Shown: one piece after another, positions 1 through 64,000 of the stretch
Numbering within the stretch: the stretch's first letter is position 1
Layout of the letters: each line of letters opens with the position of its first letter
Source of the DNA: Phoronis australis
Taxonomy: Eukaryota; Animalia; Phoronida
Direction of reading: 5' to 3'
Length of the DNA: 64,000 bases
Assembly (NCBI GenBank): GCA_002633005.1
Contig: NMRA01000430.1
Location: forward strand, 62,001-126,000
The notes under the pieces: model-generated
Databases searched by the model: none
What the model saw: the letters and a program-made list of their open reading frames with translations, nothing else
What the model was told of the DNA's origin: nothing
Translations under genes and position numbers: made by a program

Positions 1-340
1 TATGACCTGACAATAGCAGTGTTTCCTGGAAAGACGCAGCAATAAATGAATGAAAATCTTTATTGGAGTAAGATGACTGTAGAATACAACGCCACCTGCT
101 TGGCTATTGCCACAGATAGTATGAATTAGTAACTGATACAATCATAATATAACTAAATATCATTGTCATTTTGTCATGCCATAGGATCAATTCTCAGACA
201 GACATGACAGCAACATACAATCACATATATGAATAAACCCCACCATCATCAATGCCAATCTCTTAAGTCAGGAATAATTATCACAATTTTCATCTGCCAA
301 AACACTGACATCTTATTTGCAATCCAGTCATGCATTTCAG

Positions 341-643
341 CCACAACTAGGCAGTATGCCACAACTAGGCAGTATGTCCCAACCAGGCAGTATGACACAA
401 CTAGGCAGTATGTAACAACTAGACAGTATGTCACAACTAGGCAGTATGTCACAACCAGGCAGTATGTCACAACTAGACAGTATGTCACAACCAGGCAGTA
501 TGTCACAACCAGGCAGTATGCCACAACTAGACAGTATGTCACAACTAGGCAGTATGCCACAACCAAGCAGTACGTCACAACCAGGCAGTACGTCACAACC
601 AGGCAGTATGCCACAACCAGGCAGTATGCCACAACAAGGCAGT
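341..643. repeat. 18-bp tandem minisatellite (CACAACYAGGCAGTATGY), about 17 copies, in an MFSD8 intron
   Basis: Unit visible directly; explains the TTRQYV / YCLVV / MSQPGS repeat ORFs. Confidence 0.95.
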
Positions 644-1595
644 GGGTCACATCATCAAAAGCCTTTAGCTCCAACCATTACATCTATTTAGTGAATATTC
701 CAGATGAGAGCAGTCTTCAGTTGTAGACATGTATCCGGTCAATTGTCTAGTGTTTCAAGCAGTCTTTTGTCCAGCGTCTCGCACAGGTTGATAAAGTATC
801 AAAGGAAGGCATAAGAGGATTGGAAAGAGTGTACAGAACAGGATAAAAATAACAAGTACGGTAAACAGTTAAGGACACAACATGGCAGAATTTTACATTG
901 CTGTTATCACAACTTGCCTGGTTCAACAGAAAGTCACAAACAGTTGGAAAAGTGTTTAGCTTTTACAGCAAGGTAATAAGCTTTAAAAATTATTGTTCCT
1001 GCTCAGTTGTCATATATTACAGTGTTCTGTTGTTCAGTAACTTTTCCAGATGTGAGGGGTGCTGAACGTTCAATAACATCTGGCTCCTTTGTTAACTGCC
1101 CAGCTCAGTCTTTTGTCCCATATGATAACAAGCAGGCCAATTATCTCCCAGGCTTCAATGGAAACGTATGGTGGTTGCACGCTATTACCGAAAGCCTAAT
1201 ATGAACACAGTCAAACCCAGTGCTTCCGTTTGGGCAGAATAGATTGTCTTAACTTCTGTTGTAGTTGGGCGATTTTGGTGATTCATAAACGGAACATGAT
1301 CAGCATTTGACGTGGAATTCAGAAAGGCTATTGGTTTAAGCTCAAATATGTAATAACTTAACTTTCATTTTTATCAGCCCAGCCCAGTGAGTCTACATAC
1401 GATCTGATCGGAGATTAGAGCAATTATCGAACAAAAGAGCACAGGCCCTCCAACCATAAATGCCAGAATGGAGTTAATCAGTCGTGCAAGATATTGGCTA
1501 TGGGGGTAAACTTCCCAACTTATTGTTGGGCTATAGAATCGAACAAGTTGGGAGCAACGGGATGTCGTCGTCATGAGAAATGTCATGACACCTAC

Positions 1596-1845
1596 CAGCG
1601 CTAACCCCAATCAGCGTGCGTGCTACAACCATCATCCATTTGCTGACTTGTACATCAGAGAAGTCTTGTAGGTAGGCATATAGAAGATTGGAAAATACAC
1701 TGATGACCAAGGATACGACTATAGGCAGACCAGTCTTGTGGATCTTGTTGGACCACCAACCAAATAATGGTGAGGCAACAAACTGACCAAAACTGTAAGA
1801 GGCCACAACCCAGCCCAAAAAGTCTGTCGTTGCAAATTTGTCCAG
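1596..1845 (-). CDS. MFSD8: MFSD8/CLN7 lysosomal MFS protein, coding exon 3 (gene continues past the window start)
   Basis: Acceptor ttcttatag, then LDKFATTDFLGWVVASYSFGQFVASPLFGWWSNK...WMMVVARTLIGVSAG, then donor gtaggt. 250 nt, phase 0/1. Matches the MFSD8 FLGWVxASYSxGQxVASPxFGxWSN motif. Confidence 0.93.
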
Positions 1846-3068
1846 CTATAAGAAAAAATACAAGCAATTTTACTTTAAACCAAAACTGAGGCTTAAAGAC
1901 AGGTTTTACTGTTCACGTATTTTGTTAGATAGTTAATTCTATTTTAGACATAAGCACACACAACCGTGAAGGACAGATGCACTATAGTAGTTTTATGCCA
2001 TGACTGGTTTCTTTTTTTGGTGGTATCAGCACATTGACATTGTATACCTCTGTGTCAAGTTTCGTTGAAAACCATTAATTGGAAACCTTTCCCCCCAAAA
2101 GTACTGAAAACCCATGCCTCCCCTGACCCCAGGTGGTGGGTAACGTTGAAAAGTAGCACAAACCGTTGTAGTGATGCCCTACACCCTTGTGCCAAATTTT
2201 ATTAAAATCCAAACAGGGTTTTTTAAGATATTGGGTGGACAACCAGACACGATGACAACAATCCGTGACCACACTTACATGACATTGTGTATGTACATAA
2301 AAAAACACCGACATATTGAGTCAGTGATTAAAACTCATGTTCAGTTGCCACTAACACCCCATCAGGAAGTGACTGTGGATGATTTGCCGGAAATTGATGT
2401 GGGTGGGCACTTGTTTTTCCTTAAGTAGCGAAGCATAGGTTTGAAATGGATGCAAACCAGAATGTACTATGGTTTTACGTTGAAATTCTAGAATTTGGGA
2501 CAGTAATAATTGCCAAACATTACAGATTTTTACCAAATTTTGTTTGTTGAATGAAGGTTACTTTTTGGAAGAAATTCGATAAAATGAATCTCCATTGCTT
2601 CACATTGAAGTCACAACAGTTTTCTCAAAATTTTCCAGACATCTTGTTTTCTTATGTGAGTAAGCAAACTTTCAGAAAATAAAAAATTCAAATTAAGAAT
2701 TTAGTTGAAATTTCCAATTTTAGTATTTTGAAAAAATATCATGTTGATAGTATAATCATTTCGACAGAATTAGGTTAGACAATCAACAAAATTTTGTTCT
2801 GTGATGCTTTCACCCGCGCCTGACTCCGTCCACGAAAAACAACTTTTGATGTCGGCCAGTAAAAATGATTTCTAGGATTGAGAAGAACTGAGAGGTGATT
2901 ATTGCTTCAGACCAGTGCTTTGGAAGAGCAAATACGTCTGTTATGAAAATTATTTTAAATAATGCAAGAACTGCATTTTTAAACAAAATTGGTCAATTTT
3001 TTAGCAAGGAGTAAACTGCCCACTAGCACAACACACACATTGCTGACAGATTGTAAAACACAACGTAC

Positions 3069-3228
3069 ACGCTGCAAGTAAGGCCAAACTGAGGTTACGC
3101 AGATCGAAAATGATACACAGCTGAGGAACATTGTTCCGTACATGACACGGATGGAGCGCCACCTGGAGCCATAGACATCTGGAGGTTCTTTTATGCAACT
3201 CTCTATACTACCACCACTGTGTTCAATC
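3069..3228 (-). CDS. MFSD8: MFSD8 coding exon 2
   Basis: Acceptor ccttttcag, then IEHSGG...[35 protein letters not shown], then donor gtacgt. SRWRSIRxxYxTMFLS...WPYLQ is characteristic of MFSD8. Phases 2/0 fit both neighbours. Confidence 0.95.
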
Positions 3229-5763
3229 CTGAAAAGGAAAAACAGAATGAGATGAGTTTCCACAGGGCTATCTGTTTTAATCTCTGTATAAAGATACATA
3301 ATTAACACAAAATTAACTTTCTGAAAGAATAGTTGATATACTGCAAGCAACAGTATAATGAGATCTAAAAGGTTAAGCCTAATTAACAGTAGAGGGGGGC
3401 TCGAAGGGTTACGTGTAGGAATGTGTCACAACTATATTAACTGTCCAGGCCTCAAATGCTGTTTAGAGATGGTCGACATGGGGTGGATATTATGCTCTCT
3501 TACGAATTATATAGGGCGAGCATATTTTGGATTTGAGGTGGTATATGTCTCAGGATTGACTGGGGTCCTCCAGTTGTAATCTGCCAAGTCCAGACAAACA
3601 AAGTGTTAGTTTCAGACTGGAATTTCATGGTATGCCATGAGCACAGCTAATTTTATTTGTATGCTTGGGTACTGCATAGATGTCAACATTTGAAAATGAA
3701 AAAGCAACTGGCTCTTAAAAATGCGGAACCCTGTAGTGACTGTTGAAATCAAAACACATTTAGGTTTATTTCAAGGCAACAGAAGGTTAACAAAAACACG
3801 GACCAAGAAAACTATCAACGATTTCCATGAACTGACAAATAGCATTTCTGTTAAACCAAGTTGCTTAAAATATTATTTATTTTTAAAATTAAACTAAAAT
3901 TTAAAATTGAGTATGGGATAAATTTTTAACATTATATACAAATACATTCATTATTTTCTTAAAATTGTATTTTTCTTTTAATAAAAAGAGACTGAAATAA
4001 AAGTGTCACTGTTTTAAATATTTTTAAAATTTAAAAATGAACTTAACGGATGTTCTTTAAAACAAAAAATTCAATTAGGATGTTCTTCAAATTTAAATTG
4101 TATCTGAGTTCCACTGAAGTTTGTTAACCAATTAACTAATAAGGTGGATTTTTGTTCTTTGTAGTATGGTGTACAGTTTCTGATTACAGAAACACGTACA
4201 GAACATGAGAAGCAGAAAAATTATTCAATAATTGATGAATTAAGAAATTCTTTGAAATATGCATTTTGGGATTGAAGGATGTAACTAGTCTGAAATTGAC
4301 ATGTAAGGTAAGTGAAAGCAGTTCTATGTGAAGCCTGCTCTTTGTGTGCAACTGTCCCAGTTGGACTGTATAACTTAACAAAGCTTAACAAAGGGTTTAT
4401 GGTCCTGGATGGAAAGATCATTGTTTTTGCACCCTGTGAATTTTGAATAGTTGAGCCTAGAATGTGGAAAGTTTGACATTTTGTTGATATCAAAATTCAT
4501 TTTATACATTTTTCTTACCAATAGCAATTGGTAATTTTTCAAAGACATTGTTCATTCAGATTTCAAAATACCCTTAATCTAATTTTGCTTTGGGGTCAAA
4601 GGTAAACTCTTGTCACAAGCCCAAAACTGAATTTAACAACTTGCAGTAGTCTCTTAATATTACATTTAATACAACAGTTCATGCTGTGGCTTTTATTTTA
4701 AGTTGTTCAGCTGCATGTTATACATGTACTTGTAAATCTATTTTTAGAGAATCAACGGACCATAGCTCTGCTACAAAACCAGGTCTTTAAACATGTCAAC
4801 AAATTTGTGTTGAAATGTTAAATTATTCAACTGAAGCCCCAATACCTACCATTCTCTTGGAGTGAAAAAATCAAGATATTTCCACTATCACCATCAAATC
4901 TAGAATCAAGCTCAGTTAAACTTGTTCAACAAGCCTTTTGTGTTGTTACACAATACTGTGCTGCAAAGTTAAGCTGGTCAGAGCTTAGTCACACAAAGGA
5001 ATCAACAGGTGAAAGTTAAGTCTAATTTCTCTGAAAGTCAACCATTTTTCTCCATTTGAAGTTTTTTGGTGAAAGTATTTCATACAAAACACGTCTGCTT
5101 CACAACATTTAGTGTTGAAAGTCATTTGCAAATGGTAATTTTAAATATCGGATAGCGTCAGGTGCACTCTTTACAAAATAAATGCTGAATACGTGATTTT
5201 ATTTCAGATGAAAGCAGACAATAAGAAAACTGGACTATGTAAACACTGGTTTGCCACTGTCAAACTGATAACGAGACACTTGGCGGCATCCCCCACTGGT
5301 CAACCAGTCCATCGGGATACTCATTCCACTGCACCGCTGCATAACACAAAGTGCTGAAAAAAGGCTGCCAGGCTTTAAATTTTAAATAACTGATCCACAG
5401 CCATTCAATATATTTCACAAAATTCAAAAAGTAGGCCTTAATGCAAACTGCAAGTAAAAATCTATTATTATTGTCATGAAACTGTTTAAAACTCAAACTA
5501 GTTAATTAGCTAGCTAATTACATAATTGGCTTAAACTTGGAAGGAATTAAATCCATGATGGTGAAGCGAACCTGGAGACACATGAAGAATGTGTCCCACG
5601 TGTCCCATGGGCACATGTTTGAGAATAAAAATATTTCAGATTTTCGGCAGGGGACGGGGACTTTATGCCATGGTGTTTTTTAATACTTTTATAGGCGCCA
5701 CTTCGGCCGCTGACTTGACGTGTCGGGCTGGCGCACCATTGCTCATGTTAAATAATCAATTAC

Positions 5764-5825
5764 CCAGACGCCACAGGCAAAAGTTTTGCCTTTTCATCCG
5801 AGTCCTTCTCTGACCAAGTGTCCAT
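5764..5825 (-). CDS. MFSD8: MFSD8 first coding exon, MDTWSEKDSDEKAKLLPVASG
   Basis: ATG at 5825-5823, donor GG|gtaatt. Phase 2 joins exon 2 in frame. Contains the acidic dileucine EKAKLL ([DE]xxxL[LI]) expected of MFSD8. Too short for the ORF track. Confidence 0.85.
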
Positions 5826-6300
5826 GATACCCTGATGTCCAGCTCCGCGTTATTCGCCTCTGTCCTGCACAACACAGTTACTTGCAGCGGTCAAGTCAAG
5901 TGAACTTTGAGTTCACTGTATATCACGTGTCTATGCATAGGCTACTCCCTCTGTGGGTACTGAGCGGAACTGTGTTTATGTCAACGTTTGTCAATACCCT
6001 TATATAGATTCGTTATCGTAAACTGGCGCTTGTTTTTGCTGATATTAACTTGTTTATTTCAAACGCCCCGACTTTAAATAGGCCTAATCTTTACTTCACT
6101 TCACTGCCACCTCTCCTAGCAAATGGGAAAGAATGTACAATTTTGAAATTCCCTCTCCACTAGACGGCGCTGTGAAAGAAACGTGATTGCCAGGCTCGAA
6201 AACGTTTAACGTTTTCCAAATTTCAGGGTTTCTGGCTAAAATTTCCAGAAGCTTCGAGTCAAGGTTTGTATATCACATACGTCATTACGTATATATTACA
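5826..6300. promoter_or_regulatory. Putative MFSD8 5'UTR/promoter region, possibly bidirectional
   Basis: Relatively CpG-rich. E-box TCACGTG at 5923-5929, CTCF-like CCACTAGACGGCGC at 6157-6170, heat-shock-element-like TTCcaGAAgcTTC at 6243-6255. Confidence 0.45.
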
Positions 6301-9147
6301 GTTTTATTATTAGGAGCAACTGATAAGACGTTTGAAAACCGATGACAGTTGTGTTGAAACTGCTTTTCGAGCTTGTTAATTTTAATCATTAATGTCAGCG
6401 TGAAAATTCTTGTATTCGCCTTCGGCCGTAAAATTGGCACTGGTCGGATATAGTGGTCCCTGATTTTGAGAACCGGGCGATATATCTGACCATTGCTGTA
6501 AACTTAACCCGGCCAGCCAGCGAGCTGCAACACATAGCCCCTCGGAGGCTCGGTTGGCAGGTCGGTTAGTTTAATAGTGTGGCATTTCGCGATGTAGCCT
6601 ACATGAAGATTAATTCAATACAATAGGCCTTCATGATCTCTAATAACCACTGCATGTTACCTTCACATAGACCTTGAAATTTCACACCAGCTGGATAGTT
6701 CTGCATGTCATATCCAGCTCCCTGATTGACATGTAGAGCTAACGATCAGTACCCAGCAGCAGGGGTATGCAAAATCTGGGACTGGGAATGTGAGTCAACT
6801 GACATTCACCTTGCCCGATAGCCTACAGCTGTTTAAGTGCACAATCTAATCGATGTATTTTTCTTGTGCCAGTCTCTGGCTTTTGTAACAAAGAAATGTT
6901 CATCGCTGACTTGGGAATATTACACTTGTGACGCGCACAACTTGCTAAATTTTTTTACGATACATCTTTTGCTGAAGTAAAATTTTCTAAGAAATTCAGT
7001 TTGCCTGTAAAATATACGAACTGAAACCAATTCCAGTAATTTTGTGTTAACACACAATCTTGGTGAAAAAAGAAGTTGGCCAATAGGTGCCACTGTGCGG
7101 TTCTTTCAGTTTCATGACGCTAAAGTCTGATGCATGTTATTGTTTCACAAATTTAGCAGTAGAAAAACTGTAGAATGGCAATTTTTAGTAGGGGTTTGCA
7201 CCAAGGCTACCAAACAGCTAGGCAACACATAGCTCCTGGGCTGGCTATGCAGAGACTACAGTCCTTAATACTATAAACAAAGTGAAACTAATTGCGGTAA
7301 TTGTTGTGAACTGCATGCATCCTTGTTTTAGAAGAACAATTGATTGAAGAATTGTCAAAAAAGAAATTGGTCAATAGTTGATGCTCTATTTCATGACACT
7401 GAATGCAGTCGCATTTTACTACAACTCTACAAATTTAACTGCAAAATAACGGTACAATGGTATTTTTTCGCACTTTTAATCTATTTTCTTTATTTAAGGA
7501 AGACTGTACTTTTTAATAACATTAATTTTTGGTCCGATTTTATTTTGCCAGTTTTTTTACCCAAATCAGTCTAAAAGTGATCCCACGTTTACATCCGTAT
7601 GTTAATTTAAATCAAGTTCACATGTGTCCAGTGTATATTTGCATGTGTGAAAACTTACATAATTTACAAATCGCAGAAAGTGGTGTAAATATTCGCTCAG
7701 GTGTAGCTAAGTACACCGAGTGTATTTGTGTCTACTTAACAAGAATACGCATCGTAAGAAGAATTACACCCTTGCGTAAACATCATCATGTAAACAGGCT
7801 TCAGTCACGCTCTTTTGACAACGCGGAAAAAAATTGTTGGTACAGGAAGAAGTTTGAAGAATTTCGCATCTTTTGGGTCACAGTGACTCATTTGGCAACA
7901 TATAAAGTCCACGAATAGCTGCTAAAACACGAGCGCTTTGGTTGGTGAAATGAAGCTTTAACTACATTTTCACCAATATGTAAATTTTTTGATTTAAAGC
8001 ACACATTTGTTTGTTTGTTTATTGTCTCTCTTTTTAGTTCTTTGACTTTCTTAAAGGTTTTCTAACATTTGTTTATTAAGTAATGGTTCACTGACGTGGA
8101 AACAGAAGATACAAATCGCTCACTTCTGTTACCGATTTTTTTGTTTTATATATCCAAAATAAAACTTTTTGTAACTTTGGCAATTACCAAAAAGGCGGGC
8201 TTTCTCATTTTCATTCACCATTGACATTGTGTCTTGCTTCTTGTCATCTGTCAGCTCCTGCATCCTACAGTGCTGTGTGCCAGTAAGCAATGGCAGTGTC
8301 AACAGTGCACTCAACATTTTTTCTGGTTTCGAACTTGAAAAACGGGTCTTGGCATCCCCAACAGTCTGCTCCACACTTGCACCAGTTGAATTCATTGTGC
8401 AACACTTATTCCCCTTCCCAGTCAGAAGAATGTCCCTACTTCTGCGTGTGATTGACCGCATGTGAATTTACGCAACTAGGCCTTTTATATTCTGCTAGGC
8501 GTGCCATGAGGAGGCAGTTTGATTCACCAATGTATGCTGCATCACTGTCTCTGCATCCGATTTAATTCATTATGAGGTTTCTCTGAAAAACTGAGGGAGT
8601 CCTTGGGGTGAGAACAAAATTTCACGTTAGGTGTGTGATCTGGTTCAAAATAACAATGCATGCCATTATCGTTTCTCAGTACAACATGCAGTGTTGAGAC
8701 AAACAATAAGACGTTATTAATTTTGCAGACAGTCTTTTTTGTATTACCCGATGACAACTTAGATAATTTTATGTTTTGTCCTCTGTGACACACAGCTAGC
8801 AATAAGCTCTAAGTCAGGACATGTCTTTGAGGGAGATAATCTCATCATTGCTTTCCATGAGGCTGTTCATAGCACAGCACATTCACTCTATGAAAGTGCT
8901 CATAGCATAACGCATTTGCGACATACTCCATTTCATGTGACTTTGTGGTATCAGTTCAGTATCGATAGATTTCCCAGAAGGCAAAAGTACTGTAGTACAA
9001 GACAGGTAGCACCAAATTACCATTTCCGCTCGTTTCAATTTGACATAATGGATTCTGTGATAAGTTGCACCTGCTCCTGAATGTAGTTTCATTGACTTGA
9101 AAGTATGACACTTAGAATCATTGAGGACTCGGATTTTCCAATGAATA

Positions 9148-10625
9148 CCATATTCGCCCTAATAAGCGTCCGGACACTTAGAAAAATTCGCTTCACGGGG
9201 GGAGGATGCTTATTGTAACCTAAGGCGGTTCAAACCCGGTCTCCAAAACGGGTGAAATGGGAAGCTAGGATTCATCAGATTTATGCTCTTGTCATGTATC
9301 TGTAACCTATGACAGACTTTCTACAAAACTCTGGTACATTGCTATCAAACTTCATTATTAAATTAGATCGTTGTACAGAAATTTGTGCTGAAATCCCAGG
9401 GCAAAAACTTGCTGATGTGTCACTGCCTCATGATCTTCGATATGGCAACTTGAGTAAAAATACATTTTGGCTTTACAAATTACTTGAAATCCTCACTGAA
9501 GTTTCCAAATAGGATTCTTAAGTTACTTTGAAGTCGGGATTAACAGCAGCTTAAGTCCAAGTCTGCGCAAGATTGTACCCGCAACACATGAAAAATCTCT
9601 AGACAAACACGTGTTCACGCGATGTTTATTTTGAAAGACGTCGGTGTGTGTGTGAGTGAGCGCGTGCTCATCATCAGTGTGCATTTGCCAGGGTAAGGAT
9701 TTAGGTGGGTATGTAACTAAGGAAATTAACATATCTGTATGCATTAAAGCAGAACGTGTTCTATTTAGCACTTGCTGGTCTCATCTACTATTAAAATCTT
9801 TGAGATTGTCTTGGAAAGGCCGAATATACTAATGGCATTTAGTCCCCGGGTGACTGGGTGCATGACAGTCTGACAGTTATTTAGTTCTAAGAGGTCCTGG
9901 TGTAAGGGTGTGGAGGTGTTCACTATCAGTGCGTAATTTTATAAGATATTTGACTTAAAGAACACCAATCTTGATTAATTAAATACTTCCTCTTAAAAAC
10001 TACACAAACGTTTTTACAGTATTAGAAATTTGTGCTAAAATTTATTTCTTGCCGATGCTATGCAAACTGTTGTTTCATGAATATATTGTTTTCGAATACT
10101 AATGTCTGTCATAACAGGTACGTAGGGAACGCTTCTTGGCGATGTGCTTTTACACCAATTTATTATTTGTGAGACAGTCGTCAGCTGACTGGCATGCTTC
10201 GATTCGCGGTCTTCACATCTACTAAGAAATTTGGAATCCTGTTGAGATTAAATAAAACAATTCCTCTTAAAATTAACGCAAAATTCAATCCCGTTGACAA
10301 GCACAGTTTGTCTGTTCTGAAAGGCCAGACCAGCATAGTGGGACACATTCATTGTGAGATCAGCAAAACTTAAGTTCTTTTTGAAGCAAGGCGCGTTTAG
10401 ATACTGATACAGCAGTGAGGCTGGTGGTCTAAAATTCCACGCACAATTTTTTCAGGACTGCCGTATCTTGTTGATAAATTGATGACATTACTATAGAATT
10501 TTAAGTCTGTAGGTAAGTCATTTTTTGCATGTACACATTCATAGGTTGGGTGCTTATTTCAGCAAAGTCTGAAAACGCGTAGGGGGCGCTTATAGGGGTA
10601 TGGGGGCTTATTAGGGCAAATACGG
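9148..10625. mobile_element. Non-autonomous Tc1/mariner/pogo-type DNA transposon (about 1.48 kb)
   Basis: Terminal inverted repeats CCATATTCGCCCTAATAAGC / GCTTATTAGGGCAAATACGG with TA on both flanks; no transposase ORF inside. Confidence 0.7.
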
Positions 10626-11341
10626 TAGGTGATCTTTTGTCTATAAAATAATGTTTTCAACATTTTGTTCAATCCCACTTCTGGAGAATAGGCCATTTAT
10701 TGTAAGATTTCTAAAATGGACTTGTTAAGGGTAGCATTCTCTTACAGTACTTTTTGATTGTATTATCAAAGATGCAAAAAGGTGAGGAAAGGAGCCAGTT
10801 GTGAGAAGCCTGTTTAGACTATCATGCAAATGAGGCGACCTCTTGCTGGAAAGTCTTGATGTACGAGAAACATTTCATCGGTGCTGGACCTGCAATACTA
10901 TATAAGTGTGGCAATGTGCCGTCGCATGTGGTCCAGTCGCCACATGCAGTACTTGAAATATTTTTGAGGTGAAATGGGAATTCAAAAACATATGGTGCTT
11001 TAAGGAACCTAGAATGTCAACTGCATAAAGCAAGGGTAGTCTTGTAAATGAGCAGTGGTGTTTAGAAGTGAAAATTAGGTGACAAGCATCAAACATTTTT
11101 TACTGCTTTATGAGATTTGACACTTTCACAAGGAAGGATAACTTTTAAGAATCAGTCACTTTTTTATTGCCCTCTGGGCTTGATTGAAACTTGTGTAGGT
11201 GAAGTTGTACCCCCTGATCTAGTTACCAGCATTATGAATTTGTTTGAAATCAGTTGAATTAAAAAAAAATAATGTATTCATATCATGTTTAAAAACTTCT
11301 TGTCTGTGGATGGCTACCAGTATTGAAACTTCTTTGGATTA

Positions 11342-11690
11342 TTTTTATGCGCCCACATATTTATATGTGGACGCATTATGCCGTCATCTCTGTCCCTCCG
11401 TCCGTCCGTCCGGGCGGCGTCCGGCGTCCGCTGCTCTATCTCCAAAACCCTTTGACATACGTTCATGAAATTTGGCACATATGTTCCATTCATGAATGGC
11501 ACGGCATGTGCGAACATTTGGACGGATCCGACTACCGGTGTGCCCCCTAGTGGCAATTTTAGTTTTTTACGCTTACCTTTGTATCTTCAAAAGTCCTGAA
11601 TGGATTTTCATGAAATTTGGTATGTAGGCACGTATTAGTGAGATGACGCTATCCTGCCGTTTTCAGATGGATTCGNATATGCACACTATT
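11342..11690 (+). mobile_element. Helentron-associated (DINE-1/HINE-like) non-autonomous element fragment
   Basis: T-run start, hairpin GCGCCCACATAT..ATATGTGGACGC, (CCGT)n microsatellite, then repeated 'ttcatgaaatttgg' modules. Related modules occur at about 2040-2290, 19370-20200 and 48870-48960. Family assignment is inferred from structure. Confidence 0.5.
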
Positions 11691-14600
11691 TCACGCAGCT
11701 TCAACCCATTGTGTTGTGTAGCAAATTATTTCCAGCTGTTGCCAGGAGTTGCAGTAATACAATTTACCTAGTTCTATGTTACAAAAATCTATCAGGCATT
11801 TATCCTGTTATTATGCTTGCTGTTTATTGCTGATATACTGGTGATGATTATATATAAAAATTACCACGTTTGTCATTATAATATGAACAAAGTTTCACCT
11901 TTGTCCAGGAAGTCAGCGGGAAGTTTAATTAACAGTCTCTCGCCTTTTAGTTGCTTGATACGTAAATTCATCAATTTTTGTCACTTGTATATTTTTGCTT
12001 CTAATTTTTAAAACTTGAAGCGGTATCAAAATTTTAAAATTTTTTTACATTTTTAAAAGGAACTCAAACTGTACAGTTTCAAATATTTTTGTTTTTCTGC
12101 CTATTGCCTCTGCATTATGCTCCAAAATCTGGCTTATAACTAATGTAATACTATGAAAACCACATAGTATGTAGAATGTCAAATTTGTCAGTGTTTTCCC
12201 TTTCTTGAGCTTCAACAGAAATGTCCTTTATCCTCCACTTGGGTTGATTGAACTTTCCAGGATTTGCCAAGGACTCAGTTGCTAAGTTACTGTTTCAGAC
12301 AAAGGTCTTCCTGTAGACACCACTATTGTAAACTTACAAACATTCAACTGATCCTTATGTCATTGAAACCAAGGGTTCGCCTAATTTTGTATTGGAAATG
12401 TTTACAAAATACTAAGATGGTTTTATTGGGAACAGGCTTACAGCAGGAATAAACCGGTGTTACATCACAAAAAACAAATTTTGATTTAAGCCTATTACCG
12501 TTATGAAGTTGGTCTCCAGTTCCTTCCTACTAGTCAAATATGGCTTTGCTAGGCTGGCGCTAGACTTTTAAAGTTATTAGCCAAAATGGCTAAAGCATCT
12601 GAGCACTTTTAGCCATTTACAAACACTTTCTCTCTGTCCCCGGGTTACTGCGGGGGCATGCCGGCCACATGGGGATTTCATTGATGTTGACCCAAAAAAT
12701 TTGCTCCTATCCCCCGGTTACGCATTTCATTGATTTTGACCTAAAAATTGGGTTGGGATTCCTCCCTATGCCAGGGTTATGGCAGGGATACACCCGCCTC
12801 GTGGGCATTTTGACGAGCAAGACATTTACATCCAAAAACATTAACAGAACTTGTGGCTTGCAATATAAAGCTAAATCGTGACATCTGCTTTACTTTGCTT
12901 TCTTTTGGATGCCGCCGAAATAGTCCTGGCCAATGCGATATTGGAGATCCACCCCCTCCCCCACACAGTTGAACATTTCATTGCGGTAAAAGAATGATTT
13001 CAGGGGGAGTGACGATTATAAAATGGAACATTCGCTTCCTATTTTAGGACTCTGACTCGAAGTAAGAATGTTGTTTGCGGCCCCACTTGATTTGAGCTGA
13101 CTGTGAATCTACAGGCAATTATGTTTCCCGAAATTAATTTTAATTGCCAAGCTGCAAAAGCATACGCCAAGTTGGCGAATGGACATAGCTCTACCATCGC
13201 CAGTGCTACTCAGAATTCGCCAATAGCGAGCAGCTAGCGCGAGCCTAGCTTTGAAACAACTGACAATCTCTTGTGTCTTGGGACCAAGTTCTACAAGTTG
13301 GCTAGTCAGCAAAATCTGTCATTTCCTCGTAAATCCAGAGATCTTTTCTCATATGAGTAAGGAACAATTTAAAAGTAATTTTTAAGCGTTAAAGTCATTG
13401 TTTTAAAATGCCTAGTTTTCGCGTATCTAGCATACACGAATAAGACCACTGTTTTTTTTTACAAAAATGTCTGTGTTTTGCGAGTTATTGCATAAAACCT
13501 GAACTAATTGAATGATCAAAAATTCCTAAGGGCTTTTTTGAGGTGTAACGTTTAGTTTTCATTTAAAAAACTCATAGTAAAATCTACTGGATTGTTAATT
13601 TGCTATGAATGTACCTTTGTTGCACGTGAAAATTTAACTGTAAAACGTGGTCACATGACAATAATAAAGACAAAGCAGTAAGAAGCATATTAATAGAATC
13701 CTCGATATTTCTCCGTTCAGAAATTATACACTTTTAATGGCATAGTTTTTTCGATATTTGACTTAGAGTTGAGGTGTTTTTACCTAGGCAACCTTAAAGC
13801 CTTTCTTGAACGGTAATACCGGTAAGTTTGGTTCCTACAGTATGTTAGGAGCATCGCTCTGAGCCCACCAGTACAATGAATTGTCAAACTCTTAGGCTTA
13901 TTGTTTAGCTTTTGTCTATGTCACCCCAAGAATCACATTTTAAGTCAAACAGCTGCAAATAACACCCGCACGCAATGTTCTATTCAGACCCCTATTCTAT
14001 ACAACTGTTGCCTATTCGATACAATTGCTAGAGGTTTTTTGTTGTTAGGGCTGGGATCTCGCGGTGGCGCAATATGGCACGAAAAGGCAACTTTACTTTT
14101 CATTTGACGAGCCTACATTTGAGTGATTGAACTTGCATATTCATATTTTGCAAAGGCTTTGCTAGGACAATCTGGTTACCCCAATACATCTAAAATAACA
14201 AAATTTCGTTGAAGTTTGGCTTTTAACTGGAATGCAGGCTTTTTTCAATTCTAGCCTAGTTGTACAATGTCAATGTACAAATTGGTTGGTGATGAATTTC
14301 AATCATCAGTTTAGTGTGATGTGCAATGTACAGAAAGCAGTAAAACCTTGTTAGTTATGATGTTGGCCCAGGTGAAAGAAAGCTTTCCATTCCTTTCCTG
14401 TACAATGTCTGGCCACCTGACCTCTACAGGCTGACTCAGTGATAGATGACTGGTTTTCACATTCATATCAGCACATTTGTAGCATGTGTTCCAATCTATC
14501 ACTACAATCTTTGACAGATACCTAATCAAAAAACAAGGCTAACATCAGCCTCTAAATTTAACCATTGGCTTTTTTAGTTTGTTGGTCGTCTCCATGCTGA

Positions 14601-15154
14601 AGCGTCCGTCTGACCCCTGCGCTACCTTCCATTCCACGTCAGACAGGTAAGTCCACAGTCTTACCTGACCGTCATTGGCTTTCTTGCAGGTTGTTTGTGA
14701 GCTCATGGCTTTGAAGATCTATTTTTTTCATCATGTCTCATTTAATAGCTGTTTTGAATAAATATCATCACATTAACATAATATTATGATAATAAGATAT
14801 TGAGGTGTGTCATGAATTAAAGCATTTGGTATGTTAGCATGCCCCATCTATGGACTGAATCGGTCTCAGGCTCAATTTAATACATGCATTTGTCATCTCC
14901 AATTTAAATAATTAATGTTAACCTGGAATAAGCCCTTAGCAGATACTCGGAAAACAACCTTAAAAACATCAATTGAAACCGAAAAATACGATCGGGCGTA
15001 CTTTCGAAAAGGGGACGTATTTTACGGAAACTGGACAAAGATTTTGTGATCCAGTTTTAAAGCAAACAATTGTACTTAAAATTATTCACCAGTACTGTTT
15101 TCAAAGTACCAACAAAGTCACCCGATATCTCGTTATAATAATAATAGTAATAAT

Positions 15155-15669
15155 CAGGGCTTGGAATTTTCTGCGGAAACGCGGATTTCCACTTTTTTCA
15201 AATGTTCTGTCCGCATATTTTATTACATTTCCACGGAAAAAAAAATCGGATATGATATAAAATTTCCGCGGCAAATTCCTTTCTTACCGCGGCGTTGCCG
15301 ACGACGTTCACCTCGAAAAGCGGAAGTTGGTCTTTATGTTTCGGAGGAACGTAAATTGTCAACATTGCCGGGGCATCTGGGATAGCGTGGCGGGATTTTC
15401 AATGGCGTCTCGTGTGATTGTAAACCGCGGTGACAAATACTACGGCTCTGCAGCCAAAAATGTGTGGGAATGGGAGTGGAGGAGTGGATGGACGAGTTAA
15501 AAAAACGCAGACGCACGCTACTGATGGTGGTAACATTTTTTTTTCTTTTTTAGTCCTACCGAATTTTGTCGGCGAAAGGTTCACATCGGCTATTTCAAGG
15601 CCGGGTAGCACGCAAGTTTTGGGCCGTAAAAGTTTCCGCGTTTTTTGTCATTGGTCATTCCAAGCCCTG
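15155..15669. mobile_element. hAT-like MITE (515 bp)
   Basis: Perfect 13-bp TIRs CAGGGCTTGGAAT / ATTCCAAGCCCTG; higher GC than the flanks; inserted in an (AAT)n tract. Confidence 0.75.
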
Positions 15670-16090
15670 AATAATAAACTTTATTTAAAGAGGATAAAAA
15701 TACAATAAATGTAAAACATGCTTTAGCCAAAGCCTAATATCCAGCATGGTTCTCTGCAGCAAGAAATTAAATTAATTAAATTAAGTTAGGTAAACAGATT
15801 AAATTAAGATACAATAAGATACATTAAATAAAATAGTATTCACAAATTGGATAAACAAATTGAATTAAAGATAAATAAATAGATAAAAATTTTTGGTAAA
15901 TATATTTTAAAAACAAGAAGGAGGGGCATCTATGACGACCACAGGTAACTGATGAGGTGGTGTCTGAAATTATCATAACAATCAGCATCCTTAAGACTAT
16001 TAGGCAAATTTTTCCACTGTTTGATGGTCTGAATAAAGAAGGACTTAGAATAAAACGATGTTCTGTTAAAAGATAGACATTTGAGTGAAA
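15670..16090 (-). mobile_element. 5'-truncated CR1/L2-group LINE remnant (ORF2 C-terminus plus 3'UTR)
   Basis: Minus-strand peptide RTSFYSKSFFIQTIKQWKNLPNSLKDADCYDNFRHHL resembles the SFFxRTIxxWNxLP end of LINE ORF2; followed by AATAAA and a (TTA)n tail. Confidence 0.65.
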
Positions 16091-17004
16091 CTGTAATCTC
16101 AAAATACAATGTCTTGAGAATAAACAAAATGTTACATCAAAACATATTCTATGGGTATTTCAGAACAATTCATCAGATTTTCAAAATATGCACACAGTTA
16201 CCGAAGATACGCCCAGGGGCAGAGTTTTGGAAATGTTTCCAAAAATACTCTTTCGGGTTTATTTTCAGAAATTCCGGGTAGTTTGGAAATTTCGATGAAA
16301 TGCATTTGTATATTTACAAAACAATGTATTAATAATAATAAGCATTATATGTACCGAAGCTGGTTTTGTTTCTGAATGAATTCTCAAAATATTCGGTAAC
16401 AGATTTTTCCCTCATTTAAAATTTTCTCTGTAACAGGAAAAATTCAACTTATAACTCTTTACCATTGTGAGAGTGCAAAACCGTCTCGCTTGACCCAATT
16501 TCTAATTCTGGTGTGTGACGAGGCATATTTTATTATATCGCTGCTGTTAGCGTGGAAAATGTCTAATCCTGTCATGAAACTTGGAGAGCACATTTCCAAT
16601 CCAATTGCTGTTGGTCTTAATAACTTAATAACTGCATTGTTGATTTTAAAGTGATATACAGAAAAATTGTTAAATCTTTACATTCACTTAAGGAACTTCA
16701 TCAAACTTGTGCGACACCTGTAGCAACTGTTTTTTGTGTCATTTTTGATTAAATAACAGTTATATGGTTATCTGAGATAAATGTTCAAGTTTATTAATTT
16801 CCTCAATTTCTAATTAATTGCATATGTCACTCCGGAAATGACATTCGTGCCCGAAATCATTCCCTGCTTGATTTTTTGCATGAGGATTTATTGTGGACAT
16901 CTGTTGATTGTTGTTTTCCAAAAATTGATGCAATTATTTGTCTTCGATGAGTATCGTCAGACAATCCTGGGTTGAGATAGATCTCAGTTAAGTAAGTAAG
17001 ATTT

Positions 17005-17391
17005 AAGTCCCTTCCAGACACAGCCTACACTAAAAGAACTTGCACTTAGTGCAACTTAACCCACTTTTTAAGTGGAGTGTCCACACACACGTAAGGTGGA
17101 AGTTGTCGCTCTGCGCATGACAATGAAAACGTAATGCGACTACGGCGCACAAAAGAAAACCCGTCTGTTTGTAACCGCAGCTGATAATTACTTCCACCCT
17201 ACCCCACTTTTGTAGCCACATAGCGATTACCCTAGAACAAGTTACCGCACCTCTATAATGTGGTGTAAGCTATCTTAAGTAGGGTAAGTTGCACTACTTT
17301 TCAATAGTGTCCAGACAGCAGTCAAACCTTGCGGCAACTTGTTTCAGAAGTAACTTGTTCTAAGGTAAGTCTGTGTGTGTGGATGGCTCTT
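17005..17391. mobile_element. Possible degenerate MITE
   Basis: Imperfect inverted ends AAGTCCCTTCCAGACACA / TGTGTGTGGATGGCTCTT, with internal GTGTCCA(G/C)ACA repeats. Confidence 0.35.
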
Positions 17392-19369
17392 TAGCCATTG
17401 TTTAATCTGCTGTGGATGGGAAATGGCTGAAGTCAGTAACCATGGCTTTTAACACTGTGGTGACTCTTCACTCGTACATGGCCTTGAATTAATATTCTAG
17501 TAGTGGCTGCAGCTTGCAACGCTTTGCGTTTAAAAAAAATCCTAGCAGGTGTCGACGGAGCAGAGAAGGGAAATGCCGACAGTATGGCGTCCTTCTGCAT
17601 AGCATGTTTAGCAGGTACCTTCATGATTTCTGCATACATGTCCTTTTGATAATCCGACGATAAGAAATATTGCAGCACACATGACAGTAGCCGTAGCGTG
17701 AATTGCCAATGCTTCATTCTGGACACAAACGAGCCAACGTCAATATCGAAATCGTGTCATCCAGTGGAAATCAGTGACAAGAAACTCCTGTACTTATCAA
17801 GAGGTCACGATGCGTGCATCCCCAAACTCAACAACTTCCAAGCGTGCTGAATAAGACTCAGCTAAGGTGCACAATAACACATCCAATGTCAAACACTGTC
17901 CCAAATGCATGTGTACAAAGCTGGTGGGGAACGAAAATTCGGACTGTGAGCATCACTTCTCACTTCCTGAGTGTCGCACGCATAATTAACCCGAGGGAAT
18001 TTAGTTAACTCAAAAATTGAACTAGGAGAAGCAGGAATCGTAATTTGACCAAAATGACACTAAAAACAGATGTCATCTGTTTTAAACAGAAGATGTTGGC
18101 TGAGATTCAACCTGTCTCATGTGGAAATGGATTTTGTTCATTTATCTCACGATCGACGCGCCAACAGGTGTCACAAAAGTTTGATAAAGTTAGCAGTGGC
18201 TGACGAAACGTAAATTCTCAAGTAAGGCCATACAAATACACGTACACATATGAGCAGTGCTAGCGTCATCGCTTCAAAAAACATGTAATTAGCACAATCG
18301 CAACATCAAACTTTTGTTATTCTAGGTACACTTCTCTCAGGATTTTTTAAATCAATTCTGTTCAGCCAAATATTGAAGTACTTGGTACAATGTTTATGCC
18401 GTTCCCATTACGAACCATATTAAAATGAAATTCGAAATGTACTATTTTCTCGGTGCATCAATCTGTCCTCATTAAGTTTGATCAATTTTTTAATGAAATA
18501 AATGACGCCACCAACTTAGATCTGCATTCTCCTTCGGACTAGTAAATCATATTAGTACATGTTGTTCATGCAAGGTCAACGACGACAAATCAAAAGCAGG
18601 CATCCACAACCCAGGATTGCTCACACAACTCACTTTGCAAACCCCTGAAACACGACTGGACAGTCCGTTTCACTGGCTTGCAGCCTTCCACGAGCCTATT
18701 TTCTTTAACATAGCTGTATTGGCCTACCCAGATATTGTCTAATGTTGAATCGTGATCACGTAAAATAGCCTTCTCACGCCACAAGGTGCCACCATCAGAA
18801 CAAAGAACGAAAGTACGAAAATGCAACACCGTATAAGGATTCTTCATTATGTATGTTGTTCATGTCTTGTTCAAAGTCAGTTCCAAAACATATCGTAGCG
18901 CCTAACCATTCAAAGTAATCTCAATGGGTTAATGCTCAGTAAGGCTGTCAGTAACTGTTACAAAGAGTTCATAACATGACAGTAAACTTTGAAGGCATGA
19001 ATAAGTCCGACAGCGGGCAGCTCTAAAAGTTGTACTATTGAGCCAGCACATAATTTAATTTGTCTTAAAAACAAAACATAGGCAGACAGTAGAATTTTTA
19101 TTGTAAACATTCATTTCTAATCAGTAGGTTTACCTATCCTGTGAAATGCGATGTACTTTAAAAGTGTACCTCTTTACAACCCTGATAACCTCAGTGAAAT
19201 CTATTTACCATATACATAGCTACCTTGTTTCAATTAGGTTACATTTTACGGTCAGATTTTACATAAAAGATATGAACATGTGCTGTTGAATATTCATTCC
19301 TGAAATTTGACTTCCCAGTGGAAAGGGAATTGCAGCAATTTGTGTGTGAGAACTTGAGCACACTCTGTG

Positions 19370-20200
19370 ATGTCAATGTGCCAGCACCATTAAATTTTCG
19401 GGCGGATTCGACTATCACCTCCTAGTGGCCATTCCTTATCAACAAAAAATTATTGTTGGAGGAAGAGGGTTTCTAGATCGTACTTGAAGAACCAATACTC
19501 TAGTTGACAGATTTCATTGAAACTTGCAACAGAGGTGCATTATAAGATTGCGGCCTCATCAATTGATTTCCAGGCAGATTTGACAACTGCAGTGCCTCCT
19601 AGTGGCCATTTTGCTTGAGCGTTTCCAGATTATTTGTAGAGAACCAAGTGAAGGATTTCAATGAATGTGGACATAGAGGTATTTCTTGCCAATGTGCGGG
19701 CAGTGTTAAATTTTCGGGCAGATTTGACCATTGCAGGACTTCTCAGTGGCCCTTCAGTTCCTGTCAAGAGGGCTTTTCAAGTGTTGTTTGGGGGATGAGG
19801 ATTTCTGGATGGTATTAAGAAAACCAGCTATCGAATTTAGATAAAACTTGACTCGGTATACGATGCCAGTGTGCCAGCAGTATTTGTTTTTCAGATGGAT
19901 TTGATCTCTGCAGCATCTCCTTGCTATTTTGGGGAAGAACATTTGCTTTGCGGATATCTTTTGAGACAATTGATGTATTTCAATGAAACTACATAGTTAT
20001 GTATGATGACCATGTGTCAGCACAATTTTGTTCCTCGACAAGGGTATTTCAAGTGTTGTATTGGGGAAGAGCATTTTGGGATTATATCGGGAGAACTAAC
20101 CAACAGATTTCAATGAAACTCGGCGGTATGTGATGACAGTTCGTCGGCATCACTACATTTTTGGGCTGATTCAACTATCGTAGCACCTCCTAGTGGCCAA
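19370..20200. repeat. Degenerate tandem modules of an interspersed repeat
   Basis: Recurring 'atttcaatgaaact', 'ttttcgggcagatttgac' and 'cctcctagtggcca' (near 19419, 19595, 20186). Confidence 0.55.
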
Positions 20201-23200
20201 TGGAAACGTATTGTATGCGTTGTAAGGTGGGAGCATGTCAGCGTTGCTCTTGTTATTAGTTTTTTCACCTTTGGAAGCTGAGGTCTCACTGGCACTGTAA
20301 GAAATGCATTTGAAATACTTGTTATTGAACGTATGTTGCTTTTCGACACATTGCAGAGCAGACTGCGAATTGAAAAAATTACGTAAATCGTAATAGGAGA
20401 TGAGAACGTCTGACATTTACTGCAGTTACATGTATTATTGGGTGTGGCAAACCATGCAATTGTGTTAACAAGGTTATTTTGACATTTTACGTGTTTTGTC
20501 GCTGCTGTTTTGAAGTGATTGACCAGCGGTCACAGCAACCAACTTCCAAACCGTGCTAGTTCCAGTAAAGGACTACCTTGACAAAATTGTATTGGCACCA
20601 GTTGATTGTCAGACAAATTGGACTGCTGTAGCTCCCTCTTTTGGTCATTTAGTTCTTGATTGCTTGTCTGTTGCATATTGCCAAAAACGTCTGGATAGGT
20701 GTTTGATACCAGCAAGTGAAAACATTAATTCAGAACCGTGTTACAACACATACACAAAATCACAGCACAGTTCGTTTTAGGTGGAACCTGGAAGGCATGA
20801 AACTGCTATAATCAGATCGTGGCCACCATAACAATGTAAAATTAGCAGTCCATTAAATTATGTTAATGATGGGTGCTCACATGTCCTCATCTCGGGATCC
20901 ATTTATCTTCTCTCTTGGTTTCTTTGCTGTGTTAGTTTCATACTCTATTTTTATTCCAGTTTCATTTAGTCAATTGTCAACAGTACCGCTTTTGTTGTAG
21001 CTTTCAAAGAAGCTGTAAACCTGAAGTAACCCAATGCTTAGCCCTTGTTTGTTAACTGCATTTCGTAGAAGTGTTGACTACAGAAACAAGATCTGTTTCT
21101 TAACTAGAAATTTGTGACTCAGTAAATTTATACAGGCCTGAGCGACGACCAGGAGGGGTCTAATATAGCAATTCTGTTGTCAACTACTTGACCTCCACAA
21201 GTCACCTGGTCAGGCAACTCATTTAATGAAGAAAGTCAAGTGTTTGAATTATTAGAGATAAAACATCAATAACATTGAATTACTGAGGGCAACTGCGACC
21301 TACGAAACGATGGTTTGGCTAATGTGAATTATATTACCACGAGTAACAAATTATTGTCGTGGATGATGGATTTTCTTCTTATGTTTGCAAACTTCAAAAT
21401 CCGGCTTTAATACCCCAGCTTTCAGCGACACTGTCTGCCCGCACTGAGTCTTCCATCTGCTGTGCACTAGGTAAAACATGTATCCAGGCCAAAAATGTGA
21501 CAGTCCTAAAAATTTGGTTTAGGTGGGAAGCTCTCGGATTTTCTGGAATTCCTACAGCTCACGGAAAGGTATCAACAAAGTCTGCCAATTTTGATAAATT
21601 CCCCTGACTTTGAACTAATCCCCCCAGTTTTCTCAAAATGTGAGGGGGTGATCGAGGATGTGTTGCAACCAAGGGGACAGAGTGCCTCACTGGGTTTCTG
21701 CCTCTCAATTTCAGAATTCTGGTTGGCAGTACATTACCAGATGTTTTGTGTATCATCTTCAAGAAATAAAAAATGCTAGTCACTGATCGTTTTTCACTAA
21801 TTGCATTTCAGTCAAACTGGCAAAATCAGATTTTGCCAATGTTGCTGGCGGCTCTTTAGAACTATGTATTTCTTGATAACTGTATGCACAAGTATCAGAA
21901 CTAACTGAAAAGCAACGCTGTGTGACCTGGCATTTCATTGAAAATTCTCAAAGGTTAAGGGGGATGCTTACTAGAGCACTGTGGGTGCTCGTTGTGAAAG
22001 ATTTCAAAGTGAGCGTGGTTGCTAACCCGAATATTTGCGGTAATACGAAATTGAAAGACTGCAATAGTAAAAATATTGTTGTAATATGATTTTGTGTGGC
22101 ACACTCCGCCTCGGTGTGACTGTGCCCTTATTAACCACCTGGAATCATTTTGTTTCTAATTGGTCCGCTTCAGCCGGAACAATATTCTTTCCAACCGAGT
22201 ATGAAAAATCTACGATTTGGTCTACTGAAAATTGGTGGGGGGTGTACGAAGAGAAGATGAAAAAGTCCGCTAACCACAATTTCGTGCCTGTCCGTTTGAT
22301 TGCTATGTTCATGGAATGTCGGGCCCAGTAAAGATCATCAAGCTGGGGAAACATCGGAATAGAAGAATAAATTTCTGTTTTTGGGGAACATCAAGCTGTG
22401 GAATATTGTAAAGCACCAGGTCATTTATAACCACCAGGGGCCCAAGTTGATTGTCAAATAAACACACGGGTGCTTGACGTACAGAAGCAAGCAGGTATAC
22501 TCTTTTAGTTAGGACTGTCGCTGTTCTCTTTTGGTATGCCGCTTTGGACTGGTGTGCACGGGTAAGTTCACACACTTGTATCACTGGCGTACACATTACA
22601 TTGGCAGCAATACGAGTGAAGAGTGACATATGACTCATACATATCATGTGTGCACTCAGCCTAAAAAAAGGGCGAACCCAGAAATTTTTAAATTTAAAGT
22701 TGAGAACTCTAGCCAATGAAGTGCGTCAGTGATCGACTGTGAATTATCCCATGTTCACCAGCTGGCCAAAATCTCGGCTCATATTTTCAAATTTCAACTC
22801 GTTATGTCAAGTGCTATCCCCGTTGATTACAACAACTCTGACTTTCGTGTACTCACGTGTAGAACTGGTTACTACTTTAGTCATGTAACAAACCACGGGG
22901 GTCGATTACCGTAATAGTTGGCGCTTCATGTACAAATTATTTTTACCAACGCAGACACATGTATGAACTATTTTTCCTTTGGACACCTACTGTATAACTA
23001 TTGCAGAGAAATGGCGTATTTCAAGGGTGTTGTGCAAACTAAGAGTGCACGAACAGTTAGAGCAATGAACGTATCCGGCAATAGTCTCTTACAGGGGACC
23101 CGGATTTTAAGAACCAGTTTGATGCCCGTTATTCTGTGGAGAAAACTGGTTCTCAAAGTGCGGAACCTCATTAAGTTACTATTACCAGTGTTCTGTATAA

Positions 23201-26200
23201 AAACATCCAATCATGCCGATAATAACAGAAAGTTAAAAATGACGTTCGCTAAATGCTCCTTTAAAAACCTTGAACTTGTTTTTACAAGTTGACATTTGCT
23301 CTCCATTGTCTACAGAAGTCATTTAATTAGGCCAGTGGGAATCTGGCAGACGTGTCCGGCCAACTTAAAAGCAAATACTGTAAGTCGTAGGGAAAAACAA
23401 ATGACACCCTTGGATCTGATGATGACAAAATACATACCTCAAGCTCTAAAGGTGTCGTGTATTATGCTCAAATTCCTGATACTCGTCATAGAATTTCTAG
23501 AAACTTACAATACATCAAAACTGTCATATTGATGAACTCTAGAACAAAACGTTGGATCACAACAGCAAAAACATTCTTAAGGTTCGTCTCATGATCTATT
23601 AATTTTGAGTTTCAAGAGAACTTGGTAAGTTTTTGTATTTGTCATTTTTTAACAAAGCTTATATATTTCGAAAGCCATGTTTGGGGTAAATTTGTTATTT
23701 TCATTCAGTATAATTTCTTTGAGAATTCACATGCAAATTTTTGGGATCTTTGCTCAATCTGTTTTGAAGCACTTCCAGGTCAAACGAATCGCAGCAACAG
23801 CAGTGGTCTTGAAAGTACATTTTAAACTGAAAACAGCATAGTTGAATAAGTTGAAACTAAATGCAACAGAGCAAAATTAAATGTCATGACATGCATATTA
23901 CGACCTGTTTTATATTTTTGCAAAGTTGCAGTACGTTAACAAAAATGCCCACACATCACCATTACGTGGCATTTTTAACGTAATTTTTCAAAAATACTGA
24001 TTTTAGGTACGTTTAAGGTACATTCTTGGTGAGAAAAGTAATTTTGTAGTGGCAGTCGAATGCTCTACTGCTGAGCCAAATACCACACGTTATTTAGAAG
24101 AATATTTAAACATATTTAAATGTGAAAGACGCCAGCCTTGATTTCAATGAATGTCTGGCAGAAAATAGCAATTTGTAATAAAATCACAAACACAATGGAT
24201 TTTTATATTTTATAGCTGTGCCAAAGCTAATAACTTCAAGAAGACTATTCCATTCAACATTAATTCCAAAATTAAGTTTTTCAGCCACAGTAATGATAAT
24301 GTCCCTTTAAGTTATTTGGAGAAGAAAATGGCCACCACATCCACCATATTGGATATGATCATGACAAAAACCAATAGGCTATTCATGAGTTGTATGCTGT
24401 GTGTAAATTTTGTGTCAGTCTGATAGGAAATGTGGGCCTGTTGTGTGCGTATATACAACAAACAAACAAAGAATTCATGACGAAGCAACATACTTAGCAA
24501 AATTTCATTTTGGCAAGTAATGTATATCTATGACTCAGTTTGATGAAAGTTGTAAAAAATTTAATATGCATTATTATCATTGATTACGGCTCTTTATTTT
24601 GTGATTAATTGGATTGAAATGTCTCGGTGGAATGCCTGGTAGCCCATGAATGTGTAATGTGGCCCCAGGAGGAAGGCTTTCCTGTTTTCTGTGGTGTTGG
24701 CCTTTCTATTCTTCAAACTGCATAAACGATCGTTAAGATGAAAGCGCTCCGAGGAGCAAAACTTGGAGAAATTAACAGAAAAGACGACGATAGAGATGAT
24801 GACAAAGATGATGAATACGACGACGATGGTGGCGATGATGAACAATACAAGTAATGATAACATTCATATGACGAACGTAGAGGTCATAAATCAGTTGGCG
24901 AAATCAACTGAAAAGACGACGACGAACATTGTGATGGTGGTGGCGATGATCAACAACATCATAACATTCTTATGGCAAACATAGAAATCAGTAAGAACAG
25001 TCTTGTTTAATAGAAGCTAACATCAACGCAGCAAGAGTGCTCAGCAAAGGAACAGCACTATCAGAAAATTTCGAATAATTCGAAAAGTAGACGTCCTAGC
25101 AAAAATGGAAAATATCTTCTTAAAATCTGTTCAAAACTCTATCTAATCCATCAGTTTCGCAAAATTTTTCTAGTTTTTCGGAAAAATTGAAATTTTGCAT
25201 TTTTTTGAAATTCAGTGTCAAATAACTAGAAAACAGTAAGTCTGAGAAAAAAATTGTTACAGTTCATTTGAAAGACTCTACCTCAGAAATTCTACATGCA
25301 AAAATTCACGTCATTTTCTCTTCCCGTTTAAGATGGCACCCCAGCACAACTGAAAGTGGGTCAACATGCGCCAGATCCGCCATCTTGAAACCAACTTCCG
25401 TTTTTTTAGTCAAAAAAAACTAATACCTGAAAAATTTCAAACCAATTGGTCCTGTAATTTGCCCTGTACAGGAGAAAATGTTTTTAGCCCAAAATCGAGG
25501 TGCGCATGCACAATTGCAGATATTTCTGCTATCTTAAACCGGAAGTTAACAATTTCCGGAACACGTGTAGCATACGGCCGGTCTAATAATCATGCCGATT
25601 TTCATCCCTCTACATAAAAAATTATAGCGCCCAGGAGCATTTGAATCTTAAAATGAAAACAAAATGGTCACCACATCCGCCATCTTGGATCCAATTATGA
25701 CGAAAAACAATAGGCTTCCAGTACTTTCGAAACTACGTGTTATGTGTGAATTTCGTGATGATGATTGGATGAAAATTGCGACCTGTATCGTGCGAACAAA
25801 CAAAAAAAAACTTTGTGATAGAGCATCACACTTGGCGAAATTTATTTCGCCAAGTAAAAACTCCTAAACGCCATTCAGAATCTTAGTGAAATGTAAAAAG
25901 TATTTCTATGAGCGTGACAACAGATGACGACTTCTTTCTGACGGATCCGACTACCACTGTGCTTCTTGTTGGCAAGTCTGTCTTTTACCCTTGCCCTTGT
26001 ATCTTTGGAGTATAAGGATGGATCGTCATGAAATTTGTCTAATAGATTTTTATTAGGGAGACAATGAGGCCTTACTATTTTTTGATGGATTTTACATATT
26101 ACGCACCACCTATTGGCCATTTTTATGACACCCCTAGAAGCCTATCGTTTGTGCAGTCGTGGGAGCATTTCAGTGCTTTGCATTACTCTTGTTATCAACT

Positions 26201-29200
26201 TGAGAAAACTGATAGAAAAAATTGCAGTACATACGAAGTTGTCATTTGTAGAATTCCTGTTTTTGTTGAAACAGTCTGCATTGTGAAGTGGTGAAACCAT
26301 TTCAACATTCCCATTTGGGACAAAAAAGTATATATATTTTTTTTTTTTGAGATTCTGAAACATGCATTTAGCCATTAAGTCAGTAAATAACCATTTATCA
26401 ACATGAATTCAATCTGGATTTGCTAGCTGTTTTTCCAGTTGTGACATTTGACCAGGAGGTCACTGGGGGTCGTGTATTACTTAATACACATGCAAGCCAC
26501 CTGCTGAACACTGCTACCTTTGAGTTCAGTGCTGAACAAAACAAGGGACAAAAGTAGCTTTAGACATTTCTTTAATTATGTCTATTGAAATTTGTCACAG
26601 CACATGAAATTTGCATTTTTATGAAAGACAAGGACATGTTTCCTAATTCTGCGTGCATATAAAAGTGTGCACCATTCACTTAGCATTAAATTTTCCATTC
26701 TCCTGTGTACATATAACACCGTAGTTTTGGGCAGGTGAATCTTTAGTGCAGTGGTGAAACTGATCGGTTGACTGACCAGTTAAATGTGAGTGAAGCTCCA
26801 AACTGCTGGGAGGTGTTTGACCTGTCTGTTAGGTAACTAATATTTATTTAGGAGTAACACAACTAAGCAATATACCATATTGTCTCTATCAACTCTTTGT
26901 CTACTTCTACCCGCTTAGTCAATGTTTGAGTTTCTTGTTTGGTAAATTTTTTATCAGTTCATGTCTTGTTCAAATCTGTCGTGTAAAGGTAGTAATATAG
27001 CAGTTGTGAAGGCCTTGTGTTGGTGTGTTTGCTCCTGATATGACCAGGCGTTTACCCACTGCTGGTTTGTTCATTGTACCGCTGACCTGAGTTGACCTAG
27101 GCTGTGTTATCAGAGCAGCACACATGCGCAGCCCACTGTCTGGCTAGGATATTGCTTTAGACTGCTAATGGTATGAACTGCTTTTCTTGCTTCACGCTAA
27201 AGTAGCAGGTAAACTCTTCAATTGATATACTTTTACACCTTAAATGTTTTCTTTGTTTTGTTTATAGTTGTTTGTAACACAATGGTCACCCACTAATTGG
27301 TGATCTGTTGCGTTTAACTACATAGGTTGGCCAATTTAGGTCGTTATAGCATTGTGTGCATAAAAAATGACAATTCAGTTCTTTCCATGGCGGAAACTGC
27401 ATTGGCATAATTGAAACTGAACCACGGAACGTCTACCTGACGTAGTGATCATTATAAATTCCACGTATAAATATTTAAGCTTTACTTTAGTTGTAATCTT
27501 TGCTTGATATTGTGAAGTTTGAATGGTCTGTAGTTGTTTTTTGTTGGTTTTATATGGTATGACTCACCTTGGAGTGGTAACCTGTCTAGTTGTGTGTCAT
27601 GTCTGGCCAGAGCTCTCAAGTCTCAAGGGGAGTTGAGGTCACAGGAGATAAGTAGCAGCAAGGGTGGATATAATGAAATTTCAATTCAGCATTCTACAGC
27701 TGGGGTGCAACCATGGCATTTGTGTTTCCTTCCTAACAAGTATTTCTATTTGAAGTAATTTGTGATTAATAGTATTCAATGAACTGTGCCCTTTTTCAAA
27801 GCTCTTGACTGTTTTATGACCTCAACGCTAGTTCTTGTTTTAACTGAATCAAGTTTGCTTTTACAAAAAATTATAATTACCTCGCACTTTTGCGATATGT
27901 CACTTTGGTCAAAGTTAATATAAATCATTTGTTCTTCGCCCAATTAAACATTGAAAAAGGGTTCATGAAGTCATACTTGTACTCATTTAGTCATAATTTT
28001 TGACTAAATTTCTGACTGATAAGCACATGTACAAGTCTTCATTTTACCTACATGACTCTAAACTTGTCCACGTGGACTGGGTTGTCAGAATTCTTTCTGC
28101 AAGTGTCTTCTTTAGAGCTTTAGTTGAGGTGCAAAATGTCTTATTTTTTCGAATTTCATTTGTAAAGTTTGAAACAAATTAACAAGAGATACAGAAATGA
28201 CTAATTATTTGTTCTACATTTGTTTTAAACTGCTAAAAAACTTTTTAACTGCTTAGTTTTTCTCCAAGTTAAAGAAACATGCTTGCGAGATTAAAGTTGG
28301 GTTTTCATCTGCATGCTAGGTGGATGAATCACAGGAGGTTGATGTGGGGTGTCTCATTTACATGCACAAATGTGAAACCAAAACTTTGTTGTAAGAAGAT
28401 GAATTTCTTATGTTTGGCAAAAGAGAAAGAATCATTTCCTGTTTTGGATCGTGTGAAGTGCACAGTCGAGAGATGGGAATTCTCCCTTCCTTGTTTCCAT
28501 TTTAGGAATCGTTTGTTGAATATGGGCGGACTACATAAAGTGTCTTTGGTGTTTGGTTCCAGAAGGGTGTAATTTAATATACATTTAGTGAACTATTAAA
28601 TACAAATTTAAATGGGAGACTGGATGGGATGTGTCGTACCTGCCTGGGTCAATGACACTCAAAAATAGACAGAATGTGTTGAGCATTTGAAAGTGTATTT
28701 TTGTAAAGTCAGGAATAGGTGTTTAGACAAACTAAGTCAGGTTAATGTTTTACCAAGTGTAAGAGTTTAATAAAATAATGACTTGTTATTGCCAGCACGG
28801 ACATTGAGAAGTGCAACTTTTGAAGAAAAGTCTGGTGAGCATACAGTCGAATATGTGTGTAATCATAGGCTACTTGCGCATATTTACTCTCATGCGCCTA
28901 CATTCGAAATCGTGTTTTTTCAAAGTAAATTGTTTACTCAAGTGTTTCACATCAAGAGCATGCGCCTAAATTTCACTTATAGGTGCAGGTGGGTGTCCTT
29001 TGGACTGGCATATATATACCTTTTTGTGGACACCAGCATATACATTGCCTTCAACAATTAAGCTCATAATCTTGTCAGTGTGAAACATTTTCACACTTAG
29101 TTTGGCATTTCCTAGGCTGTAGTTCAGATAAGATCACATTCTGTTAGGGCTGTCTTGTGAAGTTTTATGTAACTAATTGGAATAACAGTTCACAATCCAG

Positions 29201-30143
29201 TTCATTAACTGAACTGTAGCAAAATTTGTTTTGATTTTTCATAAAGAATGAATAAAACTAGTAAATAATTAATTGACCTGTTCAGTATATAATGTTTGGA
29301 AGGAAATTACAGAAAAGTGTGATAGCCATAAACCATTAAAACTATTAAAATGGGTGAAAATGCGAACTGTTTTTTTTTTAGTTACTAACTAACTTCATGC
29401 TCCCGCAGAACATCTAGGGGGTATTACCGGTATGTGAGCGTGTGTCACTTGTAGGATTCTTCACTACATTCCATGAGCGAAATAGCTTGTAATATTTTGA
29501 AAAATAAACATGTCGCGCCTATATTCACAGCATCACTTCCAAGCATGGTTTTGCTCAAACGGTTTGCGTCTAGGTGCTTGCGCCAAATTCTTGATCTAGG
29601 CACGGCTTCAAATGGAGGCAGAATGACCTAAATAGGCGCATACCGTATGACACATAGTAGGCCAGACGAATATGGTTTAACATCGTTGGAAGGGCACACA
29701 ACAGTCGTGTGGTGGGCATTATACACCAGTATAATGTTGTAGAAGTGGGCAGTAAAATGTACAAAGCATCAAAGAAGGAAATATCCTGACCATTTTAAGA
29801 AAACAGTCTTTTGTTATTTGTTGAATGAAACCTGCCTAGAACCTGTTCAGTGATTTTTGTGTTATTCCTACTCGTGAGGAATTGATTTCTTTATACAGCG
29901 TACCAGGGTTGGAGGATCACCAATAGGGCTGTTTTATACACTGCTTGAATAAATGTAGTCAACCTGTTAAGTGTATATAACTCTTTGGGCTTTACATTTA
30001 TCAGTCATGAAAGATAAATAGAAGGTTCTTCTAAGTATGGATGGTTTCACTTGAACTATTCCAGTCAAGGTTTCCAAAATGCTTGAGGTTGTTGGTTTAA
30101 TTGTGGAAATGTTGACTTTATTTTCCTTTTTGTTTTTTTTTAG

Positions 30144-30318
30144 GTTTGACGGCATATTAGCCTGGCTTCATGTAGCTTGCTGTGTCCGCAGGGAAAACAA
30201 GAATTCAACATTGTGTATGTAAATTACATACACATACTTGCCAAGAATATTTATTAGTTCAGATCTTCAAAAGGTCTGATTCAGTACACGGGCACTAGTA
30301 TCTAGCGTTAAAAGAGTG
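30144..30318 (+). other. MBNL: Muscleblind 5'UTR part of the first coding exon
   Basis: Strong acceptor (long pyrimidine tract plus tag at 30141-30143) 175 nt upstream of the ATG. This implies non-coding upstream exon(s). Confidence 0.65.
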
Positions 30319-30516
30319 ATGGCGCTGATTAACCCAGTAGTTCAGCTTGCCAATGTGGCCAATCACAAGGACTCGCGTTGGCTGACATTAGAAGTTTGTC
30401 GTGAATTCCAGCGAAGCAAGTGCTCGCGCTCGGATCAAGAGTGTAAGTTTGCACATCCCCCACCTCACGTGGAAGTACAAAATGGCCGAGTCACCTGCTG
30501 CTTCGATTCAATTAAG
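30319..30516 (+). CDS. MBNL: Muscleblind coding exon 1 (ZnF1 and start of ZnF2)
   Basis: [66 protein letters not shown], donor gttagt. WLTLEV box and CX7CX6CX3H finger. Confidence 0.97.
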
Positions 30517-32111
30517 GTTAGTAGTTTTCACTTTTGGACATGTTGTTAAGTATGTCTGACAGAAAGCGAGAATATTTCCACCTGACTAATAGGTTGCAAT
30601 GATGTATTGTCAGTCTGGATATGCAGAACATGGAATGTAAGATTTGTGCATACCACTGGAGAAAAATGTCTGGCAAATATATTTTGCTGCCTCCAGAGCT
30701 AAATGCCAGTTTATCTGCTGTAACTGTGTAACAACTCTCCAAGGACCTGTTGTTGTAGCTGCCACAGTTCTAAATGTCAAACTTAACATCGGATCTCCTC
30801 CTCATATACAATGTGGTGGAAGGTAGATCTGCTTGAAATGATTGTGACACTACATCTGAGATCTGTGTCAAACCTTCCTCTGAATACTTATCTCTAGATA
30901 TTGAAAATAAAGAAGCACTTGACGTCAATTATTACTGCTAAACATGCCCACTACTCTGAACTAGCAGATTTGTGGGCAGGGACAGCGCGCCTCCATCCTT
31001 GTTGTTTCCCTTTGAAGTGTGAGTTTCAAGTTGTCAACTGGTTCCTTCACACACCACTGGTTATGCTTACAGTTGTCCTGTCCTGTTCACCAAGTTGTGA
31101 CACTCCCAGGTCAACGGCTTAGCTTGCCTCCACTGTCATTCACGCGTTTGTTTGCCGACGATGTAAAAAAGTGTCTGACTCATGCCTGTCATTGACTTGA
31201 CTTACAACATAAAGCTCTACTGTCTAGCCTCGGTTTGGACATGTTTGATTTGAAAACTTTACAATATATTACCGTATGTCGCCAGTAATGGATTGATAAA
31301 AATTCCTTTCCAATGTCTTTGTGCCGCAAATGTTTCGTGGAGATATTGTAGTATAAAATGTTGCTTTACATTTAGAAACCGTCACATTCGGGTTGTTTAT
31401 GTTGTCAGGCAGCTGACTTTTTCTAAAATAGTTCAGTCCAGATTGAACAAGCTTATTTCTTACTGTTTCTATGGAAACAGTTTTAATATTAACCCTATGA
31501 GTCTCTTGGGCCAGTTACTGTGAAGGGTGAAAATTAAAGTACATTACAAAGAATCGTTTGCTGCTGAAAATGAAGACCAGTAGCACCTAGTTCTGATTTA
31601 AAACTTCTTGAATTTTAAGCATATTTAGTCATGAATCGTTTAATCTTGATTTGTGATCATTGTCACTGTATAACACAGGGGTTGTGGTCATTTTATCATT
31701 GAGATGAAGAGAAGTTAATTCATGTTTTTTTGTTAGTTTCATTATTGTTCATTCTCAAGACCATTTTTGTAGTTTCAAAACGTTCTGTGTAATAAATTGT
31801 TCTAAACCAAAGATAGAACTCTAGTTTTTCCTTTTCAAATAGAGAAAAATCTCTTTCACCAAACATATTTTTTTGCTTTGTAAATTAGTTAATCCCATTG
31901 TCGTATTTCGAAGTGATGAATAGTGTTAAAATTTGTTTGGGAATTGCCTTACTTTTCTGCATGCCATGTTAATTGTTTCTCAAAACTGGAACAGCGCCAC
32001 CTACAGAAAACGTAATTCCTGTACTTAAGCAGCCATGGCAACACCTCTGAAATAGGTGGATTGCAATGGGAAAAGGTTGACTTCACTCTGGTGGAAGTAA
32101 TCATGACATGT

Positions 32112-32270
32112 CAGTGGCAGCTTTAGGGGGGCCAAGGGAGCCATTGCCCCCCCCCCTTCCCTCCTAAAATTCTCATCCCATTTGGCAGTTGGGGGGTGCG
32201 AATGTCTGACGGGCAAAATCTTGGCAAATACTCTGTCCTCCCCCCATTCAAAAACCTGGATCCGCCCCTG
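32112..32270. mobile_element. Short GC-rich MITE-like repeat
   Basis: CAGTGGCAG...GGATCCGCCCCTG imperfect inverted termini with G/C runs; CATGT on both flanks. Confidence 0.45.
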
Positions 32271-35200
32271 CATGTTGCAACATGCAACTCGCATTCAGTC
32301 GAGAGTGCAAACCAGCTACACCATCTGGTGTTTAATCCCCGGAGTTAGTGGTAACTCCGATATTATCAATGGAGAAAAGTTAGTGCAACAGAAAATTGGA
32401 GTTGGGATAGGTCAGAGTTCATCGATTTTGTTAGTTCATCTAGGTCTTGAGCATTTGTTCTGAAGTGCCAAAATTGGTCGCTGAAGTATGGCAGCCAACT
32501 TTGGCCCAAATTGATTGGCGATAAAGAAAGAAAACGAACAACTTCCGAACAGATTGTTTCTTTGCCTTGAATCGTGAAGGTTACAGTGAACGATTTCTGT
32601 GTGCGCTATTTCCAGAAATGAATTAGGCAAAAAACTTGAGCAAAATCAACTGGACATTATGGCTGACGCTTAACAAAATCCATGGGAGTTTGGTTTATGG
32701 GAAAGAGATAATAGATAGTGCGAAGGGAAGAAGAGTTGTATTTACTCTCTTGCGTATGTTGTACTCTGGGGACAATGTTTAGTACCTACAAAAAGATCTT
32801 AACAAATTTGTGTAGCCTGTCCACGTGGTTGTTTTTAACCGAGACGTGTCTCCAGTGATAAATGAAGGATATATGTATCTCCTTGGGTGACCAGTATGAA
32901 CCAGTTAGTATGTGTCCTGTTGACGTCCTTCAAGTAGATTTGATTGACTGATCGTACCTCATCTAGGTTATGCTTCACAATTTGAACTTGGTAAAGCATT
33001 AGTGTGGTGGTGTCCATGTTTTATTAAAATAAAATTTCACTTGTCCGCTTTGTTACATCCTTAATTGGTGAACTTTCATCGTACACAGTGGGTGGTGAAA
33101 GGAAAATATTAAGGAGGCCATTTGGCTCTATTTTCTGTGGTTTGTATGTTATTTGGAAGGTGAAATGCGCACAGAGCACTTCAGAATTGATGTAGCTGCC
33201 ATTTGTTGGATTCAACATACAGTAGAGTCACTCAATTCTATGTAGAATGTTTGAGTGTAAAGCGGAGAAAATTACAGTAAATGTGTGTTATACAAAGTTT
33301 TGAAGTGTGGAAATGGTATTGACAAATATCATGTTTGATACTATAAGTGCATTTACAAGATGTACTTTAATGGGCAAGTAAGATTCAAAATATAAAAAGT
33401 GATTAAAGGTTTAGGAACGAAAATTGGGTATATTTGAACTTGTTTGAATCATGTAGTGGGATCATTTGCTTGCTATACTACAATGCATTCTGTTACCCCC
33501 AAAAGGAATCAGACCCCAGCAAGCCTAGATAGTTTCACTTGTAGTCTCCTGTTAAACACACACACTCACTCACACACATACCGGGAAGTTGTTGGACACA
33601 ATGGCCTTAGGTCAAGTCTCCCTGGCTGTTTCACAGGCATCAATAGGCGGAGTGTAATCTGTAAACCTAGTCATGTTTACCAAGACTCCCAAGTGTTAAA
33701 TTTTTAGTGTAGTTAATCGATTTTTCTGCAATGCTCACATTAGAAGAACGATAATTTTGTTGAGTCTGTTTTGATTTGGACACATGATGTTCATGTCTCA
33801 CAGAATGGTGGTTTGTTGCGCCAGCCACAAAGACATTAAGGAAGTAGTTATCAGTCACATCACAATGTCATCCTTGTTAGTATCTAATGTGCTTTTGTAT
33901 GCTTTATCACAAATCACATCCTACATGAATGCTTAAGGCAAAACTTTGAACAGAAAGAATTAGCTAAAGCTCCGTTCCACTAGAAAGCCATAGCTATCAA
34001 ATGTGGCATATTTGCAACAACTCAAATTCTTTTTAGATATTTGACATTTACATGGGATTTCAGTTGAATGTTTATGATGTCAGTTGCTCGCTTTTGCTTT
34101 TAATCATTGTGGAATTTCCTTACTTAATATACCGTACTTGAAAGTATTTGTTTCCAAACCTTAAAGCTGAGCTCGTTATTTTGAAACAAAGGAGAATGTT
34201 TGGTCAGTGTAAAATCACGAATTAATGATGTTGATATGGAGATACTTTTACAAGCACAAATTCGCTTTTCTCTTATCACGGATTGTGAAAAAGCATTTTT
34301 TCTGAAGGAAGCTGTTTACAGACCTGAAAATGAGAGCATTTTTGTGGTTTCTCATTTTTTGGAAATTCACGGTTGCTGTTTTGTGATGTTTAAAGAAGAT
34401 GCTTGTGTGGTTACTTGTCAGAACTTGGCGAACGATTTTCAAAGGAACTGAGGGATAGTGAAACCATGTATTATTGAGTGTTATATTGGGTCACTGCATC
34501 AAAGTGGCAGGCTCTCTCTAAGGTTACTGGTCATTTATGCTGACCTCTCCTGACTTCTTTAGTGCTATGGGAAGTGTGTTCACATGTTTTGGTGTTAACT
34601 CCTGTTAAAAGTCATAGGTATCATTTTTTTCTGTGGCCTAGCCTTGTTACACATTCTTGTGTTCTGACTCATATCTGGCGGAGATTAGATTTCCACACTG
34701 TAGAGACTTCCAGCAGGGAACTGTGTAGGTGATCAGTGTCTGATTTTTTTCCACGCAAATTGTAGATGATTTCTCACTTTGTATGCAATTATAAACGAAG
34801 CAATAAAGTTGGTGTTCATTCATTAGAAGAATTCTTGTCTCGTTATTGCCACATCGTTGGAACTGTTAGTGGACCATGTCTTCTTTGTTCATACTTGTTG
34901 TATTTTAACACTTAATACATTTAGTTTTTGATAAATTTTTCGTGCAGAGTCGTGTTTTTGGTGGAGGCTTGTCACTGAAGTAGATTTCTCTCATCACTTG
35001 AGTTTTCATTCTGTCTACAACTTGTTCATCATTCAACTGACTGACACTGGTTTAATACTTCATCAGTTTAATCTCATCTCGACAACTTAATCCTTCTGAT
35101 ATTGCACAAAATTTCATTGACGTCAACAACTTTTTTGTTTTGTTTTATCTTCGTAGAAGCCAGGAATGTTGTGACTGAGTTTGTAGGGTAACTACCATTA

Positions 35201-35452
35201 TGAGTGTAGATGGCAATTGTGTCGCATGTATTCCCGAATAGTTTCATATTTGATAGTGATACATTAAAAACCAGTTGGGCTAATATGGGTAGCCATCTTG
35301 TTTTTCCGTTGATGTCCTCTGCAGTTGATGTCATGTGACCTGTGATTGATGGCCCTTTATTGTCGTGAGTTTAATATTGTGAGCATTATCATATAGTGAA
35401 TGAAGTGTTGCAACAAGGTCAGTGACTTATATGGCAGCTGAACAACTATCAT

Positions 35453-35453
<1 letters not shown>

Positions 35454-35537
<84 letters not shown>
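35454..35537. repeat. (CA)n microsatellite, about 42 units
   Basis: Visible directly. Confidence 0.99.
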
Positions 35538-35541
<4 letters not shown>

Positions 35542-37958
35542 CTGATGTAGCTGTGTGTACACGTAGTCAGCAAACTACCTACTGTTTGTTTAATTAACTT
35601 GAAATCCCTACTGCACTGTTAATTGTTTTCCGATCCTTCTAAAATAACCTGGGTATTCTAATTCGAATGTTTAACTACGATCAGAAAATATTTTGAAACA
35701 GCGTGGGCTTTTACAACAGTGTTGGAAGACCTTGATAATCAAAAAATAGAGCATTTTTGGCAATTATTTTTGTCTGAAATTAGTGAGATTTTACTGTATT
35801 TTGTGTTCAAGTCTTTTACTTGCAAGATATCAGTGTTGTGGACATTCTGATTTTTGTTATGCTGGGGATACAATAGTGTTGACATTGTATTTTTCAGGTT
35901 ATTCTGCGACCGCATTATTTGTGTTCCCCTGCACTTTCTACACAGCTAACTTTTACCAGTCTCACTCAATCTTAACTTTACAACGCTTTATTTCTTATTT
36001 CGCATTTGACAATTTTCTCCTAGCTTGAATGTTACCAACCATTGTTCGGTTGACTATAAACAGACTGCAGATGGAAATCAGCCTTGTGGGAAAATCTTAA
36101 ATAAGATTGATAGGGCAGTAACCTTTTTCAAAACACTGAATTCTTAATTTGGATAACATCGTCTCTTGGTTACCATTGCTATGCCAGCTAGAGTGAGATT
36201 GTTTTGTCATGAAACAAATTCATTTTTTGTGTCCAAGTGATGGAAGAGAAACATGTCCTGGTTCCTGTTCGCATGTAACGGCTCGGCTCATGCCTTACGC
36301 TCAAGTGCACTAACAAGTAGGGCATAATGCTGTGTACTAAACACGCAGGGCTGGCATATAATGGTGTTCAGTACTAAAACAAGTACAGGGCTGGCACATA
36401 ATACTAACAAGGCTAAATGCAAGCTGCCTGTGGAACCTTGAATGTTGGGACAAAATGATCAATGGTATTGCTGAAACTTACTGACTAACACTGTCTAAAC
36501 TTGAATAAAGTTGTGTATTGTTTGGCTTGGCTAATCTTGTCAGGAAGGAATATTCATTAAATTGATCAGCTTAGTGCCCTGGTATTGTAACACAAGCACA
36601 CAACATAGAGCAGGGAATTGGAACTACTGACTGAATCATTTATGTATATATTCCAAACTGTTGTGTATCTTAACAATATTGACATTTTGATTAACCCCTA
36701 AATCTCCGAAAATGAATAATTAAACATATTTCATGGAATGGATATCTAGAATAACGGAATGGGAGCATTTTGTGTGAAATGTTATTGTGAGGTGCGTCAA
36801 AGATGGCCATGTAAAGTGAGTATCAGGTACGGTCAGGACTGGGGGGTCTCGCATAAGAGGGAGTTGTGAGCTAAAGATAAGTGTTGGCTTCCTGTAACTA
36901 GGTTATCTTAATCCTACAGTTGACTGAAACTGTCCTTATCACTATACTTTAGGTCATAAGACTTGGTGTCAATGACAAGCTCATCTGCACATGTTAGCAT
37001 AACCCATGTTAGGAATAACACTTAAGTTACACATTGATGTATGTTGTAGACTTGCTGTATTCAAATTAATTTGAGCATGTTTTGGAAACGGTGGCAGCCT
37101 GGTGGAAAACTCACCGTAGACAGGCGTCCCAATGGGAACTAAAAATTGATAGAGATCTTCCTTTACGATCCGTTGTTACAGTTCATAACTTAAAAAGCGA
37201 GGGGTTTTAACCACGGTTATAAAGTAGGCCTGCAATAAGTTGCTGTTACTATACTGAACTCTTGATATGTTAGTCATATTTTGAATTCAGACATTTCTTT
37301 GTTTTCTGCTGGTACCTGTCCCCACATTTTACTTGAAGGTCACAAATTTTACTTGAAGGTCACACATGTGGAAGAGCTAAATTGGTACCTCCAGCACATG
37401 ACTCTATCCTTCAATTTATTTTGGTTTCTGAATTTGTTGCAAATTGTTGGTATTAACTTAGTACCAGCAGGTCATGCAGTGTTTCTGTTTGGTGGTTATG
37501 CCTTAGTTCTCTGAGTGGAATCTTGCTGTCTTTGTTGGAAATGTCCTCTGGCAAATATCAGTTTTTTTCCAGATTTGTTGAAATTCTGTCAAATATAATG
37601 TGCTGAAATGTGAGACTACAACAAATGCTTGAGAAAAAGTTTTGAGGGTGAATTATGTGTCGTCTTGGCTACTTGTTTGTTGGTATTGATTATAATTTTG
37701 ATTTGACATTCTTAAATGTCATTCCCACTAGAACGCAAGTAAATGTGTCATGTTTGAATTTATGATTTCTCATTTTGTCTGTAAAAATCGCGCTGCTGGT
37801 GCCCACATACAGATCTGGTGACACTTATTTCCATTTTGAATTTGATAGCATAGATTTGATAGCATAGATTTCTTCCCACGAATAACAACACCTAATGAAT
37901 TTCCTTTATGATCGACGTATTTCACATTTAGACGGCGGAGTCTTGGTTACACTTTCAG

Positions 37959-38135
37959 GGCAAGTGTCAGAGAAAGGACCCTCCATGTAAATACCTGCAT
38001 CCGCCACAACACCTACGAGAGCAGTTGTTACAGAATGGCAGAAATAACCTGATCTTGCGAAACATACAAATGCAAGCATTGGCAGCCCAGGTGACGACAG
38101 GGATGCCCCCTATGGTGCCAAGTGTGATGCCTGTA
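37959..38135 (+). CDS. MBNL: Muscleblind coding exon 2 (rest of ZnF2, NGRNNL box)
   Basis: Acceptor tttcag, GKCQRKDPPCKYLHPPQHLREQLLQNGRNNLILRNIQMQALAAQVTTGMPPMVPSVMPV, donor gtaagt. 177 nt, phase 0/0. Confidence 0.96.
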
Positions 38136-41100
38136 GTAAGTCACATTTTGTATTTACCGCCCTCTGGTGTCTACTTATGGAGGTTCTATGTGAGCATCAA
38201 AAGAATTTGTAAGGCAAGGGACTATTTGAATGAGAGTAATTCTGACGGGAATGTGTTAAACGCCTGTGTTGAAGTTTTAGACAAGTTGATGTCTGCTTTA
38301 ACTGTTCAGGTGAAGCAACTGTAAGCATGCGACAAATTTTTTAATAAAATTATCTTTGTGATTTAGGTTGAATTGAAAGCTGATACTTCGTAAACAAGGC
38401 TTTCAATGGTATCGATGCGAAAAGTATTCCTTCTCCACCTGTTTATGGTGGGCCACATTGTTGTTTTTGTGGCCTCATTTTAAAGTCATCGTTTGCAACA
38501 CCTATGTTGGTTGCACGCTACAGCCAAATGAAACGGAAATATCCTGAAAGAGGAAGCGAAATTTTGTTGTCACTATTTTTCATTAAGCAATAATTTCTGT
38601 TTCTTTCTCAGTGGTGAATTGAGCTTCAATGTATTGTAATATCTTCCGGAACTGTTCAGTGTTGTTGGTTTCTGGTGTGCTTTCGTTGTAGAACTATACA
38701 TTTCTAGAAGTCGTGCGTCAAATATTCCTTTTTTGACAATGGCGTCATTTTTTTTTATAAATGCAGACATCATGCTGTGTCACATCCACTTTTGTCCGCC
38801 ATATTTTTGAACAGACTGCTGTTGACATGTTCATACTTTAGACAGGAGATAGATTAGTGCAGTGAGCCTGATCTGCTGGCAACACACTGTGTGAAAGGGA
38901 CAGCAGACTTCAAAGGGTTTTCAGGGGTCATCAGACATGGGTTGGACTCCAGGGCATGATACTCTCAAAGGCTCCCTTGTTTTACCTCCAAAACATGGTC
39001 ACTGGGGGAGGGGGTCCTTGTTTTCATCTGTGATCCTGCCTCTTTTAATCTACGAGATCTGAAGGCTGTGTGTTGTGTATAATGTAATCAGCTCAACTGA
39101 AGTTGGCTAGTGGATATGTTTGTACATTTGATCATGAGTTGACATTATGTACACACTACACTAAGCCAACATGACTTCAACACTTGATCAGCAGGAGACC
39201 AGTGTCGCCATGCAACTTCCAAGTGTTTTTGAGTTTCCTACTCCTACTAACATATTTTTCCGATTGTCGGTATTTTGGTTACATGCCAAAGATTGACATT
39301 AAGAATAAGTGATCTATTAACTTCCCTTTCCTTTTTTTCATTTCTGGCATACGATGCGAGTGGTAAACCGATCTCATATTCAGCAGCCATGATTCCTGGA
39401 CAGACATATGTGGTAAAGTTATCTTAATCGTTGCTTGGGGCCGCTACTTCTGCTTTGCTGAAGCAGGATTGCATAGTAAAAAGACCTGGAATCACTCTCA
39501 ATACAAGTGATATGCCCAAAAGTGTTAACAACTTTCCCAGAAAGCTTATCGAAATTGACAATTTTTGGTTGAAAAAGGTACTGATTGTTTCAATCGCTAA
39601 AAGTCTAAACAATTTCTGGATTTGTCATGTTTAGAAAATAGTTTTATTTGGAAATAAAATGTAACACACTCCCAAGGTATCGGGTATGTTTACATTAAAA
39701 TGGTGCGCGGGATCATAACAATGCCTTGAAAGTTATTTGATGAGCGCTAAGCCATTCTGAATCTTATAGATTTGAAAAAAATGTTATCAACAAATCACAT
39801 TATTTTGTGAGTTAAAACAACAGTATCACTGACAAAAACAACCATTTGTCTAGTGTTGGTCCTTTTCGTCTGTATGTTGGCCTTAATGGTCTGTCAGAGG
39901 CGGGGTATTGACTGGTCTGGTCAGTGGTAAAGAGCGATTCCTTGGTTTTCAGTTGAGCACACCGAATGCTTACTTCCTGTGCTTCCCAAAATGCTTTGCA
40001 GTAGTCCTAAAATGGCATTGTCTATTGAATTGTCTCGGGAGCTTTAAACTGTCCATGATGGATCCATTCATTTTATAATAATTTAACAATGGTAATGATT
40101 GCTACTGATGGCACACGTTTTGTCATTGTGTCGTTGCTAGAGGACCTAAGTCATCCAGGGTGCGCTGCCATGGGAGTTGTATACGAGATGTGCCACTCGA
40201 ATGGGGGGCTTTTTTCACGACCAGTGTTTCTGTTAAAGGGTGTCCTTATGTCAAAACTTTCTACGGAATGGTGCATTTTCTGATTTAGTTTCCTACAAAA
40301 GGTTCATTTAGGGAGTTAAAAACTTAAGCAAGGGAAACCATTTTCTTACTCTGCGTCAATGCGCAGAAGGATTTTTAATGTTTCCTATATTTTTTAAAGC
40401 TTTGATTGCCAAGGACATGCTCATTTTTGTCAACAAGGAATCTTTTATACTGTTTCAGGCTTAAAGGGTTGAAATGATGCCTGTCTAAGAATCTTGCAAA
40501 GGGGTTAGGTTTTTGTAAGGAACAAAAAGTGTTTCTAGACCAAAACTCTGCAAAAGGGTGACTTTCATGGAAGCTCTCTTAATGAGTGATTACCTTTTCC
40601 AGCTACTTCCCAGTCTAATAATAGTGGAGCACCCCTTGGGCTAGACTATGCCAGTCGCTCTTTGATCACATTTGACTACAGCATTGACACAGAACCCTGT
40701 TTCTTTGGGTCAGTCTCGTGATTGAGCGTTTTCTTCACTTTTTGGAAATTTCTGTTTACGTTTTTGTTGCCACTAAATGCGGATGCCAGTCATGTGACCA
40801 CGCGCTCACCTGTTCTATCTTTTGTGCTTGCTTTGCAGCTTCTCTCTGTTCAAGCGCCACGTAGATAAAATTCTAGATTTTTTATTTTTAAAAGAATTGT
40901 GTAATTGAGTACTCCTAATTTGTAATGTCTGAATACTTGTTAATACATAACTTAATAGCATCTCAATATTAATAATGAATTTCTGAAGTCTTGTCTCATT
41001 TTTGAAATGTCCAATCCGTTTTTTCCCATCTTTGTTTAAAAGTTAATAATCTTGATGTTTTCATTTCAAAGTTGGTGACCGTAAATCAAACCTCCTCAGT

Positions 41101-41289
41101 AGGGATCGGTTGTTATTTTGAAAAGGTCACAACATGTGTATGGAGTAACCTCAACATCACATAACATATGACAGTACCAGTCAATAAAGTGAGGTTGTCT
41201 TGCCTGGTCCCTGTCTAGACTGTATTATCTAGTCTATTGTTATTATCACTTGTTGTATCACTGTAACCATCTGTCTGCCTGTATTGTAG

Positions 41290-41478
41290 CAAAGTCCGTA
41301 CATCGCTGCAGCCTCCAACAGTTACCCCTACAGTGCCATGACCTCGATGTCCGGAGTTCTGCCCAGTGTTGCCACCTCTGATCCTAGTGCCATAACACAG
41401 CCACAGGCGGCTGCTTCGCCTAATTCCGTCACGACTACCATGCCAGCACCTAAGATGCAGCGACCAGACAGACTGGAG
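41290..41478 (+). CDS. MBNL: Muscleblind coding exon 3 (linker ending PKMQRPDRLE)
   Basis: Acceptor ttgtag, QSPYIAAASNSYPYSAM...PAPKMQRPDRLE, donor gtaaca. 189 nt, phase 0/0. The KxxRxDRLE|V junction is typical of MBNL. Confidence 0.92.
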
Positions 41479-42994
41479 GTAACATTATGAGTTGCGTGAC
41501 TGCACACACAGTTGACTACGACCATGTAGAACCTCTCAACTCCCACTCAAACCATCCACTGCAGTTTAGATCTTGTGTTGTGCATGCTTGGCTGTCAACA
41601 GTCTCTTACTTATTGTTAGTCGACACCCTACTTCAGTCTATTTAAGTCCTCATGCAGTCTATTGTTTCACGTTTACATCATACATGTTCACTTATATCTA
41701 CCTGTTCTGTTTTTGTTACAAATACTGAAATTGGAACTAGGTGCTAAGGATTTAAAGCATTGAGCAAGCGTTAGTCATTTTGGCACATCTGACCGGTGTC
41801 GTGCATCCTAAATGGTGTATTTGTCTACATTACACGTGTCCGCTGTCACGCATCGAAGATGGAGCAGCGCACTTTGGACATGTCAGTTATGTGTGAGCTA
41901 CTATGTTATTTTCATTTTTAAATCAAAATAGTTTTCAAAAACGATGTTGTTTTGCAAAAATTCGTCACTGACGCCAGACTCGAAAACGAGGCGATGAATG
42001 TTGAGGAGTTAGTGTCAGTTGTTCAGCTTTCCTGCTGTTGTGTTCTAACTGGCATGATGAAACTACAAAAGGAAGTGTCGCTACTCGGTCATTGAGCTCT
42101 TGTTCAGTGTTGCTAGATGATGTCAAGGTCATGGCCACTCTTCTCACTTTATCTATGCAAGCCATTGTTTTTGCATTCTTAATTTCGTCACAGTTCAGTT
42201 TGTGCTAAGCCGCTTAGACTGGTCTTGCTCAAAGTTAATCCTTACAGTTTTATTCATTTCAGTATGTTAAAAACTGACAAAGAAAAGTGACTCTAAATCT
42301 TGAAAACAAAATAGTTTTATGTTGTGGTTTGCCCAACTTAGTCTTTGAAGCAATTTATTAAGTTAACAAATGTATGGGTCAACGTTGTTTGTTAACTAAA
42401 TGTAGATTTTGCTGTCTTTGTAAACTTTGGCACATTCCCTCTTAAAAACCACCGTAAAAATTACATTATTTATGCATTTGGTCGCAAATTGCGATGGAAG
42501 AGAACATGCAAACATGCCACCTTGGCTTTTATCTCCTTCATCTGTGCAACACCGCAGTTCGACTTCCTATCTTTCCAAATATTTGCACATTTTCTAATTT
42601 AGCCAAACCGTCAGTGAAGATGACACAAATGAAGAATGTACACGGCATACGGTGTCACGTGGCGTTGCAGCTACTTTCAAGATTTAAGAGTCGTATCTTT
42701 GCAAAGCACCACTGTCCTATATCTTGACCCCTGTATCGTAGTCCTGGGCACCACTGCTAGCTTTGTGGCCTTAATCTTTACCACTTTTTTCTTTCGGTAA
42801 AAAACTCAGCTTATCAGCTTTTCGCAACTCTTTGCGTGCAAACTGTGTTACTTTCTGATTTGAGAAGCTCTACGCTTTGAATATGGGGCAACCTCTGACT
42901 GACGACAGTGCCGCGTGCTGGTTGGTTGGTTTTGCAAAATCAACGTTTCGGTAAAAAGCTGGTCACCTTAAGGCTTGAGTGTTTGAATTTTCAG

Positions 42995-43231
42995 GTGTGC
43001 CGCGAATTTCAGCGGGGCACTTGTACTAGACACGCCAACGAGTGTCGTTACGCGCACCCACCCGAAAGTGTCTGTATTGAGCAAACTGACAACACAGTAA
43101 CAGTCTGTATGGACAATGTAAAGGGCAAGTGCTCCCGGGACTCCTGTAGATATTTCCACCCCCCTGCTCACCTACACGCTCAGATTAAAGCAAACCAGCA
43201 AAGAGCTAACTCTGCTGCTGTGCAAGCAATG
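42995..43231 (+). CDS. MBNL: Muscleblind coding exon 4 (ZnF3-ZnF4)
   Basis: Acceptor tttcag, [25 protein letters not shown]...[45 protein letters not shown], donor gtagga. 237 nt. Confidence 0.97.
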
Positions 43232-43316
43232 GTAGGAACATCCAGCTAGATCTCTTCACTTTGTTCTTTGTCTCGTGTTATTGTATCTCTAGTGAGAACA
43301 AGCCCCTGTGTCCTGT

Positions 43317-43885
43317 CCTGTCAGACAGCCATGTCTGCTTCCAAATGGACCTGTCGGACAGATCCAGTACAGCCATGCTTGGACTCTAAGTGGACCTGTC
43401 AGACAGACCCAGTACAGCCATGCTGGCCCCTAACTGGTTCTGGCAGACAGACCCAGTACAGCCTTGGTGGCCACTAACTGGTCCTGTCAGACAGACCCAG
43501 TACCGTCATGCCTGGCCTCTAACTGGACCTGTCAGACAGACCCAGTACAGCCATGCTGGCCACTAAGTGGTCCTGTCAGACAGACCCAGTGCAGTCATGG
43601 TGGCCACTAACTGGTCCTGTCAGACAGACCCAGTACAGCCATACTGGCCCCTAACTGGTCCTGTCAGACAGACCCAGTACAGCCATGGTGGCCACTAACT
43701 GGTCCGTCCTGTCAGACAGACCCAGTACAGTCATGCCTGGACTCTAACTGGGCCTGTCAGACAGACCCAGTAGTCATACCTGGCCTCTAACTAGTCCTGT
43801 CAGACAAACCCAGTACAGCCATGGTGGCCCCCTAACTGGTCCTGTCAGACAGACCCGGTACAGTCATGCCTGGCCTCTAACTGGA
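43317..43885. repeat. About 43-bp intronic minisatellite (CCTGTCAGACAGACCCAGTACAGCCATGCTGGCCACTAACTGGT), about 13 copies
   Basis: Head-to-tail copies with no unique spacers. Confidence 0.95.
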
Positions 43886-44807
43886 TTTTCCGCTGCCTGT
43901 GGCTCCCTCTATCAACCTACAACAACTTTCGTAGCTTGTCACTTTAGTTTGCATGTGTGAAAGCCTGCTTGTCTGTTCTTAGTACCTGAGTGTATACCTA
44001 GCCAGATGAAGTTATAAAATGTACAAGTACTTCATTGAATGTCGTCTGCTTTGGTCAAAAGAAGCCCACATTCACATGGTCCTGTTATCACTAGAGATGT
44101 GTAGAGCACCATAGCCAGCACTATAGATATGGTACAGTGATGAGTCACTGTCTGCTTCAAACTGTGACAGAGTGTCGGCTTGCTTCTCTTCTCATCATCA
44201 ACATGACATTCTGTTGTACTACAACTTTGCCTACAGCTTCTCTGTATTTCAGTTAATTGTTGGCGGTCATGACACTCTCAAATTGATGCTAACCGACAGT
44301 ATTAAGTCGACTTAATGTTGTAACTTTCAGATATATGATAATTGACTCTTAACATTACTGGTGCAGTACTGTTGACCTTGTATCGTGTTTATTTGTCTAT
44401 TGTTCAGCTCAGTTTCAGTCTCCTGCTTGCCTTTCAATTCATGTGTAGCTCGCACACACTACTGGCAGGTCCTTGTCCGGTGGTCGCTGCCTGGACCTGC
44501 TCTGGTCATGGTCATATCAGCCTGTCCTGTTACAACTTCTGTGCACTAATCCTGCAGTAATGTTTTTGCCTGTTAGTGTTATGACACTGTGTGTTTCTTT
44601 TGAAGTTTATATTGAAAGGCATGTGGGTTGAAGTTGAGCTGTATTTATTTATCGCATGTTGGTTGAACATGTCAACTCAGATGGTGCTTTTTCTTTTTTA
44701 TTTTATCACCCATCGTGCCTTGCCGCTTGCCTGTGTCATGTGCCGCCATCCCTGCAAATGCTGCCATTTCATTGGCCAAAATGCCATCGTGCTCGCATAC
44801 TAATTAG

Positions 44808-44873
44808 CCGCCAGTGGTTGAGGTCAAGACAGCCCTGAAGCGACCTCGTGACCCTGCAGACGATCTCGTTCTG
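44808..44873 (+). CDS. MBNL: Muscleblind 66-nt cassette (NLS) exon, PPVVEVKTALKRPRDPADDLVL
   Basis: Acceptor taattag, donor gtacta, phase 0/0. LKRP basic motif; same position and donor as recalled for vertebrate MBNL1 exon 5 (KSLKRPLEATFDL|gtacta). Confidence 0.85.
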
Positions 44874-46833
44874 GTACTATTACCCATCATGCTTTGCATG
44901 TAGCAGTAATTTGATAGTCATGCTTTGATAGGACAGTTGCACAGTCACATGATGTTTAGCTATAATTTCTGTGCGCATTAGTCTTTCACTTGTGTTTCAC
45001 AGGCAACAACTCGCTATTGTATACATATATTTCGCCTTCTTGGCTTACGTACATGTGTGCTACTTGGTTATGGCCAGCTGGAACGTACATACGCTGTTGG
45101 CAGGTGGTGCTGTATCACGGGCTACTCATTCACCTTCGTTTCTTTCCATCTTGGGGAAAAGTCAACAGCTTCTGTAATCCTCAAATTTCCAACACTTTCA
45201 ATTGTTCAAAATGCTTGTCATGTGATTTTGCTGTCCTTTGTCAGAGTTTTGACTACTATTTACTATCTTAATGTAGCTCAACTTTCTCATGTTTATTTAC
45301 CATACAATTGTCATGTGTTAGTGTTTGGTTTTTGGTTTTGTGTAGAATGCCACTTTCACCTTGTTATGGCCCGATTTGTATGAACGTCTCTCTACTGCGC
45401 TCTTAACCACACCTTCCACACAAATCAATATTTTGTCTGTGTTGCATAAAATAAAGACCTACTACTCAACATCTTGCCCCCTGTGTGTCAGAGTGTGTAT
45501 CCGTCTGCCTCTGGTGAGTTTGGCCAGCAGACTGTGACCGAATTGGACCAAAACATTGAAAATGTTAATGTAACTAAATCATAGCTATTTCCTGTTCTTG
45601 AATTACAATAATTTTACAAACTCTAGCTGTCTTTCCTCCCTTTTTACATACTTGTGAAATTGGTGTTCTGCACAAAATTGTGTTTAAAGTGCATTTGATG
45701 AAGTCATGACGCTTGACAGTGTTTACTGACCCTCCCTGGTGCAGGACAGTCAGCACTGTCGGCTGTTTGTGATTGAAGGAAACTGAGCAGTCTACGTTTC
45801 ATTTAGATTCTCTATCTTACAAATACACTGTGCATATTTTTGGATTCATGATCTTTTCCAAGTTGTCCTGTAATTGTTTTGTAAAATTTTGTCACTGCAT
45901 CTTTTGTTCCTGGAAACTACAATTAACTCTGAAATATTCCGATGCTTTTTATGGACTAGACTATTAACAAAAGTTAACATGGCGTGCATGCGAGCCAGGC
46001 ATGGCGCGTGTCATTCTACTCGCTTTATACTCAGTCTGCAGTGACTCAATTTAAAGACACAGCCTTCATTTATTTTGCCCACAGTGAGCGATCAAACTGA
46101 TGAGCATCACCTCACAAATACAAGTGTGAGGTCACGACCTCACAAGTAAAGGTGTGAGGTCACGACCTCACAACTACAAGTGTGACGTCATGGTTGAACA
46201 GGCTGTGTGGTGGTGTCCTCGCCAACCCCACGGCCTGCGTATCCAAGCTGTCTTCAATGAGCTTGTTCTGGCTTATAAAGATTAATTGATGGAACCTAAA
46301 TAGGCAGTGGAGTGTAATTGGCCCAGTGAAGTGGCTACACTTCCTCTGTCTGATCTGAACTGAACACCAGATGAAAATGAGTGTCAAATATCTCATTCTG
46401 AAAAACATTGATAAGAAGCACCACCTGTCTTGACCCGTGTAAACGGACAAGACAAGTGTTGAAGGATTGTGATATTTCACAAAGCGCGTTTACATGAAAC
46501 TGCCTGTTGGTAATGTAAATTGCAGACTTGTTATGTGCGGTCAAGTTGTGTCATTTATAAATCGTGGTCTGTCACTTTTCACTGTATTTGACAAAAAGTT
46601 GTGAAAGATGGTTGGTTTGTGTGTCATTTGAACTTGATCATCACTGTGTTAGGTCAAACCACTTAGACATTATCATGTGTAAAATGTTGACTAAATAAGT
46701 GTACTTGGGGTGGCTGGAGCGACTTCCACTGAGTTCATCTTTAAATTGATACGTTTAAGTTGGACCACTGAAACACAGGCGAATTGCATAAATGAAATAA
46801 CGGTTTTGTTTTTCCAAAAAATGGTGGTAAATA

Positions 46834-47407
46834 CCGGTATATTGCCCTAGTAAGCATCCTTGTTCTTTATAAGTTCTCCAAACAGGAATTTCTCTACATT
46901 GTTATGTTCCCTAACCTCCAGACTCTCTGTAGAGTTCATATTTTCCAGTCACAATGCCCTTCAACAATCTGCCATGTTTCAAGAAAAGTAAATAGCTTGT
47001 GATTTTACCACACAGAAACATGAAACTAATAAAGTAATGAAGTAATAAATGCGCGCTAACTTTACATGTGGTTCAGTTAATATCACAGGAAGTCTATACC
47101 AGTTCCCGTTGCATCTGGTTTCAGTCAAACATGACTTTGATTTAGAGGTCTGTGGTGTCAAATGTAGATAATTGTTTAGACCAATTTGGTTGTCTATGAC
47201 AATGAAAGGGTGAACAAATTATGAAATATCGTATCAATCAGTTTGAAAACTGCGTGTCACTAGTAGTACTGTGGTAAAACATTGTCACAAGTAAGCCTGC
47301 CCTCTGGTGGCGGCTAGTTGCAGTTTGGGGCTACATTTTCACCGAATTAAGCGCCCTCTGTTGTCATGACTTCCTGATGTCCTGGGTGCTTCTTAGGGCA
47401 AATACGG
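46834..47407. mobile_element. Degenerate element with TIRs like those of the 9148-10625 element
   Basis: Left end CCGGTATATTGCCCTAGTAAGC, right end GCTTCTTAGGGCAAATACGG. Confidence 0.45.
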
Positions 47408-47592
47408 TGTGTTCATTGTTATCGCCGTTATTAAAATTGTCTGTTAATGAATTGGGCATGGGTCTTGTCTAGTCTGATCAAAACCTCTCGAGTCTCAGAT
47501 GATCGACACTGAAAATTTCCTTCAACAAATTTTTCACCATCTTGTTTCGCTCTGCCTCAAGCTGCCCCTTGTCCATCCAATGAAGAGGTCTG

Positions 47593-48018
47593 TGCCCGAT
47601 TGCATGAAACTGCCAAATAGAGACTCAACTAAGTTCCTATATCACCTGCGTATTTGCGGACTTGTGAAAATAATGATTGTGTTTCCTTATGCTGTTTTAG
47701 TTTCATTGCTAAGTCAATTTTTGATTTTGATACACATATATGGTGAATCCTACGTAGAATTCTCAGGATTATCGAAAGTAAATAGGGATCTTTTCCTGCA
47801 ACGCCCCTTATTTAAGGACTAAGTCCCTAATATTTTTTTCATCAAACTCAGGGCTCAGTTTCCAGTTATATTAATAGAAAATGACATTAGTCAATGAGAA
47901 GCTAATAACAAAGATGAAATGATAAAAAGGATTGCATCTGTGAGTAAAAAACGACAAAATGCACAAAAGATTTAGGGAACTCAGTTAAGTGCCTATTGAC
48001 TGTTTCATGCAACTGGCC
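47593..48018. mobile_element. Harbinger-like MITE
   Basis: About 45-bp imperfect TIRs: GCCCGATTGCATGAAACTGCCAAATAGAGACTCAACTAAGTTCC versus the reverse-complemented right end GGCCAGTTGCATGAAACAGTCAATAGGCACTTAACTGAGTTCC. Confidence 0.65.
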
Positions 48019-48237
48019 ATTGGGGTCTGAGGTCTGACCTATTAACCTCACCCTTTCCTGTATGTCAGGCTGTGTATAGTGCTATAACATTTTAGTCCAG
48101 TGATTTAAGTTCAGGTTTGCCTGTGGATTAAATGAGAAGTTTTAGCCAGTGTTAGACCACAAAAATGACACATCTCTCTTGCTGTATGTCTCAGTGTTTG
48201 TTTACTAACTGCCCTTCGTCATTTGTTCCCCATCTAG

Positions 48238-48427
48238 CAGTACACAGGAGGCTTGCCACAGACAGCTATGGGTTTCCCACCCACCATGTTGAACTATTAC
48301 AAGAGACCAGCGCTGGCCGATGGTAAGAGTGGCCTCCCAGTCTACCAGCCTGCTACGGTGGTCAACTACCAGACACTAGCAGCCATGCAGATGGCCGGCC
48401 AGCCGCAGGCGTACGTGCCCATGTCAT
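48238..48427 (+). CDS. MBNL: Muscleblind exon with the KRPAL motif (NAGNAG acceptor; alternative start 48241)
   Basis: TACTAAC at 48203, acceptor tag/cag, QYTGGLPQTAMGFPPTMLNYYKRPALADGKSGLPVYQP...QAYVPMS+T, donor gtaagt. Phase 0/1. Confidence 0.92.
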
Positions 48428-49778
48428 GTAAGTAGGTCACACTAATGCTGCCTGTGTAGAGCGTTATTGCATGAGTTCTCGGTTGAATGCACCAATTGAC
48501 CTATCTCCAACTGAATGTTTTGATTGCATGGTCGGTCGGAGCATGGTTATGCGCTCACATGTTATGTGGTCGCATATTGTCGTCCTGTCCCAGTGGCAGC
48601 ACAATATCTTAATAACGGCTGGTCGCATCTTAGTGAAATATGTTACCAGGGTGTGGGCCATCAGTAGAGTGGTGCACAACACTTTTCAATCTGCTCCCAG
48701 GGCTAGAAGGCTGGCGTTTTCAGTGTTTTGTTTGAGGGATGAGTGTTTCCAAAGGAAATCTATAGAACTGATGGACAGATTTCAGCACACCCTTATGTGT
48801 CTTTTAGTCTCAAGGGTTTTTCAGTATCTTTTGGGAATGAGCATTTCCGAGTCATATCTCAAAAATTGGTCCGTCAATTTTAATAAAACACAACAGAGAG
48901 GTATCCGATGTCAATGTGCTGACACCAGTCAAGTTTTGGGCAAATTTGAATTCTGATCCCCCTCAAATCATTTTTCTGTCTGCCTTTGTGCCTGCCAGTC
49001 TCGGATGCCTAGTGCTTTTTTCCTTTGTGGCATTTTTTATATTTTTTTGTTGAAAATGTTGAAAACTTCATTTTTGACTTGATCTTAGTTTAAATGGGAA
49101 GATGCCTTGAAGGCTTATGTCAATTTGACTACTACAGCTCCTCTGTGTGTCAAAATGTTGTCTCCTAGTATTTCACATGAAGCTGACGATCACCCCTGGG
49201 TAAATACCGTTTGCTGTGTACAGTGGGTACATATCCATGCATTGGTCTGGTTAAATTTAGATGCTATCTATTAAATATGCGCCCATGATCATTAGAGCTT
49301 GCCAGAAGTTATGATGAAGAATGCAGAGCTGTTGGTTGTTTGGTGATGGGTCAAATATGTGAACTATGGAATGTATGCTAGCTTTATACTCAAATGTTAT
49401 CTGGCTGGGTTGCTTTGTGTGTTTTTAAAACTCTTTATGGACACTTAAATTTTCACATTTTGTTGCTTTTCATGTACCTTTCACTAAGTATTTTTATTTT
49501 AAACAAAAAGTTTTTTTTCTCATTTCAACAACTCCTCGTGTGACACCTGTTTGTTATATTTTCACGTCTGGCTGTTACTACTGCGCAATGCTGTCACAAA
49601 CAATTGTCTCAATTCTTCCCGTTTGTTTTCATTGAAAGACGCTTTCTATCTTGTTGATTACGAAAGTATTGTATTGGTTGTTTTGTGCATGACTATAATT
49701 TGACAGCTTGTGACTAACTACTTGGTGTGTTTCATTTCATATCTGATTGCCTGCTGCTTGCATGCTTCCTTTTCACAG

Positions 49779-49894
49779 TGCCCTTTGTACCCACGCTGCA
49801 GCCGTTAGGGGGCGCCACCCCCGCCCCTGGTGCCGCCACCGCTCACCTCGTTACTAACGCCTCTAGCGTTGTTTACTTAGACGATAACAATCAG
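49779..49894 (+). CDS. MBNL: Muscleblind 116-nt frame-shifting exon, LPFVPTLQPLGGATPAPGAATAHLVTNASSVVYLDDNNQ
   Basis: Acceptor tttcacag, donor CAG|gtagtt. Phase 1/0 links the KRPAL exon to the ZnF5 frame; GC-rich against AT-rich flanks. Confidence 0.88.
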
Positions 49895-49942
49895 GTAGTT
49901 TATCACTTTTTGGCTACCCTACATGTGTTGCTAACAATTTAA

Positions 49943-50398
49943 AGGTGAACTATCCCTGGTTTCTTGTGCTGCTTCTAACAACCAATAATCTAATAGATTT
50001 TGGCTCTTGAAGAGACCTGCGCTAGTTTAGTCGTTTCTTATCATCCCTTGATCAGCCGCATAGCCTGGGGTAGACAAATTCTGTAGCTAAAGCTAAACGG
50101 CTTCAAAACGCTCTTGGATTTTAACCAAGTCAAGTGTGTATTTGCAACAGTTGAAGTCAAATGAAATTAACAAGACTTACTGTTGAGTAGAGACTACAGA
50201 ACTGTTACCAACTTGTGTGTTAAAACCCGCTGTCCCAAAATATTGAATTACCTTTTATCAATGGCTGACTGTAGACTTGTTACTGCTTGTGGCCAGCGCA
50301 GTGCTTACGGACTTAAAACACTGTCAAAATGACATGTTGAATTTTGTTTTGAGCAACTCATACAGGTATCAGCCCTGGGCTATAGGGATAGTTCCTCT
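49943..50398. mobile_element. Kolobok-like MITE with TTAA target-site duplication
   Basis: TTAA-AGGTGAACTATCCCT...AGGGATAGTTCCTCT-TTAA. Confidence 0.7.
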
Positions 50399-52077
50399 TT
50401 AAATGCATTTTACAAACTAAAAATGTGAATAAAAAAGCAAAATGTCAGCTTTTCCGTACATGGTAGTCCAAAGTAGTCAGTGTTTTCTCGAGTACGTAAT
50501 CGCTTATTTTTTTTGCTAAGAGTGTGCGTTTTACAGTGCTTGCATGGTGCCAAATGCAGCAGTAATGGTCTGTTTTTCAATCTAAACTTAAATCTGTTGG
50601 CCTGATCTTTCACAACATTGTAACTCACAACTGTTGGACAGTGTTCAACGTAGATAGATTACACACTACTTTACAGATCCAACAAATTTCACTTGCTCAA
50701 CGACTGTTTATTAACATTGAACCAAATTACTACAAAGCTAGTTTTTGTGTACTGTGGAATTTCATCAATTTTGGACACAGTATGACAAACGCATGAAATT
50801 TTATTTTCTCATTTCCATACGTTATGAAGCACCAAGTTAAATACCGTTCCATGTTCATATTCTGTACTGTAGCTGCCATCAGACAATGATTTTGAAAATA
50901 AATTGTGAATATTCGCAGCAATGTTACATATCTTGAAAAAGTACAATTTTTGCGAATTATTTTTGTCTAAATTTCATGATATTTTATAGTACATACATTT
51001 TTTCAATGAGGTTTTCCTCTTTGGCAACCATTTAGAAGAGAAGTTGTCAATCATGGAATGAACAGGATATGACTGTGAAGTATTTTGAACTTATCAACCT
51101 TAAGTTGACGTTAAATAGAAATCCTGTGAAAGTCATAGCTCTGCAGTTAACCTCAAGTGGCATTTCAAGATAATAAGCTGCTTTTATGACAGCTAGACAT
51201 TGCAGGCGGCACAAAATGTGAGTCCAAAGCAAAACAAAATGTGTTAATAGAATTTTTACTTTAACATGGAAGAATTACAAATTGCCCTTTCACGGAGTCT
51301 TCGTGTGATTCTTGTTGGTTTAGGTCTTGCACTGACTCTGGTCAAACTTCTCAGGGAAAAGCCTTATTTAGAATAAATGAGCAATGCCAATCAAGTTGGT
51401 TTGAGATCTGACTAATCTGAGAATTGCTGTATGTGGCCAGCAGGTTGTACAGTGTGTGTAATACTGGCTTTGTGGACTCGCACGATTTCTCGAGAATGTG
51501 CTTTCCTAGCAATAAAACTTTATTTTGCACTCTCACCTACATGAAAAATACTGTCCGTAAAGAGTGAAAATGTACTTTGATACACATTGTACACTAACTG
51601 ATTTGTAATAATTTGAACGTACGTAATGGAAAGAGAGTGAAAATTACCCGTTTCTTGCAATGAACATTGTGGGAAGATAACGCCTGCATGATGTGGCGGT
51701 GGTCCCCAACTTCACATGGAAGTTGTGACAAAACATATCACTGACTATCAACTTCGTTTCACAATACTTGCTGCTAAACTATAGATAGTTACCGTTTGGT
51801 TCACATGCCTGCACACCTGACTAGTATGTAAATGCTTCATTGAGGTAAACCACCCTGTGAGTCATCTTTCGTCAAATAACTTTTTAACTTTCGATGTTAA
51901 CCCCCTGAAACTGTTGTTTCTTTTATCAAAATTTGAAAGAAAGTCTCAATCAATGTTCCATTCCTTTTTAAAATCCCCATTTTTGTTTTACACTTGAATT
52001 TTGAATTCTTGGATTGAAAATTTCATCAAAAACAATAGAAACTTTCATTTCAAAAAGCATGCTGCACTTGTCTTTGA

Positions 52078-52222
52078 CCTGTTATTAGACTGTATTAACC
52101 TGGTGTTAGATCATGTTAACCTGGTAGTAGGCTGTACCTGGTGTTAGACTGTATTAATTTGTTGTTAGACTGTATTAACCTGTTGATAGACTGTATTAAC
52201 CTGTTGTTTCTGTTGTATTAAC
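52078..52222. repeat. About 21-bp degenerate tandem repeat (CCTGTTGTTAGACTGTATTAA)
   Basis: About 6-7 visible copies. Confidence 0.8.
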
Positions 52223-52488
52223 AAGTACTGTCATGGTCATGCTATGTGCTGGAAGTTGTCACCAGCCAGGCCGCGTTAATAAATGTCTCCGACATGCATT
52301 TTGTGACATGTATGACATATTAGTGTTTTTCGCACTATTACCGGGTATAAATGTGTAATAGGCAGTTGAAGTAGTTCATTCGTAATGAAACAGCTTTTAA
52401 TCAATGATGTTTACGATGGTGTACTTCTTAGTCCTCTCCATTTCATAGGGCTGTTCTGTCAATTGAACACACCTATATTCTGTTCCAG

Positions 52489-52573
52489 TTGCTGGACACC
52501 CTCCCAATATGCCGCGATTTTAAAGCTGGCCAGTGCACGAGGCCACAGTGCAAGTATGTGCACCTTGTAGAGG
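52489..52573 (+). CDS. MBNL: Muscleblind dual-frame exon: ZnF5 (LLDTLPICRDFKAGQCTRPQCKYVHLVE) or the terminal peptide FAGHPPNMPRF*
   Basis: Acceptor ttccag, donor G|gtaagt, 85 nt. CX7CX4CX3H in phase 0; stop at 52521-52523 when entered in phase 1. Confidence 0.92.
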
Positions 52574-52685
52574 GTAAGTGTTGCTTTACCATGTGACCTT
52601 TCATTTTCAGGAAGTGACCTTTCACTGGAAGGTTGTATCATTGGATCATATCTCCATAGGTTTACTGTTTGCTTAGTCATTGTGT

Positions 52686-52800
52686 TATGTTTCACAGTGT
52701 GATATTTCACCGTGTGATATTTCACTGTGTGATGTTTCACTGTGTGATGCTTCACTGTGTGATGCCTCATTGTGTGACACTACACTTTGCGATGTTTCAC
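52686..52800. repeat. 15-bp tandem repeat (TGTGTGATGTTTCAC)
   Basis: About 7 copies; explains the HHTVK repeat ORF. Confidence 0.9.
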
Positions 52801-53249
52801 CTGTTAAACTGTGAATATGGATTAGATTGGAGTGAACAGACTACTTGTCTAAGTGTCTGTACGTTGTATTAACTCCCTGCTCCTGACTGCACCATCCTGC
52901 CAACAGGTGTCACTTAGTCATATTTTGATGTGCCTTTTACATGAATTCCTATGAGCCTCTTCTAGGAATTCATTTGAATGATGGTTTGTATAATTTATCA
53001 TGCAAGGTTTTACATCAATGGTGATATAATTATTGATTTCTTATCACTGAGCAATGACAAATGATCAAAAGAGGTTTTTCGTGAATGAAGCGGTAAATGA
53101 TAATCATTTATCTTCAGCCTGATGCATATTCAAGTCGACCAAAATAGGGCATAATATGATTCAGCCAGCACTATTCATAGAAATAATTAGTTTGAAAACA
53201 TTGAATTTCATTCGCACGTCACTGGTCAGGTGGTTGTTGTCTTTTCTAG

Positions 53250-53359
53250 AATATGTTGAAATCACAGATGGAAAGGTAACAGTATGTCGTGACGCCGTCA
53301 AGGGGAAGTGTGTGCGGCCATTGTGCAAGTACTACCATATCCCTTTGGTGATCCCATAA
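53250..53359 (+). CDS. MBNL: Muscleblind last coding exon (ZnF6), EYVEITDGKVTVCRDAVKGKCVRPLCKYYHIPLVIP*
   Basis: Acceptor ttttctag, phase 1 entry, CX7CX4CX3H, TAA at 53357-53359. AATAAA at 53526. Confidence 0.93.
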
Positions 53360-53842
53360 CTCCAGTGCTCTCATCCAGTGTGCCATATGATTGTTTTATA
53401 CCTGACAGGTGTCACCTGACATCTATCTGTCACTCAACATAGTGCTCTATTAATTAAACTGACTATATAGCTATTTTAATCAATTTTGTTCAAGTTTTGT
53501 TTGCATGGATTCTTTGATAACTTGAAATAAAACATTTTTGTGGTGAGAAGTGCAATCTCCCAATATAGAGTGCCATATTTTGTATATCACATTTTGATAC
53601 AAAATTGTTTACAGTTGGTGTTACACCATGGTTGGAGTCCATGCATTCAGCACATGAAAATAGTTGTAGCCTATTGATTATAAACTTTTTGTGTATAGTA
53701 CGTTTTGGTTAAAGTAGTTTTTAATTGTGTATGTTATTATTCCCAGAGGTGCCCCCAAAACTAAGAAAGTCCCACAATATGGCTGTTTTTATTTCCAAAT
53801 ATCATGTTGATCATCGTTTGCCATATCCACATTTGAAGCCTT

Positions 53843-54045
53843 ATTCTTGTTCACAGATGAAAGGGTTTTGTCCAGTCTTGTTCACTGTTGAACAGGCTTT
53901 TGTTAATTCTTATTGATATTTGAGCAAGCTTTGTTCATTCTTGTTCACAGGTGAACAGACTTTGTTCATCCTGGTTCACAGTTGAACGGGCTTTGTTCAT
54001 TCTTGTTCATAGTAGAACAAGTTTTGTTCATTCTTGTTCACAGTG
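53843..54045. repeat. Degenerate, roughly 31-bp tandem repeat (TTCTTGTTCACAGTTGAACAGGCTTTGTTCA-like)
   Basis: About 6 visible copies; each has an internal TGTTCA/TGAACA inverted pair. Confidence 0.8.
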
Positions 54046-55313
54046 CTTTGAATCAGCTTACAGGTCATGCATGGTGTGATGTCTGCTGTGCCTGTGATTA
54101 GCAACTTGACTGTCGCACTTGAATCCTAATTTATCTGTTATCCACCTGTAGCAAGTTTATTCTCTTACAATCTTTGGGGACAATTTTTACGTCAAGTCAG
54201 TTTTTAAAGTTTCTGACCTACCACATTATTTTATTTCGTATAATTTAGAATTTTCAAGTTTTGTGTTATTTTTTGGTTGTCCTTTTTGTAGTGTATTGTT
54301 ACAGTCAACCATTTTATTCACAGGTTGTTCAGACTCTCACTGGCTGTATTGTCTGAAGTGGACTAGTCAGTGAGTTGCATACAAACAAAGCTGTCTCACA
54401 ATATAATTATAGTATTCACAATGCTGTGACAAGGAGGGCATTCAACAACGCTGGTTATGCGTGGCACTCGTTGAGAATTGTTGGGTTAGTCAACACACTT
54501 GGTGGCCGCTGTTGCTGCGTTGTCCTCTTCCAAAATTCAACGCTTCACAGTAGCCAACTCGGGCCTGTAAATTTTTAAATCTACTTAAAGTAGCTACATT
54601 TATAAAATGTTACGAACTTTGAGCATTTAGTTCTCTTTAAATTCAGTTGAAAGTAAAAAACTTTGAAGTTATCAGCATTTTTGAAGTGTGATTCCCAAAG
54701 TTTGGGCACAAAAATCTAATAAGTGACCAAAATAGTCGAGAGCGCATGGTTCGACCAATAAGTCATATCATGCTGGTAACAATTGTAATGAAAAAAAATA
54801 TTGACTGCAATATGTATCATAACATGACAAGCTGAGTCGTTAATGGGCGCTTTTTAGTTGTTAATGATTTCAAACTAAAATTTGTTGTTTTTGGATTTAC
54901 CATGCCATCTTTTGATTGAAGTTAAACTTTCCAAATTCTTGGAAGTCATTCAAGTTATAACTTGCAAAATACAAGTTTTCGAGGTGAAAGTTTCAGATCA
55001 TGTGCCAAACTGGTTGTCAGCCCTGACAATCACATTCACATTTTGATGGTGTTGGCTAGCATAGCTGTAAGCTTACTCGCGAAACACTGGCAAGATGTTG
55101 CATTACACACGTGTGATCTCACGAGACTCACAAGGCACTTGCCTTGTTGAACGCTGTCCTCGTTTTGTTTACGGTAACAAAAGGTACTGTTATATCATTG
55201 TTGGAATGCTGCTCGGTGGGGAATTACTTGTAATTAATTATTCAATACGGAGTGACCTTTAGTGAAGCTGTAGACTGCAGCAGAATGATGGCAGCTAGTC
55301 ATTGGTTAATAGA

Positions 55314-55490
55314 TATCTTGAGTTGGTAGCCATCTTGAGTTGGTAGCCATCTTGAGTTGGTAGCCATCTTGAGTTGGTAGCCATCTTGAGTTGGTAGCCA
55401 TCTTGAGTTGGTAGCCATCTTGAGTTGGTAGCCATCTTGAGTTGGTAGCCATCTTGAGTTGGTAGCCATCTTGAGTAGGTAGCCATCTTG
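55314..55490. repeat. 17-bp near-perfect minisatellite (ATCTTGAGTTGGTAGCC), about 10 copies
   Basis: Visible directly. Confidence 0.97.
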
Positions 55491-56752
55491 GTCGGTCTCA
55501 ATTCTTGTGTTAGGTTATACTTACTACATATTGTTTTACAATCCATGAAAATACTTTGTGTGATTTACTTTTAAAATTGTTCTGTTTGTGATGCCATGAA
55601 GCTAATCAGTTTGGCGACCCTCAATTTGACCTTGGATTGAAAACGATGGCAAGTCTGTGTCAAACACAATATGCCAAATCTGTTATTGTTGAAGAATATT
55701 CTGAACTGAACATGAAATGTTCGTCTGTCAAGTTATGTTGGAACATTGCCCTCGCTTGGCTTTAGTCCACTGTGCTTGTAGCCGGCCATCTAGACACTGC
55801 AACAGTCTTTGGTGAATGCTTTTTGTTTGTGCAAGATTGGTTGAAAATCTTTGCCGTTTTGCTTGAGAGTCACCGTCTCTGGCAGCAAAATCTCCAAATG
55901 CCTCCAGGATGCACATTTTAACTTGCCATTCTCTGCTTCTTATTTTAAGTGTTTTTCAACATCAAGATGCTTCGTCAGTATTTGCCATGATTGTACATTA
56001 TTTTACCTTTACCCTCCACTTTTAATCAGCTATTATGTATAGTTGTTAATAACAGCTTGGCTTTACGCATATTATATAATTCACTCATTTTATCACTTCT
56101 GCTTGCTGGTTCTGCTGTACAGTGAACATATACTATTTGACTTGAATGGCTGAATAAATGCTTTATGTGAGTATAATCTACCATGTTGTCTTCTTCTCCT
56201 CCGCCACTGCACAGCTTCTGCTGCTGACTCTCATCAGCCTAGGCTAGCAACCATGCCCTGTCAATCACTGGTTGCCTTGGTTACTGCCTACTCTATTGTG
56301 CTAGGCTAGCAACCGTGGGTGTCAACAAGTGATTGCCTTGGTTACTGCCAAGCTGCTTTGGGGTGTCAACCACTGGTTGCCATAGTTACTGCTGACCCCC
56401 ATTATATGCTAGGCTAGTTGCCATGGGTTACCAATGATTGATTGCCTTAGTTATCTGCACTGTCCTCATGCTTGCACTTTTCAAGTGGCTTTTCATTCAT
56501 TTAGTTCTGTCTTATGTCGACTACTGTTATATTCAAGGCTACACCAGGCTAAAACTGCGCTGTTGCCACAGGTCCTAGGGTCCTACCATATGCAGTGTTC
56601 ACTGACATTTGCTGTATTTGTCCTCTAATCATGGCTGTTTATGTGAAAGTTGCTTGTCACTGTGAAACGTGGGTGGTGCTTAAATTTGACAGGAATTTTG
56701 ATTTTTTTGGCATTTTTAAATTAAAGCGTCAATCCCACAGTTGAACTACATG

Positions 56753-56994
56753 GGCCGGTGCCATTGTATCAAAGGTCGTATGTCTAATCATAGCTAAGGC
56801 GACTGTTGGCAAGTTTTTGAGATATTGGCGCTGCAGTTGTGCAGGAGTGAAACGATTACTACATAATCGAAGTAAACTTTCAATCAAAAAGAATACCTTT
56901 GTAAATCATGCTAATGAATTGTTTACCACTAAAAATTTGAGATATGACTGTCTTAGCTAAGACTAGACTTGTGACCTTTGACAGCTTGGAGCCC
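56753..56994. mobile_element. Short MITE-like inverted-repeat element
   Basis: TCAAAGGTCGTATGTCTAATCATAGCTAAG versus the reverse-complemented right arm TCAAAGGTCACAAGTCTAGTCTTAGCTAAG. Confidence 0.55.
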
Positions 56995-58821
56995 ATGTGC
57001 TGAAACTCAGTTCCTTTGATCTAATGAAGTGTATGTCTTTTTGTTCATCCACTTTTATAGTATGTGGCTTTCACAAAGCAGCGCTGAGTTTTCAGTGACG
57101 AGCTAATGTTCCGCTGATCTCTTGTACGCGCCTCATTAACTAGTGGAGCATCCTTCCTACCTTTTGACGAACTGGTAAAAAATCTTGCTAATGATTTCCC
57201 AAAACTATCAAAGCATTCAAGGGAAACTGGGACCATGTGAACAAAGTGAATCCATCCACATCACTGCAGGCAGTTAGCCATGGTCACTTGACCAGCCCAG
57301 CAGTAGACTGATTGGTTAGTCCAGGTGATGCCACTGTCCACTGAACTAGTTTTATTCATACTTTCTTTAAGTTTTACTTTGCTTCTCTTTTACAAGAAAT
57401 GAATTTCTACAATATTTTTACATTATAGTGGTTTTGGAGCTGTGTATGTGTGCTATCTTTAGTACTTTTGCGAGAAAGGTCAAGCTAACACCCTGTGTAG
57501 AAAGATTAGTTTAAACAATCACCAAGCATTTTCTGTTTCAAATTTATAACTGATTGTGTACAGTGGTTATGAGCAGTTTTGTAAAATTTGTGTTTAGTAG
57601 AGACTAGCTATAGCAGCTTGATACGGGGAGGAAGTCAAATAACATGGCATTCTAATCTCCAACACAAAAGCTGCAGCTTCTGTTTACTAACAAAACTGCC
57701 ATGACCACAGATAGCAAAATAACGAATCTAGTCCAATTGTGTGTCCGGTGCTAAGCACTACACATTGTTAGGTTATTGTTGTTGTTTGTTTTTCGAAGAC
57801 AAATTTGTCTCTTTATATATATGTATATGTTCTTGTAACAATTTTGGATTATATATAATGATGAAGCATAGTCTTAATAGTAAATATTTTAACAAATTAT
57901 ACGTTTGGGTGGTGTACTACTTAATATTCCACTTTTTGCAAGGCAAATCATTCGTCCAATCACACGACACTTTCTACTTGACGTTATTAGTGCATGCAAA
58001 CGATCTCAGTTATGACACAAAATGGTTAAAACTACATTTCCACTTGGTTTAGCTGTCGCCAAAAATGAAATTGCAAACTAAGGCTATTGACTTTGCAGTG
58101 GGTTGACAGGATGTGCCACTTTAAGTGATCTGTGGAACAAAGGCAAGATATTAAAAGTATCTTTGTTCGAGCATGATGTAAATATTTGCTCCATTACTAC
58201 TTCCTCTTATTTAGTGCCATGGTGGGACTACTTTCATCCATGGGTTGCCAGGAGGTGTAAGGACTCGTCCATACTTGGGGCAATTATCGAACAAAAAGCC
58301 AAATTGCTTGGAGTTGTAAACAATACAAGTACGTCATGGTTAAGCTGGCAGACGTTGAACTGTTTACTTATTGCTAGGCTATTGAACACAACAAGTACGA
58401 CTGGGCAAGAGAAATTCATAGTCGGCCTTTCGGTTATAATATTTTTAATTGTTTTTACAAGTATAATTGTCAGACACACTGTCCATGTTGTGAAAGCACA
58501 TTGTTTGTGAAAAGGTTTTAACACTCATGTCTAGTTTGGAAAGCATAAAAGACACCTTAAACAGTTTTAACTCAAATTTATATTTTGCCTACCAAATTTT
58601 ACATGAAGTTACAAAGGCTCCATTGTATAGATATTTAAAAAACAAATTAAAACTTTATAACACAGCAACTTTTACAAAATAAATATAAACATAGAAGGCG
58701 CAGTCAATAGTCTCAGTTATGAAGACAGAGTCGGCCACAACGCTCCCATCTTCCTTTAGGGTGACGTTGCAGTTGGTTGTTTCCGTAGAAATATTATCAG
58801 CATGCAGTCCGACATTAACTC

Positions 58822-58911
58822 CTACTTCTTCCCTGCTCCTGAGGGACGCTCTCTCTCCTTTTGATATTCCATTTCAATTTTCTGAGTAATCTTTTCCCAG
58901 TCAATTTCAAC
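58822..58911 (-). CDS. IFT80: IFT80 last coding exon, VEIDWEKITQKIEMEYQKERERPSGAGKK*
   Basis: Acceptor ttttaatag, 90 nt to TAG. IDWEKIxxKIEME...KERE matches the IFT80 C-terminus. Confidence 0.93.
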   Translation of the reverse strand, partial: VEIDWEKITQKIEMEYQKERERPSGAGKK

Positions 58912-59283
58912 CTATTAAAATAACCAGATATCTAAAATATTGGACATCTGGAGAGTCAACACAAAGTCCATGTAAACAAAGATAAATTTTAGATATGGGC
59001 TCATGATTAAACATCCCAAAATAATGATGTGAGAAATCCTGGATGGTTTATGATTGGACAATGAAAAGGTGTGTTGACAGTGTCTAGATTGAGGTGTGGC
59101 AAGATGATTTCTGAGTATTAATACACTTATGCACCATGAAACTGTACCTTGTAGTTAGATTGAGAAGTCTGTCAAGATGACTCCACCATGAAAATGTACA
59201 CTGACACTGTCCAGTTAGATTAAGAGGCCTGGAAAGATGATTTCTGAGTACAAATGTACTTATCCATCAATGAAAATGTTTAC

Positions 59284-59407
59284 CTGATCAGAGTACTGCT
59301 GAAACTTTTTACTCTTTTCTTTTTTATCAAAATCTTCCAAGTATTTCTGTCTGTATGCCAACACTGTATCCACATGAGTCTTATGTTTGATACTCAACTC
59401 CAACGCT
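59284..59407 (-). CDS. IFT80: IFT80 exon, [42 protein letters not shown]
   Basis: [13 protein letters not shown] signature; AG/GT bounded, phase 2/0. Confidence 0.96.
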
Positions 59408-60274
59408 CTACAATAAATGGACAAACCATTGAAAAGGTGAGATGTCACTAAGCAACGGGTGGGGGTGAAAATCTGGGACCCGTTCCGAAACGCAAACCAT
59501 GCAAGAGACACATATAGCGTGATATCTCCGCTTATGCAACAGAAACAGAGTTTCCCTTCCCATATTTCAGCAGCCACTTTGGCAGTATATAGCTTACTTG
59601 TGAAGGGGACCTTGTTTTTCACTAGTGTGACCTTGCACAACTAGCAGGACAGTAGTCGTACAGAATGCGTCCTTGGAGTAGGTGGGAAACCTACCACGCT
59701 ACCAGTCAGCGCCCCCTTGCCTAATGTTGCTCATGAGGACGTGGGAAATGTACCACAATTCCAGTCTTCTTCTCCTGTTCTAATGTCGTAAACAATTCTA
59801 GCACATTTATCAACCGTCATTGAAACTGTTACATTTTCCCTTTTTGTTTTAAGTCGGCCACTTTTGGAAGTCCCTCACCTCCGCGAGAAGTAGACCACAG
59901 TACGTTATAAACTGACCTCTGACCTACAAACAGTTAATAATCTAACGTCTGCACTAACTAATGTGACCTATAAACAGCCTGAGCACCAGTGATAGAAAGA
60001 AGAGAGAGTGATTCTACAGTAATTTTGCTACAGAATTAAGCAATTGAAATTTTTTGATTTTGCCACAGCTGACTCCCTTCCTACAAATAACTAGACACTT
60101 ACTTACAGTACAAACTCGTCAATTTAGGACATGATATGGCAGACTAGTGAAATTTTGATGAGAAACTTGACAACAAAGACTGTACTCATCTGCACCACAT
60201 TGTGCCAGGAAGAATTGCTGTACTGTTGTGTAAAAAAGATTCAATGGCGTTTCTGGAACACATAGTTTACTTAC

Positions 60275-60447
60275 CTATCCCAGTTATACAGTTCGATATT
60301 CATCATAATCGCCCTAAAGATGAGGCCAGCCTGAAGCAGTGTGCCCTCGGCATCTTGAGAGCTGCCACAGAAGAGAGCCATGGCCGCCGTGCGCGCCTCC
60401 TTCACAGGCAGGTCTTTAATGTGGGAGATAAACTGAACCTTGTCTGC
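60275..60447 (-). CDS. IFT80: IFT80 exon, ADKVQFISHIKDLP...DAEGTLLQAGLIFRAIMMNIELYNWDR
   Basis: 173 nt, acceptor tgtgtag, donor gtaagt, phase 0/2. Confidence 0.95.
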
Positions 60448-60791
60448 CTACACAGGGAAGAATAGACTAAATTATTAGAATTTAATATTGTAACAAACAT
60501 AGTTTTAAGCCTGGAAAGGCAATCATCAGCAATTATAATTACAATCTTCATGCTTTATAAACAAACTTTTCGTAAATTCTTCAGAACATGAATGAGTTGG
60601 ATAGAGAAGATTTTCTCTGAGTTACACGAAAAATACTACGTCAGGTAACCGACGCGAGGTGTTCACGTCCGCATCACATTCAGGACAGGACACAAAATGA
60701 CACCACTCATAACTGAGTGAGCAATATATGTATGCATTGCAGTTCTCATGTTTTGTAATAGTAATATTGCAACATTAACAAACCCACAAAC

Positions 60792-60881
60792 CTCGTTTAT
60801 TGCAGCATAAGACACCTCAGCTGTGTTGAGTTCTTTAGCATAAGAAGACATGGCTGCCAAACATGACCAGAGACTATTGTC
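60792..60881 (-). CDS. IFT80: IFT80 exon, DNSLWSCLAAMSSYAKELNTAEVSYAAINE
   Basis: 90 nt, phase 0/0; WxCLAAM...TAExxYAAI motif. Confidence 0.94.
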
Positions 60882-61240
60882 CTACAATATCAAACAAATC
60901 CACTCTGAATATCGCATGTAGGATAAACAACTTTACAGTGAAAACAAAGATGGTGAGTGGACAATGGTCTTTAACAAATAATTTTTGAGTACTAAATTTA
61001 CTTGAGGTTAGTTCGTCACCTATCAAGTCATGGGTTTAATAAAACCTGTTTTAGTAAATGACATGTAGAATACGTATAAATAAATACCCTTGACTCTTTG
61101 ACCTAGGAAAGCTACACAATAGCATTACAGAAATGCAATGTGAACAAGTGGAGAGTTAAAAACATTCAATTGTTCACTACAACTGTTCACTATTAAAACA
61201 GAATTTTTACCTAGTAATGTCATATTTCTTCAATTCTTAC

Positions 61241-61412
61241 CTTTACAAATCTACAAAGTCTGACAGCGTCATCCCAGCGTGACACATTGACATAGGAATG
61301 AAGTATTCCAGGGTAAGGGGAAATCCCACTGGACACTAATGACCCTTCTGATCGCCGCACATTCACATGGTTGCCATGGAAACTTAACAAGCAAGGATTT
61401 TTACCAAACTCG
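61241..61412 (-). CDS. IFT80: IFT80 exon, [26 protein letters not shown]...SPYPGILH...[12 protein letters not shown]
   Basis: 172 nt, phase 2/0; AVRLCRFVK signature. Confidence 0.96.
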
Positions 61413-61444
61413 CTGAAACAGAAGAAATGACTTTGTGTTCATGT

Positions 61445-61735
61445 GACTGATCTTTGAATCAACATTAGTGTGAATCTGGGCGAACTTTGAATCAACATTA
61501 GAGTGAAATTGAGCGAAGTTTGAATCAACATTTGTGTGAATCTGAGTGAATCTTGAATCAAATTTAGTGTGAAACTGAGCGAACTTTGAATCAACATTTG
61601 TGTGAATTTGAGTGAACTTTGAATCAACATTTGTGTGAATTTGAGTGAACCTTGAATCAATATTATTGTGAATATGAGTGAAATTTGAATCAACATTTGA
61701 CGTGTGAATGTGAGCGAAAATTGAATCAATATTTG
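61445..61735. repeat. 33-bp intronic minisatellite (TTTGAATCAACATTTGTGTGAATTTGAGTGAAC), about 9 copies
   Basis: Visible directly; explains the MLIQxSLxFT repeat ORF. Confidence 0.92.
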
Positions 61736-62196
61736 CATGTTCTTGCAGAGAAGATAGTAAATGAGAATATTCTGAACTTTTTCAAACGCTAACAAATTGC
61801 ATAAACACGACGTCTGAATATTTATTTTGTGACAAAACCAACAATTTGTCAGTTAACACTGGGATTTCAGGTAATCTTTCACTTGCTGTCAGGTTGGTAA
61901 TAATTTGATTAGCTTCAAGTCCACTGCTGTGTAGTAATGGTTTAACCATCATTTCAAAAACATGCAAAAGGTCTGGACAGCAGACACAAAAAGAACCTAG
62001 TAAGCAAACAGTGTTGTTTAAACAATCTCTACTTTCAACTTGTCCTTTTCCTGTTTGTAAGGAGACATCCTTGACTATCTCTGTTTTTATCAAAAACCAA
62101 CCTGAGATTGTAAAACACAGGTCAACTCTAAGTAAGTATGTCGTTCAAGGAATGCTAGTGAACTGTTCCACTTGATTATCTCAAAAATTCATTTAC

Positions 62197-62344
62197 CTGG
62201 CGTCTTTCTCATGCGTCGTTCTCTGAAGTAAATCACGGTCAGAAAAGATGACGTTGGGATAGAACCACACAATGAATTTACCATCGGCTAAAGCAGCAAG
62301 CATGTTGCATTCGTCATTCCAAGCCAGAGATTGGATCATTGTCG
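62197..62344 (-). CDS. IFT80: IFT80 exon, TMIQSLAWNDECNMLAALADGKFIVWFYPNVIFSDRDLLQRTTHEKDAS
   Basis: 148 nt, phase 1/2; LAWND...VWxYPN motif. Confidence 0.95.
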
Positions 62345-62809
62345 CTGTCAATAACAAAAGTAGCAATAAGTTATAAAACATAATGACGGTAAAATACATA
62401 CAAATACAACAAAAACATAATGCCTACTGTGACAGTGTCATACAAAATCTCCTTTTGGTACCCAACTTCCATGCGATACTCATGAGAGTTAAGAAGTTGG
62501 GCAAAATGGGGCTAGTTGTTACGCTGTGCAAGAATCACCATTATACTCAAACAGTTTCCTCAAATCTAAGTCTAAAAATAGACATAACATGGCATAACTT
62601 AGTTTTTCACTTTGAAAGAAATAAACAGTGGTGACCTTGAACATTCATTGGAAAGACTCATTGCTGGAAACATTCAATCAGACACATAATTTGCAAAATA
62701 TAGAGATCGTCAACTGTGAACCGAAGAATCGTTCAACTTACAGACAAGATTACCAGTTAATGAGACAGATAGGTAAGTTCAATGAACTTGACTCATATTA
62801 AAACCTTAC

Positions 62810-62945
62810 CTAGTTTCAAAACCTTGCGCTCCGTACCAAACACCCTGACAGACATGAGCCAACAGTCACCATTTTTGTCCACAACAGCCAATTTTCGTTC
62901 GTTGGCCGATCCACACTGATCTAATGTAATTTGAATGACTTCTTG
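62810..62945 (-). CDS. IFT80: IFT80 exon, QEVIQITLDQCGSANERKLAVVDKNGDCWLMSVRVFGTERKVLKL
   Basis: 136 nt, phase 0/1; LDQxG..RKxAxxDKN motif. Confidence 0.94.
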
Positions 62946-63629
62946 CTGCAGAGGAAACACGAAATAATATAAAAAGTGACTTCTGTTTACACACAAACAT
63001 CAACTGTATACTTGTAGGTACAGCGTTACTAGTTCCATTGTTATTCACTGTCATATGTTGAACTAAGCTAGAGTTCCTTACAATGTAATATCTTCGCAAT
63101 ACATCAACAGTTGTGTGTTTATAGGAGTCTCTTAAATAAGCTATGAGACAGCTTAGTTGTGTTGGGGGTTATGGATGCAGGTGATGTGACAGGGGTCCAT
63201 GAAGAAGCTACAAGACAACTTAGTTGCGTTGGATGTAGGTGACGACTGATGTTCAATAGATTCATCCAACTATTTTATGCCCACTTTCAGTACATACAAA
63301 ACTACCGGACAGAATGACCCAGAATTCCCATCACGACGGCTACAGGAAGTCCAATTATTGACACAGCAGCAGCCTATCGTGACTGGCTATTTGTTGGAGT
63401 TGGATGGGATTTTGCAAAATGATTAGCTATAAACCATAATTTTGCTGAATTAAATAAAAAAACAGTTGCCATGACAGCGAAATAGGATTTGGGGCAACTA
63501 CGTGTGCTGTAAAAGAGATAACTTGATTGAAAACTACGCATTAATATCTGGAGAAAGCTGAACAAAAAATTGCAGAGCCAAAAATGAGCATCAACAAAGG
63601 TCAGACCTGTGTGTGTGAAATAGACAAAC

Positions 63630-63694
63630 CTTTAAGCTGATTGGCTTGCCATCACCAAGTACTTTACCAGTGGAGGCATCAAAGAGATGGATAA
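63630..63694 (-). CDS. IFT80: IFT80 exon, IHLFDASTGKVLGDGKPISLK (gene continues beyond the window)
   Basis: Acceptor cttacag, donor gtttgt, 65 nt, phase 1/0; LFxASTGKxLGDGK motif. Confidence 0.9.
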
Positions 63695-64000
63695 CTGTAA
63701 GACAACAACAAAACTTGTCACAAGTCTCAGCAGACTAATATCAAAATCCAAAGAGAATCTTTTTAATTATTTTATTCCATGCTTCCATAATTCCCTTAAA
63801 TAAAAAACATAAGTCATGTGTGGATAAGTTTGTCCAGTTTTTTAAAATAGTTATATTGTCTACATGTTTAAGAACAGCTGCAGTTTCTAAAACAATGTAT
63901 AAATATGTCACAGAATTTATATGTCATTCACATAGTACAACTATCTACACCCAAGCAGTCATGTCTTTTAAATTTCTGTGACTACTTGTCATGCCTTTCT

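Follow-up and report, generated by a model that had tools for sequence, protein, structure and literature searches.

A dual-coding exon of a phoronid muscleblind gene links a conserved protostome tail with a third zinc-finger pair

In the muscleblind gene of Phoronis australis, an 85-nt exon (exon I) is read in two frames, and both of the splice joints that lead into it are present in RNA reads, with sample-dependent inclusion of the 116-nt cassette (exon H) that sets the frame. The account that we consider probable is that H is usually skipped, leaving a protein with a conserved tail, that a rarer and likely cell-type-restricted inclusion of H would give a third pair of zinc fingers, and that muscleblind likely helps to repress H. 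The core of this switch is already published for fruit flies: in Drosophila mbl, the frame change caused by AE3 inclusion brings in two further fingers, which distinguishes mbl-O/P from mbl-C (Pamudurti et al. 2022, PMC9352392).

Structure and expression of the gene

The window is a stretch of 64,000 nucleotides of assembly GCA_002633005.1 (contig NMRA01000430.1, positions 62,001 to 126,000, forward strand), and coordinates are given in its own numbering; all features lie on the forward strand. RNA evidence came from splice joints in three raw-read runs of the same species, X2, X3 and X4 (counts are given in this order), with a joint listed only from 3 reads upward in any one run. The gene belongs to the muscleblind/MBNL family, as indicated by tandem CCCH finger pairs of the MBNL type with the WL..EVC leader and the NGR motif, a first finger pair 92% identical to that of Mercenaria, and a double KR motif in the adjacent exons F and G, the first of which is alternative. 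Members of the family bind YGCY RNA motifs and regulate splicing (PMC5041496), and reviews credit them with one or two finger pairs (PMC13044900, PMC10773944).

The coding part of exon A, from the ATG (30319 to 30516), encodes ZnF1 and the start of ZnF2; it was delimited from the sequence, with loose read ends at 37957 matching its 3' end. Exon B (37959 to 38135; sequence and RNA reads) encodes the end of ZnF2. RNA joints define exon C (39347 to 39412), a 66-nt in-frame cassette with a TG rather than an AG acceptor; exon D (41290 to 41478), a linker; exon E (42995 to 43231), a mostly skipped, 237-nt in-frame cassette encoding the second finger pair, ZnF3/4; and exon F (44808 to 44873), a 66-nt KR (nuclear-localisation) cassette. 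Exon G (48238 to 48427; sequence and RNA joints) carries the second KR motif and ends in phase 1. It is followed by exon H (49779 to 49894; H-I joint reads), the frame-switch cassette, which has AG/GT ends and passes from phase 1 to phase 0, by exon I (52489 to 52573; sequence and RNA joints), and by exon J, the coding part of which (53250 to 53361; I-J joint, 28/27/126 reads) encodes ZnF6 and is 3' UTR in the skip form.

The B-C joint (GT..TG) is found in 33/36/120 reads versus 4/12/48 for the B-D skip. Exon E is included in 8/30, 12/45 and 22/216 reads and exon F in 10/33, 13/42 and 18/206, and the D-G joint, skipping both, has 16/19/174 reads versus 8/12/22 for the D-E joint. The commonest path thus lacks E and F and is predicted to yield a 284-aa two-finger protein carrying the tail. 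The initial annotation had described a toggle between six and four fingers, in proteins of 455 and 363 aa. These lengths apply only to a model without exon C, which it missed (with C, they become 477 and 385 aa), and the four- and six-finger proteins are minor forms, because the commonest path omits the second pair together with F.

Exon I is read in two frames

After H, exon I is read as LLDTLPICRDF, the beginning of ZnF5. Joined directly to G, the same bases from 52489 onward read as an 11-residue tail, (F)AGHPPNMPRF, that ends at a TAA (52521 to 52523) located 50 nt before the I/J junction; the sequence bears out the dual reading originally proposed. The G-I skip joint (48427-52489) is supported by 34/27/134 reads and the H-I inclusion joint (49894-52489) by 0/5/0, such that 195 of the 200 reads across these two joints come from the skip form. 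As had been suggested, H is thus alternative and not constitutive. Inclusion is concentrated in X3 (5/32, versus 0/168 in X2 and X4 combined; Fisher p 8e-5). The G-H joint was not listed in X2, X3 or X4 at the threshold of 3 reads per run, and therefore the full inclusion path and the six-finger mRNA were not observed end to end. Both forms have a long 3' UTR in common that, judging by read depth, extends beyond 57700, which suggests that the switch alters the protein rather than the fate of the mRNA.

Control of exon H inclusion

The motifs reported initially at the acceptor of H are all present. The segment TGCCTGCTGCTTGCATGCT (49748 to 49766) contains four YGCY, at 49748, 49752, 49755 and 49763, and a TGCATG at 49759, which are predicted MBNL and Rbfox sites, respectively; upstream, a GACTAAC (49712 to 49718) that opens an AG-free zone of 70 nt is a predicted distant branch point or a QKI/SF1-type site. 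Across the gene, 0.02% of positions show four YGCY in a 19-nt span. Within the 50 nt upstream of the acceptor, there are 4 YGCY at H, 4 at F, and 0 to 1 at seven other acceptors. With 8 YGCY inside the exon in addition to the 4 in the 19 nt upstream, H has the kind of YGCY cluster seen in exons autoregulated by MBNL. In mouse, MBNL1 binds near the 95-nt Mbnl2 exon, the homologue of H, and represses it, with iCLIP support (PMC9943662). Given this motif cluster and the mouse homologue, we favor autoregulation as an inference, whereby muscleblind itself likely helps to repress H.

The level of MBNL alone does not appear to set H inclusion, because X2 and X3, although similar in expression and equal in exon F inclusion, do not agree in H (0/34 versus 5/32, p 0.02); inclusion is zero in the high-expression run X4 (0/134) but also in one low-expression run. 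In flies, both proteins are detected by western blotting, O/P in photoreceptors and C in neurons and muscle, and the isoforms are cell-type exclusive and linked to different promoters; knockdown gave no sign of crosstalk between the mbl-C and mbl-O/P isoforms, and overexpression of MBL-C leaves O/P unchanged in the brain, where O/P is very low (PMC9352392). Together with the two runs of equal expression and unlike H inclusion, the fly data point to cell-type control. Such control could be the whole explanation, with Rbfox, QKI or promoter choice governing a real switch and muscleblind not regulating H. This explanation, which we rate as the less probable one while taking it seriously, accommodates the two runs and the fly isoforms as well as the TGCATG and ACTAAC within a single acceptor, and any pyrimidine tract is enriched in YGCY. 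It sits less well with the presence of YGCY clusters at the cassette exons C, F and H and not at constitutive acceptors, with the repression of the mouse homologue by MBNL1, and with the highest-expressing run, which combines the absence of H with the lowest inclusion of E and F. In the mechanism that we prefer, binding of MBNL, with Rbfox-type factors, between the distant branch point and the acceptor would exclude H in most cells, and a cell-type factor would permit inclusion (in flies, in photoreceptors); inclusion would complete the third zinc-finger pair, which may widen or lengthen the RNA footprint.

The tail is conserved across protostomes

At the level of protein sequence, the tail is conserved across protostomes. 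In a search seeded with tails, and hence enriched for them, GHPxxxPRF formed the C-terminal end of 118 of the 120 matches, from molluscs, nemerteans and arthropods. The end given in the initial annotation for insect isoforms, FTGHPPGVPRF, accounts for 37 of the 120, and in one fly, the reading extends one residue further. A search with the Haliotis tail region produced 10 matches, 9 of them assigned to molluscs. With random synonymous codons, the chance of the tail is 3e-4 to 2e-3 per lineage (∼1e-3). Tail positions 6 to 8 are variable, and R10 is never G or stop, its two other options; these codon inferences derive from pairs of protein isoforms and not from orthologous DNA. In a table of 31 tails, which was prefiltered by a pattern fixing positions 2 to 4 and 9 to 11 so that only position 5 and the variable positions 6 to 8 are informative, position 5 is P in 28. 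Conversely, the core is altered or impossible in the frames of Mytilus (GQPP), Dreissena, a barnacle and a flatworm, and 10 of 42 finger frames are incompatible with it.

We found no description in the literature of a role for this peptide; a C-terminal stability or binding signal would be a guess. An alternative that we consider unlikely treats the tail as a by-product, with the third positions of exon I held fixed as an RNA element, either a splicing enhancer or a structure, and with only the early stop being of consequence. The fixed positions do adjoin the acceptor, and the core is not kept in several lineages. However, the third positions alternate, with tail positions 3 to 5 and 9 to 11 fixed and 6 to 8 free, and R10 persists although the finger frame has R, Q or K, which requires both CGA and AGA codons. 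Exon I is a pan-protostome dual-coding exon, and its conserved peptide, with which fly MBL-C ends, lends itself to testing. The early stop, 50 nt short of the last junction, was initially placed at the boundary for nonsense-mediated decay; the distance is correct, but a level-control switch in which skipping of H leads to decay is highly improbable, as the early-stop form is the main mRNA rather than a depleted one, in flies, the corresponding skip transcript, which also has an 85-nt exon, yields abundant MBL-C (PMC9352392), and a decay substrate is not expected to carry a conserved peptide.

Origin and fate of the third finger pair

In the third pair of Phoronis, every CCCH residue is intact, identity with the third pair of a spider is 84%, and exon H retains the conserved motif N-x-S-V-x-Y-x-D-x-x-x-Q, all of which argues against a vestigial pair with H inclusion as splicing noise, a reading to which we give very little credence even though just 5 reads, all from X3, show inclusion and the G-H joint is unlisted. 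The model of a homologue (pLDDT 90) predicts that the residues encoded by the last ∼12 codons of H fold together with this pair.

Third pairs form a single clade (14 rows, 100/99) that extends from corals to lamprey, which places, by sequence phylogeny, a single origin of the third pair before the coral-bilaterian split. The sole exception among 15 rows labelled third was Lethenteron P0022; its six fingers were rejected as a case of the third pair and attributed to a separate duplication of the first. The initial annotation held that the arrangement is ancient, which these data support, and that vertebrates lost the third pair. Lamprey retains it, with a homologue of the 95-nt exon directly before ZnF5, and more than four fingers were found in 0 of 76 jawed-vertebrate matches; the loss is therefore placed in jawed vertebrates. 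The proposed homology of H with the vertebrate 95-nt exon also stands, based on the same position, the same phases and a detectable likeness (1/2000 shuffles for pig, 3/2000 for lamprey and 150/2000 for shark), the exon borders of homologues being deduced from isoform pairs. The sequence GATPA, put forward as a shared mark, was discarded, being absent from the switch segment of 13 of 13 other six-finger or third-pair proteins.

NQ-IMLK-stop and DHVEIV in lamprey, like NQ-IILK-stop and DNSEII in MBNL2, represent the start of a single exon read in two frames. The skip tail of lungfish MBNL2 scores 16.8 bits on the ZnF6 profile (0/1000 shuffles); the score is weak in rabbit (33/1000), the MBNL2 tail of medaka (P0082) has none, and the controls, the inclusion-frame tail and the 95-nt peptide, gave background scores only. 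The last exon of jawed-vertebrate MBNL2 thus looks like a decayed ZnF6 exon, and so the PEST degron of MBNL2 is likely a fossil finger. In jawed vertebrates, H would have persisted as the 95-nt exon and the ZnF6 exon would also have been retained, whereas a functional ZnF5 would have been lost; the degron of MBNL2 would derive from the decayed frame of ZnF6. No account of a third MBNL pair in lamprey or of the MBNL2 tail as a finger relic was found in the mostly open-access literature covered.

Overall, we think it fairly probable that the ancestral muscleblind had three pairs and a frame-switch exon gating the third, that protostomes overprinted a selected GHPxxxPRF on the ZnF5 exon and chordates an I(M/L)LK-stop on the ZnF6 exon, and that jawed vertebrates made the decayed ZnF6 the MBNL1-controlled PEST degron of MBNL2. 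The finger-number switch would then presumably be more than 550 million years old, and the MBNL2 compensation loop relevant to myotonic dystrophy would be its direct descendant. Compared with the one or two pairs of the reviews, the data show a third pair that has an ancient origin of its own and is gated by an overprinted exon. They also suggest where the 95-nt exon and the degron tail, which govern this compensation in myotonic dystrophy models, are likely to have come from.

Comparison with known systems

The closest known system is Drosophila AE3, the orthologous switch, in which a cassette reframes the next exon, likewise of 85 nt, so that it encodes either a short end or two additional fingers; H, with its length of 3n+2, is of the same type. 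In D. simulans P0353, the switch peptide aligns to H (0/2000 shuffles) and the finger frame matches exon I. The two differ in cassette length, 116 nt in Phoronis versus ∼59 nt in the fly as estimated from a 20-residue peptide, and in that Phoronis, unlike the fly, has all three finger pairs within one gene path. The fly papers, as far as their accessible text goes, deal with flies only and count the AE3-added fingers as a second pair, not a distinct third (PMC9352392, PMC3315501); a divergent C-terminal TZF is described for MblF (Irion 2012, PMC3315501).

The 95-nt exon of MBNL2 (exon 9 in mouse, exon 8 in human) is a homologous frame-shifter in the same place and phases that switches C-termini with the opposite polarity: skipping leads to a long PEST tail and inclusion to a short IILK end, with no third pair (PMC9943662). 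These differences from Phoronis arise because the path no longer includes the ZnF5 exon; the accessible text of PMC9943662 draws no link between the PEST tail and a zinc finger. Dual-coding regions preserved across vertebrates, including those of human MBNL1 and MBNL2, are reported in bioRxiv 10.64898/2026.05.28.727796; the region concerned is the last exon, ZnF6-derived by the present reading, rather than exon I, and no invertebrate ancestry is given in the part of the preprint available. Finally, exon F corresponds to the KR/NLS exon that MBNL autoregulates, which is exon 5 in vertebrates and exon 7 in C. elegans (PMC10773944). Its acceptor is built like that of H, with a long AG-free zone (125 nt, containing 11 YGCY) and a YGCY cluster. 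The KR/NLS exon is in frame and controls localisation, and its autoregulation is proven (PMC10773944), whereas that of the frame-shifting exon H is proposed.

Structure of the muscleblind gene and its frame switch

The muscleblind gene lies on the plus strand, with a coding region at 30319-53361 of the window that is divided among ten exons, here A to J; the nearest proteins in the comparison set are gastropod and nemertean muscleblinds (55-58% identity). Inclusion of exon H (49779-49894, plus strand, 116 nt) sets the frame in which exon I (52489-52573, plus strand, 85 nt) is read. With H, exon I starts the fifth zinc finger (ZnF5) as LLDTLPICRDF; without H, it encodes an 11-residue tail ending in a stop at 52521-52523, 50 nt upstream of the last junction. 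The resulting proteins, with exon C included, would be 477 and 385 aa long, replacing the 455 and 363 aa of the initial annotation, in which exon C was left out.

Exon C is spliced mainly at a TG acceptor rather than an AG. This GT..TG joint (intron 38135-39347) is supported by 33, 36, and 120 reads in three raw RNA runs (X2, X3, and X4, in that order throughout) and by a contig of the RNA contig set (X1), and a minor GT..AT joint at 39342 by 1, 2, and 5 reads. The first AG upstream lies at a distance of 35 nt, and the joints listed for the three runs include none with an AG partner; human TG acceptors, in the available part of PMC2374985, were found only beside an AG partner. Polymorphism in the individuals that supplied the RNA may account for the TG instead. 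A peptide similar to that of exon C occurs in two retrieved homologs (P0312 and P0313) and in Littorina, and four YGCY motifs lie just 3' of the exon.

Several other features were observed. The acceptor of exon G is a NAGNAG (48238-48241), whose downstream AG is taken by 4 reads in X3. The other frame of exon J reads NMLKSQMER-stop (53250-53279), an echo of the chordate IMLK-stop. Both switch forms share a long 3' UTR, from 53362 to beyond 57700, in which read depth rises abruptly near 55300-55400. An intronic repeat at 47600-48030, which has mismatch-rich reads from both strands and an opposite-strand joint, is likely a dispersed inverted-repeat element, and the intron after exon E holds a tandem repeat (43300-43890; unit of about 42-45 nt by eye).

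Exon H is a rare cassette

The RNA data comprise three raw runs from one study (about 18-19% of each was read) and one contig set, with joints listed from 3 reads in a run upward. The G-I joint that skips H has 34, 27, and 134 reads and the H-I joint 0, 5, and 0; exon H is therefore a real, rare, sample-dependent cassette (inclusion of 5/32 in X3 versus 0/168 in the other two runs, P = 8e-5). At the 3-read threshold, the G-H joint is absent from the joints listed for the three runs, in which no H-J joint was seen either, and no complete six-finger mRNA was observed in the runs or the contig set. Decay of the skip form is disfavored, given that it accounts for 195 of the 200 reads entering exon I. 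The second finger pair (exon E, 42995-43231) is itself mostly skipped (inclusion 8/30, 12/45, and 22/216), so the commonest path, which an X1 contig also follows, encodes a 284-aa protein with two fingers and the tail.

Both frames of exon I are selected

A tail profile built from six C-termini (mollusc and chelicerate among them), a search biased toward tail-bearing isoforms, matched 785 proteins. The tail closes 118 of the 120 matches listed, among them insects, myriapods, and nemerteans, groups outside the seed; a third-frame gene model and a partial protein are the two that lack it. Given the finger frame and random synonymous codons, the chance of the core G-H-P-x-x-x-[PQ]-R-F-stop is 3e-4 to 2e-3. 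Third positions are free to change, because tail positions 6-8 vary; R10 is never G or stop. Exceptions to the tail are GQPP in Mytilus, V instead of G in three horseshoe-crab proteins, HH in three proteins, and one extra residue in Eurosta. The exon I switch feature is real and selected in both frames.

In a finger-seeded search, 10 of 42 finger frames were unable to encode the tail core; seven are of the LLE[ST]LP type, both named members of which are flatworms. The core is impossible in hemichordate, echinoderm, tunicate, and coral finger frames; the lamprey frame is compatible with it, yet it occurs in no lamprey isoform among those listed. From these sequences, the tail core looks protostome-specific.

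Possible autoregulation

We lean toward the involvement of muscleblind (MBNL) in the control of H, as a repressor together with cell-type input. Its candidate motifs cluster at the H acceptor, with four YGCY within 19 nt (a density reached at 0.02% of gene positions). The same acceptor has a TGCATG, and GACTAAC at 49712-49718 opens a 70-nt AG-free zone upstream. The 50 nt upstream of exons F and H contain four YGCY each, versus 0-1 at the other seven acceptors. Intronic clusters with at least four YGCY in 30 nt number four, and three of these adjoin cassette exons (C, F, and H). Exons E, F, and H all show their lowest inclusion in X4, where expression is about five-fold higher. Exon E and exon F (44808-44873, KR motif) are more often skipped than included, above all in X4 (P = 1e-3 and 1e-5, respectively), as expected for autoregulation. 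Furthermore, H resembles exon F, whose worm and mammal homologs are autoregulated (available part of PMC10773944), and its mouse homolog, the 95-nt Mbnl2 exon, is MBNL1-repressed, with MBNL1 binding nearby (available part of PMC9943662). Against autoregulation, H inclusion differs between X2 and X3 (P = 0.02) despite matching expression and F inclusion, and the fly switch data, in the available part of PMC9352392, point to cell type.

An ancient third finger pair and its probable vertebrate remnant

Annotated proteins with six fingers occur in corals, molluscs, chelicerates, a barnacle, a tephritid fly, a hemichordate, an echinoderm, tunicates, and lampreys; more than four fingers were found in none of 76 jawed-vertebrate matches. 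Of the 15 third pairs in a tree of 49 finger pairs (64 columns), 14 form one clade (support 100/99) that spans corals to lamprey and includes the pair of the window. The remaining one, which comes from a second lamprey gene, belongs to a separate duplication outside it. Besides setting the frame, exon H is predicted to form part of the third domain, because a spider six-finger model is confident (pLDDT about 90-97) across residues 371-440, covering the last ten switch-exon residues, with a beta-bridge from 376 to 382. Ptychodera (P0001/P0011) and Amphiura (P0006/P0017) proteins each have two alternative ZnF6 endings, which suggests a duplicated, mutually exclusive last exon in both ambulacrarians. 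In arthropod models P0336, P0345, and P0356, phase-0 upstream exons join the ZnF5 exon directly, bypassing the switch exon, a second route to the third pair.

Immediately ahead of ZnF5, lamprey has a 32-residue segment ending in ANQ that matches the pig 95-nt-exon peptide (0/2000 shuffles). Exon H matches pig (1/2000) and lamprey (3/2000), and shark weakly (150/2000); GATPA, initially proposed as a mark shared with the vertebrate exon, is not shared by 13 further proteins examined. The ZnF5 exon is also skipped in lamprey and tunicate models, which end in IMLK or ILLK, and some lamprey forms splice directly to the ZnF6 exon. MBNL2 has the same two outcomes, an IILK end or a tail beginning DNSEII. 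DHVEIV/IMLK-stop and DNSEII/IILK-stop are each two frames of one sequence; six-mers permitting such a reading number 7 of 7,734 in 16 proteins, six of them ZnF6-exon starts. Scored against a ZnF6 profile, skip tails of the MBNL2 type reach 16.8 bits in lungfish (0/1000 shuffles), 8.5 in Diretmus (2/1000), 6.1 in turbot (19/1000), and 3.0 in rabbit (33/1000), each above the other five finger profiles; the medaka tail has no score. The Mbnl2 skip tail is a PEST degron (available part of PMC9943662), and this degron is likely a decayed ZnF6, as we infer from sequence comparison. A literature search that covered few subscription journals found no such statement. The three-pair ancestry and the degron's likely derivation from a finger most merit follow-up.

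Relationship to the fly switch

In the available part of Pamudurti et al. (PMC9352392), exclusion of Drosophila switch exon AE3 yields mbl-C; transcripts that retain AE3 are read in another frame and gain two fingers (mbl-O/P). Westerns show both proteins. Expression of O/P is concentrated in photoreceptors and that of C in neurons and muscle, and knockdowns show no crosstalk between forms. Partial sources also describe the MblF C-terminal finger pair as divergent (Irion, PMC3315501) and the MblC-specific sequence as the most conserved (PMC2238819). By the junction coordinates available in PMC9352392, the shared fly exon is 85 nt, the length of exon I, and in a D. simulans isoform (P0353) the 20-residue peptide preceding LLDTLPVCQDFN aligns to exon H. 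The switch itself is therefore already known in flies, and that of the window is its ortholog.
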